The notes under the pieces: generated by a model
Told to the model about the DNA's origin: nothing
Databases searched by the model: none
Seen by the model: only the letters and a program-made list of their open reading frames with translations
NCBI GenBank assembly: GCA_046758705.1
Contig: JBHIAT010000008.1
Span: 1 to 43,782 of the forward strand
DNA from: Candidatus Bipolaricaulia bacterium
GTDB taxonomy: Bacteria; Bipolaricaulota; Bipolaricaulia; JBHIAT01
Length of the DNA: 43,782 nt
Direction: 5' to 3'
Shown here: one piece after another, positions 1 through 43,782 of the stretch
Numbering within the stretch: position 1 is the stretch's first letter
Layout of the letters: every line of letters begins with the position of its first letter
Position numbers and translations under genes: made by a program

Positions 1-304
1 GACTTTCGATGGCCGCGTTCTCAGCCGGGAGCCCAAACGCATCCCATCCCATCGGGGTGAGCACGTTCTTACCCCGCATCAGGTAGAATCGAGCGATCGC
101 ATCGCCGATGACATAATTGCGTCCGTGCCCGACGTGCAGCGTCCCCGACGGATAGGGATACATGTTCAGGTAGTAGAATTTGTTGGCGGTATCGCCGATA
201 TCGGCCTTAAAGAAGCCTTGTTCACGCCAGAAATCCCGCCATCGCTCCTCAATCCGCTTGAAGTCATAGGGCCCCGTCTCGACCTGCCCTGCCCGTTCTA
301 CCAT
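1..304 (-). CDS. leuS: Leucine--tRNA ligase, N-terminal part (runs off the window start)
   Basis: Manual translation of the minus strand from ATG at 304 gives [26 protein letters not shown]...[60 protein letters not shown], with the HIGH-type motif and the LeuRS signature [13 protein letters not shown]. It is not in the ORF track. The start overlaps the stop of the upstream phosphomutase gene. Confidence 0.96.
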
Positions 305-1782
305 AATCTAAGATCCCCCCTCGCATAGCGTTCTGCAGCATCCAGCACCTCGCCGAGTTTGTCGGGCGCGTTCATCTCTGTGTACAATCTGAGCACCGGC
401 TCCGTGCCCGAGGGACGAAACAGCAACCAGCCGTCGTCGAACCGCAGCTTGATCCCATCCAGGTCTTCGATCGTCCGCAGCCGTCTGTCGGCGAACTGGT
501 CCGGCGGACGTTGCGTTAAACGCGCGACGACGCGGTCACGATCCTCCACATGATCCAGATGCAGATCCCTGCGTTCGTAGTAGTGATAGCCGATCCCCTG
601 CATCATCTTATCGATGATCTCGCTCATCGGGCATCGGTGGACGGCGGTGATCTCAAGGAGCAGCAGGGCCATCAATGCCCCATCCCGGTCGGGGATATGG
701 TCCTTGATGCCGATTCCGCCGCTCTCCTCTCCACCGATCAGAATATCATCCTTCAAAAACAGCTCGCTGACGTACTTGAAACCGATCGGAACCTCGTGAA
801 CCGTGACCCGGTGTTGAGCGGCGATCCGATTGGCCATGTCAGTCAGGGCAAACGACTTCACCGCCTTGCCGGTCCAACCGCGCGCCTCAACCAGGTGTTT
901 GAAGATCAACGCATAGCAGCGATGGGAGTCGATCAACACACCGTTCTCATCCATCCCGGCGACTCGATCTCCATCACCGTCGGTGGCCAAGCCGATCAGG
1001 ATCTCCCCCGTTTGCTGCCGGCGTCGTTCCGATGCGATCACTGCCTTGAGCGGGACCAGGTTCCTGGCCAGCGGCTCTGGATGGCCGCGGCCGAAGTAGG
1101 GGTTGTTCGCCGTTCGAATCTCGACGTATGACACCCCAATCTCATCGAGCACATCGGCGATACAACCGCGGGCCGAGCCGTACATCGCATCGATCACCAC
1201 GTGCAACGGAGCGCTGCGGATTCGCTCGCGATCGATGAGCTCCCCGAGACGTTTGAGATAGGGCGTCTTAAGGTCAACGCGTTTCAGTTGATCAGGTCGA
1301 TGTTGAGGCGCGCTGAATCGCCTCGGGATACGGCGCTCGATCGCGGCGGTCACCTCAGGTGGAACGGAACTGGCGAACTCAGCCTTGATCTTGAGTCCGT
1401 TGTACTGCGGGGGGTTGTGGGAGGCGGTGATCATCACCCCGGCGGCGGCCCGTCGGTCCTCCACCGCGTAAGAGAGAGCCGGCGTGGGGATCGGTTCCGC
1501 CGAAAGATAAGCCGGGATCTCCTCATCCATGAGCACGGTGCCGACCTGCGCAGCGAATGCCTCGGAGAGAAATCGGGTGTCGTAACCGATCACCACCCCG
1601 CTCGTCGCCGGTCGATATTCGCTTCCCCATTCGGTATAGATCGACGCCTTTTTGCGATCTGGCGATTTGAGGTAGTCGGCGATCGCCCGAGCGACCCGAC
1701 CGACGTTTGCGAACGTGAAATCCTCAGCGATGACCCCGCGCCAACCGTCGGTCCCGAAGTGGATCTCCCCCACAGCCGACAT
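298..1782 (-). CDS. Phosphoglucomutase/phosphomannomutase (alpha-D-phosphohexomutase) family protein
   Basis: Motifs FGTDGWRG, catalytic TASHNP, metal loop DGDGDR, GEESGG and RPSGTEP. Confidence 0.95.
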
Positions 1783-1890
1783 AGCTCCCCCTCTGACATA
1801 AACGGGTCAGCGGATCAGTAATCAACAATCAACACTCCCACACCGAACCCAGCCACTCGTTCCCGACTCATGTCTACCAGTGTCTACCAG

Positions 1891-2151
1891 TCAGTCGAAC
1901 GAGTCGACGATCCGTTCTACATGATCAGGCAGCTGAATGGAGTTCTCCCGGATGATTTCCCGGATCAGATCCCTGGGCAGACAGGTCTCCACCCAGATTG
2001 ACCGGACATCCACGGCCCCGTTCTTGACGGGAATCTTGTACAACACGTTCTCGATGGCTCGTTTGTAGCTTTGGTAACATTCGTTGCTCTTACTCTTACT
2101 CTTACTCTCACTCTCACTCTCAGTGTTCTCACTGCCGTGCTCCTCAGTCAT
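1891..2151 (-). CDS. Small hypothetical protein (86 aa) with a low-complexity ES/KS N-terminus
   Basis: ORF with a purine-rich RBS (GGGGAGGG) upstream on the minus strand, co-oriented with neighbours. No family recognised. Confidence 0.65.
   Translation of the reverse strand: MTEEHGSENTESESESKSKSKSNECYQSYKRAIENVLYKIPVKNGAVDVRSIWVETCLPRDLIREIIRENSIQLPDHVERIVDSFD
2087..2122. repeat. Hexamer microsatellite (CTCTTA)3(CTCTCA)3 encoding ESESESKSKSKS
   Basis: Read directly from the sequence. Confidence 0.9.
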
Positions 2152-2195
2152 GGCTTCTTAATCCCTCCCCCACAACCTTGACGCCCCGGTTTCGT

Positions 2196-3359
2196 TCAGA
2201 GGCGATATCGGACCGTATAACCGACCTTCACTTCCTCGCCTGCTTCCACCGGCACATTGAATTCGATCGTCTCTGCGTCGACCTTGCGATAGTCATGGCT
2301 CGCCTGAATGATCTGCCAATCCCCCTGGAGATGTTCCACCACACGCACCCGGACTCCCTCTGGCTTTCGGTTCTTCAGCATGATTTCGAATGAATCTTCA
2401 AAGATCTGGGCTCCTCGCTTGATGTGATCCGTCTGGGTGCGTTCTGCGACCAGATCGAAGGCGATTCCCACCGTGAGTCGGACCAGCTCGTCCTCGGGTG
2501 TATTAGCGATCTGATCCTCGCCGATGAACTGCCTCGTCCCGGTCTTATCCTCCTGATACAACCGGAAGATACCGGCGGGCAACGGCTCTCCCAGGCCGTG
2601 TTCCATCGAATTGACGAACTGAAACCCGAACCGAACCCCGGGCTCCCGTTGTCCTTCGAATATAAAAACCGACTCAACCTGGATCCCATCGGCTCTCAGG
2701 AACGGGATCTGCTTTGTCTCTCCTGCACCGAGGGTCATCGGTCGAGCGAGCCGGTACAGGTGGTATTCGCCGACCTGTTCCCGGACCGGTGCCGCCAGGG
2801 CCGCCTCGAACTGCACCCGCGACCCCGGCCCGAAGCCGACCCGACGGATCTGGCCGGCTATCAGGCCCACCTGGGCCTCCTCGTAGGTGGCCCCGGAGTT
2901 GTTGGAAATCGAGGCCCAGCTGTCGAAACCCAACCGCGCCCCGTTCGCGTCGAGCAAGCCTACATAGTGCATCGTCCAGTTGACCCCCTCGGTCAGGTAG
3001 CTGAGTTCCATCCGATACGTCCCGGCACGTTCGCTGACCAGCCTCCAGGTCAGCTCCGGCCCTACGATCAGCTCGTCCAGATGGACACCCTCAGCATCCT
3101 CCACCATTCTCAAGAAGATCGAACTGGGGATGATCCGATCGGGCAGCCCCGCCAGTCGCTTGAGGTTCATTCCCGGTTCCAGGGTCAGCATCCGGATCTC
3201 GTGGACCAACGCCAGGTCATCACTGTAGATCGTCAACGCCACCTGCTCCCCGGCTGCAAGGACAGGAACGGTCCAGGGGAACAGGCCGATCAAAGCGATG
3301 ATCCACACGAGATAACCGGCTCTCTCTCTTACCGCTTTGCACCCGGCGATCCAATACAT
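2196..3359 (-). CDS. DUF4139-like exported protein
   Basis: Signal-peptide-like N-terminus; motifs VALTIY, LSYLTEGVNW, YHLYRLARPMTL, LGEPLPAG, FIGEDQI.NTP and GIAFDL are typical of DUF4139 proteins. Confidence 0.8.
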   Translation of the reverse strand: MYWIAGCKAVRERAGYLVWIIALIGLFPWTVPVLAAGEQVALTIYSDDLALVHEIRMLTLEPGMNLKRLAGLPDRIIPSSIFLRMVEDAEGVHLDELIVGPELTWRLVSERAGTYRMELSYLTEGVNWTMHYVGLLDANGARLGFDSWASISNNSGATYEEAQVGLIAGQIRRVGFGPGSRVQFEAALAAPVREQVGEYHLYRLARPMTLGAGETKQIPFLRADGIQVESVFIFEGQREPGVRFGFQFVNSMEHGLGEPLPAGIFRLYQEDKTGTRQFIGEDQIANTPEDELVRLTVGIAFDLVAERTQTDHIKRGAQIFEDSFEIMLKNRKPEGVRVRVVEHLQGDWQIIQASHDYRKVDAETIEFNVPVEAGEEVKVGYTVRYRL

Positions 3360-3383
3360 GCTGCTTTCTCACCCCGTATGTGA

Positions 3384-3412
3384 ATTATAATCTGTGTCGA
3401 ACGATTTATCAA
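3384..3412 (-). promoter_or_regulatory. Sigma70-type promoter for the leftward genes
   Basis: Minus strand TTGATA (3412-3407), 17 bp spacer, TATAAT (3389-3384). Confidence 0.7.
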
Positions 3413-3473
3413 AAGAAGGTGAAAAAAGGGAACCAGATCGCTGTCCATATGGGCTCCCTCCACGTCTGGAGAC

Positions 3474-3502
3474 TGGACAAATTCGGACTATTATGGTATA
3501 CT
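3474..3502 (+). promoter_or_regulatory. Sigma70-type promoter of the suf operon (extended -10)
   Basis: TGGACA (3474-3479), 17 bp spacer, TGnTATACT (-10 at 3497-3502). Confidence 0.65.
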
Positions 3503-3517
3503 TTTAGCGAACCTAAA
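3503..3517. promoter_or_regulatory. Candidate DtxR/MntR-family metal-repressor operator
   Basis: Palindrome TTTAG-cgaac-CTAAA immediately after the -10 box of the suf promoter. Confidence 0.45.
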
Positions 3518-3546
3518 CCGATGGAGGTTTCGTTAACGAAACGAAG

Positions 3547-4335
3547 ATGACAACAGAAACAGAGCTGGTAATCAGCGGGTTGCGTGCCAAGGTTGCGGAA
3601 CAAGACGACGAGGAGATCCTGAACGGGGTTGACCTCAAGATCGGTAAGGGCAAGATCCATGCCCTGATGGGTCCCAACGGCTCGGGGAAGAGCACATTAG
3701 CCTACATCCTCATGGGCCATCCGTCGTATGTAGTGACCGCCGGGGAGGTCTGGTTCAAGGGCAAGAATCTGCTTGACCTAGATCCCGACGAGCGGGCCCA
3801 TCTCGGGTTGTTCCTGGCGTTTCAGTACCCCATGGAGATCGAAGGGGTACCGCTCTCCCACTTCCTGTGGACATCGGTCAAAAGTCGCCGGGAGGCCGGC
3901 AGGGATGGCGGCCCCGGAACCGTCCGCGAATTCAGGGCACTCCTCAAGGAGAAAGTCAATTTGCTGGGTCTGGACGAGTCGTTTGTGAACCGTTACCTCA
4001 ACGAGGGGTTCTCCGGGGGCGAGAAGAAGCGGGCGGAGATCATCCAGATGCTCGTCCTGAACCCGGAGATCGCCGTTTTAGATGAGACCGACTCCGGTCT
4101 GGACATCGATTCGATCAAGATCGTCGCCGAGGCGATCAATCAAATGCGGGGACCAGATTTCGGAGCACTGATCATCACCCATTATCAGCGCATCTTGAAC
4201 TACATCAAGCCTGATTTCGTCCACGTCATGGTCAACGGGAAGATCGCTCAGAGTGGTGATGAGACCCTGGCTCACGAACTCGAAGCACGAGGATACGACT
4301 GGATCATCGAGCAATACCAGGAGCAGGAGGTGTGA
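3547..4335 (+). CDS. sufC: Fe-S cluster assembly ATPase SufC
   Basis: GPNGSGKST, FLAFQYP, NEGFSGGEKKR, LDETDSGLDID and IITHYQR motifs; first gene of the suf operon; GGAGG RBS. Confidence 0.97.
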   Translation: MTTETELVISGLRAKVAEQDDEEILNGVDLKIGKGKIHALMGPNGSGKSTLAYILMGHPSYVVTAGEVWFKGKNLLDLDPDERAHLGLFLAFQYPMEIEGVPLSHFLWTSVKSRREAGRDGGPGTVREFRALLKEKVNLLGLDESFVNRYLNEGFSGGEKKRAEIIQMLVLNPEIAVLDETDSGLDIDSIKIVAEAINQMRGPDFGALIITHYQRILNYIKPDFVHVMVNGKIAQSGDETLAHELEARGYDWIIEQYQEQEV

Positions 4336-4342
4336 CGCAACC

Positions 4343-7333
4343 ATGGTTGATGAGATGAAACATCTGGGTGAGAAGAAGCGCGGGTCTCGGGTCAAAGAGA
4401 AACAAGAACGAGAGCGCAGGCAGCGCGAGGAACTGACCCTCGACTACTCAAAGTTCGACTTCAAGTATCCGGAAAAATCCGTCTATAAGACGGGCAAGGG
4501 CATCTCTGCTCGGGTGGTGGAGGAGATTTCCCACCTCAAAGAGGAGTCCGACTGGATGCGCGAGTTTCGCCTCAAGGCCTACAATGTCTTCAACCAGAAA
4601 CCGATGCCCACCTGGGGTGCGGATCTGTCCAGGATCCACTTCGACGAGTTCACCTATTACCTGCGTCCTACAGACGAACAGGCGCGAAGTTGGGACGATG
4701 TCCCGGAGGAGATCAAGCAGACCTTCGACCGTCTGGGGATTCCGGAGGCGGAGCGCAAGTTCCTGGCCGGCGTCGGTGCCCAATACGACTCCGAGATGGT
4801 CTATCACAGTATCAGAAAGGATCTGGAGAAGCAGGGTGTCATCTTCCTCGGCATGGACGACGGTCTGCGAGAGTATCCCGATATCGTCAAGGAGTATATC
4901 GGTACTATCATCCCCATCGAGGACAATAAGTTCGCTGCCCTGAACAGCGCGGTGTGGAGCGGAGGATCCTTCGTCTACGTCCCCGAGGGCGTGCACGTGG
5001 AGATTCCGTTGCAGGCCTACTTCCGCATCAATGCGTCGAACATGGGCCAGTTTGAACGGACGTTGATCATCGCCGAGCCGGGGAGCAAGGTCCACTATAT
5101 CGAGGGGTGCCTTCCGACTGGGGAGAAGGTGTGCACCGGGGAGCGCTGGATAGGCATTGAGGCGATCCGTCCAGGCGATGTGGTGATCAACGGCGATGGC
5201 GAAGAGACAAGCGTTCGAGCAGTCCAGACCCGACCCTACCGCGGGGATCTGGTGGAGATCCGCCCGCTCTCGCCGGGAAACACCTTCCAGTTGACACCAG
5301 AGCATCCCGTTCTAGCGGTGAAAAGAACGGAGGTGTTGGCCAAGAGAAAGCCACGGAACAACTGGCTGCCGGAAGTGGATACGCAAAAGTTGTTGTCCGC
5401 CGAACCTCACTACATCGAGGCGGCAAATCTGGAGGTGGGAGACTTCCTCGTCTTCCCTGTCAACAAGGTGGTTCGGGACAATGAGGAGTACACAGAAGAT
5501 CTGCTGCGCCTGCTCGGCTACTATCTGGCTGAAGGGTCGGCGTTCGTCAACCGGACACTCAACATGCCGGTCGTCTCTTTCTCGTTCGGCCAGCACGAGC
5601 GAGCGTACATCGAAGAGGTCAAAGAGCTCGTCGGGCGGGTAACCGGCAAGCCCATCTATGAGGTGGAGGACCATCAAAGCGGGGTCAGCCTGATCGTGTA
5701 CTCGCAGGACCTCATGGAACGGTGTATCGCTGCCTGTGGGAAGCACGCTTCCGACAAGCGCTTAAACAAGGAGATCATGGAGCTTCCCCCGGAAAAGCAG
5801 GCTCACCTGTTGGAGACCTACTTCTTCGGGGATAGCAGCGTATATCGTCAAGGACGAACGATGGTTCGGGCCTCTACAGCCTCCAGGGTACTGGCCGGAC
5901 AGCTCCAGGAGTTGCTGGCGCGACAGGGTATCTACGCCAGCATCATGATCCGCAAGGGCGGTGAGGACACCCTCCTCAGCCGATCCATCACCCGTCAAGA
6001 TCAGTACATTCTCTACTACACGCCGGATAAGAAGCACAGTCAGGTGCGTTACACCGGCGATGACTTCCTGGTTCCCATCAAAGCGTTGAACCACATCCCT
6101 TATGACGGGCCGGTCTTCAACTTTGCCGTGTCCGGGAAGCCCAATTCCTATCTGACACGGGGCTTTGTCGTTCATAACTGCACCGCCCCCGTCTACACGA
6201 CCGAGTCGCTCCATTCAGCGGTGGTGGAGATCATCGCCAAGCCGGGGGCTCATGTGCGTTACACCACTCTTCAGAACTGGTCGAGCGACGTCTACAACCT
6301 GGTGACCAAGCGGGCAGTCGCCTATCAGGATGCTCAGGTGGAATGGGTGGACGCCAACATCGGCTGCTTAACCGCCGACACCAAGGTCTTTCTCAATCCG
6401 AGAGGTGCCGTCAGCATCAAGGACGTCAAGCCGGATGATCGGATCTATGCGCTCGATCTTAACTCCATGCGTGTGATCAAGCACCGAGTAAATGGAGTCG
6501 TATGTACGGGTGTTAAGCCGGTCTTCAAGTTGATCACCGAGAATCACCGGGAGATTAAAGCCACCGCCAATCACCCCTTCTTGACGCTTAGTCGACCGGT
6601 GTTTGGCAAGATGTGGCAGCTGAGGTGGAAGCCGTTGGAAACGCTCAAGCCCGGAGATTACATCGGGATCATCCAAGGTCTGCCAGATGAGGGGATCCCC
6701 GTGGAGTTTGTGCGCATCCTCTCGATCGAACCGCTCGGTGAAGAAGCCGTGTATGACATCGAAGTAGAAGACGCACACAACTTCCTGGCAAACGGACTGG
6801 TCGTGCACAACAGTCGGGTGACTATGAAGTACCCTTCGATCTACATGTTGGGCAAGGGCGCCAAGGCCGACATTCTGTCGGTCGCCTATGCGGGCAAGGG
6901 ACAGCATCAAGACGCCGGCGGCAAGGCGATCCATGCCGCCCCCTATACCACCTCAACGATCACCTCCAAGTCGATCAGCAAGGACGGCGGCCGGGCCACG
7001 TACCGCGGCCACCTGAAGGTGGCCCAAGGCGCGGTCGGCTCGAAGGCCAACGTCATGTGCGATGCGTTGCTGCTCGATGAACACTCTCGGTCGGACACCT
7101 ATCCGTACATCGAGATCGACGAGGACCGGGTGACGGTCGGCCATGAGGCAACCGTCGGCAAGGTGGGAGAGGACCAGATCTTCTACCTGATGAGCCGCGG
7201 TCTGTCCGAGGCACAGGCGCTGTCGATGATCGTGCTCGGGTTCATGGAGCCGTTCACCAAGGTGCTACCGATGGAGTACGCGGTCGAGTTCAACCGGCTC
7301 ATCCAGCTCGAGATGGAGGGCTCGGTCGGATAA
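4343..7333 (+). CDS. sufB: Fe-S cluster assembly protein SufB precursor with two inteins (996 aa; about 490 aa after splicing)
   Basis: SufB motifs FAALNSAVWSGGSF, GQFERTLII, HYIEG/CTAP, TMKYP and LPMEYAVE are interrupted twice. ATG at 4343 follows GGAGG. Confidence 0.96.
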   Translation: MVDEMKHLGEKKRGSRVKEKQERERRQREELTLDYSKFDFKYPEKSVYKTGKGISARVVEEISHLKEESDWMREFRLKAYNVFNQKPMPTWGADLSRIHFDEFTYYLRPTDEQARSWDDVPEEIKQTFDRLGIPEAERKFLAGVGAQYDSEMVYHSIRKDLEKQGVIFLGMDDGLREYPDIVKEYIGTIIPIEDNKFAALNSAVWSGGSFVYVPEGVHVEIPLQAYFRINASNMGQFERTLIIAEPGSKVHYIEGCLPTGEKVCTGERWIGIEAIRPGDVVINGDGEETSVRAVQTRPYRGDLVEIRPLSPGNTFQLTPEHPVLAVKRTEVLAKRKPRNNWLPEVDTQKLLSAEPHYIEAANLEVGDFLVFPVNKVVRDNEEYTEDLLRLLGYYLAEGSAFVNRTLNMPVVSFSFGQHERAYIEEVKELVGRVTGKPIYEVEDHQSGVSLIVYSQDLMERCIAACGKHASDKRLNKEIMELPPEKQAHLLETYFFGDSSVYRQGRTMVRASTASRVLAGQLQELLARQGIYASIMIRKGGEDTLLSRSITRQDQYILYYTPDKKHSQVRYTGDDFLVPIKALNHIPYDGPVFNFAVSGKPNSYLTRGFVVHNCTAPVYTTESLHSAVVEIIAKPGAHVRYTTLQNWSSDVYNLVTKRAVAYQDAQVEWVDANIGCLTADTKVFLNPRGAVSIKDVKPDDRIYALDLNSMRVIKHRVNGVVCTGVKPVFKLITENHREIKATANHPFLTLSRPVFGKMWQLRWKPLETLKPGDYIGIIQGLPDEGIPVEFVRILSIEPLGEEAVYDIEVEDAHNFLANGLVVHNSRVTMKYPSIYMLGKGAKADILSVAYAGKGQHQDAGGKAIHAAPYTTSTITSKSISKDGGRATYRGHLKVAQGAVGSKANVMCDALLLDEHSRSDTYPYIEIDEDRVTVGHEATVGKVGEDQIFYLMSRGLSEAQALSMIVLGFMEPFTKVLPMEYAVEFNRLIQLEMEGSVG
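5108..6178 (+). mobile_element. Intein 1 in SufB (357 aa) with a LAGLIDADG homing endonuclease domain
   Basis: Begins CLPTGEKV after HYIEG; block B TPEHP; LAGLIDADG-like LLGYYLAEGS and LLETYFFGDSS; ends VVHN before Cys+1 (CTAP). Confidence 0.95.
6365..6811 (+). mobile_element. Intein 2 in SufB (149-aa mini-intein, no endonuclease)
   Basis: Begins CLTADTKV after DANIG; block B TANHPF; block F/G VYDIEVEDAHNFLANGLVVHN before Ser+1 (SRVTMKYP). Confidence 0.95.
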
Positions 7334-7359
7334 CCGTCCGAGAGGAGGCGCATCGCAAC

Positions 7360-8682
7360 ATGAAAGTCCAAGTCAAGCGGATCTCCCGTGAGGCGGTCGA
7401 GGCGCTTTCCGATCTCCAGGATGAGCCTGAATGGCTGCGAAATCGGAGGGTCGAGGCGCTCGCCGTCGCCGAGGAGTTGCCGCTTCCCGAAACCCGTTAT
7501 ACCAAAATCCGGGGCTTTCACCTGGAGGAGATCGTCCCCTATGCCAATAACAAGCAGCAGGCGGCCCTCACCGAGCTTGAAGACCTGCCCGACGAACTGC
7601 GTGCCATCTTAGCGGGGGCACAGGGCGGTCTGTTAGTTCAGATCGACTCCGAACCGGTACACATCCAATTGCCCACGACCCTGGCTGAGCAGGGAGTCAT
7701 CTTCACCGACATGAACACGGCGATCCGGGAACACCTGGAGCTGGTTCGGCACCATCTGATGGTCCAGGTCGCTCGCACCGAGCACAAGTTCACTGCACTC
7801 CATGAGGCGTTGTTCAGCGGGGGAGCGCTGCTCTACGTGCCCCAGGGGGTCGAGATCGATGAGCCGATCTACGCGCTCTATCTGATGCGGACGCCGCACA
7901 TCGGGATGTTTAACCACACCCTGATCATCGCCGAGCCGGGGAGCCGGGTCACCTATCTGGAGGAGACTGAGTCGCTGTCCTCCATGGACGGCCAGTCGTT
8001 GCACACCGCGGTCGCCGAGGTCTATCTCGGGGCGGGTGCCGAGGTGACCTTCGGCGGGATCCAGAATTGGGGACCCCAGGTCTACGACTTCGTCACCCGC
8101 AAGTCACAGGGAGATCGGGGCAGTCAGATGCGCTGGACGCTCGGCTGGTTGGGGAGCAAGCTCACCTTCTCGAAGGTGGCCAGCCATCTGGCCGGACCCG
8201 GAGCGCGCGCTGAGGACCTTCAGATCTTCTTTGGGGGAGCCAAGCAGCATTTCGACCTGACCTCCAACCTGCGCCATGAACAACCGCATACGGTGGGCGA
8301 GGTGACCGTGAAGGGGATTCTCAAGGATCGGGCCCGATCGGTCTTCAACGGCCTGATCCGCATCGAGCCGGGGGCTCAGGGCTCGAACGCTTATCAGGCG
8401 GAGCGGGCGATGATCCTGAACTCAGGAGCAAAGTCAGACGCAATCCCGGCGTTGGAGATTGAGGCGGATGATGTGCGGGCTACCCATGCCGCCTCCGCCA
8501 GCCAGATGGACGCCGAGCAGATCTTCTATCTGAAGAGCCGCGGGCTCAATGACGATCAGGCCCGCAAGATGATCGTCGACGGCTTCTTCGAGCCGACGAT
8601 CCAGCTGGTTCCGCTTCCGGTGCTGCGCGAGCGGATCAGAGGCCTGATCGACGGGAAGTGGAACGCTCGACCCGATAGGTGA
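7360..8682 (+). CDS. sufD: Fe-S cluster assembly protein SufD
   Basis: SufBD beta-helix family: FNGLIRI, IPALEIEADDVRATHAAS, QIFYLKSRGL; follows sufB. Confidence 0.93.
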   Translation: MKVQVKRISREAVEALSDLQDEPEWLRNRRVEALAVAEELPLPETRYTKIRGFHLEEIVPYANNKQQAALTELEDLPDELRAILAGAQGGLLVQIDSEPVHIQLPTTLAEQGVIFTDMNTAIREHLELVRHHLMVQVARTEHKFTALHEALFSGGALLYVPQGVEIDEPIYALYLMRTPHIGMFNHTLIIAEPGSRVTYLEETESLSSMDGQSLHTAVAEVYLGAGAEVTFGGIQNWGPQVYDFVTRKSQGDRGSQMRWTLGWLGSKLTFSKVASHLAGPGARAEDLQIFFGGAKQHFDLTSNLRHEQPHTVGEVTVKGILKDRARSVFNGLIRIEPGAQGSNAYQAERAMILNSGAKSDAIPALEIEADDVRATHAASASQMDAEQIFYLKSRGLNDDQARKMIVDGFFEPTIQLVPLPVLRERIRGLIDGKWNARPDR

Positions 8683-8706
8683 TAAAATGAGGTGGGAGGG
8701 TCAGTT

Positions 8707-9150
8707 GTGGACCTTTATATGGAAGAGATCCTCGATCACTATCAAAATCCCAGGAACTTCGGCCGACTCGAAGATCCCGACATTACCCACCAGGAGGGCA
8801 ACCCCTCCTGCGGGGACGAGATCCGGATCGATATCCAGGTCCAAGATGACAAAATCGTCGACATCCGGTTCAGTGGACATGGATGCGCCATCAGTCAGGC
8901 GGCGGCTTCGATGCTGACGGAGATGGTCAAGGGCAAGGATCTCGATGAGGTCAAAAAGATCGGCAGAGAAGAGATGCTCGACGAGTTGGGGATCGAGATC
9001 GGACCGGTGCGTATGAAGTGCGCGATGCTCGCCCTCAAGGTGGTGAAAGCCGGAGTCTACGGGATCAAGGACTGGCCCGGCGAGGAACCAGAGCACGAAC
9101 ACGAACAGAAACAGGTGTTAGAGAGAGGTGCAACAGCGAGCGATGGCTGA
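8707..9150 (+). CDS. sufU: SufU/IscU-type sulfur-transfer/scaffold protein
   Basis: ILDHYQNPRNFG, GNPSCGD, GCAISQA and RMKCA. GTG at 8707 follows GGGAGG. Confidence 0.92.
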   Translation: MDLYMEEILDHYQNPRNFGRLEDPDITHQEGNPSCGDEIRIDIQVQDDKIVDIRFSGHGCAISQAAASMLTEMVKGKDLDEVKKIGREEMLDELGIEIGPVRMKCAMLALKVVKAGVYGIKDWPGEEPEHEHEQKQVLERGATASDG

Positions 9151-9460
9151 AGGTGAATTCGTCAAGGTGGCGACGACCGATGAGCTGGAGCCCGGCGGGT
9201 ACATCTCCCATGAGGTCGACGACGAGCTGATCGCCATCTACTACATCGACGGCAACTATTACGTCACCCAGGACATCTGCACCCACGACGGTGGGATCTT
9301 AACCGGTGGGACCTTGGAGGGAATGATCATCACCTGCCCCCGACACGGGGCTCAGTTCGATATCACCACGGGCGAGGTGGTGCGCATGCCGGCGTTCGAG
9401 CCGATCCAGACTCTGGAGATCAAGGTGGATGGCTCAGATATCCTCGTCCGCTTAGAATAA
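9143..9460 (+). CDS. Rieske-type [2Fe-2S] ferredoxin
   Basis: CTH...CPRHGAQFDITTG Rieske motifs; located within the suf operon. Confidence 0.93.
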   Translation: MAEGEFVKVATTDELEPGGYISHEVDDELIAIYYIDGNYYVTQDICTHDGGILTGGTLEGMIITCPRHGAQFDITTGEVVRMPAFEPIQTLEIKVDGSDILVRLE

Positions 9461-9474
9461 CGGGGGGATAACGG

Positions 9475-10815
9475 GTGGAGCGCATGAAAGCCAAGGCTAA
9501 GCCACGGACTGGAGCAAAGTCGCTCGATCCGAAACAGATCCGAACGGACTTCCCGATCTTCGAGCGAAAAGTCCGAGGGAAACCGCTCGTCTACCTGGAC
9601 AACTCAGCCACGGCCCAGAAACCTCGCCAGGTGATCGATGCGATCCGGAACTACTACGAGCGGACCAATGCCAACGTCCACCGCGGAGTACACACGCTCA
9701 GCTATGAGGCGTCGGTCCTCTACGAGGAAGCCCACAAACAGGTCGCTCGATTCATCGGCGCGAACAGCTGGCGTGAGATCGTCTTCACTCGGAACGCCAC
9801 CGAGGCGATCAACCTGGTCGCCTATGCGTGGGGGATGAACCGGCTGCGGGAGGGCGACGAGGTCCTGATCACCATGATGGAACACCACTCCAACATCGTC
9901 CCGTGGCTGATGCTGCGCGATCGTCTCGGGATCACGCTCAAGTTCCTCGATATCGATGAACAGGGCCGTCTCAGACTGGATCAGCTTCCCGAGCTGCTCA
10001 ACGAGCGCACCAAGCTCGTCGGGGTGGCACATGCCTCCAACGTGCTGGGGACGATCAACCCGGTGAAACAGATCACCGCCGAGGCGCACCGGGTCGGGGC
10101 GAAGGTGTTGATCGACGCCGCTCAGTCCGTCCCGCACCTTCCCGTGGATGTCCGAGAGATCGGCTGCGACTTCCTGGCCGCCTCCGGCCACAAGATGCTG
10201 GGGCCTGCCGGGACCGGCTTCTTATATGCCCCGGAGCAACTGCTCGAGGCGATGGACCCGTTTCTCTATGGTGGGAACATGATCATAACAGTCACCACCG
10301 AAGGAGCGACCTGGAACGAACTCCCGTGGAAGTTTGAGGCAGGCACGCCCAACATCGCCGGAGGGATCGGCCTCGGCCCCGCGATCGATTATCTGGAGGC
10401 GCTGGGGATGGAGCGGATCGTCGCGCACGAAAAACGGCTCACCGACTACGCCCTAGAGCAATTGTCGTCGATCCCGGGACTCCGCGTCTACGGTCCGACG
10501 ACCAGCAACGATCGACTGGGGGTCATCTCGTTCAACCTTGAAGGCGTCTCCGCTGAGGCGCTGTCTTCGACGCTGGACGGTGAGGGAATCGTCGTCCAGC
10601 CGGTCCGACGTGGAGTCCATCCTCATGACCTCGCCGACATTCTTGACAGCGAAGGGATCGCTGTCCGCTCGGGCCACCACTGTGCCCAACCCCTGATGAA
10701 CAGGCTCGGCATGGGCAACAGCGCCCGAGCCAGTTTTTACCTCTACAACACCGAGGCGGAGGTCGATCGGCTCGTCGAGGCGATCGACAAGGCGAAACGG
10801 ATCTTCAAGGTTTGA
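9475..10815 (+). CDS. sufS: Cysteine desulfurase SufS (type II)
   Basis: YLDNSAT, MEHHSN, DAAQ, PLP lysine motif SGHKM, FEAGTP and catalytic RSGHHCAQP. Confidence 0.96.
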   Translation: MERMKAKAKPRTGAKSLDPKQIRTDFPIFERKVRGKPLVYLDNSATAQKPRQVIDAIRNYYERTNANVHRGVHTLSYEASVLYEEAHKQVARFIGANSWREIVFTRNATEAINLVAYAWGMNRLREGDEVLITMMEHHSNIVPWLMLRDRLGITLKFLDIDEQGRLRLDQLPELLNERTKLVGVAHASNVLGTINPVKQITAEAHRVGAKVLIDAAQSVPHLPVDVREIGCDFLAASGHKMLGPAGTGFLYAPEQLLEAMDPFLYGGNMIITVTTEGATWNELPWKFEAGTPNIAGGIGLGPAIDYLEALGMERIVAHEKRLTDYALEQLSSIPGLRVYGPTTSNDRLGVISFNLEGVSAEALSSTLDGEGIVVQPVRRGVHPHDLADILDSEGIAVRSGHHCAQPLMNRLGMGNSARASFYLYNTEAEVDRLVEAIDKAKRIFKV

Positions 10816-10840
10816 TTCCATCCATCTTCTGTGCTAAAAT
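10812..10840 (+). promoter_or_regulatory. Sigma70-type promoter upstream of the EF-G paralog
   Basis: TTGATT (10812-10817), 17 bp spacer, TGnTAAAAT (-10 at 10835-10840). Confidence 0.55.
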
Positions 10841-10888
10841 CGGGCTGGAAAAACGCTTTCTCAAGGCACTTCCGTCCAAATTCTAGAT

Positions 10889-12847
10889 GTGGAGCATGAG
10901 GTGATTCGGTTGAAGGCGATTTCGTTGGTGGGACATGCAGGCTGCGGTAAGACAACGCTCGCCAAGGCCCTGATCGCGAACAGCGGTGCGGCAAAGCCCG
11001 AGGAGATCGACCTCGACCCCTCCAAGGAGGAGAAGGGACGGGGGTACTCCATCGATCTGGCCGTCGGTTCGCTCGACAGGGGGGGGGAAAGGATCCACCT
11101 CCTGGACACCCCCGGCTCCCCGGAGTTGGTCGAGGAGATCCACAAGGCGGTGGGGGTCGCGGAGGTATCCGTCCTGGTCCTGAACGCTGAGAAAGGGGTC
11201 GAGGTCCAGACGGAAAAGGCGTGGGAGATCATCGGGACCCAACCGGCGTTCGCGTTCATCAACCGCATGGATGCCGAGAACGCAAACTTCGAGGCAGCCC
11301 TCGATGCCCTGAGGGAACTGGACGAGCGTTTCACCCCTATTCAGATACCTATCGGAGCGGACGGCGCTTGGGTGGGCAATTTCGATCTGATCACGAACAA
11401 GGCGTTCGACTTCAACACTGGCAAGGTGGAGATCTCGGCGGAACTGGAGGAACGGATCGCGAACGACCGGGAGGCACTTTTGGAGCGTCTCGCGGAGTCC
11501 GATGACGAGTTGATGATGAAGTTCCTCGAGGAGGAGGAGATCACGGTCGAAGAGATCGAGGCTGCGTTGCGGGTGGGGATAAGGTCGGGGGGGCTGAGGC
11601 CGGTGCTGCTCGGGTCCGCCCTAAACGACCTGGGGATCGACCTCCTGCTCGACCGACTGACCTCACTCACCCCATCCTTCGAGACTGCCGAGGGAGATGG
11701 CTTCAACGCACTCGTCTTCAATGTGATCTCCGATCCCTACCTCGGCGTCATGGACTTTATCAAGGTACAGCGCGGAACGATCCAGGAGGGAAGCACCGTC
11801 CACAACATCTCGACCGGCAAGAAGGGGACGGTCCGGGACATCTACCGGTTCCTGGGGGGGAAGCAGACCAAAGTGAAGCAGGCCGAGGCCGGGGAGATCG
11901 TGGGGTTAGCGAAGCTCGAGAGGCTGTCGCTGGGAGACACGCTCGCCGCCCAGCCCAATATCCCCCCGTGTCAGTTCGTCGATTTCCCCAATCCGATCTT
12001 CTTCAGGGCGATCAAACCCGAGACCCAGGCGGATGAGGAGAAGATGAGCACCGCGTTAAAGGAACTGGTCGCAACCAAGGCAACGATCGACTTCTACCGG
12101 GACGAGATTACCCAGGAGACGATCCTGGCGGGGATGGGTGACACCCACCTCGATATCATCACCGAGCGACTCAAGAACCGCTACAACGTCTCGATCCAGA
12201 TGAAGATCCCCAAGGTCCCCTACAAGGAGACGATCCAGCGGACCGCGACCGGCCAGTATCGGCACAAGAAGCAGACCGGCGGGCGCGGACAATACGGGGA
12301 GGTCTTTCTGCGTGTCGAACCGATGTCGCGAGGAGAGGGTTTCGAGTTCGTCGATGCGATCAGGGGAGGTGTGATCCCGAATCAGTTCATCCCCGGTGTC
12401 GAGAAAGGGGTGGTGGAGGCAATGGCTGAGGGGGTGCTTGCCGGCTATCCGATGACCGACGTCCGGGTCGCCGTTTACGACGGTAGTTACCACTCCGTCG
12501 ACTCCTCCGAAATCGCGTTCAAGATCGCTGCCTCCAGGGCACTCAAACTGGCCACCCAGCAGGCCTCACCCGTCCTGCTCGAGCCGATCATGAAGCTGAC
12601 AGTCTGGGTGCCGGAAGCGTTCACTGGCGACATCATGAAGGACGTGACCGGGAAGCGGGGTCGCATCCTGGGGATGGACGAACAGACGATCGAGGCCGAG
12701 GTGCCACTGGCCGAGTTCCAGAACTACATCCTGGAGCTCAAGTCGATGACTCAAGGTCGCGCCACATTCCAGATGGAGTACCTCAAGCATCAGACCGTCC
12801 CTGCGGAGCTCACCGAGAACCTGCTCGCCCGGGAACAGCAGAAGTAG
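10889..12847 (+). CDS. Elongation factor G paralog (EF-G2-like)
   Basis: G motifs GHAGCGKTT, DTPGS, NRMD; domain III-V motifs GMGDTHL, PKVPYKETI, KKQTGGRGQYG, YHSVDSSE, LLEPIM. It lies outside the str operon and has degenerate G2/G3 motifs. Confidence 0.9.
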   Translation: MEHEVIRLKAISLVGHAGCGKTTLAKALIANSGAAKPEEIDLDPSKEEKGRGYSIDLAVGSLDRGGERIHLLDTPGSPELVEEIHKAVGVAEVSVLVLNAEKGVEVQTEKAWEIIGTQPAFAFINRMDAENANFEAALDALRELDERFTPIQIPIGADGAWVGNFDLITNKAFDFNTGKVEISAELEERIANDREALLERLAESDDELMMKFLEEEEITVEEIEAALRVGIRSGGLRPVLLGSALNDLGIDLLLDRLTSLTPSFETAEGDGFNALVFNVISDPYLGVMDFIKVQRGTIQEGSTVHNISTGKKGTVRDIYRFLGGKQTKVKQAEAGEIVGLAKLERLSLGDTLAAQPNIPPCQFVDFPNPIFFRAIKPETQADEEKMSTALKELVATKATIDFYRDEITQETILAGMGDTHLDIITERLKNRYNVSIQMKIPKVPYKETIQRTATGQYRHKKQTGGRGQYGEVFLRVEPMSRGEGFEFVDAIRGGVIPNQFIPGVEKGVVEAMAEGVLAGYPMTDVRVAVYDGSYHSVDSSEIAFKIAASRALKLATQQASPVLLEPIMKLTVWVPEAFTGDIMKDVTGKRGRILGMDEQTIEAEVPLAEFQNYILELKSMTQGRATFQMEYLKHQTVPAELTENLLAREQQK

Positions 12848-12896
12848 AGGTGGGTGTAGACCAAAGCAACAAAGTCGGCGGAACAGGGGGCAACCG

Positions 12897-13493
12897 ATGC
12901 AGGTTCGGGATTACATGCGGACGGATCCGGTGGCTGTGACCTGGAACAACCCGGTTCAGCGGGCGAAGGAACTCATGGACGAACACCGGCTTGGGGTCCT
13001 GTTGGTGACCGATGAGGATGGGGTGTTGGCGGGTTTTCTGACTCGCAGGAGTGTCACCAAGCTGACGGCTGAGGGCCAGCAGGAGGCCCTGGATCGACCG
13101 ATCCAGGAGGTGGTCTCGTCACACCAGGTGTCCGTCGAGGTCACGGACCCGATCGAGAAGGCCGCGCTCCTGATTCAGGAGCATGGTCTCATTGTCCTGC
13201 CGATCCTCGATGCGGGAAAGTTGGTCGGTATCCTCACCCAATCCGATATCTCCCGAGCGTTCGCCGAGATGATCGGGATCAGGGAGGGGGGAACCCGGAT
13301 CACCATCAAGCTGAGGTCGCCGGAAGACCTCTACCAGGTAACCCGTGTGTTTGAAATCTTCGGGGTGGAGATCATCAGCATCACCCGGGACGGCAACGAC
13401 GCCGATTTCAATCGGGTCACGATCCGGGCCAAGGGCATCCAAGACGAAGATAAACAACCCCTCAAGGAGCAACTCGAGGAGGTGCTACAATGA
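12897..13493 (+). CDS. CBS-pair plus ACT domain protein (AcuB-like)
   Basis: Two CBS repeats (VRDYM...LAGFLT; LPILDAGKLVGILTQSDI) followed by an ACT-like GGTRITI segment. Confidence 0.85.
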   Translation: MQVRDYMRTDPVAVTWNNPVQRAKELMDEHRLGVLLVTDEDGVLAGFLTRRSVTKLTAEGQQEALDRPIQEVVSSHQVSVEVTDPIEKAALLIQEHGLIVLPILDAGKLVGILTQSDISRAFAEMIGIREGGTRITIKLRSPEDLYQVTRVFEIFGVEIISITRDGNDADFNRVTIRAKGIQDEDKQPLKEQLEEVLQ

Positions 13494-13888
13494 GGACGAT
13501 CGAGGTGACCACCCGGACCCAATGGGAGCTGGTCGATATCACCCGCCAGGTGCAAACCGTGGTGGCGGAGGCGGAGGTTCGCGACGGGGTCTGTGATCTG
13601 TTCATGCCCCATACCACGGCGGGGATCACCATCAATGAGAACGCCGATCCCAACGTAGCCGTCGATATTTTGAACTGGTTGAACGAACTCGTCCCCGAGG
13701 ACCGGGCCTATGCCCATCGGGAGGGGAACGCCCCGGCTCACGTCAAGGCGAGCCTGATGGGCCAGTCGGTCCGCATCTTCATCTCAAACGGAGCGCTCTC
13801 GCTGGGGACGTGGCAGGGGGTGTTCTTCTGCGAGTTCGACGGGCCCCGGCGACGAAACGTGTGGGTCTCGATCCGGGAAGCGACTTGA
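13490..13888 (+). CDS. yjbQ: YjbQ/UPF0047 family protein
   Basis: PHTTAGITINENADP, HREGNAPAHVKASL and LGTWQGVFFCEFDGPR signatures. Confidence 0.93.
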   Translation: MRTIEVTTRTQWELVDITRQVQTVVAEAEVRDGVCDLFMPHTTAGITINENADPNVAVDILNWLNELVPEDRAYAHREGNAPAHVKASLMGQSVRIFISNGALSLGTWQGVFFCEFDGPRRRNVWVSIREAT

Positions 13889-14049
13889 AGTTGTCTGAAG
13901 CTTCAGGCTAAGCGATAAAGCAAATTAGCAACCGAATTTAAGGAGAGCCAAGCGAACCAAAACGATGGGATGCTGTGGATCTCCTCCAGTTGCGTTCCGT
14001 AGACCGCCTCCCCCTTAAGGATCACGATTCTTCAACATGATTAAGTCAA

Positions 14050-14083
14050 GGGGTCCTCAGGATTCATCCATGGGGAGGAATCG
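14050..14083. mobile_element. Possible IS200/IS605-type end-hairpin remnant
   Basis: The minus strand reads GATTCCTCCCCATGGATGAATCCTGAGGACCCC, resembling the TTCCTCCCC...GGGG imperfect hairpins at IS200/IS605 ends. No intact transposase is nearby. Confidence 0.35.
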
Positions 14084-14086
14084 GCC

Positions 14087-14116
14087 TTGACACCTCTACG
14101 TGTTCATTGGTATAAT
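14087..14116 (+). promoter_or_regulatory. Consensus sigma70 promoter at the head of the cassette array (Pc-like)
   Basis: TTGACA (14087-14092), 18 bp spacer, TGnTATAAT (-10 at 14111-14116). Confidence 0.8.
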
Positions 14117-14123
14117 TGAAATC

Positions 14124-15275
14124 GTGAAACACGTAAAATTGGCCAAGAGAAACTACCCCCGAAATGCACCGTGTTGGTGCGGCTCGGGAAAGAAGTACAA
14201 ACACTGCCATCTAAGCAGAGAAGAGCAAGAGCCCGTAAACCCGTGGGATGCAGTAAAACGACAGCGGCAGGCTTTCTCCTGGCGAGCATGCCTTCACCCT
14301 CAGGCGAGCCCCGGTACGTGCTCCGGTCAGATTGTCCGGGCACACACGGTCCGCCGTTCCGCAGACCTACTGCGCATTGCCAGGCAGGGTCACGTCTATC
14401 ATGTCAGTACAGATTTCAAGATGCTTCAGGCTAGTGGTGGCATCCTTGAACCCAGGCTTGTTGGGATCAACCAAGCGTCCACCTTTTGGGGCTTCTGCGC
14501 GGGCCACGATTCGGAGACATTTGCCCCACTCGAAGCGCAAACGTTCAGAGGAGACGCTGAACAGTGTTTCCTCCTTGCATACCGGCCGCACGTGAAAGAA
14601 CTGTACCTGAAGGAGTGTACAAAGGCTTCCTTACCCATATATCGGGAGGCAGATAAGGGAAAGCCAATCTGGCACCAAATAATGATCCAGGAGTTCGCAG
14701 AAGCATTTGAATTAGGTATCCAGAGTGCCATTGAAGATCTAGGAAGCCACAAGCAAGCGTATGATGCAGATCTCCTGTCAAAGGATTTCAGCCACATTCG
14801 AGCCATAGCCATCCATCTCGATCGGAGCCCCGAGATTATGTGTAGTGGTATTATGCAACCTCACTTCGATTTCTTGGGGAACCAATTGCAAGACCTAGCC
14901 GATCTGGACGAGCGACTGGACATGCTGACGATGTCACTCATCGCTAATGAAGAGCATGGGGCTGCTGTATTCGCATGGAGAAACGATAGCGATCGTTCAT
15001 GTCGAGCCCTGATAGAGACGCTCCTTGAAATGAAAATTGAGGCAATACCTTACGCATTGGTTCGGTTTGCATTTGATTCATTTGAAAACCTCTACATGGC
15101 ACCTGACTGGTGGGAAAATTTGTCTCCCGAAGCCCAAGGTTCTCTACAGCAACGCATGATGGCTGGACTGCCCAACACCCCAACCTCACTGGACGGGCTT
15201 CTGGACGATGGACTACGACTCGTGCAGTGGAAGGTAACGGAAATTCAATCGGTTAACGTTGATATTTCTGTCTAA
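14124..15275 (+). CDS. SEC-C (zinc-binding) domain protein, gene cassette
   Basis: RNAPCWCGSGKKYKHCH SEC-C motif, plus further Cys/His motifs (CLHP...CSGQIVRAH, FCAGHD). GTG at 14124 is the first in-frame start downstream of the promoter. Confidence 0.82.
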   Translation: MKHVKLAKRNYPRNAPCWCGSGKKYKHCHLSREEQEPVNPWDAVKRQRQAFSWRACLHPQASPGTCSGQIVRAHTVRRSADLLRIARQGHVYHVSTDFKMLQASGGILEPRLVGINQASTFWGFCAGHDSETFAPLEAQTFRGDAEQCFLLAYRPHVKELYLKECTKASLPIYREADKGKPIWHQIMIQEFAEAFELGIQSAIEDLGSHKQAYDADLLSKDFSHIRAIAIHLDRSPEIMCSGIMQPHFDFLGNQLQDLADLDERLDMLTMSLIANEEHGAAVFAWRNDSDRSCRALIETLLEMKIEAIPYALVRFAFDSFENLYMAPDWWENLSPEAQGSLQQRMMAGLPNTPTSLDGLLDDGLRLVQWKVTEIQSVNVDISV

Positions 15276-15336
15276 TTAGCGGTTCGAGCAGGACGTGGCG
15301 AACAAGTCGCCACACCTCTCAACCGCGCCGTTAGGC
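15270..15336 (+). repeat. attC site 1
   Basis: R'' GTCTAAT (degenerate), L'' GCGGTTCGAG pairing with L' CTCAACCGC with one extrahelical base, central GTGGCGA/TCGCCAC stem, R' GTTAGGC. Confidence 0.88.
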
Positions 15337-15378
15337 AGCACTCGCCAGGAAAAACGAGATATCTGAGGTGGATGTGGA

Positions 15379-16695
15379 ATGGCAAGAAAAGGGCGCGATC
15401 TCGAGAAGCTAGTGGCGCTTCTTGAAGAACGTTTGGGACCACAAGGTATTGAGGTTACATCACCTGACTACATCCGTGGGAAGGAGTCAAAGTCACGCCG
15501 CGAAGTAGATGTCTCGCTTCGCGGTAGGGTAGGCTCTGCCTCTATTCTGGTGATCGTGGAGTGCCGAGATCGCCAAGAAGACGAAGATGTGACCTGGATA
15601 GAGCAACTTGCCTATAAGGCTAAAGACGTTGGTGCGAGCAAGGTTATGGCTGTGTCTTCAGAGGGCTTTACCTCTGGTGCAATTAACCGGGCAGAGGCCA
15701 ATAGTATCGAGTTACGTACGCTGAAGGAAGTTGACCCTGACGAGATTCTACTCTGGTTCGGTGTCCAGGAAATCGTGGGGTTTAAACATTGTGTTGATTT
15801 CACGCATGTGTCCATTCTTCTAGCTGCACCAGATGATTCTACAGTGGAACTCCCCCCCGAAGTCCTAGAGATGTTTGAACCGCCTTTCGATATTCATGCG
15901 AAGGTTTTCCGGAGAAAGAAAGATGGTAGTCAGGCGTCGCTTTGGGACATTTGGACGAGCGTCTCACGTGATGAAGTGTATTCCGATATAGTACCCGGCG
16001 ACCCCAAAGCAAAGAGGCATGTTCGTCTCGTCTTCCCGAACAAGCAGGATCGCTTCCAGCTAGCCACTACAGCCGGAGTCCTAGACATTGCATACGTCGA
16101 CATTAGTGCGAAGCTCTGGATTGAGGTTGAGAAACACCCCTTGACTACCGTTTGCCTTTATCGCGATGACACGGAGACCATTGTCCGCACCGCCGAATTC
16201 AAGTTCGAGGCAATGGGTAGAGAACTGACACTTGGTCTCCACCAGCTTCCGGACTCTGGCGAGCAATTTGTGTCAATACGGGCAACGGACGAAGAAAGCA
16301 TCAACTTCAACCTGGTGCTTGTATCTATCAACGAGATGATCCGCGCGCGCTTGATAGAAGCTGCGCGAGCAGGTCAGACGATCACCTATAGTGAGATTGC
16401 TTCGATGTTGACGGATTCTCATCTAGATGTTGAGCCTGACTTAGACCTAATTGAAAGAGTTCTGATGACCGTCTCAAGAGAGGAACATAATGAGGGTAGA
16501 CCTTTGCTTTCAGCGGTGGTGGTGCTACCTGAAAGCGAATGTCCGGGCGAGAGGTTCTTCGCGCTTGCACAAGAACTCGGCGCTTATGACGGCGTTGATG
16601 ATTCGAGGTTCTTTTCACAAGAGTTACAGCGCGTGTATGAGTATTGGCAACGCACTGAAGAGGCGTCCATTGCCAATCATCTGGCGAACAATTGA
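15379..16695 (+). CDS. Mrr-like PD-(D/E)XK restriction endonuclease domain fused to a C-terminal winged-helix-like domain, gene cassette
   Basis: GRDLEKLV...REVDV...IVECRD...VSSEGFTSGA catalytic pattern; C-terminal LIEAARAGQTITYSEIA...PLLSAVVV...PGERFF domain. Confidence 0.78.
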   Translation: MARKGRDLEKLVALLEERLGPQGIEVTSPDYIRGKESKSRREVDVSLRGRVGSASILVIVECRDRQEDEDVTWIEQLAYKAKDVGASKVMAVSSEGFTSGAINRAEANSIELRTLKEVDPDEILLWFGVQEIVGFKHCVDFTHVSILLAAPDDSTVELPPEVLEMFEPPFDIHAKVFRRKKDGSQASLWDIWTSVSRDEVYSDIVPGDPKAKRHVRLVFPNKQDRFQLATTAGVLDIAYVDISAKLWIEVEKHPLTTVCLYRDDTETIVRTAEFKFEAMGRELTLGLHQLPDSGEQFVSIRATDEESINFNLVLVSINEMIRARLIEAARAGQTITYSEIASMLTDSHLDVEPDLDLIERVLMTVSREEHNEGRPLLSAVVVLPESECPGERFFALAQELGAYDGVDDSRFFSQELQRVYEYWQRTEEASIANHLANN

Positions 16696-16749
16696 ACGAA
16701 TCAATCAGGGTGATCTGACGGACGGTCGGCACCTACAGAGGCTCGTGTT

Positions 16750-16839
16750 GCCTAACCGCTCGTTGGAGCGAACGCAGGATGCGCACGCCATCATGGCCGA
16801 AGTTGCGATCCTGCACTGCTCAGCTCGCAACCGTTATCG
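16750..16839 (+). repeat. attC site 2
   Basis: R'' GCCTAAC, L'' TCGTTGGAGC, GCAGGAT/ATCCTGC stem, L' GCTCAGCTC, R' GTTATCG. GTGTTGCCTAAC (16745-16756) complements the cassette start GTTAGGCAGCAC (15330-15341) at 11/12 positions. Confidence 0.88.
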
Positions 16840-16869
16840 TAGCGCCAAGTGATTGCTCCAGGTCGAACA

Positions 16870-16904
16870 TTGACTGAAGGCCAGACTCCGGCTAGAATCT
16901 AGCC
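16870..16904 (+). promoter_or_regulatory. TA cassette promoter with overlapping operator palindrome
   Basis: TTGACT (16870-16875), 17 bp spacer, TAGAAT (16893-16898); perfect inverted repeat GGCTAGA-A-TCTAGCC (16890-16904). Confidence 0.75.
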
Positions 16905-16907
16905 AGA

Positions 16908-17201
16908 ATGAGATACGAGATCATCCTCGCGCCTGAAACCGTCGAGGATCTGAAGCACCTGTCAGCGAGGGATCGTTCCATCGTGCGCGACGTGATCGAA
17001 AAGCATCTCAGGTGCGAGCCGGAGAAGGTGAGTCGAGCCCGAATCAAGTGTCTCCGAGGGTTAACCAAGCCTCAGTACCGCCTGCGAGTTGGCGAGTTTC
17101 GGGTATTCTACGATGTGGTCGAAGACCAAGTTGAGGTATTGGCGATAGTGCCGAAATCCAAGGCAGCCAACTGGCTGGAGGAAAAGGGGGAAGCGAAATG
17201 A
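16908..17201 (+). CDS. RelE/ParE-family type II toxin
   Basis: 97 aa; MRYEIILAPETVEDLKHL...IKCLRG...YRLRVGEFRVFYDV pattern. Confidence 0.9.
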   Translation: MRYEIILAPETVEDLKHLSARDRSIVRDVIEKHLRCEPEKVSRARIKCLRGLTKPQYRLRVGEFRVFYDVVEDQVEVLAIVPKSKAANWLEEKGEAK

Positions 17202-17443
17202 AACGAGTGGCTCTTTCCGAGGTCAAAGATCAGTTGTCGAAATACTTGCGGCTGGCGGCGAAGGAAGAGATCGTCATTACCCGCCATGGCAAACCGGTGG
17301 GGGTGCTCATAGGCTTTGAGTCGGAGGAGGATTGGTTTGACTACCGGTTGGAGAACGATCCGCGGTTCTTAGCGAGGATCACCAACGCGAGGGAGAGCCT
17401 ACAAGCTGGCAAAGGTATGCGGATCGAGGATGTACCCGAATAG
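17198..17443 (+). CDS. Phd/YefM-family antitoxin
   Basis: VALSEVKDQLSKYL...EEIVITRHGKPVGVL; ATGA overlap with the toxin gene. Confidence 0.92.
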   Translation: MKRVALSEVKDQLSKYLRLAAKEEIVITRHGKPVGVLIGFESEEDWFDYRLENDPRFLARITNARESLQAGKGMRIEDVPE

Positions 17444-17472
17444 AGCTTCCCGAAGTTGACATGCATGCGTCC

Positions 17473-17535
17473 GCTTAACCCCTCGCTGGAGCGGACCTGT
17501 GCTACCGTGGGCCGCTCAGTTCGCGATCGTTATGC
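17473..17535 (+). repeat. attC site 3
   Basis: R'' GCTTAAC, L'' GCTGGAGCGG pairing with L' CCGCTCAGT, R' GTTATGC. Confidence 0.87.
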
Positions 17536-17562
17536 GGCTTTGACTGTTGAGGAGGTATAACG

Positions 17563-18744
17563 GTGACTACGGCTTCAAGGGGTTCGTCCAAGAGACGAGT
17601 TGTGGTTTTAGGGGCGGGTTTCGCAGGGCTGACTATCGCATCTGAGTTGGATTCTTTGGCAGCCACAGGGAAGGCAGACGTTACGCTGGTGGACCGAAAG
17701 ATCCACTTTAGTGTAGGCTTTTCGATGCAGTGGGTCCTGGTTGGAAGAAGAAAACCCGAGGACGGGCAGAGACCCTATACGTCTCTACAGGCTCGCCACG
17801 TTAAATTCATCCATGACGAGATTGTCGCCATCGACACAGCCGAACAGGCGGTCCACACAAGGTCCAAGCATCTGAATTACGATTACCTCGTAATCGCCCT
17901 GGGAGCCGAACTGGCGCCTGAGCTCGTGCCAGGCCTCCCGAGGGGCGGTTACGACCTGCATGATATGGACTCTGTCATCCAGTTGAAGACGGCATTGGAA
18001 GGCATAGACAGCGGCACAGTTGCCATCGTGGTTACATCAGTACCGTTCAAGTGTCCACCGGCGCCCTACGAGTACGCAATGTTGATTGACGATATGCTAA
18101 GAAACCGCGGAGTCCGCGAGAACGTTCGCGTCGTAGTGTCTACGCCGGAGCCGCAGCCTATGCCTCTCGCGGGAAAAGTAGTGGGAGATGCCATAAAATC
18201 GCTGCTGGCCGATCGCGGGATTGAGTATCTTCCACAGCATAAGTCGACTTCGGTGGACAACATCGGACATAAGATAATCTACGAAAACGGTTGGGAGCTT
18301 TCGTATGATGTTCTCGGCGCGGTCCCGCCACACCGGGCACCTGGGGTCGTGCGGGATGCCGGTCTCACAAACGAATCGGGCTTCGTTCCTGTTGACCTCT
18401 GGAGTTTCGAGACTTCAGTGCCGAATGTGTATGCTGTGGGAGATGTTGCGTCGCTCAGACTCCCTGACGGGAGGCCCCATCCGAAGGCGGGGGCTTTCGC
18501 AGAGGCTCAGGCTTCCACGTTGGCAAGAAACATAGTAGCGCAACTCGCCGGTGGGGAAACCGCAAGGTATAGCGGCATAGGCGTGTGCTTTGTAGATGCT
18601 GGAGGCGACATGGCGGCCGCCGCCGAAGCAAACTTGCTGGCAGACGGAGGGCCCTAGTTCACGATGAATCCGCCCTCGGAGGAGGGCCTCGAGCGTAAGC
18701 GCCAGTTCGAGCGTGAGCGTCTGGTCAGATGGTTCGGCGGGTGA
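17563..18744 (+). pseudogene. Sulfide:quinone oxidoreductase-like FAD-dependent oxidoreductase with a premature TAG at 18655-18657
   Basis: VVVLGAGFAG, YDYLVIALG, FKCPPAPYE, YAVGDVA and PKAGAFA motifs. The frame continues past TAG (FTMNPPSEEGLERKRQFERERLVRWFGG*) to 18744, and the duplicate copy near 25371 has CAG at this position. Confidence 0.8.
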
Positions 18745-18770
18745 CACTCCACCGGCTCGAATTTACTACA
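18542..18770 (+). repeat. Direct repeat copy 1 (229 bp; 3' end of the oxidoreductase gene)
   Basis: Near-identical to 25258-25489. Confidence 0.95.
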
Positions 18771-18809
18771 TCTGCGTGCGTTTAAGGTACCGTCGGTCCG
18801 TCTAGTGGG

Positions 18810-18965
18810 CTACGCACAGCCCTGCCACCTCGACCAGATCGGCAGGGCCTGGGCTTCGAACAGGGAACAGCCCAGCCCTTCCTGAGCGCGCGTGATGAAG
18901 ACCTGGTCGAGGATCTTGACGGTCAAGCGATGGAGTTGTTCACGGGCGGGTGATTGTCGTACCAT
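18810..18965 (-). pseudogene. Truncated DUF1670-like gene (N-terminal remnant)
   Basis: AGGAGG RBS (18980-18975), then MVRQSPAREQLHRLTVKILDQVFITRAQEGLGCSLFEAQAL, then an apparent frameshift (the alternative frame continues DLVE). The resemblance to DUF1670 N-termini is from memory. Too short for the ORF track. Confidence 0.55.
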
Positions 18966-19030
18966 ATTGGCGGTCCTCCTGTTTGAGTGGAGACCTTAGC
19001 TCCACATTTAACAGGTACCTGCTATATGGC

Positions 19031-19046
19031 ACAACTATAGTTAGGC
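19031..19046 (+). other. attI-like recombination core (ACAACTATA-GTTAGGC) opening the next cassette
   Basis: GTTRRRY core at 19040-19046 with no upstream attC hairpin. GTTAGGCAGCA is identical to the cassette start at 15330. Confidence 0.5.
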
Positions 19047-19132
19047 AGCAGAAGTACAAGGAGAATCGTCTTCAACAAGATCAGTATCATCACTGCCGCG
19101 CATGAGCGTTCACGGCAGGATCTACCTTGCCC

Positions 19133-19161
19133 TTGAATCCCCCTCTCATTTGGGATATCAT
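19133..19161 (+). promoter_or_regulatory. Promoter of the DUF4160/DUF2442 cassette
   Basis: TTGAAT (19133-19138), 17 bp spacer, TATCAT (19156-19161). Confidence 0.55.
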
Positions 19162-19224
19162 GGTACTGAACGGACACGCCCGGACGGTGCGATTGCGTCC
19201 AAGACATGAACATAGAGAGAATAT

Positions 19225-19485
19225 ATGCCCCGCATCAGCGAATTCTTCGGTATAGTGATTTTCATGTACTACAATGACCATTCACCACCGCATTTTCACG
19301 CTGAATACGGTGAGCATGAAGCTGTCTATGAGATCGAAACGATCGAAGCACTAAGAGGCAAGTTGCCCCGTCGTGCCCATGCGTTGGTCGTGGAATGGAC
19401 GACATTGCACCGCGCTGAGTTGAAAGGGAATTGGGATAGGGCACGAGCAGGTTTGCCGTTGAAAAAGATTGAGCCCCTTGACTGA
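19225..19485 (+). CDS. DUF4160 family protein (putative toxin of a DUF4160/DUF2442 pair)
   Basis: MPRISEFFGIVIFMYYNDHSPPHFHAEYG...LVVEWTTLHRAELKGNW...IEPL signature. Confidence 0.9.
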   Translation: MPRISEFFGIVIFMYYNDHSPPHFHAEYGEHEAVYEIETIEALRGKLPRRAHALVVEWTTLHRAELKGNWDRARAGLPLKKIEPLD

Positions 19486-19504
19486 CACAGGGAGGTGTTG
19501 CTTG

Positions 19505-19786
19505 ATGACAAAACCGGGTCCTTTAGTACGCGTTCGATCTGTAGAACCGCTTGAGAAGTTTAAGGTACGGCTGGAATTCGAAGATGAGACACAAAAAGAG
19601 ATTGATCTGGAACCCTACCTGCACGGACCTATCTTCGAGCCGATTCACAATGATCTGACAACGTTCCGTTCTATGAAAGTCGAAGACGGCACGATCGCCT
19701 GGGACAACGGAGCGGATATAGACCCCGATGTGCTCTATTACGATCTGAGACCTGCCTGGATGGAAGAAACAGAATTGGTTCAGTAG
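19505..19786 (+). CDS. DUF2442 family protein (putative antitoxin)
   Basis: VRSVEPL...LEFEDE...DLEPYLHGPIFEP...GTIAWDNGADIDPDVLY; GGAGGT RBS. Confidence 0.9.
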   Translation: MTKPGPLVRVRSVEPLEKFKVRLEFEDETQKEIDLEPYLHGPIFEPIHNDLTTFRSMKVEDGTIAWDNGADIDPDVLYYDLRPAWMEETELVQ

Positions 19787-19797
19787 GCCCAAGAGCC

Positions 19798-19825
19798 GCT
19801 TAACTCGTCGTTGCAGCCGACCGCG
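19798..19825 (+). repeat. Truncated attC (left arm only)
   Basis: R'' GCTTAAC plus L'' TCGTTGCAGCCGAC; no matching L'/R' downstream. Confidence 0.65.
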
Positions 19826-19858
19826 CTATCAAGGCAGTTTCTGAGGAAGAATGTGCTT

Positions 19859-20635
19859 ATGAAGAGACCAAAAGTAGTCGTCCATACGGTTGCCTCAGTA
19901 GACGGAAGGGTAACACTTGCGCCAGATGTCCTATTGGGATTTGGGGACGAAGAAAGAGAAAGATGGGAGGCCCTCGCGGGGTCAGGCGAGGATGCAGATG
20001 CATTTTTCAAGTGGCTCGAGTTCGTTCACAACCCACAAGTCCTTCTTGAAGGCAGTGGCACTTTTGTCAGGGAGGGCGATGAGCCCAAGCCGCTCCCACC
20101 TTTCGAGGGTGATCCCAAAATGCTGTATCAGGACTTCCTGCCAGAAGCTGCTGTCCATCGTCCGGGACAGCGAGGATGGTTCACAGCTGTGGATAGTCGA
20201 GGACGTGTCCAGGGGTGGATGAAAGAATTTGAAGGATGGGAAGGGTGGCATATACTGATCCTAGTTGCCCATCATACGCCATCCAAGTATCTCGCCTATC
20301 TCCAGCGCGAGAATATTCCCTACCTGGTAGCAGGAGAAGAGCGAGTCGATCTCCGGCTTGCCATGGAGAAGCTGGGATCCCGGCTGGGAGTTACATGTGT
20401 CGTGTCAACGGCTGGAGGCAAGTTAAACGGCGCGCTCTTGCGTGCCGGGCTTGTGGACGAAATCAACATTGAGTTCTTCCCCGCCATCATAGGCGGCTTT
20501 GAGACGCCATCGCTGTTTGACTCGCCAGCATTAAAACCCGACGAGTGGCCAACCCAGCTCAAACTAATCTCCACCCAAGTTCAACCTGAGGGGCGTATAT
20601 GGCTTCGTTATGAGGTAGTGCACGAGGGAGAGTAA
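19859..20635 (+). CDS. RibD C-terminal/dihydrofolate reductase-like family protein
   Basis: MKRPKVVVHTVASVDGRV, VDSRGR, YLAYLQRENIPYLVAG and GGKLNGALLRAGLVDEI motifs. Confidence 0.88.
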   Translation: MKRPKVVVHTVASVDGRVTLAPDVLLGFGDEERERWEALAGSGEDADAFFKWLEFVHNPQVLLEGSGTFVREGDEPKPLPPFEGDPKMLYQDFLPEAAVHRPGQRGWFTAVDSRGRVQGWMKEFEGWEGWHILILVAHHTPSKYLAYLQRENIPYLVAGEERVDLRLAMEKLGSRLGVTCVVSTAGGKLNGALLRAGLVDEINIEFFPAIIGGFETPSLFDSPALKPDEWPTQLKLISTQVQPEGRIWLRYEVVHEGE

Positions 20636-20647
20636 ATCGCACAAGCG

Positions 20648-20673
20648 GCCTAATAATCTAATAATAGTTCTGC
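20648..20673 (+). repeat. Collapsed attC or attI-like junction
   Basis: GCCTAAT, a 12-nt AT-rich spacer, then GTTCTGC. GTTCTGCATG (20667-20676) is the exact reverse complement of CATGCAGAAC (21631-21640) at the end of the next cassette. Confidence 0.65.
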
Positions 20674-20700
20674 ATGACAAAGAACTCATAGGGGTACGCT

Positions 20701-21666
20701 ATGCTCATCCATGGTGAAAGGCAATTCCTTCAAACACCTTTCGATGACGAGAACGAGATCGAGCAGGTGGTAGTTGATAACGCCGACTATATCTTTGGCC
20801 CGGGCTCAATCTATCTTCCCAAACGAGTGCTTCGGACTCTCGACGATTACGGTACGGTTCCCGATGGCTTCGTAGTCGATATCCCGAATCGGCAGTGGTT
20901 CATTGTTGAGGCGGAGCTGTCCAGCCACAGTGTGTGGGGCCACATCGCCCAACAAGTTGCCAAACAAATCGTGGCTGCGACGCGGCAAACCACCAAACGT
21001 CTTCTTGCAGAGATGGTCGTCTCAGCAGTGCGCGAAGATGATGATCTCATGGAGAAATTTACGGATGAAGGAATCGACCCCATAGACGTCAGGGGAGTCC
21101 TGTCAGAGTTGTTCGAAAAGGACCCCATTGTCGGCATGCCGATTGATTCAATCTCTAATGATCTGCGCGCATGGGCTGAAACGCTGAGAGTCGACGTCAA
21201 GTTGTGGACCATACGGAAATACGTCGACTTCAATGACTCATCCAACATTGTGTATGAGATCCCAGAAGAATACAGACCGGACTTTGACACCACCGAGGAA
21301 AACGAAGTGCGTAGGACGGGTATAGCCCATTATGACGTTTCAATCGCTGATCTTATCCAAGCTGGCCTCCTCACAGCGGGACAAGAGTTGACCATGCCGT
21401 ACAAACCTCGACAAGGTGAGAGAAGAACATACACTGCAGTAGTCCAGGCAAACGGCTCTCTGCAAGTCCTTGGCAAAACCTTCAGCAGTCCTAGCTATGC
21501 TGCTCTCTACGGCATTCAAGATGCAGGTAGTGACCGGAGGACTGTAAACGGCTGGATCAGTTGGAAGGACTCCGAGGAAAGGACCCTCGCGGAGCTTCGA
21601 GAAGAATACATGCACCAACAGGAATCCGACCATGCAGAACAAGCGGATTCGGCCGACGAGAAATAG
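20701..21666 (+). CDS. PD-(D/E)XK nuclease-like domain fused to a C-terminal RAMA (DUF4357-like) domain, gene cassette
   Basis: N-terminal ENEIE...VPDGFVVD...WFIVEAELSSH; C-terminal IADLIQAGLL...G.LQV.GKTFSSPSYAA...NGWISWK...TLAELR RAMA pattern. Confidence 0.8.
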   Translation: MLIHGERQFLQTPFDDENEIEQVVVDNADYIFGPGSIYLPKRVLRTLDDYGTVPDGFVVDIPNRQWFIVEAELSSHSVWGHIAQQVAKQIVAATRQTTKRLLAEMVVSAVREDDDLMEKFTDEGIDPIDVRGVLSELFEKDPIVGMPIDSISNDLRAWAETLRVDVKLWTIRKYVDFNDSSNIVYEIPEEYRPDFDTTEENEVRRTGIAHYDVSIADLIQAGLLTAGQELTMPYKPRQGERRTYTAVVQANGSLQVLGKTFSSPSYAALYGIQDAGSDRRTVNGWISWKDSEERTLAELREEYMHQQESDHAEQADSADEK

Positions 21667-21709
21667 GCGCGGTGCGCCCATTCCTCGCGGCTGATCCTTG
21701 CCGTTAGCC
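21634..21709 (+). repeat. attC site 4 (overlapped by the 3' end of the gene)
   Basis: R'' GCAGAAC, L'' GGATTCGGCCG pairing with L' CGGCTGATCC, CGAG..GGCGC/GCGCC..CTCG stem, R' GTTAGCC. Confidence 0.88.
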
Positions 21710-21863
21710 CGCACAAATAAACGCGTTGGTGAAATCGAAGTGATGAAAGCAGCGAACTCTCAAGAGTGGTGGCGTGACCCCAGGTGCCATTTTGGCGAGT
21801 TGAAAAGGGTAGGTGAGATAGACCACCAAAGGCGATAAAGTGCAAAGTGCGGGTTAACACCTC
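21704..21863 (+). other. Minimal (about 160 bp) cassette with at most a 31-aa ORF (21743-21838)
   Basis: The start GTTAGCCCGCAC (21703-21714) complements the end GTGCGGGTTAAC (21847-21858) at 11/12 positions. Confidence 0.7.
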
Positions 21864-21870
21864 GTTAGGC
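21852..21870 (+). repeat. Collapsed attC (R''-ACCTC-R', L boxes deleted)
   Basis: GGTTAAC-ACCTC-GTTAGGC. The same TAACACCTCG start is seen in the next attC at 22447. Confidence 0.72.
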
Positions 21871-21924
21871 AGCCCCTGAGAGGTGCTGAGCATCTTACGG
21901 ACACTTGGTGAAAGGATTATTGCG

Positions 21925-22452
21925 ATGCGTCGACTGACACACAGAGAAATGCTTGCGGCCGAACTCTTTGGATACAGCTATGCCAACTACGAGGATCATC
22001 TCGGGATCGGCAATGTGCGTTTCGAAGCGCTGATGCCGCGCGAGGTGGATATCCTTGAGAAGGCTGAGCGAGAAGGCTGGGATAAGGCTCGGATCGCCCA
22101 AGAGCTCAGCATGCCAGAAGCCAAGGTCGAGGGTTGGCTGATGAAGTACCGGGAAGCGAAAGAGATCGTCGATGCACCGACCCTTGTGCAGGCCTTTCGT
22201 CGCGGGGTGAGACAGTCGATCGAGAAGGCAGTTGAAGCGGGGTGGGGTGATAGGGCATCGATCGAGCGGCTGGTGACGCAAATCTGCTATCGGGCAGCGG
22301 ATCTTGCCTATCGGCTGGACATGGAAGGCCAGCGATTGTCGGATCTGTCAGAGGAGTTACGGGAAGAAACAGAATACGATGAGGAGTACTGGAGGAAGGT
22401 GCTGCAACGGGAAATGGGAGAGGAGCCCGAGACGGGCGAGGGCGCTGCCTAA
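21925..22452 (+). CDS. Hypothetical protein, gene cassette (175 aa)
   Basis: ATG after AAAGGA; stop TAA lies inside R''. The cassette start GTTAGGCAGC (21864-21873) complements GCTGCCTAAC (22444-22453) at 10/10 positions. Confidence 0.8.
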   Translation: MRRLTHREMLAAELFGYSYANYEDHLGIGNVRFEALMPREVDILEKAEREGWDKARIAQELSMPEAKVEGWLMKYREAKEIVDAPTLVQAFRRGVRQSIEKAVEAGWGDRASIERLVTQICYRAADLAYRLDMEGQRLSDLSEELREETEYDEEYWRKVLQREMGEEPETGEGAA

Positions 22453-22475
22453 CACCTCGCTGGACGCGCGGACGC
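22447..22475 (+). repeat. Truncated attC (left arm only)
   Basis: R'' GCCTAAC plus L''-like TCGCTGGA..GCGGACG; no right arm. Confidence 0.62.
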
Positions 22476-22503
22476 CGGATGCAAGGAAAGGGGTGTAAGT
22501 CCT

Positions 22504-24360
22504 ATGCCAAGAAAGAAAGAGGTCAAGTCGGACAGGTCTCTAGTCCGTGTCGGGGATCTCATCTTTGAGGCTCTGACCCAACAGGAAATTGCCCATCTGT
22601 TCGATGCGTTATTCAAGGTTTTGCCGTCTGATATAAGGGATAAGATGCTGGAACAACTACAGCCGGATACCCGGCAGACCGTGCGGCATATCCTCTCTCC
22701 ACCTAAGGCAACCGAGGGTGCAGAAGCAAAAGTGGCCGAAGCCAAATCGGTTTCCAAGGCCAAATTGGAACAGACATGGTCCGGGTTGTGGGACAAGTGG
22801 GACGGTATTGTCGGGGAAGCGGCGCGAGAGGATGGGGCATACATGGCGCAAGACGCGCATTGGGAGCCCCCCTACTTTGACAGCACCGCGTTCATCGATG
22901 ACCTTGAGGGGATCGCAGGGAAGATGCGACCACTGCTCCAAACTGCCTTTCAAAACGGATTCTCTCCGGACATGGGCTTTGCCCAGGCCCTCCGGGAAGC
23001 CGAAGAGGCGATCTCGGGTACAATGCCCGAATGGATGGAGATCGTCGAGGGGTTCTATTTGGAAGAAAATCTTACCATCTGTCTGCTGAAGTGGGAATGG
23101 TTTAGCATCAGAGGTGAGGGGCAGGATGCGTTCGCCTTCGCCCAGCGCATTCTGGATTGGGAAAACCGTGTTTCCTTTGTGACCCTAGAACGCAACGCCT
23201 TCCTGGATTTCTTCTTGCAACTGTCAGAGGCCGATCAACGGGCCGTTTTTGAAGGGCTAACTCGTCACGATCACGAGAACACACCGCTCTGGAAAGAACG
23301 CCTGGAAAATACCTTTTCCCACTGGCATGCCCTCTATATGTATTGCGTCGGGCAGTATGCGCCTGAGCGCTATCTGGACAAACTGCGGGCCACCATCCCC
23401 CAGCACTGGCAAAACGGCCTGCCGGTGATCGAGGATCTATTGGCTAAAGAAGACTACCGGGAGAGCCTCCGGGTTATCCAGGAGACCCTGAACGCGCTGT
23501 TGGAATCCAACCGAAGCGACAGATCCTGGACCCCCGAGACCTCCCTGCTGTTTACGATCGTAACCAGGTTTTATTACGACGATGCCAACGTGGAGAGTCA
23601 CAAAAACCTGCTCCGCTATTACCAGCAGACCGCCAAAGGATTGGACCAATCACAACGGGTCAACGCCCTGGAGCTCCAGCTTATCGCCTTCGACCACTTT
23701 TTCGACTGGCAAACCATGTTCAACGCCTTTGAAGAGGTCTCGGTCCCCACGAAGACCCGTCAGGCCTTGTTCCGATCATGGCAAGATCATATCATCCAGA
23801 GGGCCAAACCGAGTTCGTGGGAATTCAGATCTGAATCTACAAAAATCCGCAAGACCTGGTGGCTGCACTGGCTCATAGAGAGCATCGTCGATACGCAAAG
23901 AGGACCCTCCTGGTTTCAGAAAAAGATCGATCGGTGGCCGGCGCGTTTACCTGGAGAGCGGACGTCGTTGGGTGAGGATTATGGATTCTTACGGCTTCTG
24001 ACGAAAGATTTGACCGAGATAAGCGGCGAGCGGAATCGGTATCCCAAATTCTATGGGGTCGTGGTCAGACCTCGGGAATTGTCGACCCCCGACGACACAT
24101 CCCGGCAGGAGTACCTGAAACGGTATGCTCCCGATGGTTTGTTGGACCGGGTGATGGCGTATTGGAAAGGGCATTTGCAGGATCTGGTGCCCAGACCCGA
24201 AACGGCCCGCAGATCGGATTACACAGAACATGCCCGGTGGATGGCCGCTCTGAACGAGTTAGCGCCTCAGAGCTGTGAAGCCCTTCTGGACAGATGGCGT
24301 GTCGAACACCGGCGACGCCGGAATCTGTGGAAAGCGTTGAAGAAGATGGGATTAGGCTGA
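22504..24360 (+). CDS. Large alpha-helical hypothetical protein (618 aa)
   Basis: Long ORF with a purine-rich RBS. The C-terminus YTEHARWMAAL...WRVEHRRRRNLWKAL loosely resembles the tail of SWIM-family helical proteins. Confidence 0.8.
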   Translation: MPRKKEVKSDRSLVRVGDLIFEALTQQEIAHLFDALFKVLPSDIRDKMLEQLQPDTRQTVRHILSPPKATEGAEAKVAEAKSVSKAKLEQTWSGLWDKWDGIVGEAAREDGAYMAQDAHWEPPYFDSTAFIDDLEGIAGKMRPLLQTAFQNGFSPDMGFAQALREAEEAISGTMPEWMEIVEGFYLEENLTICLLKWEWFSIRGEGQDAFAFAQRILDWENRVSFVTLERNAFLDFFLQLSEADQRAVFEGLTRHDHENTPLWKERLENTFSHWHALYMYCVGQYAPERYLDKLRATIPQHWQNGLPVIEDLLAKEDYRESLRVIQETLNALLESNRSDRSWTPETSLLFTIVTRFYYDDANVESHKNLLRYYQQTAKGLDQSQRVNALELQLIAFDHFFDWQTMFNAFEEVSVPTKTRQALFRSWQDHIIQRAKPSSWEFRSESTKIRKTWWLHWLIESIVDTQRGPSWFQKKIDRWPARLPGERTSLGEDYGFLRLLTKDLTEISGERNRYPKFYGVVVRPRELSTPDDTSRQEYLKRYAPDGLLDRVMAYWKGHLQDLVPRPETARRSDYTEHARWMAALNELAPQSCEALLDRWRVEHRRRRNLWKALKKMGLG

Positions 24361-24392
24361 GGAGAAGTTCGTCCGGGGGGGATACATCGGAG

Positions 24393-24707
24393 ATGGCCGG
24401 CGACGAAAGCCACTACGACGAAATGGTCTACAATCAGGAAGCCGTTGATCACATGCACGCGTTCGAGCAGGTCGTCGAGTCAGCCCACATGCCCGAGCAG
24501 ACGCGGCGCAAGATCTTCTCTATCTTGAACGCGATCGAGTACCAGGTTGAAGAAGGAACGTTTCCGCATTCGGTCGTTGGAAGTCTGCGAGATGCCATAC
24601 TTCACTGGACAGAAACTCTCGATGAGAGAACTCGAAACATCGTTAACGGATCACTTGAATTGTGTGTTGAGGAAGTGTTGAGAACCAAGCAACTGCCGAA
24701 CCAGTAG
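24393..24707 (+). CDS. Hypothetical protein (104 aa)
   Basis: ATG after a G-rich RBS; stop falls inside the downstream attC, as is typical of cassette genes. Confidence 0.6.
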   Translation: MAGDESHYDEMVYNQEAVDHMHAFEQVVESAHMPEQTRRKIFSILNAIEYQVEEGTFPHSVVGSLRDAILHWTETLDERTRNIVNGSLELCVEEVLRTKQLPNQ

Positions 24708-24778
24708 CTTGAGCCGATTTGCTGAAAGCCGCGCCGTTTCACTCTGCGGCTTCCAGCAAGTGGCTCAAACAGTCGAGA
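24695..24778 (+). repeat. attC site with degenerate R'
   Basis: R'' GCCGAAC; long stem TTGAGCC..TTGCTG.AAGCCGC / GCGGCTT.CAGCAA..GGCTCAA; expected GTT replaced by GTC. Confidence 0.75.
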
Positions 24779-24791
24779 TACTGATACTGCC

Positions 24792-25259
24792 ATGGCACGT
24801 AAGAGAATTGGGAAGCTCCTTCCTCGCTACTCGTTTATCCTCAATCCTTATTCCGATGAACGCCTAAGCAGATGCCCAAAGTGTAGGAAATTGACACATT
24901 TCCGGAAGTTTGCTTTGTTCATCCACATTGATGGCTGGGGGCCAATAATGCTCGGCAAAACCTGCAGGTATTGCACGCCATGCGAGTTGATTATGGCTCA
25001 CCAGGATGAATTGGAAACCGAGTTGGCTCATTCCTTTTCCTCATTGGCCCCTGAAGTCATCGGAAACGATTATATCGTCTTGGGCACCGTGGACAAGAAG
25101 GTCTGGAAGCGTGGTCTTGAAGGGAATAACCTTCAGCTTCAAGAGATGCTCAAGTATATGGCAGAGTTCAAGAGGGTTCTGAAACTGGAGGTAGAGCCAG
25201 GAGGATGGTATCCGGTCAGCAAGGGTGCAAAGAAACGATCGACAAAAAGAGCTACTTAA
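24792..25259 (+). CDS. Hypothetical Cys-rich (putative zinc-binding) cassette protein
   Basis: RCPKC and CRYCTPC motifs; stop TAA lies inside the R''-like ACTTAAC (25254-25260). Confidence 0.8.
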   Translation: MARKRIGKLLPRYSFILNPYSDERLSRCPKCRKLTHFRKFALFIHIDGWGPIMLGKTCRYCTPCELIMAHQDELETELAHSFSSLAPEVIGNDYIVLGTVDKKVWKRGLEGNNLQLQEMLKYMAEFKRVLKLEVEPGGWYPVSKGAKKRSTKRAT

Positions 25260-25489
25260 CTCGCCGGTGGGGAAACCGCAAGGTATAGCGGCATAGGTGC
25301 ATGCTTTGTAGATGCTGGAGGCGACATAGCGGCCGCCGCCGAAGCAAACTTGCTGGCAGAGGGAGGGCCCCAGTTCACGATGAATCCGCCCTCGGAGGAG
25401 GGCCTCGAGCGTAAGCGTCAGTTCGAGCGTGAGCGTCTGGTCAGATGGTTCGGCGGGTGACCTCCACCGGCTCGAGAGAATTTACTACA
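25258..25489 (+). repeat. Direct repeat copy 2 (3' fragment of the oxidoreductase gene, without the premature stop)
   Basis: Near-identical to 18542-18770; has CAG where copy 1 has TAG. Confidence 0.95.
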
Positions 25490-25494
25490 GTTGC

Positions 25495-25524
25495 TTGACT
25501 GTGTCAATTCTCATCTGTTAGAAT
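25495..25524 (+). promoter_or_regulatory. Promoter of the tRNA-tuf cluster
   Basis: TTGACT (25495-25500), 18 bp spacer, TGnTAGAAT (-10 at 25519-25524). Confidence 0.65.
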
Positions 25525-25540
25525 AATTGGTAGTTCCGGT

Positions 25541-25617
25541 GCCGGCGTAGCTCAATCAGGCAGAGCATTCGCTTTGTAAGCGAGGGGTTGTCGGTTCGAT
25601 TCCGGCCGCCGGCTCCA
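25541..25617 (+). tRNA. tRNA-Thr(TGT)
   Basis: GCCGGCG/CGCCGGC acceptor stem, anticodon loop TT-TGT-AA, GGTTCGATTCC T arm, encoded CCA. Confidence 0.96.
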
Positions 25618-25629
25618 AGGAGAAGGTCT

Positions 25630-25715
25630 GGAGGGGTACCAAAGCGGCCAAATGGAGCAGACTGTAAATCTGTTGGCAGTTGCCTTCGGGGGTTCAAATC
25701 CCTCCCCCTCCACCA
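25630..25715 (+). tRNA. tRNA-Tyr(GTA)
   Basis: GGAGGGG/CCCCTCC acceptor stem, anticodon loop CT-GTA-AA, long variable arm, encoded CCA. Confidence 0.96.
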
Positions 25716-25788
25716 AGGACAGTTAAAAAGTTAAAAGTTTCAAAAGGGATGGAGCAACCCGTTTACCGAAGGTTGGGCGAGGATGAGC

Positions 25789-25817
25789 TTGAACTTCTCG
25801 GTCGAAACCTCTATAAT
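25789..25817 (+). promoter_or_regulatory. Internal promoter upstream of tRNA-Thr(GGT)-tuf
   Basis: TTGAAC (25789-25794), 17 bp spacer, TATAAT (25812-25817). Confidence 0.65.
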
Positions 25818-25846
25818 ATAGCTTTGATAACTTGCTAACTGATTTC

Positions 25847-25919
25847 GCCCGTGTAGTTCAGTCGGTAGAACATCCCGCTGGTAATGGGAAGGTCGCCGGT
25901 TCGATTCCGGCCGCGGGCT
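25847..25919 (+). tRNA. tRNA-Thr(GGT), CCA not encoded
   Basis: GCCCGTG/CGCGGGC acceptor stem, anticodon loop CT-GGT-AA, GGTTCGATTCC T arm; followed by CCG. Confidence 0.95.
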
Positions 25920-25966
25920 CCGTTATAGTGATAGCTTAAGTAATCCTTCAAGGAGGTTTCTAGGCG

Positions 25967-27160
25967 ATGGCGAAGGAACGGTTTGTCAGGTCAAAGCCAC
26001 ACATGAACATCGGCACCATCGGGCATATCGATCACGGGAAAACGACGCTGACCTCGGCTATGACCAAAGTTCTGGCCCTCAAGGGGCTGTCTAAGGAGTG
26101 GGGCTTTTACGACATCGACAACGCTCCGGAGGAGAAGGAGCGGGGGATCACAATCGCGATCCGGCACGTGGAGTACGAGACGGAGAACCGCCACTACGCG
26201 CACATCGACTGTCCTGGACACGCTGACTACATCAAGAATATGATCACCGGGGCAGCCCAGATGGACGGTGCAATCCTGGTCGTCTCAGCGGCCGACGGCC
26301 CGATGCCCCAGACCCGGGAGCATGTGTTGTTGGCCCGACAGGTGAATGTTCCGGCGATGGTCGTCTTCCTGACCAAGGTTGATATGGTCGATGACCCCGA
26401 GTTGGTTGAGTTGGTAGAGATTGAAGTGCGGGAACTGTTGAACGAGTATGACTTCCCGGGAGATGAGATTCCAGTGATTCAGGGCTCGGCGCTGAAAGCC
26501 ATGGAAAATCCAGAAGACGAGGAAGCTGCCCAGCCGATCCTGGAGCTCCTCGAGGTGATTGACAGCTACATCCCTGAACCGGTCAGAGACGTCGACAAAC
26601 CCTTCCTGATGCCGATCGAGGACATCTTCAGCATCAAAGGACGCGGCACGGTCGTCACCGGGCGGGTCGATCGCGGCCAGATCACACCGGGGAGCGAGAT
26701 CGAAATCGTCGGACTCCATGGGAAGGCCAGGAAGACGGTGGCCACCAGCCTGGAGATGTTTAACAAGACGCTCGACGAGGCGATCGCGGGCGATAACGTC
26801 GGGATCCTGCTCCGAGGTATCGAGAAGGACGAAGTGGAACGGGGTCAGGTCCTGGCCAAGCCCGGAACGATCACCCCCCATACCAAGTTCGCGGCCGAGG
26901 TTTACGTCCTTAGCAGAGACGAAGGCGGCCGCCACACACCGTTCTTCGACGGCTACCGGCCACAGTTCTACTTTCGGACGACCGACGTCACCGGGACGGT
27001 CTACCTGGGGGACAGTGTGGAGATGGTCATGCCCGGCGACAACGTTACCATCACGGGGGAGCTGATCGAGCACATCGCCATGGAGGAGGGCCTGCGGTTC
27101 GCTATCCGGGAGGGCGGGAGGACCGTCGGGGCCGGTGTGGTGACTCAGGTCATCGAATGA
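25967..27160 (+). CDS. tuf: Elongation factor Tu
   Basis: [37 protein letters not shown] and [13 protein letters not shown]. Confidence 0.99.
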
Positions 27161-27229
27161 GCCCTATATAACAACAATACCGCGAAGAATAAGGACTGGG
27201 ACTAAGGATCTGAGCTTAGGGGGATCTCC

Positions 27230-27376
27230 ATGGCCGAACAGGTGACGTTGGCTTGCACTGAATGCAAACGCAGGAACTACCACACCACCAAAAATCCACA
27301 AAACGACCGAGGGAAGCTGGAGTTGCGTAAATACTGCAAGTGGTGTGGCAAGCATGTGATCCACCGAGAAGTGTAG
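27230..27376 (+). CDS. rpmG: 50S ribosomal protein L33 (zinc-binding type)
   Basis: Manual translation: [48 protein letters not shown]; canonical position after tuf. Confidence 0.96.
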
Positions 27377-27450
27377 GCCTGTAGCTCAATTGGCAGAGCA
27401 CCGGTCTCCAAAACCGGGGGTTGGGTGTTCGAGTCACCCCAGGCCTGCCA
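27375..27450 (+). tRNA. tRNA-Trp(CCA)
   Basis: AGGCCTG/CAGGCCT acceptor stem, anticodon loop CT-CCA-AA, encoded CCA. Its first 2 nt overlap the rpmG TAG. Confidence 0.96.
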
Positions 27451-27506
27451 GATGTCGCAGGCCCAGGGGGTGATGCTCTGGGTCTGTTCTGTAGTGAATC
27501 AGGAAG

Positions 27507-27692
27507 ATGCTCAAACGGCTCAAGGGGTTTCTGCTAGAGGTCAGGAGTGAAGTCCACAAGGTCAGCTGGCCGAATCGAGCGGAGATCATCTCGCTGACGG
27601 TGTTGATCGTTGTGCTGGCTCTGATCCTGACCCTCTATATCGGCGGCTTAGATGCCCTATTTCAACAGATCATTAAGATATTGATCGGTTGA
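27507..27692 (+). CDS. secE: Preprotein translocase subunit SecE
   Basis: EVRSEVHKVSWP motif plus one TM helix; canonical synteny. Confidence 0.95.
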   Translation: MLKRLKGFLLEVRSEVHKVSWPNRAEIISLTVLIVVLALILTLYIGGLDALFQQIIKILIG

Positions 27693-27710
27693 TTCGGAGG
27701 GAATCATATT

Positions 27711-28799
27711 ATGAAGCGATGGTATGTGATCCAGACCTACGCAGGCTCCGAGTTGAAGGTGAAGGAGGAGCTGGAGAAGCGGGTCGCGGAGCTGGACCTA
27801 GAGAAACAGAAGAGGATCGAGGGATTCGCGACCGACGGGGACTGGAGCCATTTTATCGTCCCGATCGAGGAGGTTATCACCTCGCAAAGCCGTAAAGGCA
27901 GAGCCGGCCAATACCGGATCCCCTATGACTACGAGTTGAAGGTCAAGCCGAACCAGCGGATCGAACGGGGTACGCTGATCGCTGTCAAGCCGGTCAAGCG
28001 GATGGATTTCGACGCGGTCGCCCGCAACCTGGAGACGTTCCAGCGGGTCATCGTCGAGATGACCAACAAGAACGAGGAGGAATACTTGATCCCCAGGGAG
28101 AAGAAGATTCGCCGGGATATCAAGACGGGCGGCAAGATTCGCCGGGGGGTCCCGTTGACTCAGGATCAGGATGAGCGGTTCATCGTCGATACCAAAGGCA
28201 AGATCGTGCTGCGTGACCGGGCGAAGCGGATCGAGTTCGAGCGAGACGATGGCTCGGTCGAGATGATGACGGTTCCCGAAAGCTACCTGGTTCGGGTACG
28301 AAACGGGATGAAGTTCCACAAGGGAGATCTGTTAGAGGAGGAGGATCGGATCTACTCCAAGGTCTCAGGGATGGTGAAGATCAAGGAGTACAAGGAAAAG
28401 CGGTTGATCACCGTCCAGCGGATCGAGAAGCGCAGGATCTTTCCGGGGTATATCTTCTGCAAAGTGGAGATGGATGACGAGATTGCCAACCTGGTCGATG
28501 GGATACGGAGCACCTGGTTTGTGGGACGGGATCGCCCACTTCCTCTGGATGAGGAGGATATGAAGGTCGTCCAGCGCAAGGCGGGGCTTATTGAGGTCCC
28601 GACTGCGCCCGAAGGACCGAAGATCGAGGTCGACTTCGAGGTCGGCGAAGTGGTGGAGATCATCGACGGGCCGTTCGCCGACTTCACCGGCGAGATCAAA
28701 TCGATCGACAAGGATGCCGAAGAGGTCACGGTGATGGTCAAGATCTTCGGCCGGGAAACTCCGGTTACTCTGGGATTCGAGGGGATCGAGAAGATCTAG
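27711..28799 (+). CDS. nusG: Transcription factor NusG with a large internal insertion
   Basis: [18 protein letters not shown] and [19 protein letters not shown]...IFGRETPV; about 180 extra residues between them. Confidence 0.95.
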
Positions 28800-28815
28800 G
28801 GGTAAGGAGGGTCAA

Positions 28816-29247
28816 ATGGCCAAGCGGGTTGAGGCAAAGCTTTCGCTCCAGATCCCGGCCGGGGGAGCCAATCCCTCACCGCCGGTGGGCCCGGCGTTGG
28901 GCCAACACAAGGTCAACATCAAGGAGTTTTGCGACCGGTTCAACAAAGCGACTCAGGACGAAGAGCCCGGGATCCTGATTCCGGTGGAGATCAACGTTTA
29001 CGTCGACCGGAGCTTCGACTTTATCACCAAGAAACCGCCGGCCTCTGAGCTCATCAAGCGGGCGGCCGGGATCGAGGCAGGGTCGGGCGAACCCGCCCTG
29101 ATGAAGGTTGGCAAGATCTCTCGGGAGCAGCTGAAGCGGATCGCTGAGCGCAAACTGCCCGATCTCAACACCTACAAGTTGGACGCTGCGATGCGGATCA
29201 TCGAAGGGACGGCCCGGAGCATGGGGATCGAGGTGGTGGAATCTTGA
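28816..29247 (+). CDS. rplK: 50S ribosomal protein L11
   Basis: [14 protein letters not shown] and [12 protein letters not shown]. Confidence 0.98.
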
Positions 29248-29951
29248 GGCGAGGCAAGCGGTACCTGACGGTCCGGGAACGGATCGATCGTGAACGGGTC
29301 TATCCGCTGGACGACGCGCTGAACCTCGTGGTCGAGACGGCGACCGCCCGCTTCGATGAGACCGCCGAGGCCGCCTTCCGGCTCGGCGTGAACCCCTCCC
29401 AGCACATGATCCGGGGGGCGGTCAGCCTACCCCACGGGATCGGACGCCAAGTCGTCGTCCTGGCGTTTGCCAAGGGGGAGAGAATTCGGGAGGCCGAGGC
29501 GGCGGGGGCTGACTATGTCGGCGGGGAAGAGCTTGCCGAGAAGATCCAGGACGGATGGCTTGAGTTCGATCGAGTCGTCGCTACCCCTGATACGATGGAG
29601 TTCGTCGGCCGATTAGGGCCGATCTTGGGACCTCGGGGAATGATGCCGAACCCCAAGTCGGGTACGGTCACCCAGGAGATCGGCGAGATGATCCGTGAAC
29701 TGAAGCAAGGTCGGCTCGAGTTTCGGGTGGACAGCCACAGCAATCTGCACACCCCGTTTGGCAAGGCCTCGTTCCCGATCGATGCCCTCAGGGAGAACTT
29801 CATCGCCCTGACGGTTGCCGTCCTCGAGGCGCGGCCGAATGAACTGAAGGGGAAGTACCTGCGTGGTGCTGCCGTCTCATCAACGATGGGGCCGGGAATC
29901 AAACTGGACATCGACGAAGTGCACGCCGTTGCCGCCGAACGAATGCTCTAA
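29244..29951 (+). CDS. rplA: 50S ribosomal protein L1
   Basis: [23 protein letters not shown] and [11 protein letters not shown] start overlapping the rplK stop. Confidence 0.97.
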
Positions 29952-29968
29952 CAGAGACGGAGACGGAG

Positions 29969-30919
29969 ATGCCAACCACTATTAAGGTGCAACAGATCGA
30001 GACGCTCGTGGAACGGTTCTCCACGGCGACCGCCCTGGTCGTCTCCGACTATCGGGGGCTGTCTGCCCAGGAGATGGTGTCGCTGCGTGAGCGGTTTACC
30101 AAGAACGAGCTGGAGTACCGGGTGGTGAAGAACACCTTGGCACGGGTCGCCGCGGAACGAGCCAAGGTGAACGACATTGCCCAGCTCGTTGAAGGTCCGA
30201 CCAGCATCTGCTTCGGGTATGATGACCCGGCGCTCCCATTCAAGATCTGCAGAGAGGTTCAACAGACGTACCCCGCCTACAAGATCCGGGGAGGATTCAT
30301 CGAAGGGGAACTGGTCACGGTCGAAGAGGTGGCCCGGATCGCTGACCTTCCCAGTCGGGAAGTGTTACTGGCCCAGGTCGCCTCAACGTTGAACGGGCCG
30401 GTCAGAAACCTGGCCGTGACCCTGAAGGGAATCATCCAAGGACTGGCGGTGGTCCTGTCCCAGGTCGTGGAGCAGAAGACCGATGGGACCGAGGTCAGTG
30501 CCAGTGAAAGTGAAAGTGAAAGTGAAGGAGGAAGCGAAACGATGAGTCACGATGAGATCCTGGAAACGATCGAGGAGATGAAGGTGCGTGAGCTGGCCGA
30601 CTTGGTGTCGTTGATCGAAGAACGATTTAACGTCTCCGCGGCCGCCGCTGCTGTCGTCCAGGCGGCCCCGACCGGAGATCAGACCACAACGGCCACAACC
30701 GAGGAGACGAGCACCATGAGCGTTGTGCTCACCAACGCCGGACAAAAGAAGATCCAGGTGATCAAGCTGATCAAGGAGATCACCGGCAAGGGTCTGAAGG
30801 AAAGCAAGGCGCTGGTCGACAGTCTGCCCCAACCGATCAGGGAAGGGGTCGAAGCGGAGGAGGTCGAGACCCTGAGGAAGCAGTTTGAGGAGCTCGGTGC
30901 CGAGGTCGAGATCCGGTGA
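29969..30919 (+). CDS. rplJ: Ribosomal protein L10 reading in frame into L7/L12 (316-aa fusion ORF)
   Basis: L10 motifs DYRGL, YRVVKNTL and LPSREVLLAQ, followed by a linker and the complete L7/L12 sequence with no in-frame stop. Confidence 0.93.
   Translation: MPTTIKVQQIETLVERFSTATALVVSDYRGLSAQEMVSLRERFTKNELEYRVVKNTLARVAAERAKVNDIAQLVEGPTSICFGYDDPALPFKICREVQQTYPAYKIRGGFIEGELVTVEEVARIADLPSREVLLAQVASTLNGPVRNLAVTLKGIIQGLAVVLSQVVEQKTDGTEVSASESESESEGGSETMSHDEILETIEEMKVRELADLVSLIEERFNVSAAAAAVVQAAPTGDQTTTATTEETSTMSVVLTNAGQKKIQVIKLIKEITGKGLKESKALVDSLPQPIREGVEAEEVETLRKQFEELGAEVEIR
30503..30526 (+). repeat. (AGTGAA)4 hexamer repeat in the L10-L12 linker
   Basis: Read directly; encodes SESESESE. Confidence 0.92.
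30542..30919 (+). CDS. rplL: 50S ribosomal protein L7/L12 from an internal start
   Basis: AAGGAGG RBS about 10 nt before ATG 30542; MSHDEILETIEEMKVRELADLV...FNVSAAAA...KKIQVIKLIKEITGKGLKESKALVD...LGAEVEIR. Confidence 0.92.
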   Translation: MSHDEILETIEEMKVRELADLVSLIEERFNVSAAAAAVVQAAPTGDQTTTATTEETSTMSVVLTNAGQKKIQVIKLIKEITGKGLKESKALVDSLPQPIREGVEAEEVETLRKQFEELGAEVEIR

Positions 30920-31013
30920 CACGGGCAGTCCACAGATTCTCTTCGTTCCGTTATCACTCGTTGTCCGTACCTATACCTATACCCAGTATCTTAATCCTAA
31001 TGAGGGGGTGTGT

Positions 31014-34766
<3,753 letters not shown>

Positions 34767-34770
34767 CCTT

Positions 34771-36306
34771 TCAGAATGCCTCGCGGATGACGTTGAGAAA
34801 CCCGCTGAGCCGAGCGAGGGCCAGATAAACCCCGACCCCGAGGGTCAGCGGCAACAGCACCAGCACCCATTCGGACGGGACGAACCCGGAGAGCCAGCGG
34901 CCGACGCCGTAGACGGTCAGACCCATCACGATCGATGCCCAAAATATCTGAACGATCCTGAACGAGATCAGCCGCACGCCGAGCCTGCGCTGAAGCAGGA
35001 GATAGAGGCCCGCCATGTTGAACAGCCCGGAGATCGCGGTCGCCAACGCCAACCCTCCCTCGCGAAGCGGCCCGATGAGCGCATAATCGAGGATGATGTT
35101 GATGATCACGGCGCCCCCCCCGATCAGGGCGGGGATCCTGGTGTCCTTGAACGCATAGAAGGCCCGGGTCAGTAGATAGACAAGGCTGTAACCGATCAGG
35201 CCGATCAGGTAATAGTTGAGCGCCAGCAGCGTCCTGGTGGTTGCCTGGGGACCGAACAGCCCGTGTTCGAACAGGAGCCGGATCGTCGGCTTCCCGATCG
35301 CATAAAGCCCGGCCGTCGCCGGAAGGATCACGAACGTGGTCAGTTCGATCCCGGTCCGCAACGTGGTGACGAACCCCGCTCGATCTTCGTTTGCCGTATG
35401 TCGGGAGAGCCGGGGAAGGATTGCATTGGAGATGGCGACGGCAAACACCCCGAGCGGGAGCTGAAACAACCGGATCGCGTACTGGAGTGCGGAGATCCCC
35501 CCGGGTTCGAGTCGGGAGGCGAGCTTGTTGTCGACCAGGATGTTGATCTGGACCACTGCCAACCCGATCATGATCGGCAGGATCATCCTGAACATTCGTC
35601 GGATTCCCTCGTGGTTCGGATTCAGGACGGATCGATAGACGAATCCGCGGCGTCTCAGGAACGGCACCTGAATCAGAAGCTGTCCCGCCCCGCCGACGAG
35701 TACCCCGACTGCCAGTCCGTAGATCGGTTTTCCGAACAACGAGCCGATGTAGAGCGCGCCGCCGATGACCCCCAAGTTGAAGAGCACCGGGGCGAACGCC
35801 GGGGCGAAGAAGTGGTCATAGCTGTTCAGGATCCCCATAAACAGAGCGGCGATGCCGACCAGTGCGATGAATGGGAACATCACTCGGGTCAGGTTGATGG
35901 TGAGCGTCATCTGTTCAGGGCGATCACGGAAACCGTCGGCGAGAAACGGGATGTAATACGGCGCCAGTAAAACCCCTGCCACCACGAGGACAGGGAAGAT
36001 GAGCAGGATCAGGTTGAACAGATTGCTGGCAAATTCGTCGGCGGCGCGCTTGCCCCGTTTGGTCAGATACTCGATGAAGATTGGCACCATGGCGGTGCTC
36101 AGTGTCCCCTCAGCGAGCAGGCGACGCAGCATATGAGGGACAAAGAACGCGATGATATAGGCATCGTAGGCGGCTCCGGCCCCGAATCGATCGGCGATGA
36201 TCACATCCCGGGCCAGGCCGAACAGGCGGCTCACCAACGTCGCACCGGCCATGACCAGCGCATGGCCGAGGAAGCCCCTGACAGCCCGCTTGCCCTTGTC
36301 ACTCAC
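34771..36306 (-). CDS. murJ: Lipid II flippase MurJ (MviN)
   Basis: TLVSRLFGLARD, LRRLLAEG, YAIRLFQLPLGVF and RAFYAFKDTRIP; multi-TM. GTG start at 36306 overlaps the upstream stop (GTGA). Confidence 0.95.
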   Translation of the reverse strand: MSDKGKRAVRGFLGHALVMAGATLVSRLFGLARDVIIADRFGAGAAYDAYIIAFFVPHMLRRLLAEGTLSTAMVPIFIEYLTKRGKRAADEFASNLFNLILLIFPVLVVAGVLLAPYYIPFLADGFRDRPEQMTLTINLTRVMFPFIALVGIAALFMGILNSYDHFFAPAFAPVLFNLGVIGGALYIGSLFGKPIYGLAVGVLVGGAGQLLIQVPFLRRRGFVYRSVLNPNHEGIRRMFRMILPIMIGLAVVQINILVDNKLASRLEPGGISALQYAIRLFQLPLGVFAVAISNAILPRLSRHTANEDRAGFVTTLRTGIELTTFVILPATAGLYAIGKPTIRLLFEHGLFGPQATTRTLLALNYYLIGLIGYSLVYLLTRAFYAFKDTRIPALIGGGAVIINIILDYALIGPLREGGLALATAISGLFNMAGLYLLLQRRLGVRLISFRIVQIFWASIVMGLTVYGVGRWLSGFVPSEWVLVLLPLTLGVGVYLALARLSGFLNVIREAF

Positions 36307-38039
36307 GACCCTGGAACCTGGGCCTGGGCTCCGGTCTCCCGGGGGATGATCGTCAGGCCCACCGCTACCCGCCTCCTCTGACCGACCTGCTTCAACCTCC
36401 CGTCCTGAGTGAAGACGAGTGAGCTCGATCCGCCGCCATCCAGGGCCATCGCATCCCTCACCCCGAGCCCCTTCAGGAACCCCGCCAGTTCCCAAAGGTC
36501 CATCCCCGAGCCGTTGAGCGGTCCGTTCTGAACCACCACCAGCAGGATGAGCTCGTCCTGATAGGTGGTGGCAATGACGCTCCTGGCAGTCTTCAGTCGG
36601 GCGAAGCCAGAATCGAAGTTCTCCCGCTTGGGATCGAGGACTAACTGGCCGTCTTGGAGCAGCCTTGGACCGGCGCTGATCGCGTTGCGGATGTTGATAT
36701 AATAGGGGTCGAGCTGGTAGGTGAGGCGAACCTTGTCGCCGAGCTTCAGCACCTGCATCGCCTCGGCTGCCTCCCCACTAGCGATCAACAGGTGGCTCAC
36801 CCCATCCGTGAACAGCACCGACGGCCGGTGCACCTCAAAGATCTGTCTCACCCGACCGAACCAGATCTTCGCGACCACCACCGGAAAGTCGAAGTTGATC
36901 TTCCTGTTGTAGTTCGGGGAGTAGAGGGTCAGCTCTCCATGATGAAGCGGGTGATTGACGTCCTCCACGGGGATCGTATAGCGATCGTTCTCCACAAACA
37001 GCGCCACCGTCGGGTTGAAGAAGATGGCCCGACCGTCCCAGTTCTCCCCCATGGCGGCCCGTCGCTCGTAGTTGGGGCTTAACAACTCACCATCTTTGAT
37101 CAGAAGCCCTACCGGAATGTTGGTCTCCAGGTCGAAGAAATTGGCGTTGATGCCGGCCACCCCGCCGCTGGAGGCGACCATCTCCTTTAACGAGTCGAGG
37201 CTCCCGATGCCGGCACCGGGCAGGGTCGGTTCGAGACGGTAGTGGGAACTGTAGTTGGCAATCTTCAGATATCTTAACTCGGTCAGTTGATTATTGAAGA
37301 TGCGATCGATCTCATGATAACTGATGTTCGCGTCCAACTGAACACTGCGCTCCAATGTCGAATCCCCATCGATGGTGACCTCGACGAACTCGCTGCTCTC
37401 CCCGGCGAACCGCCGCATCTGGACCCCGAGCGGATATCTCAGATAGAGCTTCAGAAGAATTTTATAGGGCCGTTCCCGCAACAGTTCGGCCCGCTCGATC
37501 AGCCAACTGGAGGTGGAGACCTGCTGATCAGAATATTCCCAAGGGACGTTGAACAGGGTAAGCAACAGGGTCCGTTCATCGAGCCACTTCGGCTGTATCG
37601 GAGTGAACCGGGAGAGCTCGATAATGATGCGGTTGTCCTCGATAGCGATCCCACGCAGCTGGCTGGGAGGGATCCGGATGTAGATCTGCTCCCCGCTCGG
37701 ATAGAGCTGAATTCCCAAAAGCTCAGCGAGGGTTTCCAGCGGCAGATAGGTACGATTATCATGAAGGGTCAGCGTCTCCACGGGCAGGTCGATGCGCCGC
37801 GGTCCATTCTCGAGCGTCACCACCCCTTCCGCATACCGAACCTCGGCCCCCAGGTACATTGCGGTCGCCCGCAACGGAACCAACACCCGGCCGTCGGCAA
37901 CGGTCAGGGGAGTGATGTCGATCCTGCGCCCGTTGACGAAGATCTGCGCGGCGGTGGGAGAGGGTAGGGCCGTCAGATAAGGATAAAGAATGAAAAATAT
38001 CGTGGCGAGAACCCAGCAAGCGTATCTGATCCGTATCAT
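36303..38039 (-). CDS. Exported phosphodiester glycosidase (NAGPA-like) family protein with an N-terminal copper-amine-oxidase-type stalk domain
   Basis: Signal peptide; GRVLVPLR stalk repeats; AGINANFF, AISAGPRLL and DAMALDGGGSS. Confidence 0.85.
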   Translation of the reverse strand: MIRIRYACWVLATIFFILYPYLTALPSPTAAQIFVNGRRIDITPLTVADGRVLVPLRATAMYLGAEVRYAEGVVTLENGPRRIDLPVETLTLHDNRTYLPLETLAELLGIQLYPSGEQIYIRIPPSQLRGIAIEDNRIIIELSRFTPIQPKWLDERTLLLTLFNVPWEYSDQQVSTSSWLIERAELLRERPYKILLKLYLRYPLGVQMRRFAGESSEFVEVTIDGDSTLERSVQLDANISYHEIDRIFNNQLTELRYLKIANYSSHYRLEPTLPGAGIGSLDSLKEMVASSGGVAGINANFFDLETNIPVGLLIKDGELLSPNYERRAAMGENWDGRAIFFNPTVALFVENDRYTIPVEDVNHPLHHGELTLYSPNYNRKINFDFPVVVAKIWFGRVRQIFEVHRPSVLFTDGVSHLLIASGEAAEAMQVLKLGDKVRLTYQLDPYYINIRNAISAGPRLLQDGQLVLDPKRENFDSGFARLKTARSVIATTYQDELILLVVVQNGPLNGSGMDLWELAGFLKGLGVRDAMALDGGGSSSLVFTQDGRLKQVGQRRRVAVGLTIIPRETGAQAQVPGS

Positions 38040-38521
38040 TCCTGCTCCGCTTCGGCTGCTTCCGCCTCCTCCGTTTTCCCCTCGACGTTCACCCGGACCT
38101 CGGTGGAGATCCCTTTGTAGAGATGGATGGGGATGAGATAAGTGCCGACCTTTTTGATCGGGGATTCCAACCGAATCCGCTCTTTCTCGATCGTTTCACC
38201 GAGCTGCGCTGAGAGCTGGGAGGCGATCTCCTCACGACGCACCGATCCGTAGAGCTCTCCCTTCTCCCCACGGGCCACCTCGGAGAACTCCAGGATCATT
38301 TTCTCGAGCCGCTCTTGGAGCGCACGCGCCCATGTCTCCCGCTCCTGAACCCGTTTCTGAGGTTCGGTGCGATCGCTCCGATAGCGTGCCAGGCGGTGAG
38401 GCGTCGGTTCGACGGCCAAGCCTTTGGGGAACAGATAATTCCTGGCATAGCCATCGGCCACCTTGACCACGTCCCCGACCTCACCCAGCTTGTCGACATG
38501 CTGGATCAGCAAGACCTTCAT
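38036..38521 (-). CDS. rplI: 50S ribosomal protein L9
   Basis: MKVLLIQHVDKLGEVGDVVKVADGYARNYLFPKGLA; LYGSV. Confidence 0.97.
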   Translation of the reverse strand: MKVLLIQHVDKLGEVGDVVKVADGYARNYLFPKGLAVEPTPHRLARYRSDRTEPQKRVQERETWARALQERLEKMILEFSEVARGEKGELYGSVRREEIASQLSAQLGETIEKERIRLESPIKKVGTYLIPIHLYKGISTEVRVNVEGKTEEAEAAEAEQE

Positions 38522-38562
38522 CGTTCCGTCCTGTTCTGTTGAGGTTCAATACCTCATCCGGG

Positions 38563-39663
38563 TCAGAGGACCGCTTCCCCGGTCTCCTTGTCGAAGACGT
38601 GCATCCGGTCCATGTAGACGACCAACTTGATCTTCTGATCCGCCCGGACCTGGACCCGGGGGTCGAGCTGGGCGATCAGCCGATGCCCCCCGTCCTCGGC
38701 GTGGATGATGATCTCATCACCCAGAGGCTCGGTCACATGAATTATCGTCTCCAAGGCCATCTCCTCATCGTAGTCCTGAGCGGTCTCCTCGAGTATCAGA
38801 TCCTCCGGTCGGATGCCGAAGGTGACCTCCTGACCCACGTAGTCGGTCAGCGCTTTAACCTTATCCTGAGGGACCTTCAACTTGAACGTTTTTCCGTCCA
38901 CGTATATGCCCCCGTCCTCCCGGATGATCTTTGTGTCGAGGAAGTTCATCGACGGGCTGCCGATGAAGCCGGCGACGAACTGATTGATGGGATAATCATA
39001 GATAGACTGAGGTTGGTCGAACTGCTGGACGATGCCGTCTTTCATAACGGCGACCCCGTGCCCCAGGGTCATCGCCTCGACCTGATCGTGGGTCACGTAG
39101 ATGGTGGTCGTCTTCAACCGGTGGTGCAACTCCTGGAGTTCAGCCCTCATCTGGACTCTGAGTTTAGCATCCAGGTTGGAGAGGGGCTCATCAAACAGAA
39201 AGACCGCCGGGTCGCGAACGATCGCCCGGCCGACGGCGACCCGCTGGCGCTGGCCACCGGAGAGTTCTTTGGGCTTGCTCCTCAGCTTCTCCTCGATGCC
39301 GAGCAACTCCGCCGTTGCGTTGACCTTCTTCTCGATCTCCGGCTTCGGGACCTTGCGCAACTTGAGGCCGAAAGCCATGTTGCTGTAGACGTCCATGTGG
39401 GGGTAAAGGGCATAGTTCTGGAAGACCATGGCGATATCACGGTCCTTGGGAGGGACGCCGTTGACCAACCGCTCCCCAATGTAGATCTCCCCCTCGGTGA
39501 TGTCCTCAAGGCCGGCGACCATCCGTAACGTCGTGGTCTTCCCACAACCTGACGGCCCGACGAGGACGGTGAACGTTCCATCATCGATCGTCAGATCGAC
39601 CCGGTCGACGGCCACTAACTCCCCGAATTTCTTGGTCACTTCCTTCAGCAAAACCTTTGCCAT
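38563..39663 (-). CDS. Carbohydrate ABC transporter ATP-binding protein (MalK/UgpC/MsmX family)
   Basis: GPSGCGKTT, VFQNYALYPHM, LSGGQRQRVA, DEPLSNLDAKLR and YVTHDQVEAMT; ATG at 39663 with a GGAGGAGG RBS. Confidence 0.95.
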   Translation of the reverse strand: MAKVLLKEVTKKFGELVAVDRVDLTIDDGTFTVLVGPSGCGKTTTLRMVAGLEDITEGEIYIGERLVNGVPPKDRDIAMVFQNYALYPHMDVYSNMAFGLKLRKVPKPEIEKKVNATAELLGIEEKLRSKPKELSGGQRQRVAVGRAIVRDPAVFLFDEPLSNLDAKLRVQMRAELQELHHRLKTTTIYVTHDQVEAMTLGHGVAVMKDGIVQQFDQPQSIYDYPINQFVAGFIGSPSMNFLDTKIIREDGGIYVDGKTFKLKVPQDKVKALTDYVGQEVTFGIRPEDLILEETAQDYDEEMALETIIHVTEPLGDEIIIHAEDGGHRLIAQLDPRVQVRADQKIKLVVYMDRMHVFDKETGEAVL

Positions 39664-39697
39664 TCCCGTCCTCCTCCTGAACTCTACTGATCGTTTG

Positions 39698-39726
39698 ATT
39701 ATATATCGAACTCCTATAGGTGTCAA
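39698..39726 (-). promoter_or_regulatory. Consensus sigma70 promoter for the leftward gene block
   Basis: Minus strand TTGACA (39726-39721), 17 bp spacer, TATAAT (39703-39698). Confidence 0.8.
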
Positions 39727-39765
39727 ATGGAATGGTGTGCAGTGGTGTACAGGACACGAGAATGG

Positions 39766-39795
39766 TTGATTATCCTGCCCGTCAACTGCTATGAT
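39766..39795 (+). promoter_or_regulatory. Divergent promoter for the aminotransferase-dehydrogenase pair
   Basis: TTGATT (39766-39771), 18 bp spacer, TGnTATGAT (-10 at 39790-39795). Confidence 0.5.
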
Positions 39796-39845
39796 AACGG
39801 TGGATATCCCCCAAATCATCCTTGTGAATTCGATAGGAGGCAACG

Positions 39846-41009
39846 GTGCTGATCGACAAGCGACTCCTCCTGACTCCGGGGCCGACCCCGGTCCCAGATC
39901 GGGTCGCGCTGGCCGGAATCGGAGCGATTCACCATCGGACGGTCGAGTTTGAGACGATCCTGGAGCAGGTGTTCAGTGGGCTCAAATACGTCTTCCAGAC
40001 CGAAAACGATGTGCTGATCTTCGCCGCCAGCGGCACGGGGGCGATGGAGGCGGCGGTCGCTAATCTGCTCAGTCCGGAGGATCGGGCGATCGTCGTCGGC
40101 GGCGGGAAGTTCAGCGAGCGCTGGGTCGAGATCCTAAACCGCTACCAAGTCCGGCCTATCGAGGTCGAGGTGCCCTGGGGAGAAGCGGTCTCCACCGATC
40201 AGATCGAGACCGCATTGCGAGATCACCCGGACGCCGAAGCCGTGTTCACCGTCTTCAGCGAGACCTCGACCGGGACGGTCACCGACCTGGGGGCGATCGG
40301 CCAGGTCGTCGCCGACAGCGAGGTGGTTCTGGTGACCGACGCGGTGAGCGGGTTGCTGGCGATGGAGCTTCGACCCGACGCCTGGGGCGTTGACGTCGTG
40401 GTCTCCGGCTCTCAGAAAGGGTTGATGCTTCCCCCCGGCCTGGGGTTCGTCTCGGTCAGCGCCAAGGCGTGGCGTCGGGTCGAGAAATCGGAGCTACCCC
40501 GCTACTATTTCGACTTCAGCGCCTACCGGGAGAAGCTCCCCCGGCAGATGCCCTATACCGCCCCGATATCGTTGATCCTCCAGCTGCACCGATCGCTCGA
40601 GATGATCCACGACGAGGGGATTGAGCGTATCTGGGAGCGCCATCGGGTCCTGGCGGAGGCGGCCCGGGCCGGAGTCCGCGCCCTGGGATTGGAGTTGCTG
40701 TCTCGGGCACCGGGGAACGCCGTGACCGCGGTCAAGTTGCCCGTTGGGATCGACGGAAAACAGTTTTTACAACTGCTCCGGGACCGCTACGGGGTGATCC
40801 TGACCGGAGGCCAGAAACATCTGAAAGGACGGATCTTTCGGATCGCTCACCTCGGCTACATGAACGCATCCGACGTGATCGTCGGCCTGAGCGCTATCGA
40901 ACGCGGACTGAAGCGACTCGGTCACCCGGTTGAGCTGGGTGCAGCAGTAGCGGCAGCACAACGGGTATTCTCAGAGTTCGAAGAGTTGTCAGTATCAGTA
41001 TCGGTATGA
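39846..41009 (+). CDS. Class V PLP aminotransferase (alanine/serine-glyoxylate aminotransferase family)
   Basis: LLTPGPTPVP, SGTGAMEAA, ETSTG, DAVS, GSQKGLMLPPGL and FRIAHLG; AGGAGG RBS. Confidence 0.93.
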   Translation: MLIDKRLLLTPGPTPVPDRVALAGIGAIHHRTVEFETILEQVFSGLKYVFQTENDVLIFAASGTGAMEAAVANLLSPEDRAIVVGGGKFSERWVEILNRYQVRPIEVEVPWGEAVSTDQIETALRDHPDAEAVFTVFSETSTGTVTDLGAIGQVVADSEVVLVTDAVSGLLAMELRPDAWGVDVVVSGSQKGLMLPPGLGFVSVSAKAWRRVEKSELPRYYFDFSAYREKLPRQMPYTAPISLILQLHRSLEMIHDEGIERIWERHRVLAEAARAGVRALGLELLSRAPGNAVTAVKLPVGIDGKQFLQLLRDRYGVILTGGQKHLKGRIFRIAHLGYMNASDVIVGLSAIERGLKRLGHPVELGAAVAAAQRVFSEFEELSVSVSV

Positions 41010-41929
41010 AACGCGTGTTGGTCAACGATCCGATCCACGAGGACGCCCTCGAGTCGCTGCGCAGGGAGCTGGAGGTCGATGCCGAACATCACGACCCCGC
41101 ACAGCTGGCCGAGACGATCGACCGGTACCACGCCATCATCGTGCGCAGCGCCACCCGGATCACCCGGGAGGTTATCACGCGTGGCGTGCGGCTGGAGGTG
41201 ATCGGTCGGGCTGGAACCGGCCTGGACAACATTGACCTGGACGCAGCCCGGGAGCGGGGGATCGTGGTGCTCAACACCCCGGGCACCAACGCCCGCTCGG
41301 TGGCCGAGCTGGTGTTCGGCCAACTGCTGACGCTGGTACGCCTGATCTCCCAAGCGACGGTGACGCTCAAGGCGGGCCACTGGGAGCGACACCGGCTCGT
41401 CGGGACGGAGTTGACCGGCAAGACTCTGGGAATTATGGGGATCGGTCGGGTCGGCCGGGAGGTCGCACGCCTGGCGCTCGGCTTCGAAATGCAGGTCCTG
41501 ACCCACGATAAATACATTGCTCCCCCAGACGATCTGAAGGATCGCGTGGCGGCAACCTCGTTCGAGCAAACCCTCGCTGAGTCGGACTGTCTCTCTATCC
41601 ACCTGCCCCTGTCAGACGAGACGAACGGGTTGATCGGGGCGGCGGCGTTTGCGCGCATGAAGGACGGCGTTCTGTTCGTCAACACCGCTCGGGGCGGGAT
41701 CGTCGACGAACGAGCGTTGTACCAGGCACTCTGCTCGGGCAAGGTGCGCGGGGCGGCGCTGGATGTGTATGCAGTCGAACCGCCGACTCATGAGATCGGC
41801 CGCAAACTGCTCGAACTGGAGAACGTGATCGCCACCCCCCATATCGGCGCCTCGACCTATGAGGCACAGCGGCGCGTCGGGATGGAGGTCGCAGAGCGGG
41901 TCCGCGACGCGCTGCTCAAAGATCGGTGA
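41006..41929 (+). CDS. D-3-phosphoglycerate dehydrogenase-like D-2-hydroxyacid dehydrogenase (short form)
   Basis: IVRSAT, RAGTGLDNID, GIGRVG, NTARGGIVDE, LDVY and TPHIGASTYEAQ. Confidence 0.92.
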   Translation: MKRVLVNDPIHEDALESLRRELEVDAEHHDPAQLAETIDRYHAIIVRSATRITREVITRGVRLEVIGRAGTGLDNIDLDAARERGIVVLNTPGTNARSVAELVFGQLLTLVRLISQATVTLKAGHWERHRLVGTELTGKTLGIMGIGRVGREVARLALGFEMQVLTHDKYIAPPDDLKDRVAATSFEQTLAESDCLSIHLPLSDETNGLIGAAAFARMKDGVLFVNTARGGIVDERALYQALCSGKVRGAALDVYAVEPPTHEIGRKLLELENVIATPHIGASTYEAQRRVGMEVAERVRDALLKDR

Positions 41930-42490
41930 ATGAGGATTGCCTCTCACAGAAGGGACTTCCTGCACACCGACGACCTGCGAGCCACCTTCGACCGCGATGA
42001 TCCCCTCTTCAACTTCGCCATTTACAACCCGGAGCGATTCAAATACGGCCCCCAAGAGACAGGTATTATGAATCGCGAGAAGCAGGTCATCAGCCTGATC
42101 CGCACACACGTTATCAAACGCTTTGCTCCCTATTACAATTGTGAAAGCGATGAAGAACTGGAGACATATCTGGACGACCCAATCCTTATCCTGGTAAGCA
42201 CTGACGTACTCTCCGAGGGGTTGAACCTGCAAGATGCCAACCTGATCGTCAACTACGACCTACACTGGAACCCGGTACGATTGATGCAACGTATCGGGCG
42301 CGTGGACCGCCGTATCAATCCTGACCTGCCTATCCATCATGACAAAGTCTATGTCTACAACTTCCTGCCACCCGACGAACTGAATGATTTGTTGCATCTG
42401 CTGGAACGGTTAACTGGCAAGATAATGATCATCAACAAAACCTTAGGCATCGAAGCTCCGCTGCTGATGTGTTGGATGGAGGTGTGTTGA
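41930..42490 (+). pseudogene. C-terminal fragment of an SF2 (SNF2-like) helicase
   Basis: [39 protein letters not shown] (helicase motifs V-VI) without the N-terminal ATPase lobe. Confidence 0.8.
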
Positions 42491-42491
42491 G

Positions 42492-43782
42492 ATGGCTCTG
42501 GAGCAAGCAATCCTACACGTTGATAGCTTCGAGTCATTGCTGGATCTCCTACGCGATGAGCTTGACTGGCCTTTGCCAACGCAACCAGGCCTGGATGATC
42601 TGACCTTCGAGTGGACCGCGAGTGACCTTCGTGTGAGCGACGTAGCTGCACAGCGTTTCAGAGATGGTGTTGTACGCCAGCTACGTCCGTTCTCGACTGA
42701 ACCGCCTTGGGGCATTTTCTTTGTCGAATTCACCGACGGCCGGGTCTATCGAACCGCCCTGCGGCAGGTGCTGCGCGGCCTAGTGCCCAACCGTCGTCGC
42801 GATTCACATCTGCCAACTTGGCAGTACGAGAACCTGCTCTTCATCTGCATGACACGCGACTACGACCGTTTCACTTTTGCACACTTCCGAGGTGAACGAG
42901 CTCATCGTGCTAAACTGACTATCTTTAGTTGGGAGCGAGGAGAAGCTGCACTGCGTACCCTCTGCGAGTACAACCTGAAAGCGCTGCATTTCCCGGATGA
43001 CCCGACCGACGTAGATAACTGGCTTGAACAATGGCAATCAGCATTCGATGTAGAGAAGGTTACCAAAGAGTTCTTCAGAGAGTACCGACGGCTGTTCGAA
43101 CGTGCAGAGCACCATATAACCGGCATTACAGGTGAGGCCAAGCGTCTCTTCACCCAAAAACTCTTCAACCGCTTGTTGTTCATCCGCTTTCTCGAAAAGA
43201 AAGGTTGGCTCTCATTCAAAGGTCGCCGAGATTATCTGCGCGCTCTGCGGAAGGATCATCAAGCTCAAAAGCAGTCCGATCAAGGTGCTAATTTCTATCG
43301 AGACCGGTTAAGGAAGCTTTTTTTCCAAGGATTGAGCACTCCCAATGAGATAGACCTCATCAACCTTAACCGGGGTGAGTTTCTACGTACACTGATCGGT
43401 GATGTACCTTATTTGAACGGTGGGCTGTTTGAAGAAGAACTCGATGATCAGGATTCCCAAATTCACGTACCTGACGAAGCGATCGCACCTATCCTGACAG
43501 AGCTCTTCTATCACTTCAACTTCACCGTTACCGAGAGCACACCGTTGGATATTGAAGTCGCTGTAGATCCAGAGATGTTAGGCAGGATCTTCGAAGAGCT
43601 GGTCACAGGTCGTCACGAGACAGGCAGCTACTACACCTCAAAGCCGGTTGTCGCATTTATGTGTCAGGAAGCCCTCAAAGGTTATCTCAAGACAACTCTA
43701 CCCAAAGAAACATCTGATGCGATACACCGATTTGTTGAGGAACGTGACCCAACGGACCTTGTTGATCCGGAAGCTGTACTAG
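42492..43782 (+). CDS. Type IIG/Eco57I-like restriction-modification protein (N6-adenine methyltransferase family), N-terminal part; runs off the window
   Basis: Manual translation from ATG 42492 (GGAGGT RBS): AFDVEKVTKEFF, RLLFIRFLEKKGWL, VPYLNGGLF, FNFTVTESTPLDIEVAVDPEMLGRIFEEL and GSYYT. No stop before the window end; absent from the ORF track. Confidence 0.88.
   Translation, partial: MALEQAILHVDSFESLLDLLRDELDWPLPTQPGLDDLTFEWTASDLRVSDVAAQRFRDGVVRQLRPFSTEPPWGIFFVEFTDGRVYRTALRQVLRGLVPNRRRDSHLPTWQYENLLFICMTRDYDRFTFAHFRGERAHRAKLTIFSWERGEAALRTLCEYNLKALHFPDDPTDVDNWLEQWQSAFDVEKVTKEFFREYRRLFERAEHHITGITGEAKRLFTQKLFNRLLFIRFLEKKGWLSFKGRRDYLRALRKDHQAQKQSDQGANFYRDRLRKLFFQGLSTPNEIDLINLNRGEFLRTLIGDVPYLNGGLFEEELDDQDSQIHVPDEAIAPILTELFYHFNFTVTESTPLDIEVAVDPEMLGRIFEELVTGRHETGSYYTSKPVVAFMCQEALKGYLKTTLPKETSDAIHRFVEERDPTDLVDPEAVL

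Follow-up and report, generated by a model that had tools for sequence, protein, structure and literature searches.

The window analysed here is the whole of a 43.8-kb contig (C8) belonging to a 3.7-Mb metagenome-assembled genome (MAG) of 319 contigs. From ~14.0 to 25.3 kb it contains a lower-GC stretch, with a UPF0047 gene on one side and a tRNA-Thr/Tyr/Thr-tuf cluster on the other, which is made up of plus-strand cassettes (SEC-C protein, Mrr_cat, ParE/Phd, Pyr_redox_2, DUF4160/DUF2442, RibD_C, RAMA and others) that are parted by plus-strand attC sites or attC stubs. attC sites were scored with a covariance model, R1, built from 13 attCs independent of DUF1670: two from the window, two from other contigs of the window's genome and nine from intI-adjacent arrays in four Anaerolineae genomes. 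This model replaced a heuristic finder that had proven too strict and whose relaxed form matched coding regions and missed known attCs. The array around the gene remnant described below comprises the following sites:

15270–15336, plus strand: attC upstream of the remnant, recognized by eye
16750–16839, plus strand: attC upstream of the remnant, R1 50.1 bits, in the R1 training set
17473–17535, plus strand: attC upstream of the remnant, R1 54.2 bits, in the R1 training set
19225–19786, plus strand: DUF4160 and DUF2442 gene pair (Pfam), the cassette that follows the R' box
19798 and 22447: attC half sites of the window array
20648–20673 and 21852–21870: 'centre-less' attC sites of the window array
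21634–21709, plus strand: attC downstream of the remnant, R1 25.2 bits, E = 0.003, outside the training set

No integron integrase scored above the TIGR02249 cut-off in the window, and the intI of this genome (TIGR02249, 293+65 bits) was found on contig C172 only, at the start of that contig. Across the 3.7-Mb genome, R1 gave nine matches among the part of the candidates that was scored. Synteny was uninformative, as the 30 nearest genomes were of the same class only and a close ortholog of the Pyr_redox_2 gene was present in none of them.

Within this array, the first-pass annotation had described a frameshifted and truncated minus-strand ORF resembling the N-termini of DUF1670 proteins, accompanied by a strong ribosome binding site (RBS), a hairpin and a palindrome, and facing away from a 'perfect cassette start', ACAACTATA-GTTAGGCAGC, that no attC hairpin precedes. 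All of these features lie where it had placed them:

18771–18824: 54 bp between the end of a direct repeat and truncated gene A, presumed deletion junction
18810–18965, minus strand: called open reading frame, 51 aa
18825–18965, minus strand: gene A fossil (DUF1670), approximately codons 1–47, reading frame shifted by 1 nt after codon 41 (homology, 14-locus alignment, blastn)
18966–19039, minus strand: left end (LE) of the element (boundary kept in 14 loci, LE motif in 93 of 96 loci)
18975–18980, minus strand: RBS AGGAGG (plus-strand CCTCCT), 9 nt before the ATG
18978–19015: two-part 5'-UTR hairpin, CCTGTT/AACAGG and GTGGAG/CTCCAC
19012–19021: palindrome CAGGTACCTG, in LE
19021–19034: terminal-repeat core GCTATATGGCACAA (plus-strand reading), in LE
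19035–19039: CTATA (plus-strand reading), outer tip of LE
19040–19046, plus strand: GTTAGGC, read as the R' core box left from an interrupted attC; the DUF4160/DUF2442 cassette starts here

The G that opens GTTAGGCAGC in the ACAACTATA-GTTAGGCAGC junction is at 19040, 75 bp from the ATG, and GTTAGGCAGC occurs three times in the window (15330, 19040 and 21864). R1 was blank across 18746–19039, in agreement with the missing hairpin. The similar junction that had been noted downstream, CTAATAATA-GTTCTGC, is likewise present, with its G at 20667. We considered this AT-rich junction (20655–20673) as an excision footprint and rejected it, since the order of the leftover bases fits neither orientation and R1 finds nothing there.

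The resemblance to DUF1670 was borne out by protein homology and not by the domain model. Indeed, Pfam returned no family at E ≤ 0.1 for the 51-aa ORF, with no PF07900 score above 25 bits, and the fossil lies almost wholly N-terminal to that model because the model begins near residue 39 of full-length A. In a search of 5.8 billion sequences, 40 of the 42 candidate longer proteins matched the 51-aa product (E from 1.9e-11 to 4.6e-8), with 70–85% identity to proteins of ~290 aa over the first ~41 residues, and PF07900 was present in 39 of these 40. The frame is broken by a 1-nt gap after ...FEAQAL, and homology ceases near codon 47 in the 14-locus alignment; blastn of 18825–19045 against full elements gave 79–84% identity and ended at 18825. 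What the window retains is therefore a fossil of 215 bp, composed of the left end plus 139 nt of gene A. The neighbouring 54 bp at 18771–18824 had no match in the 96 loci introduced below or in the window's own genome, where we also found no paralog of 18740–19230 (blastn and tblastx) and a single weak, partial PF07900 match, on contig C99. Logan contigs from three runs of one study span 18716–18983 and 18954–20455 with zero mismatches; these runs are perhaps the window's own samples and hence not independent. Other contigs in the window's metagenomes match the left end only (19011/19013–19046, 34 nt) and diverge on both sides of it. The window copy is an inert fossil and, given that attCs flank it on both sides and that the window holds no intI, it sits within an integrase-less, decaying cassette array and not at the start of one.

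Using a full-length relative as the query, we collected 96 loci, consisting of 16 from GTDB genomes and the best 80 of 194 metagenome matches. All 16 GTDB loci were in MAGs titled Anaerolineae, Anaerolineales or Chloroflexi. In the alignment of 14 loci, the sequence was conserved inward from T(A/C)TAG-TTGTGCCAWWTGGCAGGTACCTGT and varied from locus to locus outside of it, while a sharp right boundary was found at ...CTACACGCCAWWTGGCACAATC, at the end of a ~110-bp tail after gene B. These ends form terminal inverted repeats of ~20 bp. They enclose, in 49 loci, a unit of 1.90–2.00 kb (~1.95 kb) with two genes, A (~290 aa) and B (~290–297 aa), whereby the start of B overlaps the stop of A (ATGA). 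Gene A is intact in 49 of the 49 units of 1900–2000 bp and gene B in 48, and both products belong to PF07900 and are whole-length paralogs (hhalign probability 99.4%, 30% identity). An intact copy thus reads, in order, a target ending in ...GCSGCCTAAC, T(A/C)TAG-TTGTGCCAWWTGGCAGGTACCTGT, the hairpin and RBS, A/B, CTACACGCCAWWTGGCACAATC, and finally the target spacer followed by (G/A)TTRRRY. The flanks of the element number 78 distinct ones on the left and 51 on the right, and it has both the terminal inverted repeats and the sharp ends of an insertion sequence. Several contigs terminate exactly at the element end, as is the case with repeated elements. A boundary common to DUF1670 loci had been anticipated in the first-pass annotation, and the loci indeed share a sharp one, which ends in ...CAACTATAG beside GTT-type core boxes.

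The left end might also hold the element's regulatory signals. In intact copies, CAGGTACCTG lies between TTGTGC and TAGAAT/TAAGAT boxes that are 17 nt apart by eye, and TTGTGC-17-TAGAAT around this palindrome is, judged by eye only, a possible element promoter with a possible operator; a promoter scan of the fossil called no minus-strand promoter. A stem of 5–7 bp was found at the hairpin position in six of the six elements folded, with a different stem sequence each time and non-significant single-sequence z-scores, and RNAalifold on a MAFFT alignment of 73 left ends recovered the GCC..GGC palindrome only and missed the 5'-UTR hairpin.

For DUF1670 as a family, a profile search yielded 1339 representatives (50% identity clusters) at E ≤ 1e-3. 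Among the DUF1670 proteins are fusions of A and B (520–545 aa), triple fusions (930–950 aa) and two DUF1670-GGDEF proteins, and no fusion to a known recombinase was seen among the best 150 of the 1339 representatives. We also identified a second DUF1670 subfamily, with three copies in one MAG, which has different terminal repeats of 21 bp and whose five readable flanks do not end in AAC. Judged from these sequences, repeat-bounded gene pairs appear to be a general habit of DUF1670, with repeats that co-vary with the genes, and, as the second subfamily lacks the AAC target, attC targeting would be specific to the window-type subfamily and would not apply to all of DUF1670. In the five genomes searched, the terminal-repeat core was located at DUF1670 elements or stood alone and was never paired around other cargo; a tblastn search against plasmids gave no match.

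The flanks of the window-type loci point to a defined target. Of the distinct left flanks, 58 out of 78 end in AAC (background of 1.2% at a fixed position), and their consensus, GCSGCCTAAC, is the reverse complement of an R' box plus cassette start (GTTAGGCAGC). For the right flanks, (G/A)TTRDRY was found within 18 nt in 17 of the 51 distinct ones, compared to a background of 2.3%, with the strict GTTRRRY in four only. R1, applied to the window and the 96 loci, gave 38 matches, 35 of which were in the loci. At six distinct sites (L002/L026, L003, L015, L030, L032 and L033), the end of a full-length attC lies 5 nt inside the left end, the model taking G+TTGTGC as its R' box, and L038 carries a minus-strand attC for which the right end (GATTGTGC) serves as the R' box. 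An element end was abutted or included by R1 matches at only seven distinct sites; with the further attCs in the flanks of L006/L047, L009, L017, L029, L056, L057, L060 and L101, co-oriented attCs were present in 15 distinct loci. These flanks are rich in attC sites, a link that the first-pass annotation had proposed to test and that does not hold across all of DUF1670, since the second subfamily has no AAC/GTT target. Most antisense-type right flanks bear short hairpins that are outside R1 recognition. Of 49 empty sites that were rebuilt, the strict heuristic finder recognized a canonical attC in none and a short inverted pair (at least 8/10) in three. An ungapped hairpin test was negative on the left side (2 of 67 flanks, background 1.2%) and showed a modest excess on the right (13 of 45 flanks, background 8%). 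One locus, L004, has what seem to be core genes on either side (nadC-like and rnpA), which counts against a reading of insertion into attC.

The element is also oriented with respect to its target. All R1 matches fell on the element's own strand in loci with TCTAG/TAATA ends ('AATT' loci) and on the opposite strand in all other loci. The neighbouring genes of AATT loci are co-directional (left 4/4, right 3/3). Among non-AATT loci, 21 of 32 have a divergent gene on the left, which starts 1–556 nt from the end, and 11 of 19 rows show a minus-strand gene on the right. Each subfamily keeps a single orientation towards the array, namely sense for TCTAG/AATT and antisense for TATAG/TACAG, and the window copy, which has a TATAG end and is antisense, conforms to this rule. 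The arrangement that emerges is attC body, element, spacer plus R' box, next cassette, with the left end always beside the ...AAC box. L006/L047, L038 and the window have attCs of the same orientation on either side of the element. The junctions look like a single exchange at AA↓C or AAC↓, in which the pentamer stays with the left end and the target spacer with the right end. In 21 of 49 insertions the first two T(A/C)TAG bases recur right after the right end, which creates a 2-nt direct repeat around the unit (permutation mean 14.5, maximum 20 over 2000 permutations; TC/TC three times, AA/AA once), and there is none in the other 28. This repeat is compatible with a 2-bp duplication of the target and also with a short crossover core.

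We hypothesize that 18825–19039 is the dead left end of an IS-like, two-gene element of ~1.95 kb that inserts into attC sites in Chloroflexi, a reading that we consider probable (probability of roughly 0.7). It draws on the homology, the ends, the intact paired ORFs, the target bias, the attC context and the orientation rule, all of which were seen directly. Of the ideas in the first-pass annotation, that of a mobile element which targets or mimics attC/attI crossover points matches these data on ends, target bias and attC context. The element would enter an integron attC at the short spacer that separates the L' from the R' core box, the left end of the element being placed beside the ...AAC box, and would then lie between the attC body and a displaced R' box. 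In the window, the insertion would have occurred in a plus-strand attC, immediately 5' of its R' box GTTAGGC (19040). Gene B, the right end, the attC body and the greater part of gene A would later have been deleted, upon which 18771–18824 would have become joined to sequence downstream of the Pyr_redox_2 gene, with LE left abutting the 'perfect cassette start'. The absence of a hairpin at 19040 could then be explained by the loss of the attC body, once located beyond the right end, and GTTAGGC would represent a displaced R' box rather than an attI, given that attCs stand on both sides of the fossil.

Pfam motifs in A and B are of the HTH_28/HTH_23/HTH_29/Terminase_5 type, and AF2 models of both (pLDDT 66 and 76.5) are helical, with multiple winged HTHs (wHTHs) and one beta hairpin. 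Foldseek with these models retrieved nothing at E ≤ 1e-3, the best VIA matches were winged-helix regulators (Z ≤ 6.0), NCBIfam and PHROGs gave no match, and the ESM atlas returned DUF1670 clusters only or weak HTH_23 clusters at ≤0.82. The recombinase or transposase fold that the first-pass annotation had proposed to look for was therefore not recovered: Pfam, NCBIfam, PHROGs, Foldseek and VIA detected HTH/wHTH matches only and no recognizable catalytic fold in A or B, the N-terminal ~100 residues being covered as part of the whole proteins and not as a separate query. A tyrosine recombinase motif (GLR..S / H(R/K) / HS.....Y) was tried and discarded, as its residues lie much too close together and the top 50 VIA matches included no integrase fold. 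We accordingly regard A and B as predicted multi-winged-helix DNA-binding proteins; as paralogs of this kind, they would recognize the terminal repeats and drive or direct insertion. A prediction of the A+B complex (score 0.23, mark 0.32) spoke neither for nor against binding, and the DUF1670-GGDEF fusions suit a regulator better than a transposase.

As for the cutting step, a novel activity of A/B themselves has, in our estimate, slightly less than an even chance, and a host recombinase such as IntI is a weaker candidate; what likelihood is left falls to another enzyme acting in trans. That DUF1670 pairs in general are the mobility module of unrecognized site-specific elements, be it as a new recombinase/transposase without a known fold or as hijackers of IntI, is a tentative idea that we consider rather unlikely. 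If hijacking did occur, core-box-like ends (GTTGTGC / GCACAAT) would be offered to IntI and the element would thereby enter attC sites; each insertion would leave an attI-like junction, GCACAAC-TATA-G↓TTAGGC, as a secondary capture site inside the array. An intI above the cut-off was present in 7 of the 15 searched genomes that hold a locus of the element family, compared to 65 of 201 in the class sample (and in four of the six close-family carriers within that sample), an enrichment that is weak at best, as these genomes are related MAGs and integron regions assemble poorly.

The absence of a catalytic fold in the searches above bears on another explanation, in which the unit is a non-autonomous mobile insertion cassette whose repeats are served by an enzyme from another locus, either a recombinase (for example IntI, a different tyrosine recombinase or a serine recombinase) or a transposase such as a DDE enzyme, with A and B as passengers or as targeting or architectural factors. 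The exclusively HTH/wHTH folds of A and B, the occurrence of DUF1670-GGDEF fusions and element ends that resemble core boxes (GTTGTGC, GCACAAT) would all be compatible with this scenario, as would a product like that of a single crossover at AA↓C, where T(A/C)TAG goes with the left end and the target's spacer with the right end, and the 2-nt identity at both junctions, which agrees with a short crossover core. We nevertheless judge it unlikely: the terminal-repeat core was never seen paired around other cargo in the five genomes, A and B are translationally coupled and intact in 48 of 49 units, the separate repeats of the second subfamily argue for co-evolution of repeats with DUF1670 genes, and just 7 of the 15 searched carrier genomes have intI. 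Far less probable is an ordinary two-gene integron cassette moved by IntI, of which the window would hold a decayed, reverse-oriented copy; this we give very little credence. Such a cassette would have its own attC, and R1 was silent at the distal end, where folding of the terminal 95 nt together with the flank is weak (−9 to −14 kcal/mol per 117 nt, five loci). The 6–8 nt from the right end to the next GTT are unlike in every locus, which a cassette-borne attC would forbid, and the inverted terminal repeats and the occurrence of both orientations also speak against it, even though the unit sits exactly at cassette boundaries and the upstream attC of the sense subfamily is completed by the G+TTGTGC of the left end.

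The first-pass annotation itself had favoured a platform for cassette capture, with the remnant in the place of intI and the GTTAGGC core as an attI that opens a cassette run. In an intI-less version of this idea, LE (GGCACAAC-TATA) plus G↓TTAGGC would be a simple site for an IntI encoded elsewhere, with A/B as accessory DNA-binding factors. GCACAAC-TATA-GTTAGGC does have the layout RYYYAAC-spacer-GTTRRRY, which would resemble that of an attI simple site such as attI1. Moreover, in 21 of 32 non-AATT loci gene A and the ORF next to it are divergent, and 4 of 11 chosen pairs of loci (L056/L064, L050/L054, L076/L077 and L026/L027) are at least 99.3% identical through the element and one flank and unrelated past the R' box, which means that this junction has exchanged neighbours. 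However, a swap of neighbours is expected at any cassette boundary between strains, and strain-to-strain shuffling is the simpler explanation. The site in the window opens no cassette run, as attCs of the same orientation lie upstream of it (16750–16839 and 17473–17535), nor is the remnant where intI would be, with the genome's intI on C172 and attCs on both sides of the fossil. Co-oriented attCs on both sides were likewise seen in L006/L047 and L038, a complete attC body stands directly against the left end at six sites, as found upstream of the left end in the sense subfamily, both ends are sharp with flanks that vary at either end between loci, and the intI enrichment is unconvincing. We consequently find the platform doubtful, and even less likely than the non-autonomous cassette; what stands of it is a weak form, comprising the attI-like junction and the neighbours exchanged in four pairs.

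The inserting two-gene element that we prefer appears to be undescribed, as a full-text search of a library of open-access papers and of bioRxiv for 'DUF1670' and 'PF07900' retrieved no paper. Its interest lies in the element family, the copy in the window being itself inert. Many bacteria capture genes chiefly through integron arrays, whose known attC parasites are IS1111-attC elements and group II introns. If the reading is correct, PF07900 would gain its first functional context, and a system of 2 kb would be tractable for studying how a multi-HTH pair inserts site-specifically or recruits IntI. For annotation, solitary 'perfect cassette starts' without attC in Chloroflexi arrays could be explicable by insertion of the element and subsequent decay.

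When compared with known systems, the element recalls several of them in part. With IS630/Tc1-mariner it shares an end of the form TA↓CAGTTG... in 22 loci and HTH_23/HTH_28/HTH_29-type motifs, and its 2-nt repeat, often TA, may correspond to their 2-bp duplication; such TA ends and HTH motifs are typical of IS630/Tc1. It differs in that A/B have no DDE (RNase H-like) domain, in its two paralogs, and in a target that would be the attC core box and not any TA. Similar to an integron attI, it presents a divergent gene followed by RYYYAAC-spacer-G↓TTRRRY and then cassettes, whereas no tyrosine recombinase is adjacent, attCs are present upstream too, and the 'L box' would be the tip of a mobile element. 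Mobile insertion cassettes and Xer-exploiting elements (IMEX) are short, repeat-bounded units without a recognizable recombinase that may use a host enzyme. The DUF1670 element is likewise repeat-bounded and without a recognizable recombinase, but its repeats co-vary with its own genes and neither a cognate element nor a host enzyme was found for it.

The closest parallels concern the target. The primary papers on the IS1111-attC group are reportedly those of Tetu & Holmes 2008 and Post & Hall 2009. Members of this group (ISPst6, ISKpn4 and relatives, of the IS110/IS1111 family) are described in PMC11187229 as inserting at one defined position and orientation in attC, and insertion in integron attC sites is what they would have in common with the DUF1670 element. 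They rely on a single, seekRNA-guided DEDD transposase and have subterminal repeats, in contrast to the two multi-HTH proteins and true terminal inverted repeats of the DUF1670 element; in Pfam, neither A nor B matched a DEDD (IS110-type) transposase. Group IIC-attC introns are mobile elements specialized on attC in cassette arrays (PMC3001079). In the flank of L026, one such intron apparently lies right after an attC. These introns are retroelements with a ribozyme and a reverse transcriptase, whereas the DUF1670 element has neither: in the whole elements of L059 and L046, we detected no Rfam RNA, ribozyme or reverse transcriptase. Judging from sequence comparison, the DUF1670 element would thus share the niche of the IS1111-attC elements and the group II introns and none of their machinery and, if it is indeed a third, unrelated attC-targeting element, the core boxes of attC would be a recurrent landing pad for mobile DNA.

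The cassette array of the window contains four degenerate remnants of attC, the integron cassette recombination site:

19798-19815, attC stub
20648-20673, attC stub
21852-21870, attC stub
22447-22464, attC stub

Two of the four retain the R''-L'' half only, while the other two consist of an R''-like box and an R'-like box joined by just 5 nt (ACCTC) or by 12 AT-rich nt. Taken together, the stubs suggest a decaying, integrase-less array. In a related strain of sequencing run X4, whose Logan contigs were compared with the window, the loop of the attC at 17473-17535 (region 17505-17545) is 39 nt shorter and replaced by 5 nt, and the sequence departs from that of the window immediately after position 18750. 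Inside the cassette, a promoter-like sequence precedes the DUF4160 gene by approximately 65 bp:

19133-19161, plus strand, TTGAAT-17-TATCAT

The window also holds a direct repeat of about 235 bp, the two copies of which share 96-97% identity within the contig:

18542-18778, left-hand copy
25258-25497, right-hand copy

The repeat takes in the 3'-terminal part of Pyr_redox_2 together with approximately 30 bp downstream, and both copies begin at the same point, AAC|TCGCC. The last cassette (24792-25259) has an R''-like ACTTAAC, immediately after which the right-hand copy starts; this copy extends into the tRNA-Thr promoter region. Within the Logan contigs, the 204-bp repeat core forms a single unitig at around twice the depth of its flanks, and one contig of run X3 carries the junction 25418 to 18703. 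The repeat might have arisen, for example, by recombination at an attC-like AAC box or by a Campbell-type insertion. The Pyr_redox_2 ORF itself stops at an in-frame TAG (18655-18657), beyond which the open frame runs for 29 further codons to a TGA at 18743-18745; the right-hand copy has CAG in place of this TAG. As position 18655 is C, not T, in the Logan contigs of runs X1 and X4, either the Pyr_redox_2 stop codon is polymorphic or the assembly is a mosaic.

Elsewhere, a second DUF1670 pair element of approximately 1.83 kb was found in three copies, one on each of three contigs of about 2 kb from a single MAG (L131, L148 and L149 in G050). Its 21-bp terminal inverted repeats are different (TTGGGGTGTAGGCCCCGTACT-like), and there is no AAC box in the flanks. 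At locus L090, the left flank (about 2890-2933) holds a partial left end, ..CCCAAC-TACAG-TTGTGC, followed directly by the AAC-TACAG-TTGTGCC of a full element, which looks like an insertion beside the stub of an earlier copy. DUF1670 repeats also occur as natural fusions within one polypeptide:

three repeats, 930-952 aa: P0086, P0100, P0112, P0133
two repeats, 526-544 aa: P0141, P0135

Fusions of DUF1670 with a partial GGDEF domain exist as well (P0121 and P0169).

At locus L026, an attC match (3639-3766) is followed 33 nt on by a match to group II intron D1-D4 (3799-4075, 91 bits), with a domain V/VI match nearby on the opposite strand (2814-2891). Apparently, a group II intron has entered an attC of an array that also harbours a DUF1670 element.

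The window's own genome encodes an integron integrase (C172:49-744; TIGR02249, 293+65 bits). The gene occupies the extreme beginning of its contig, which is short and was assembled without the corresponding attI and array. Locus L136 (G218:C12, 14892-16656) combines a truncated gene A with a DUF1670 left end whose flank is GGCGGCCTAAC. Both are on the same strand as an integron integrase gene, intI, and follow its stop codon at a distance of approximately 300 bp.

Follow-up and report, generated by a model that had tools for sequence, protein, structure and literature searches.

Fusion of the ribosomal stalk genes rplJ and rplL in a Bipolaricaulia genome and in other bacterial lineages

In the genome of a Candidatus Bipolaricaulia bacterium the ribosomal stalk genes rplJ (L10) and rplL (L7/L12) are joined in one open reading frame, located in a stretch of 43,782 nucleotides that was analysed as a whole (hereafter the window), and this fusion is genuine at the DNA level. 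We consider it probable, with appreciable room for doubt, that a single base change gave rise to the fused gene and that its expression would yield both an L10-L12 chimera and, from an internal start, free L12, the outcome being a conventional stalk with one tethered arm.

The fused gene, its product and its surroundings

The fused gene extends over positions 29969-30919 of the plus strand (316 codons followed by a TGA stop) and, according to the ORF list and Pfam, encodes in a single frame L10, an acidic linker of about 20 residues and a complete L12. Three Pfam families were matched, all above their cut-offs: Ribosomal_L10 (PF00466) at residues 6-97, with 77.5 bits against a cut-off of 22.8, Ribosomal_L12_N (PF16320) at residues 195-235 (51.1 bits) and the Ribosomal_L12 C-terminal domain (CTD; PF00542) at residues 251-315 (83.9 bits). 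No Pfam family beyond these was found in the fused protein at E ≤ 0.01. An AF2 model, for which 44 fused sequences served as input, reached a mean pLDDT of 77. The uL10 globular rRNA-binding domain, assigned from PF00466, the model and an alignment to L10 chains, takes up residues 1-129 (29969-30355), where the pLDDT was mostly above 90, and the L10 portion aligned to the B. subtilis and T. maritima L10 chains of solved structures. One long helix then spans residues 130-172 (30356-30484) of the model, and by its alignment with T. maritima it corresponds to alpha-8, the L12-binding helix of uL10. Because residues 110-171 of the fusion align without gaps to residues 118-179 of the 180 in T. maritima L10 (1zav_A), this alpha-8 is judged to keep the full length of the T. 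maritima form, and binding of L12 to it is predicted. A helix of that length is said, in the paper on the 1ZAV structure, to bind three L12 dimers. Past the helix lies the acidic linker (residues 173-191, DGTEVSASESESESEGGSET; 30485-30541), predicted to be disordered, with a pLDDT below 50 and no secondary structure over residues 172-192. The complete bL12 moiety (residues 192-316; 30542-30916), recognised by Pfam, by the model and by alignment, was modelled with N-terminal domain (NTD) helices at 194-220, a low-pLDDT hinge at 224-248 and the CTD at 250-315, and from Met192 onwards it matches positions 1-128 of T. maritima L7/L12 (1dd3_A), from the first residue to the end. On every feature examined, the protein qualifies as a uL10 and likewise as a bL12.

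The junction itself contains a hexanucleotide repeat, (AGTGAA)4, found by a script search at 30503-30526 (plus strand), which encodes SESESESE within the linker. It runs into a Shine-Dalgarno (SD) motif, AAGGAGG, at 30525-30531, recognised from the sequence and from the comparison with the closest relative (locus L006), and this is followed by a GAA codon (Glu190; 30536-30538) at the position of the relatives' rplJ stop. Codon 192 is an ATG at 30542, with the GGAGG core ending 10 nt upstream, and it is the probable internal start of L12. The TGA triplets of the repeat fall in the +2 frame only, and the +1 frame is open across the repeat up to a TGA (30543-30545) overlapping the ATG. The region of the internal start was no more folded than shuffled sequences (z 0.13). 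A promoter and terminator scan of 28700-31200 returned 0 promoter-like and 1 terminator-like element, the latter on the minus strand, which is within chance expectation. An earlier note on this DNA had described an L10 that lacks a stop and passes, after 191 codons, through a linker partly encoded by the fourfold repeat into a complete L7/L12, with the TGA triplets out of frame and the ATG at 30542 preceded by an intact, strong AAGGAGG; the single 316-aa ORF, its Pfam matches and the positions given above agree with this description in every part.

The genes around the fusion are ordered tuf, secE, nusG, rplK, rplA, fused gene and rpoB. The rplA gene (L1; 29244-29951, plus strand) lies directly upstream, with a gap of only 17 nt between its stop and the rplJ ATG. 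An Rfam scan of the window found no L10 leader, the four tRNAs being the sole families matched, and given also the shortness of this gap, there appears to be no autoregulatory leader of the usual L10(L12)n type between rplA and rplJ. Downstream, rpoB occupies 31014-34766 on the plus strand if its start is placed at the ATG of MKQRER... in the ORF 30885-34766. Other peculiarities of the neighbourhood were observed. The ORF between secE and rplK (27711-28799), which is nusG by position, encodes 362 aa, about twice the usual nusG length, and therefore points to a large insertion in this gene. Directly after rpoB, a 574-aa ORF on the minus strand (34766-36495) has many hydrophobic segments and is taken, from its sequence alone, for a MurJ-like flippase; rpoC is not adjacent to rpoB, which is unusual for bacteria. 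In the whole source assembly (G000), a metagenome bin of 319 contigs that is 93.9% complete with 4.7% contamination, one match to PF00466 and one to PF00542 were found, both inside the fused ORF.

The DNA sequence of the junction was compared with Logan contigs, not raw reads, of the four runs that contain the region, all from one hydrothermal-vent study. In the contigs of X1, X2 and X3 the junction showed 0 differences and no indels, at a word depth of 8.6-11.2. X1 and X2 are possibly the window's own source, and X3 is a third sample not flagged as such, its evidence being a 404-nt contig over 30277-30680 with a word depth of 8.6. The fourth run, X4, holds a strain diverged by 3-5% whose contigs skip 30133-30747 and hence the junction. 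Records of the fused protein exist in both NCBI and Logan, on 2 contigs in all. The indel or base error that the earlier note had wished to exclude is thus not seen in the contigs of three samples, which read the junction identically, with the proviso that contigs drop rare variants and come from one study, so that a minority allele at this site is unlikely but conceivable.

Stop loss in Bipolaricaulia and fusions in other lineages

All the relatives compared share only their class, Bipolaricaulia, with the source genome. The stop between rplJ and rplL was missing in none of the 40 relatives of a first set, and in just one of the 183 other Bipolaricaulia genomes (G113; 2 of 184 with the source genome included), which answers the earlier note's proposal to look for such fusions in related genomes. 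In 22 of the 40 relatives both genes lay in one frame, split by 1-3 stops, and the same arrangement was found in at least 68 genomes of the class among those listed. Among the 19 junctions that were read, 10 consisted of a stop, one codon and the ATG, in frame, and one of a stop and the ATG. The closest relative (G001, locus L006) reads GGAGG-aaag-TAA-ACG-ATG and the window GGAGG-aagc-GAA-ACG-ATG (GGAGGaaagTAAacgATG versus GGAGGaagcGAAacgATG), with the same 10-nt spacing from GGAGG to ATG; 3 of the 18 nucleotides around SD, stop and ATG differ, one of them being the T versus G in the stop. The fusion probably arose via a single T>G change at 30536 (TAA>GAA, Glu190) that removed the L10 stop, the ancestral stop position being deduced from kin just 44-54% identical. 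A 1-nt indel in an ancestor with an ATGA overlap is a possible alternative origin, with the +1 frame ending at the TGA of 30543-30545. The window's fusion is probably young and confined to a single species.

The second fused genome, G113, belongs to another family (locus L026, G113:C7:15097-16047, minus strand) and has the sequence GGAGCCTCA-CAG-ATG, the corresponding stretch of its kin G115 being GAGGCGAGC-TAA-ATG. Since the CAG takes the place of the TAA, directly before the L12 ATG, this case represents a second, independent stop loss. Another 13 Bipolaricaulia loci with long open frames were rejected as fusions, as they encode an L10 with a long acidic tail followed by a separate L12 ORF. 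Many L10 proteins of the class (L027-L039) extend beyond alpha-8 into strongly acidic C-terminal tails of low complexity, 20-100 residues long, one example being the 268-aa L10 of G135, and the SE-repeat linker of the window looks like a short version of these tails.

Outside Bipolaricaulia, the fusion was most consistently found in Nitrospirales. All 59 readable loci (L040-L098), titled Nitrospira, Nitrospiraceae, Nitrospirales or Nitrospirae, with one binned as Geobacteraceae, had no stop across rplJ-rplL; L117, on a low-coverage Nitrospira contig, was left out of the 59 since its match has a length not divisible by three. Identities among the 59 fused proteins range from 52 to 100%, and all 20 other, more distant loci retain stops. 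An even sample of 301 Nitrospirota genomes (G184-G486) gave 73 full-length matches without a stop, at 60-100% identity, many of them on multi-megabase single contigs, and 2 further partial matches that cross the junction without a stop. In this sample the matches with at least 60% identity were all fused, and the listed full-length matches at 56% or below all had at least one stop. In 5 of 5 single-contig Nitrospirales genomes the sole L12 CTD lay inside the fused ORF and no separate rplL was found. As judged from these loci, the fusion is fixed across Nitrospirales, including the nitrite-oxidising Nitrospira, and it is old, showing a design that is viable over the long term and need not be harmful.

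Protein searches extended the picture. A HMMER pass over 1.84 billion cluster representatives (50% identity) revealed at least 21 further fused clusters among the best 150 inspected, with proteins of 297-332 aa matched end to end in a single stretch. A further fused cluster, with the labels Dehalococcoidia or Chloroflexota, comprises four members drawn from three sources, and many elsewhere are singletons on short contigs. In a profile search of a 5.8-billion-protein collection, the L10 and L12 Pfam domains occurred together in 42 of the 120 matches listed, about 35 of these 42 being 307-312 aa long and named just 'large subunit ribosomal protein L7/L12'. The Nitrospirales loci described above were those retrieved for one of these proteins. 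Seven candidates (P0038, P0039, P0045, P0047, P0073, P0191 and P0193) with Arg/Pro-rich junk between the domains are likely frameshift artefacts and were not counted. A word-index search with residues 120-260 gave the window's own protein as the sole fusion, which marks the sensitivity limit of that method. Five other proteins (P0005, P0006, P0007, P0022 and P0026), of 593-1056 aa, carry 6-7 tandem L12 CTDs according to Pfam, and one such protein also has LRV/HEAT repeats. The premise of the earlier note that bacterial L10 binds separately encoded L12 does not hold as a universal rule, given the fused genes of G113, Nitrospirales, a Chloroflexota cluster and at least 21 other clusters.

Proposed expression of the fused gene and alternative explanations

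The Nitrospirales loci offered a view of the internal start over a longer time. An internal ATG at the L12 N-terminus was present at all 59 loci, and an SD-like 4-mer occupied positions -16 to -5 relative to it at 58 of them. As a background, such a 4-mer preceded 25 of 323 other internal Met codons and 15% of all codons; since the genomes counted are related to one another, the numbers overstate independence. In the group-A Nitrospirales a perfect AAGGAGGA was found at 10 of 10 loci, with AAG-GAG kept at synonymous sites and variation in the neighbouring residues. Selection for an internal start would be expected to produce such a pattern. The intact SD and ATG of the window may be mere inheritance from a recent stop loss and are not in themselves evidence of selection.

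In PMC1635324, the stalk is described as carrying four or six L12 per L10, with L12 bound to alpha-8 as NTD dimers. Since the fused ORF is the sole L12 gene, the free L12 for such a stalk must originate inside it. A precedent exists in E. coli, where, according to PMC10666635, de novo initiation at rplL leads to about fivefold more RplL than RplJ. The conserved internal ATG and SD of Nitrospirales, the sole L12 gene and this precedent together favour the production of both a chimera and free L12. The proposed course of events would be as follows. In the ancestor, two genes in the same frame would have lain 3 nt apart, in the arrangement stop-ACG-ATG, until TAA>GAA at 30536-30538 fused them. 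Ribosomes starting at the rplJ ATG would since then read through into a 316-residue chimera composed of the uL10 body, a full-length alpha-8, the disordered acidic linker of about 20 residues and a whole bL12, and other ribosomes would start at AAGGAGG-N10-ATG (30542) and make a free bL12 of 125 residues, supplying the remaining copies. With three dimers bound to alpha-8, a capacity suggested by its collinearity with T. maritima L10, the free copies would number five. At the last alpha-8 site the NTD of the tethered L12 would form a pair with one free L12, as the 20-residue disordered linker would easily permit, and the stalk would otherwise be conventional, with one arm covalently attached. 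We infer both products, their stoichiometry and the binding in cis.

Several alternatives were weighed against this proposal, two of them concerning the standing of the fusion itself. It is very unlikely that the open frame is an artefact, a true stop after L10 being hidden by a minority allele or by an error of consensus or assembly. The source is, admittedly, a 319-contig bin with 4.7% contamination, and the contigs come from one study in which two runs may be the window's source; nevertheless, separate assemblies of three runs, each from a different sample, agree at the junction at a word depth of 8.6-11.2, NCBI and Logan both recorded the protein, on 2 contigs, and like fusions are common and real elsewhere, including in multi-megabase single-contig genomes. 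The fusion might otherwise have arisen recently by accident in a single vent population, being neutral or mildly harmful, tolerated since the chimera would still assemble, unselected and likely to be lost, which we regard as unlikely yet deserving of some weight: one base change is enough to cause it, both Bipolaricaulia fusions are found in single species of different families without fused kin, and elsewhere many of the fused clusters consist of a single member on a short contig. This account has to contend with the fused allele being the only one seen in three samples, with the fused ORF being the only source of two essential proteins and with a design fixed and conserved across a whole order, Nitrospirales. 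It bears, moreover, on history and not on mechanism, and does not conflict with a chimera accompanied by free L12.

The other two alternatives accept the fused DNA and differ in what is made from it. SD-like elements stimulate some frameshifts, as in prfB and dnaX, and the mature stalk could be conventional if L10 and L12 were parted by a +1 shift near the repeat and SD or by proteolysis of the linker. The +1 frame crosses the repeat and stops at the TGA of 30543-30545 with an SD-like element just upstream, and linker residues 172-192 are predicted to be disordered, both of which suit such a separation; neither a slippery site nor a protease motif was recognised, however, and since the Nitrospirales junctions are much shorter and of other composition, no common signal for cleavage or recoding is evident, so we hold this account to be improbable. 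That the chimera alone is made, without internal initiation, would imply a stalk with one tethered L12 or chimeras binding each other. The case for free L12 is indirect, which leaves this idea a slight chance, but it accords poorly with an alpha-8 that retains its full length and with an internal ATG and SD conserved in Nitrospirales far above background, as well as with L12 binding as NTD dimers in four or six copies per stalk, as stated in PMC1635324, and we find it hardly credible. A chimera accompanied by free L12 from the internal start is therefore the reading carried forward here, and since the fusion is fixed in Nitrospirales, of which cultured strains exist, it is directly testable.

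Significance and comparison with known systems

Independent fusions with DNA evidence number at least three (two Bipolaricaulia lineages and Nitrospirales), and the Chloroflexota cluster and many others may be further independent stop-loss fusions. A broader reading, offered tentatively and with a little less than even confidence, is that bacteria have repeatedly evolved an L10-tethered L12 by loss of the rplJ stop, with an internal start yielding the chimera and an excess of L12, and that this amounts to an undescribed, P0-like variant of the stalk; if so, the window would present the first evolutionary step of the design. No description of a natural L10-L12 fusion was found in the open literature searched, and the repeated fusion of the two genes by stop loss, together with conservation of the internal start, appears to have gone undescribed so far. 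Public records label the Nitrospirales fusions merely 'L7/L12' or 'L10', names that conceal the fused architecture. The fusion in the window is probably an independent, recent case of an architecture that public databases already contain without remark. All translational GTPases are recruited by the L10-L12 stalk, whose number of L12 copies (four, six or eight) is regarded as evolutionarily tuned. A stalk in which one L12 is naturally fixed would bear on whether the exchange of L12 on and off the ribosome matters, on how stoichiometry gets set from one ORF and on the tolerance of essential multi-subunit machines to gene fusion.

Compared with the canonical rplJ-rplL operon (E. coli, B. subtilis, and T. 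maritima, 1zav/1dd3; L10(L12)4 or L10(L12)6), the window has the same proteins in the same order, its context matches rplK-rplA-rplJ-rplL-rpoB and the SD and ATG of rplL are retained, but there is no stop between the genes and one L12 would be covalently attached. The Nitrospirales fusion resembles that of the window in combining PF00466, PF16320 and PF00542 within a single ORF (about 308-311 aa in Nitrospirales), in being the sole source of L12 and in having an internal ATG with an SD-like motif. The junction differs, since in Nitrospirales about 10 residues lie between alpha-8 and the Met, in an ancient and fixed arrangement, whereas the window has about 20 residues with a hexanucleotide repeat in one species. 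The two fusions are 36-40% identical, and given this low identity, the different phylum and the unfused kin on both sides, they are independent.

The archaeal and eukaryotic uL10 (P0) bears its own P1/P2-like C-terminal arm, and the earlier note had regarded the fusion as convergent on that design. As a functional analogy this is reasonable, both being a uL10 with a flexible, acidic, factor-recruiting arm plus the binding of small-stalk-protein dimers. The arm of the window is, however, a whole bL12 (NTD, hinge and CTD), unrelated to P1/P2 in sequence and fold, and it came about when translation read through into the neighbouring gene. The extension proved to be bL12 by its Pfam and PDB matches and not a P1/P2-homologous tail, so the likeness is one of analogy and not of membership, and the fusion is not of P0 type.

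In-frame internal initiation giving two proteins is known for IF2 alpha and beta from infB and for the long and short forms of ClpB and of CheA. The expression proposed for the fused gene is of the same kind, with a full-length product and a shorter one made from an internal SD and ATG in the same frame. In contrast to those systems, the short product would here be needed in several-fold excess, and both products would join one complex.
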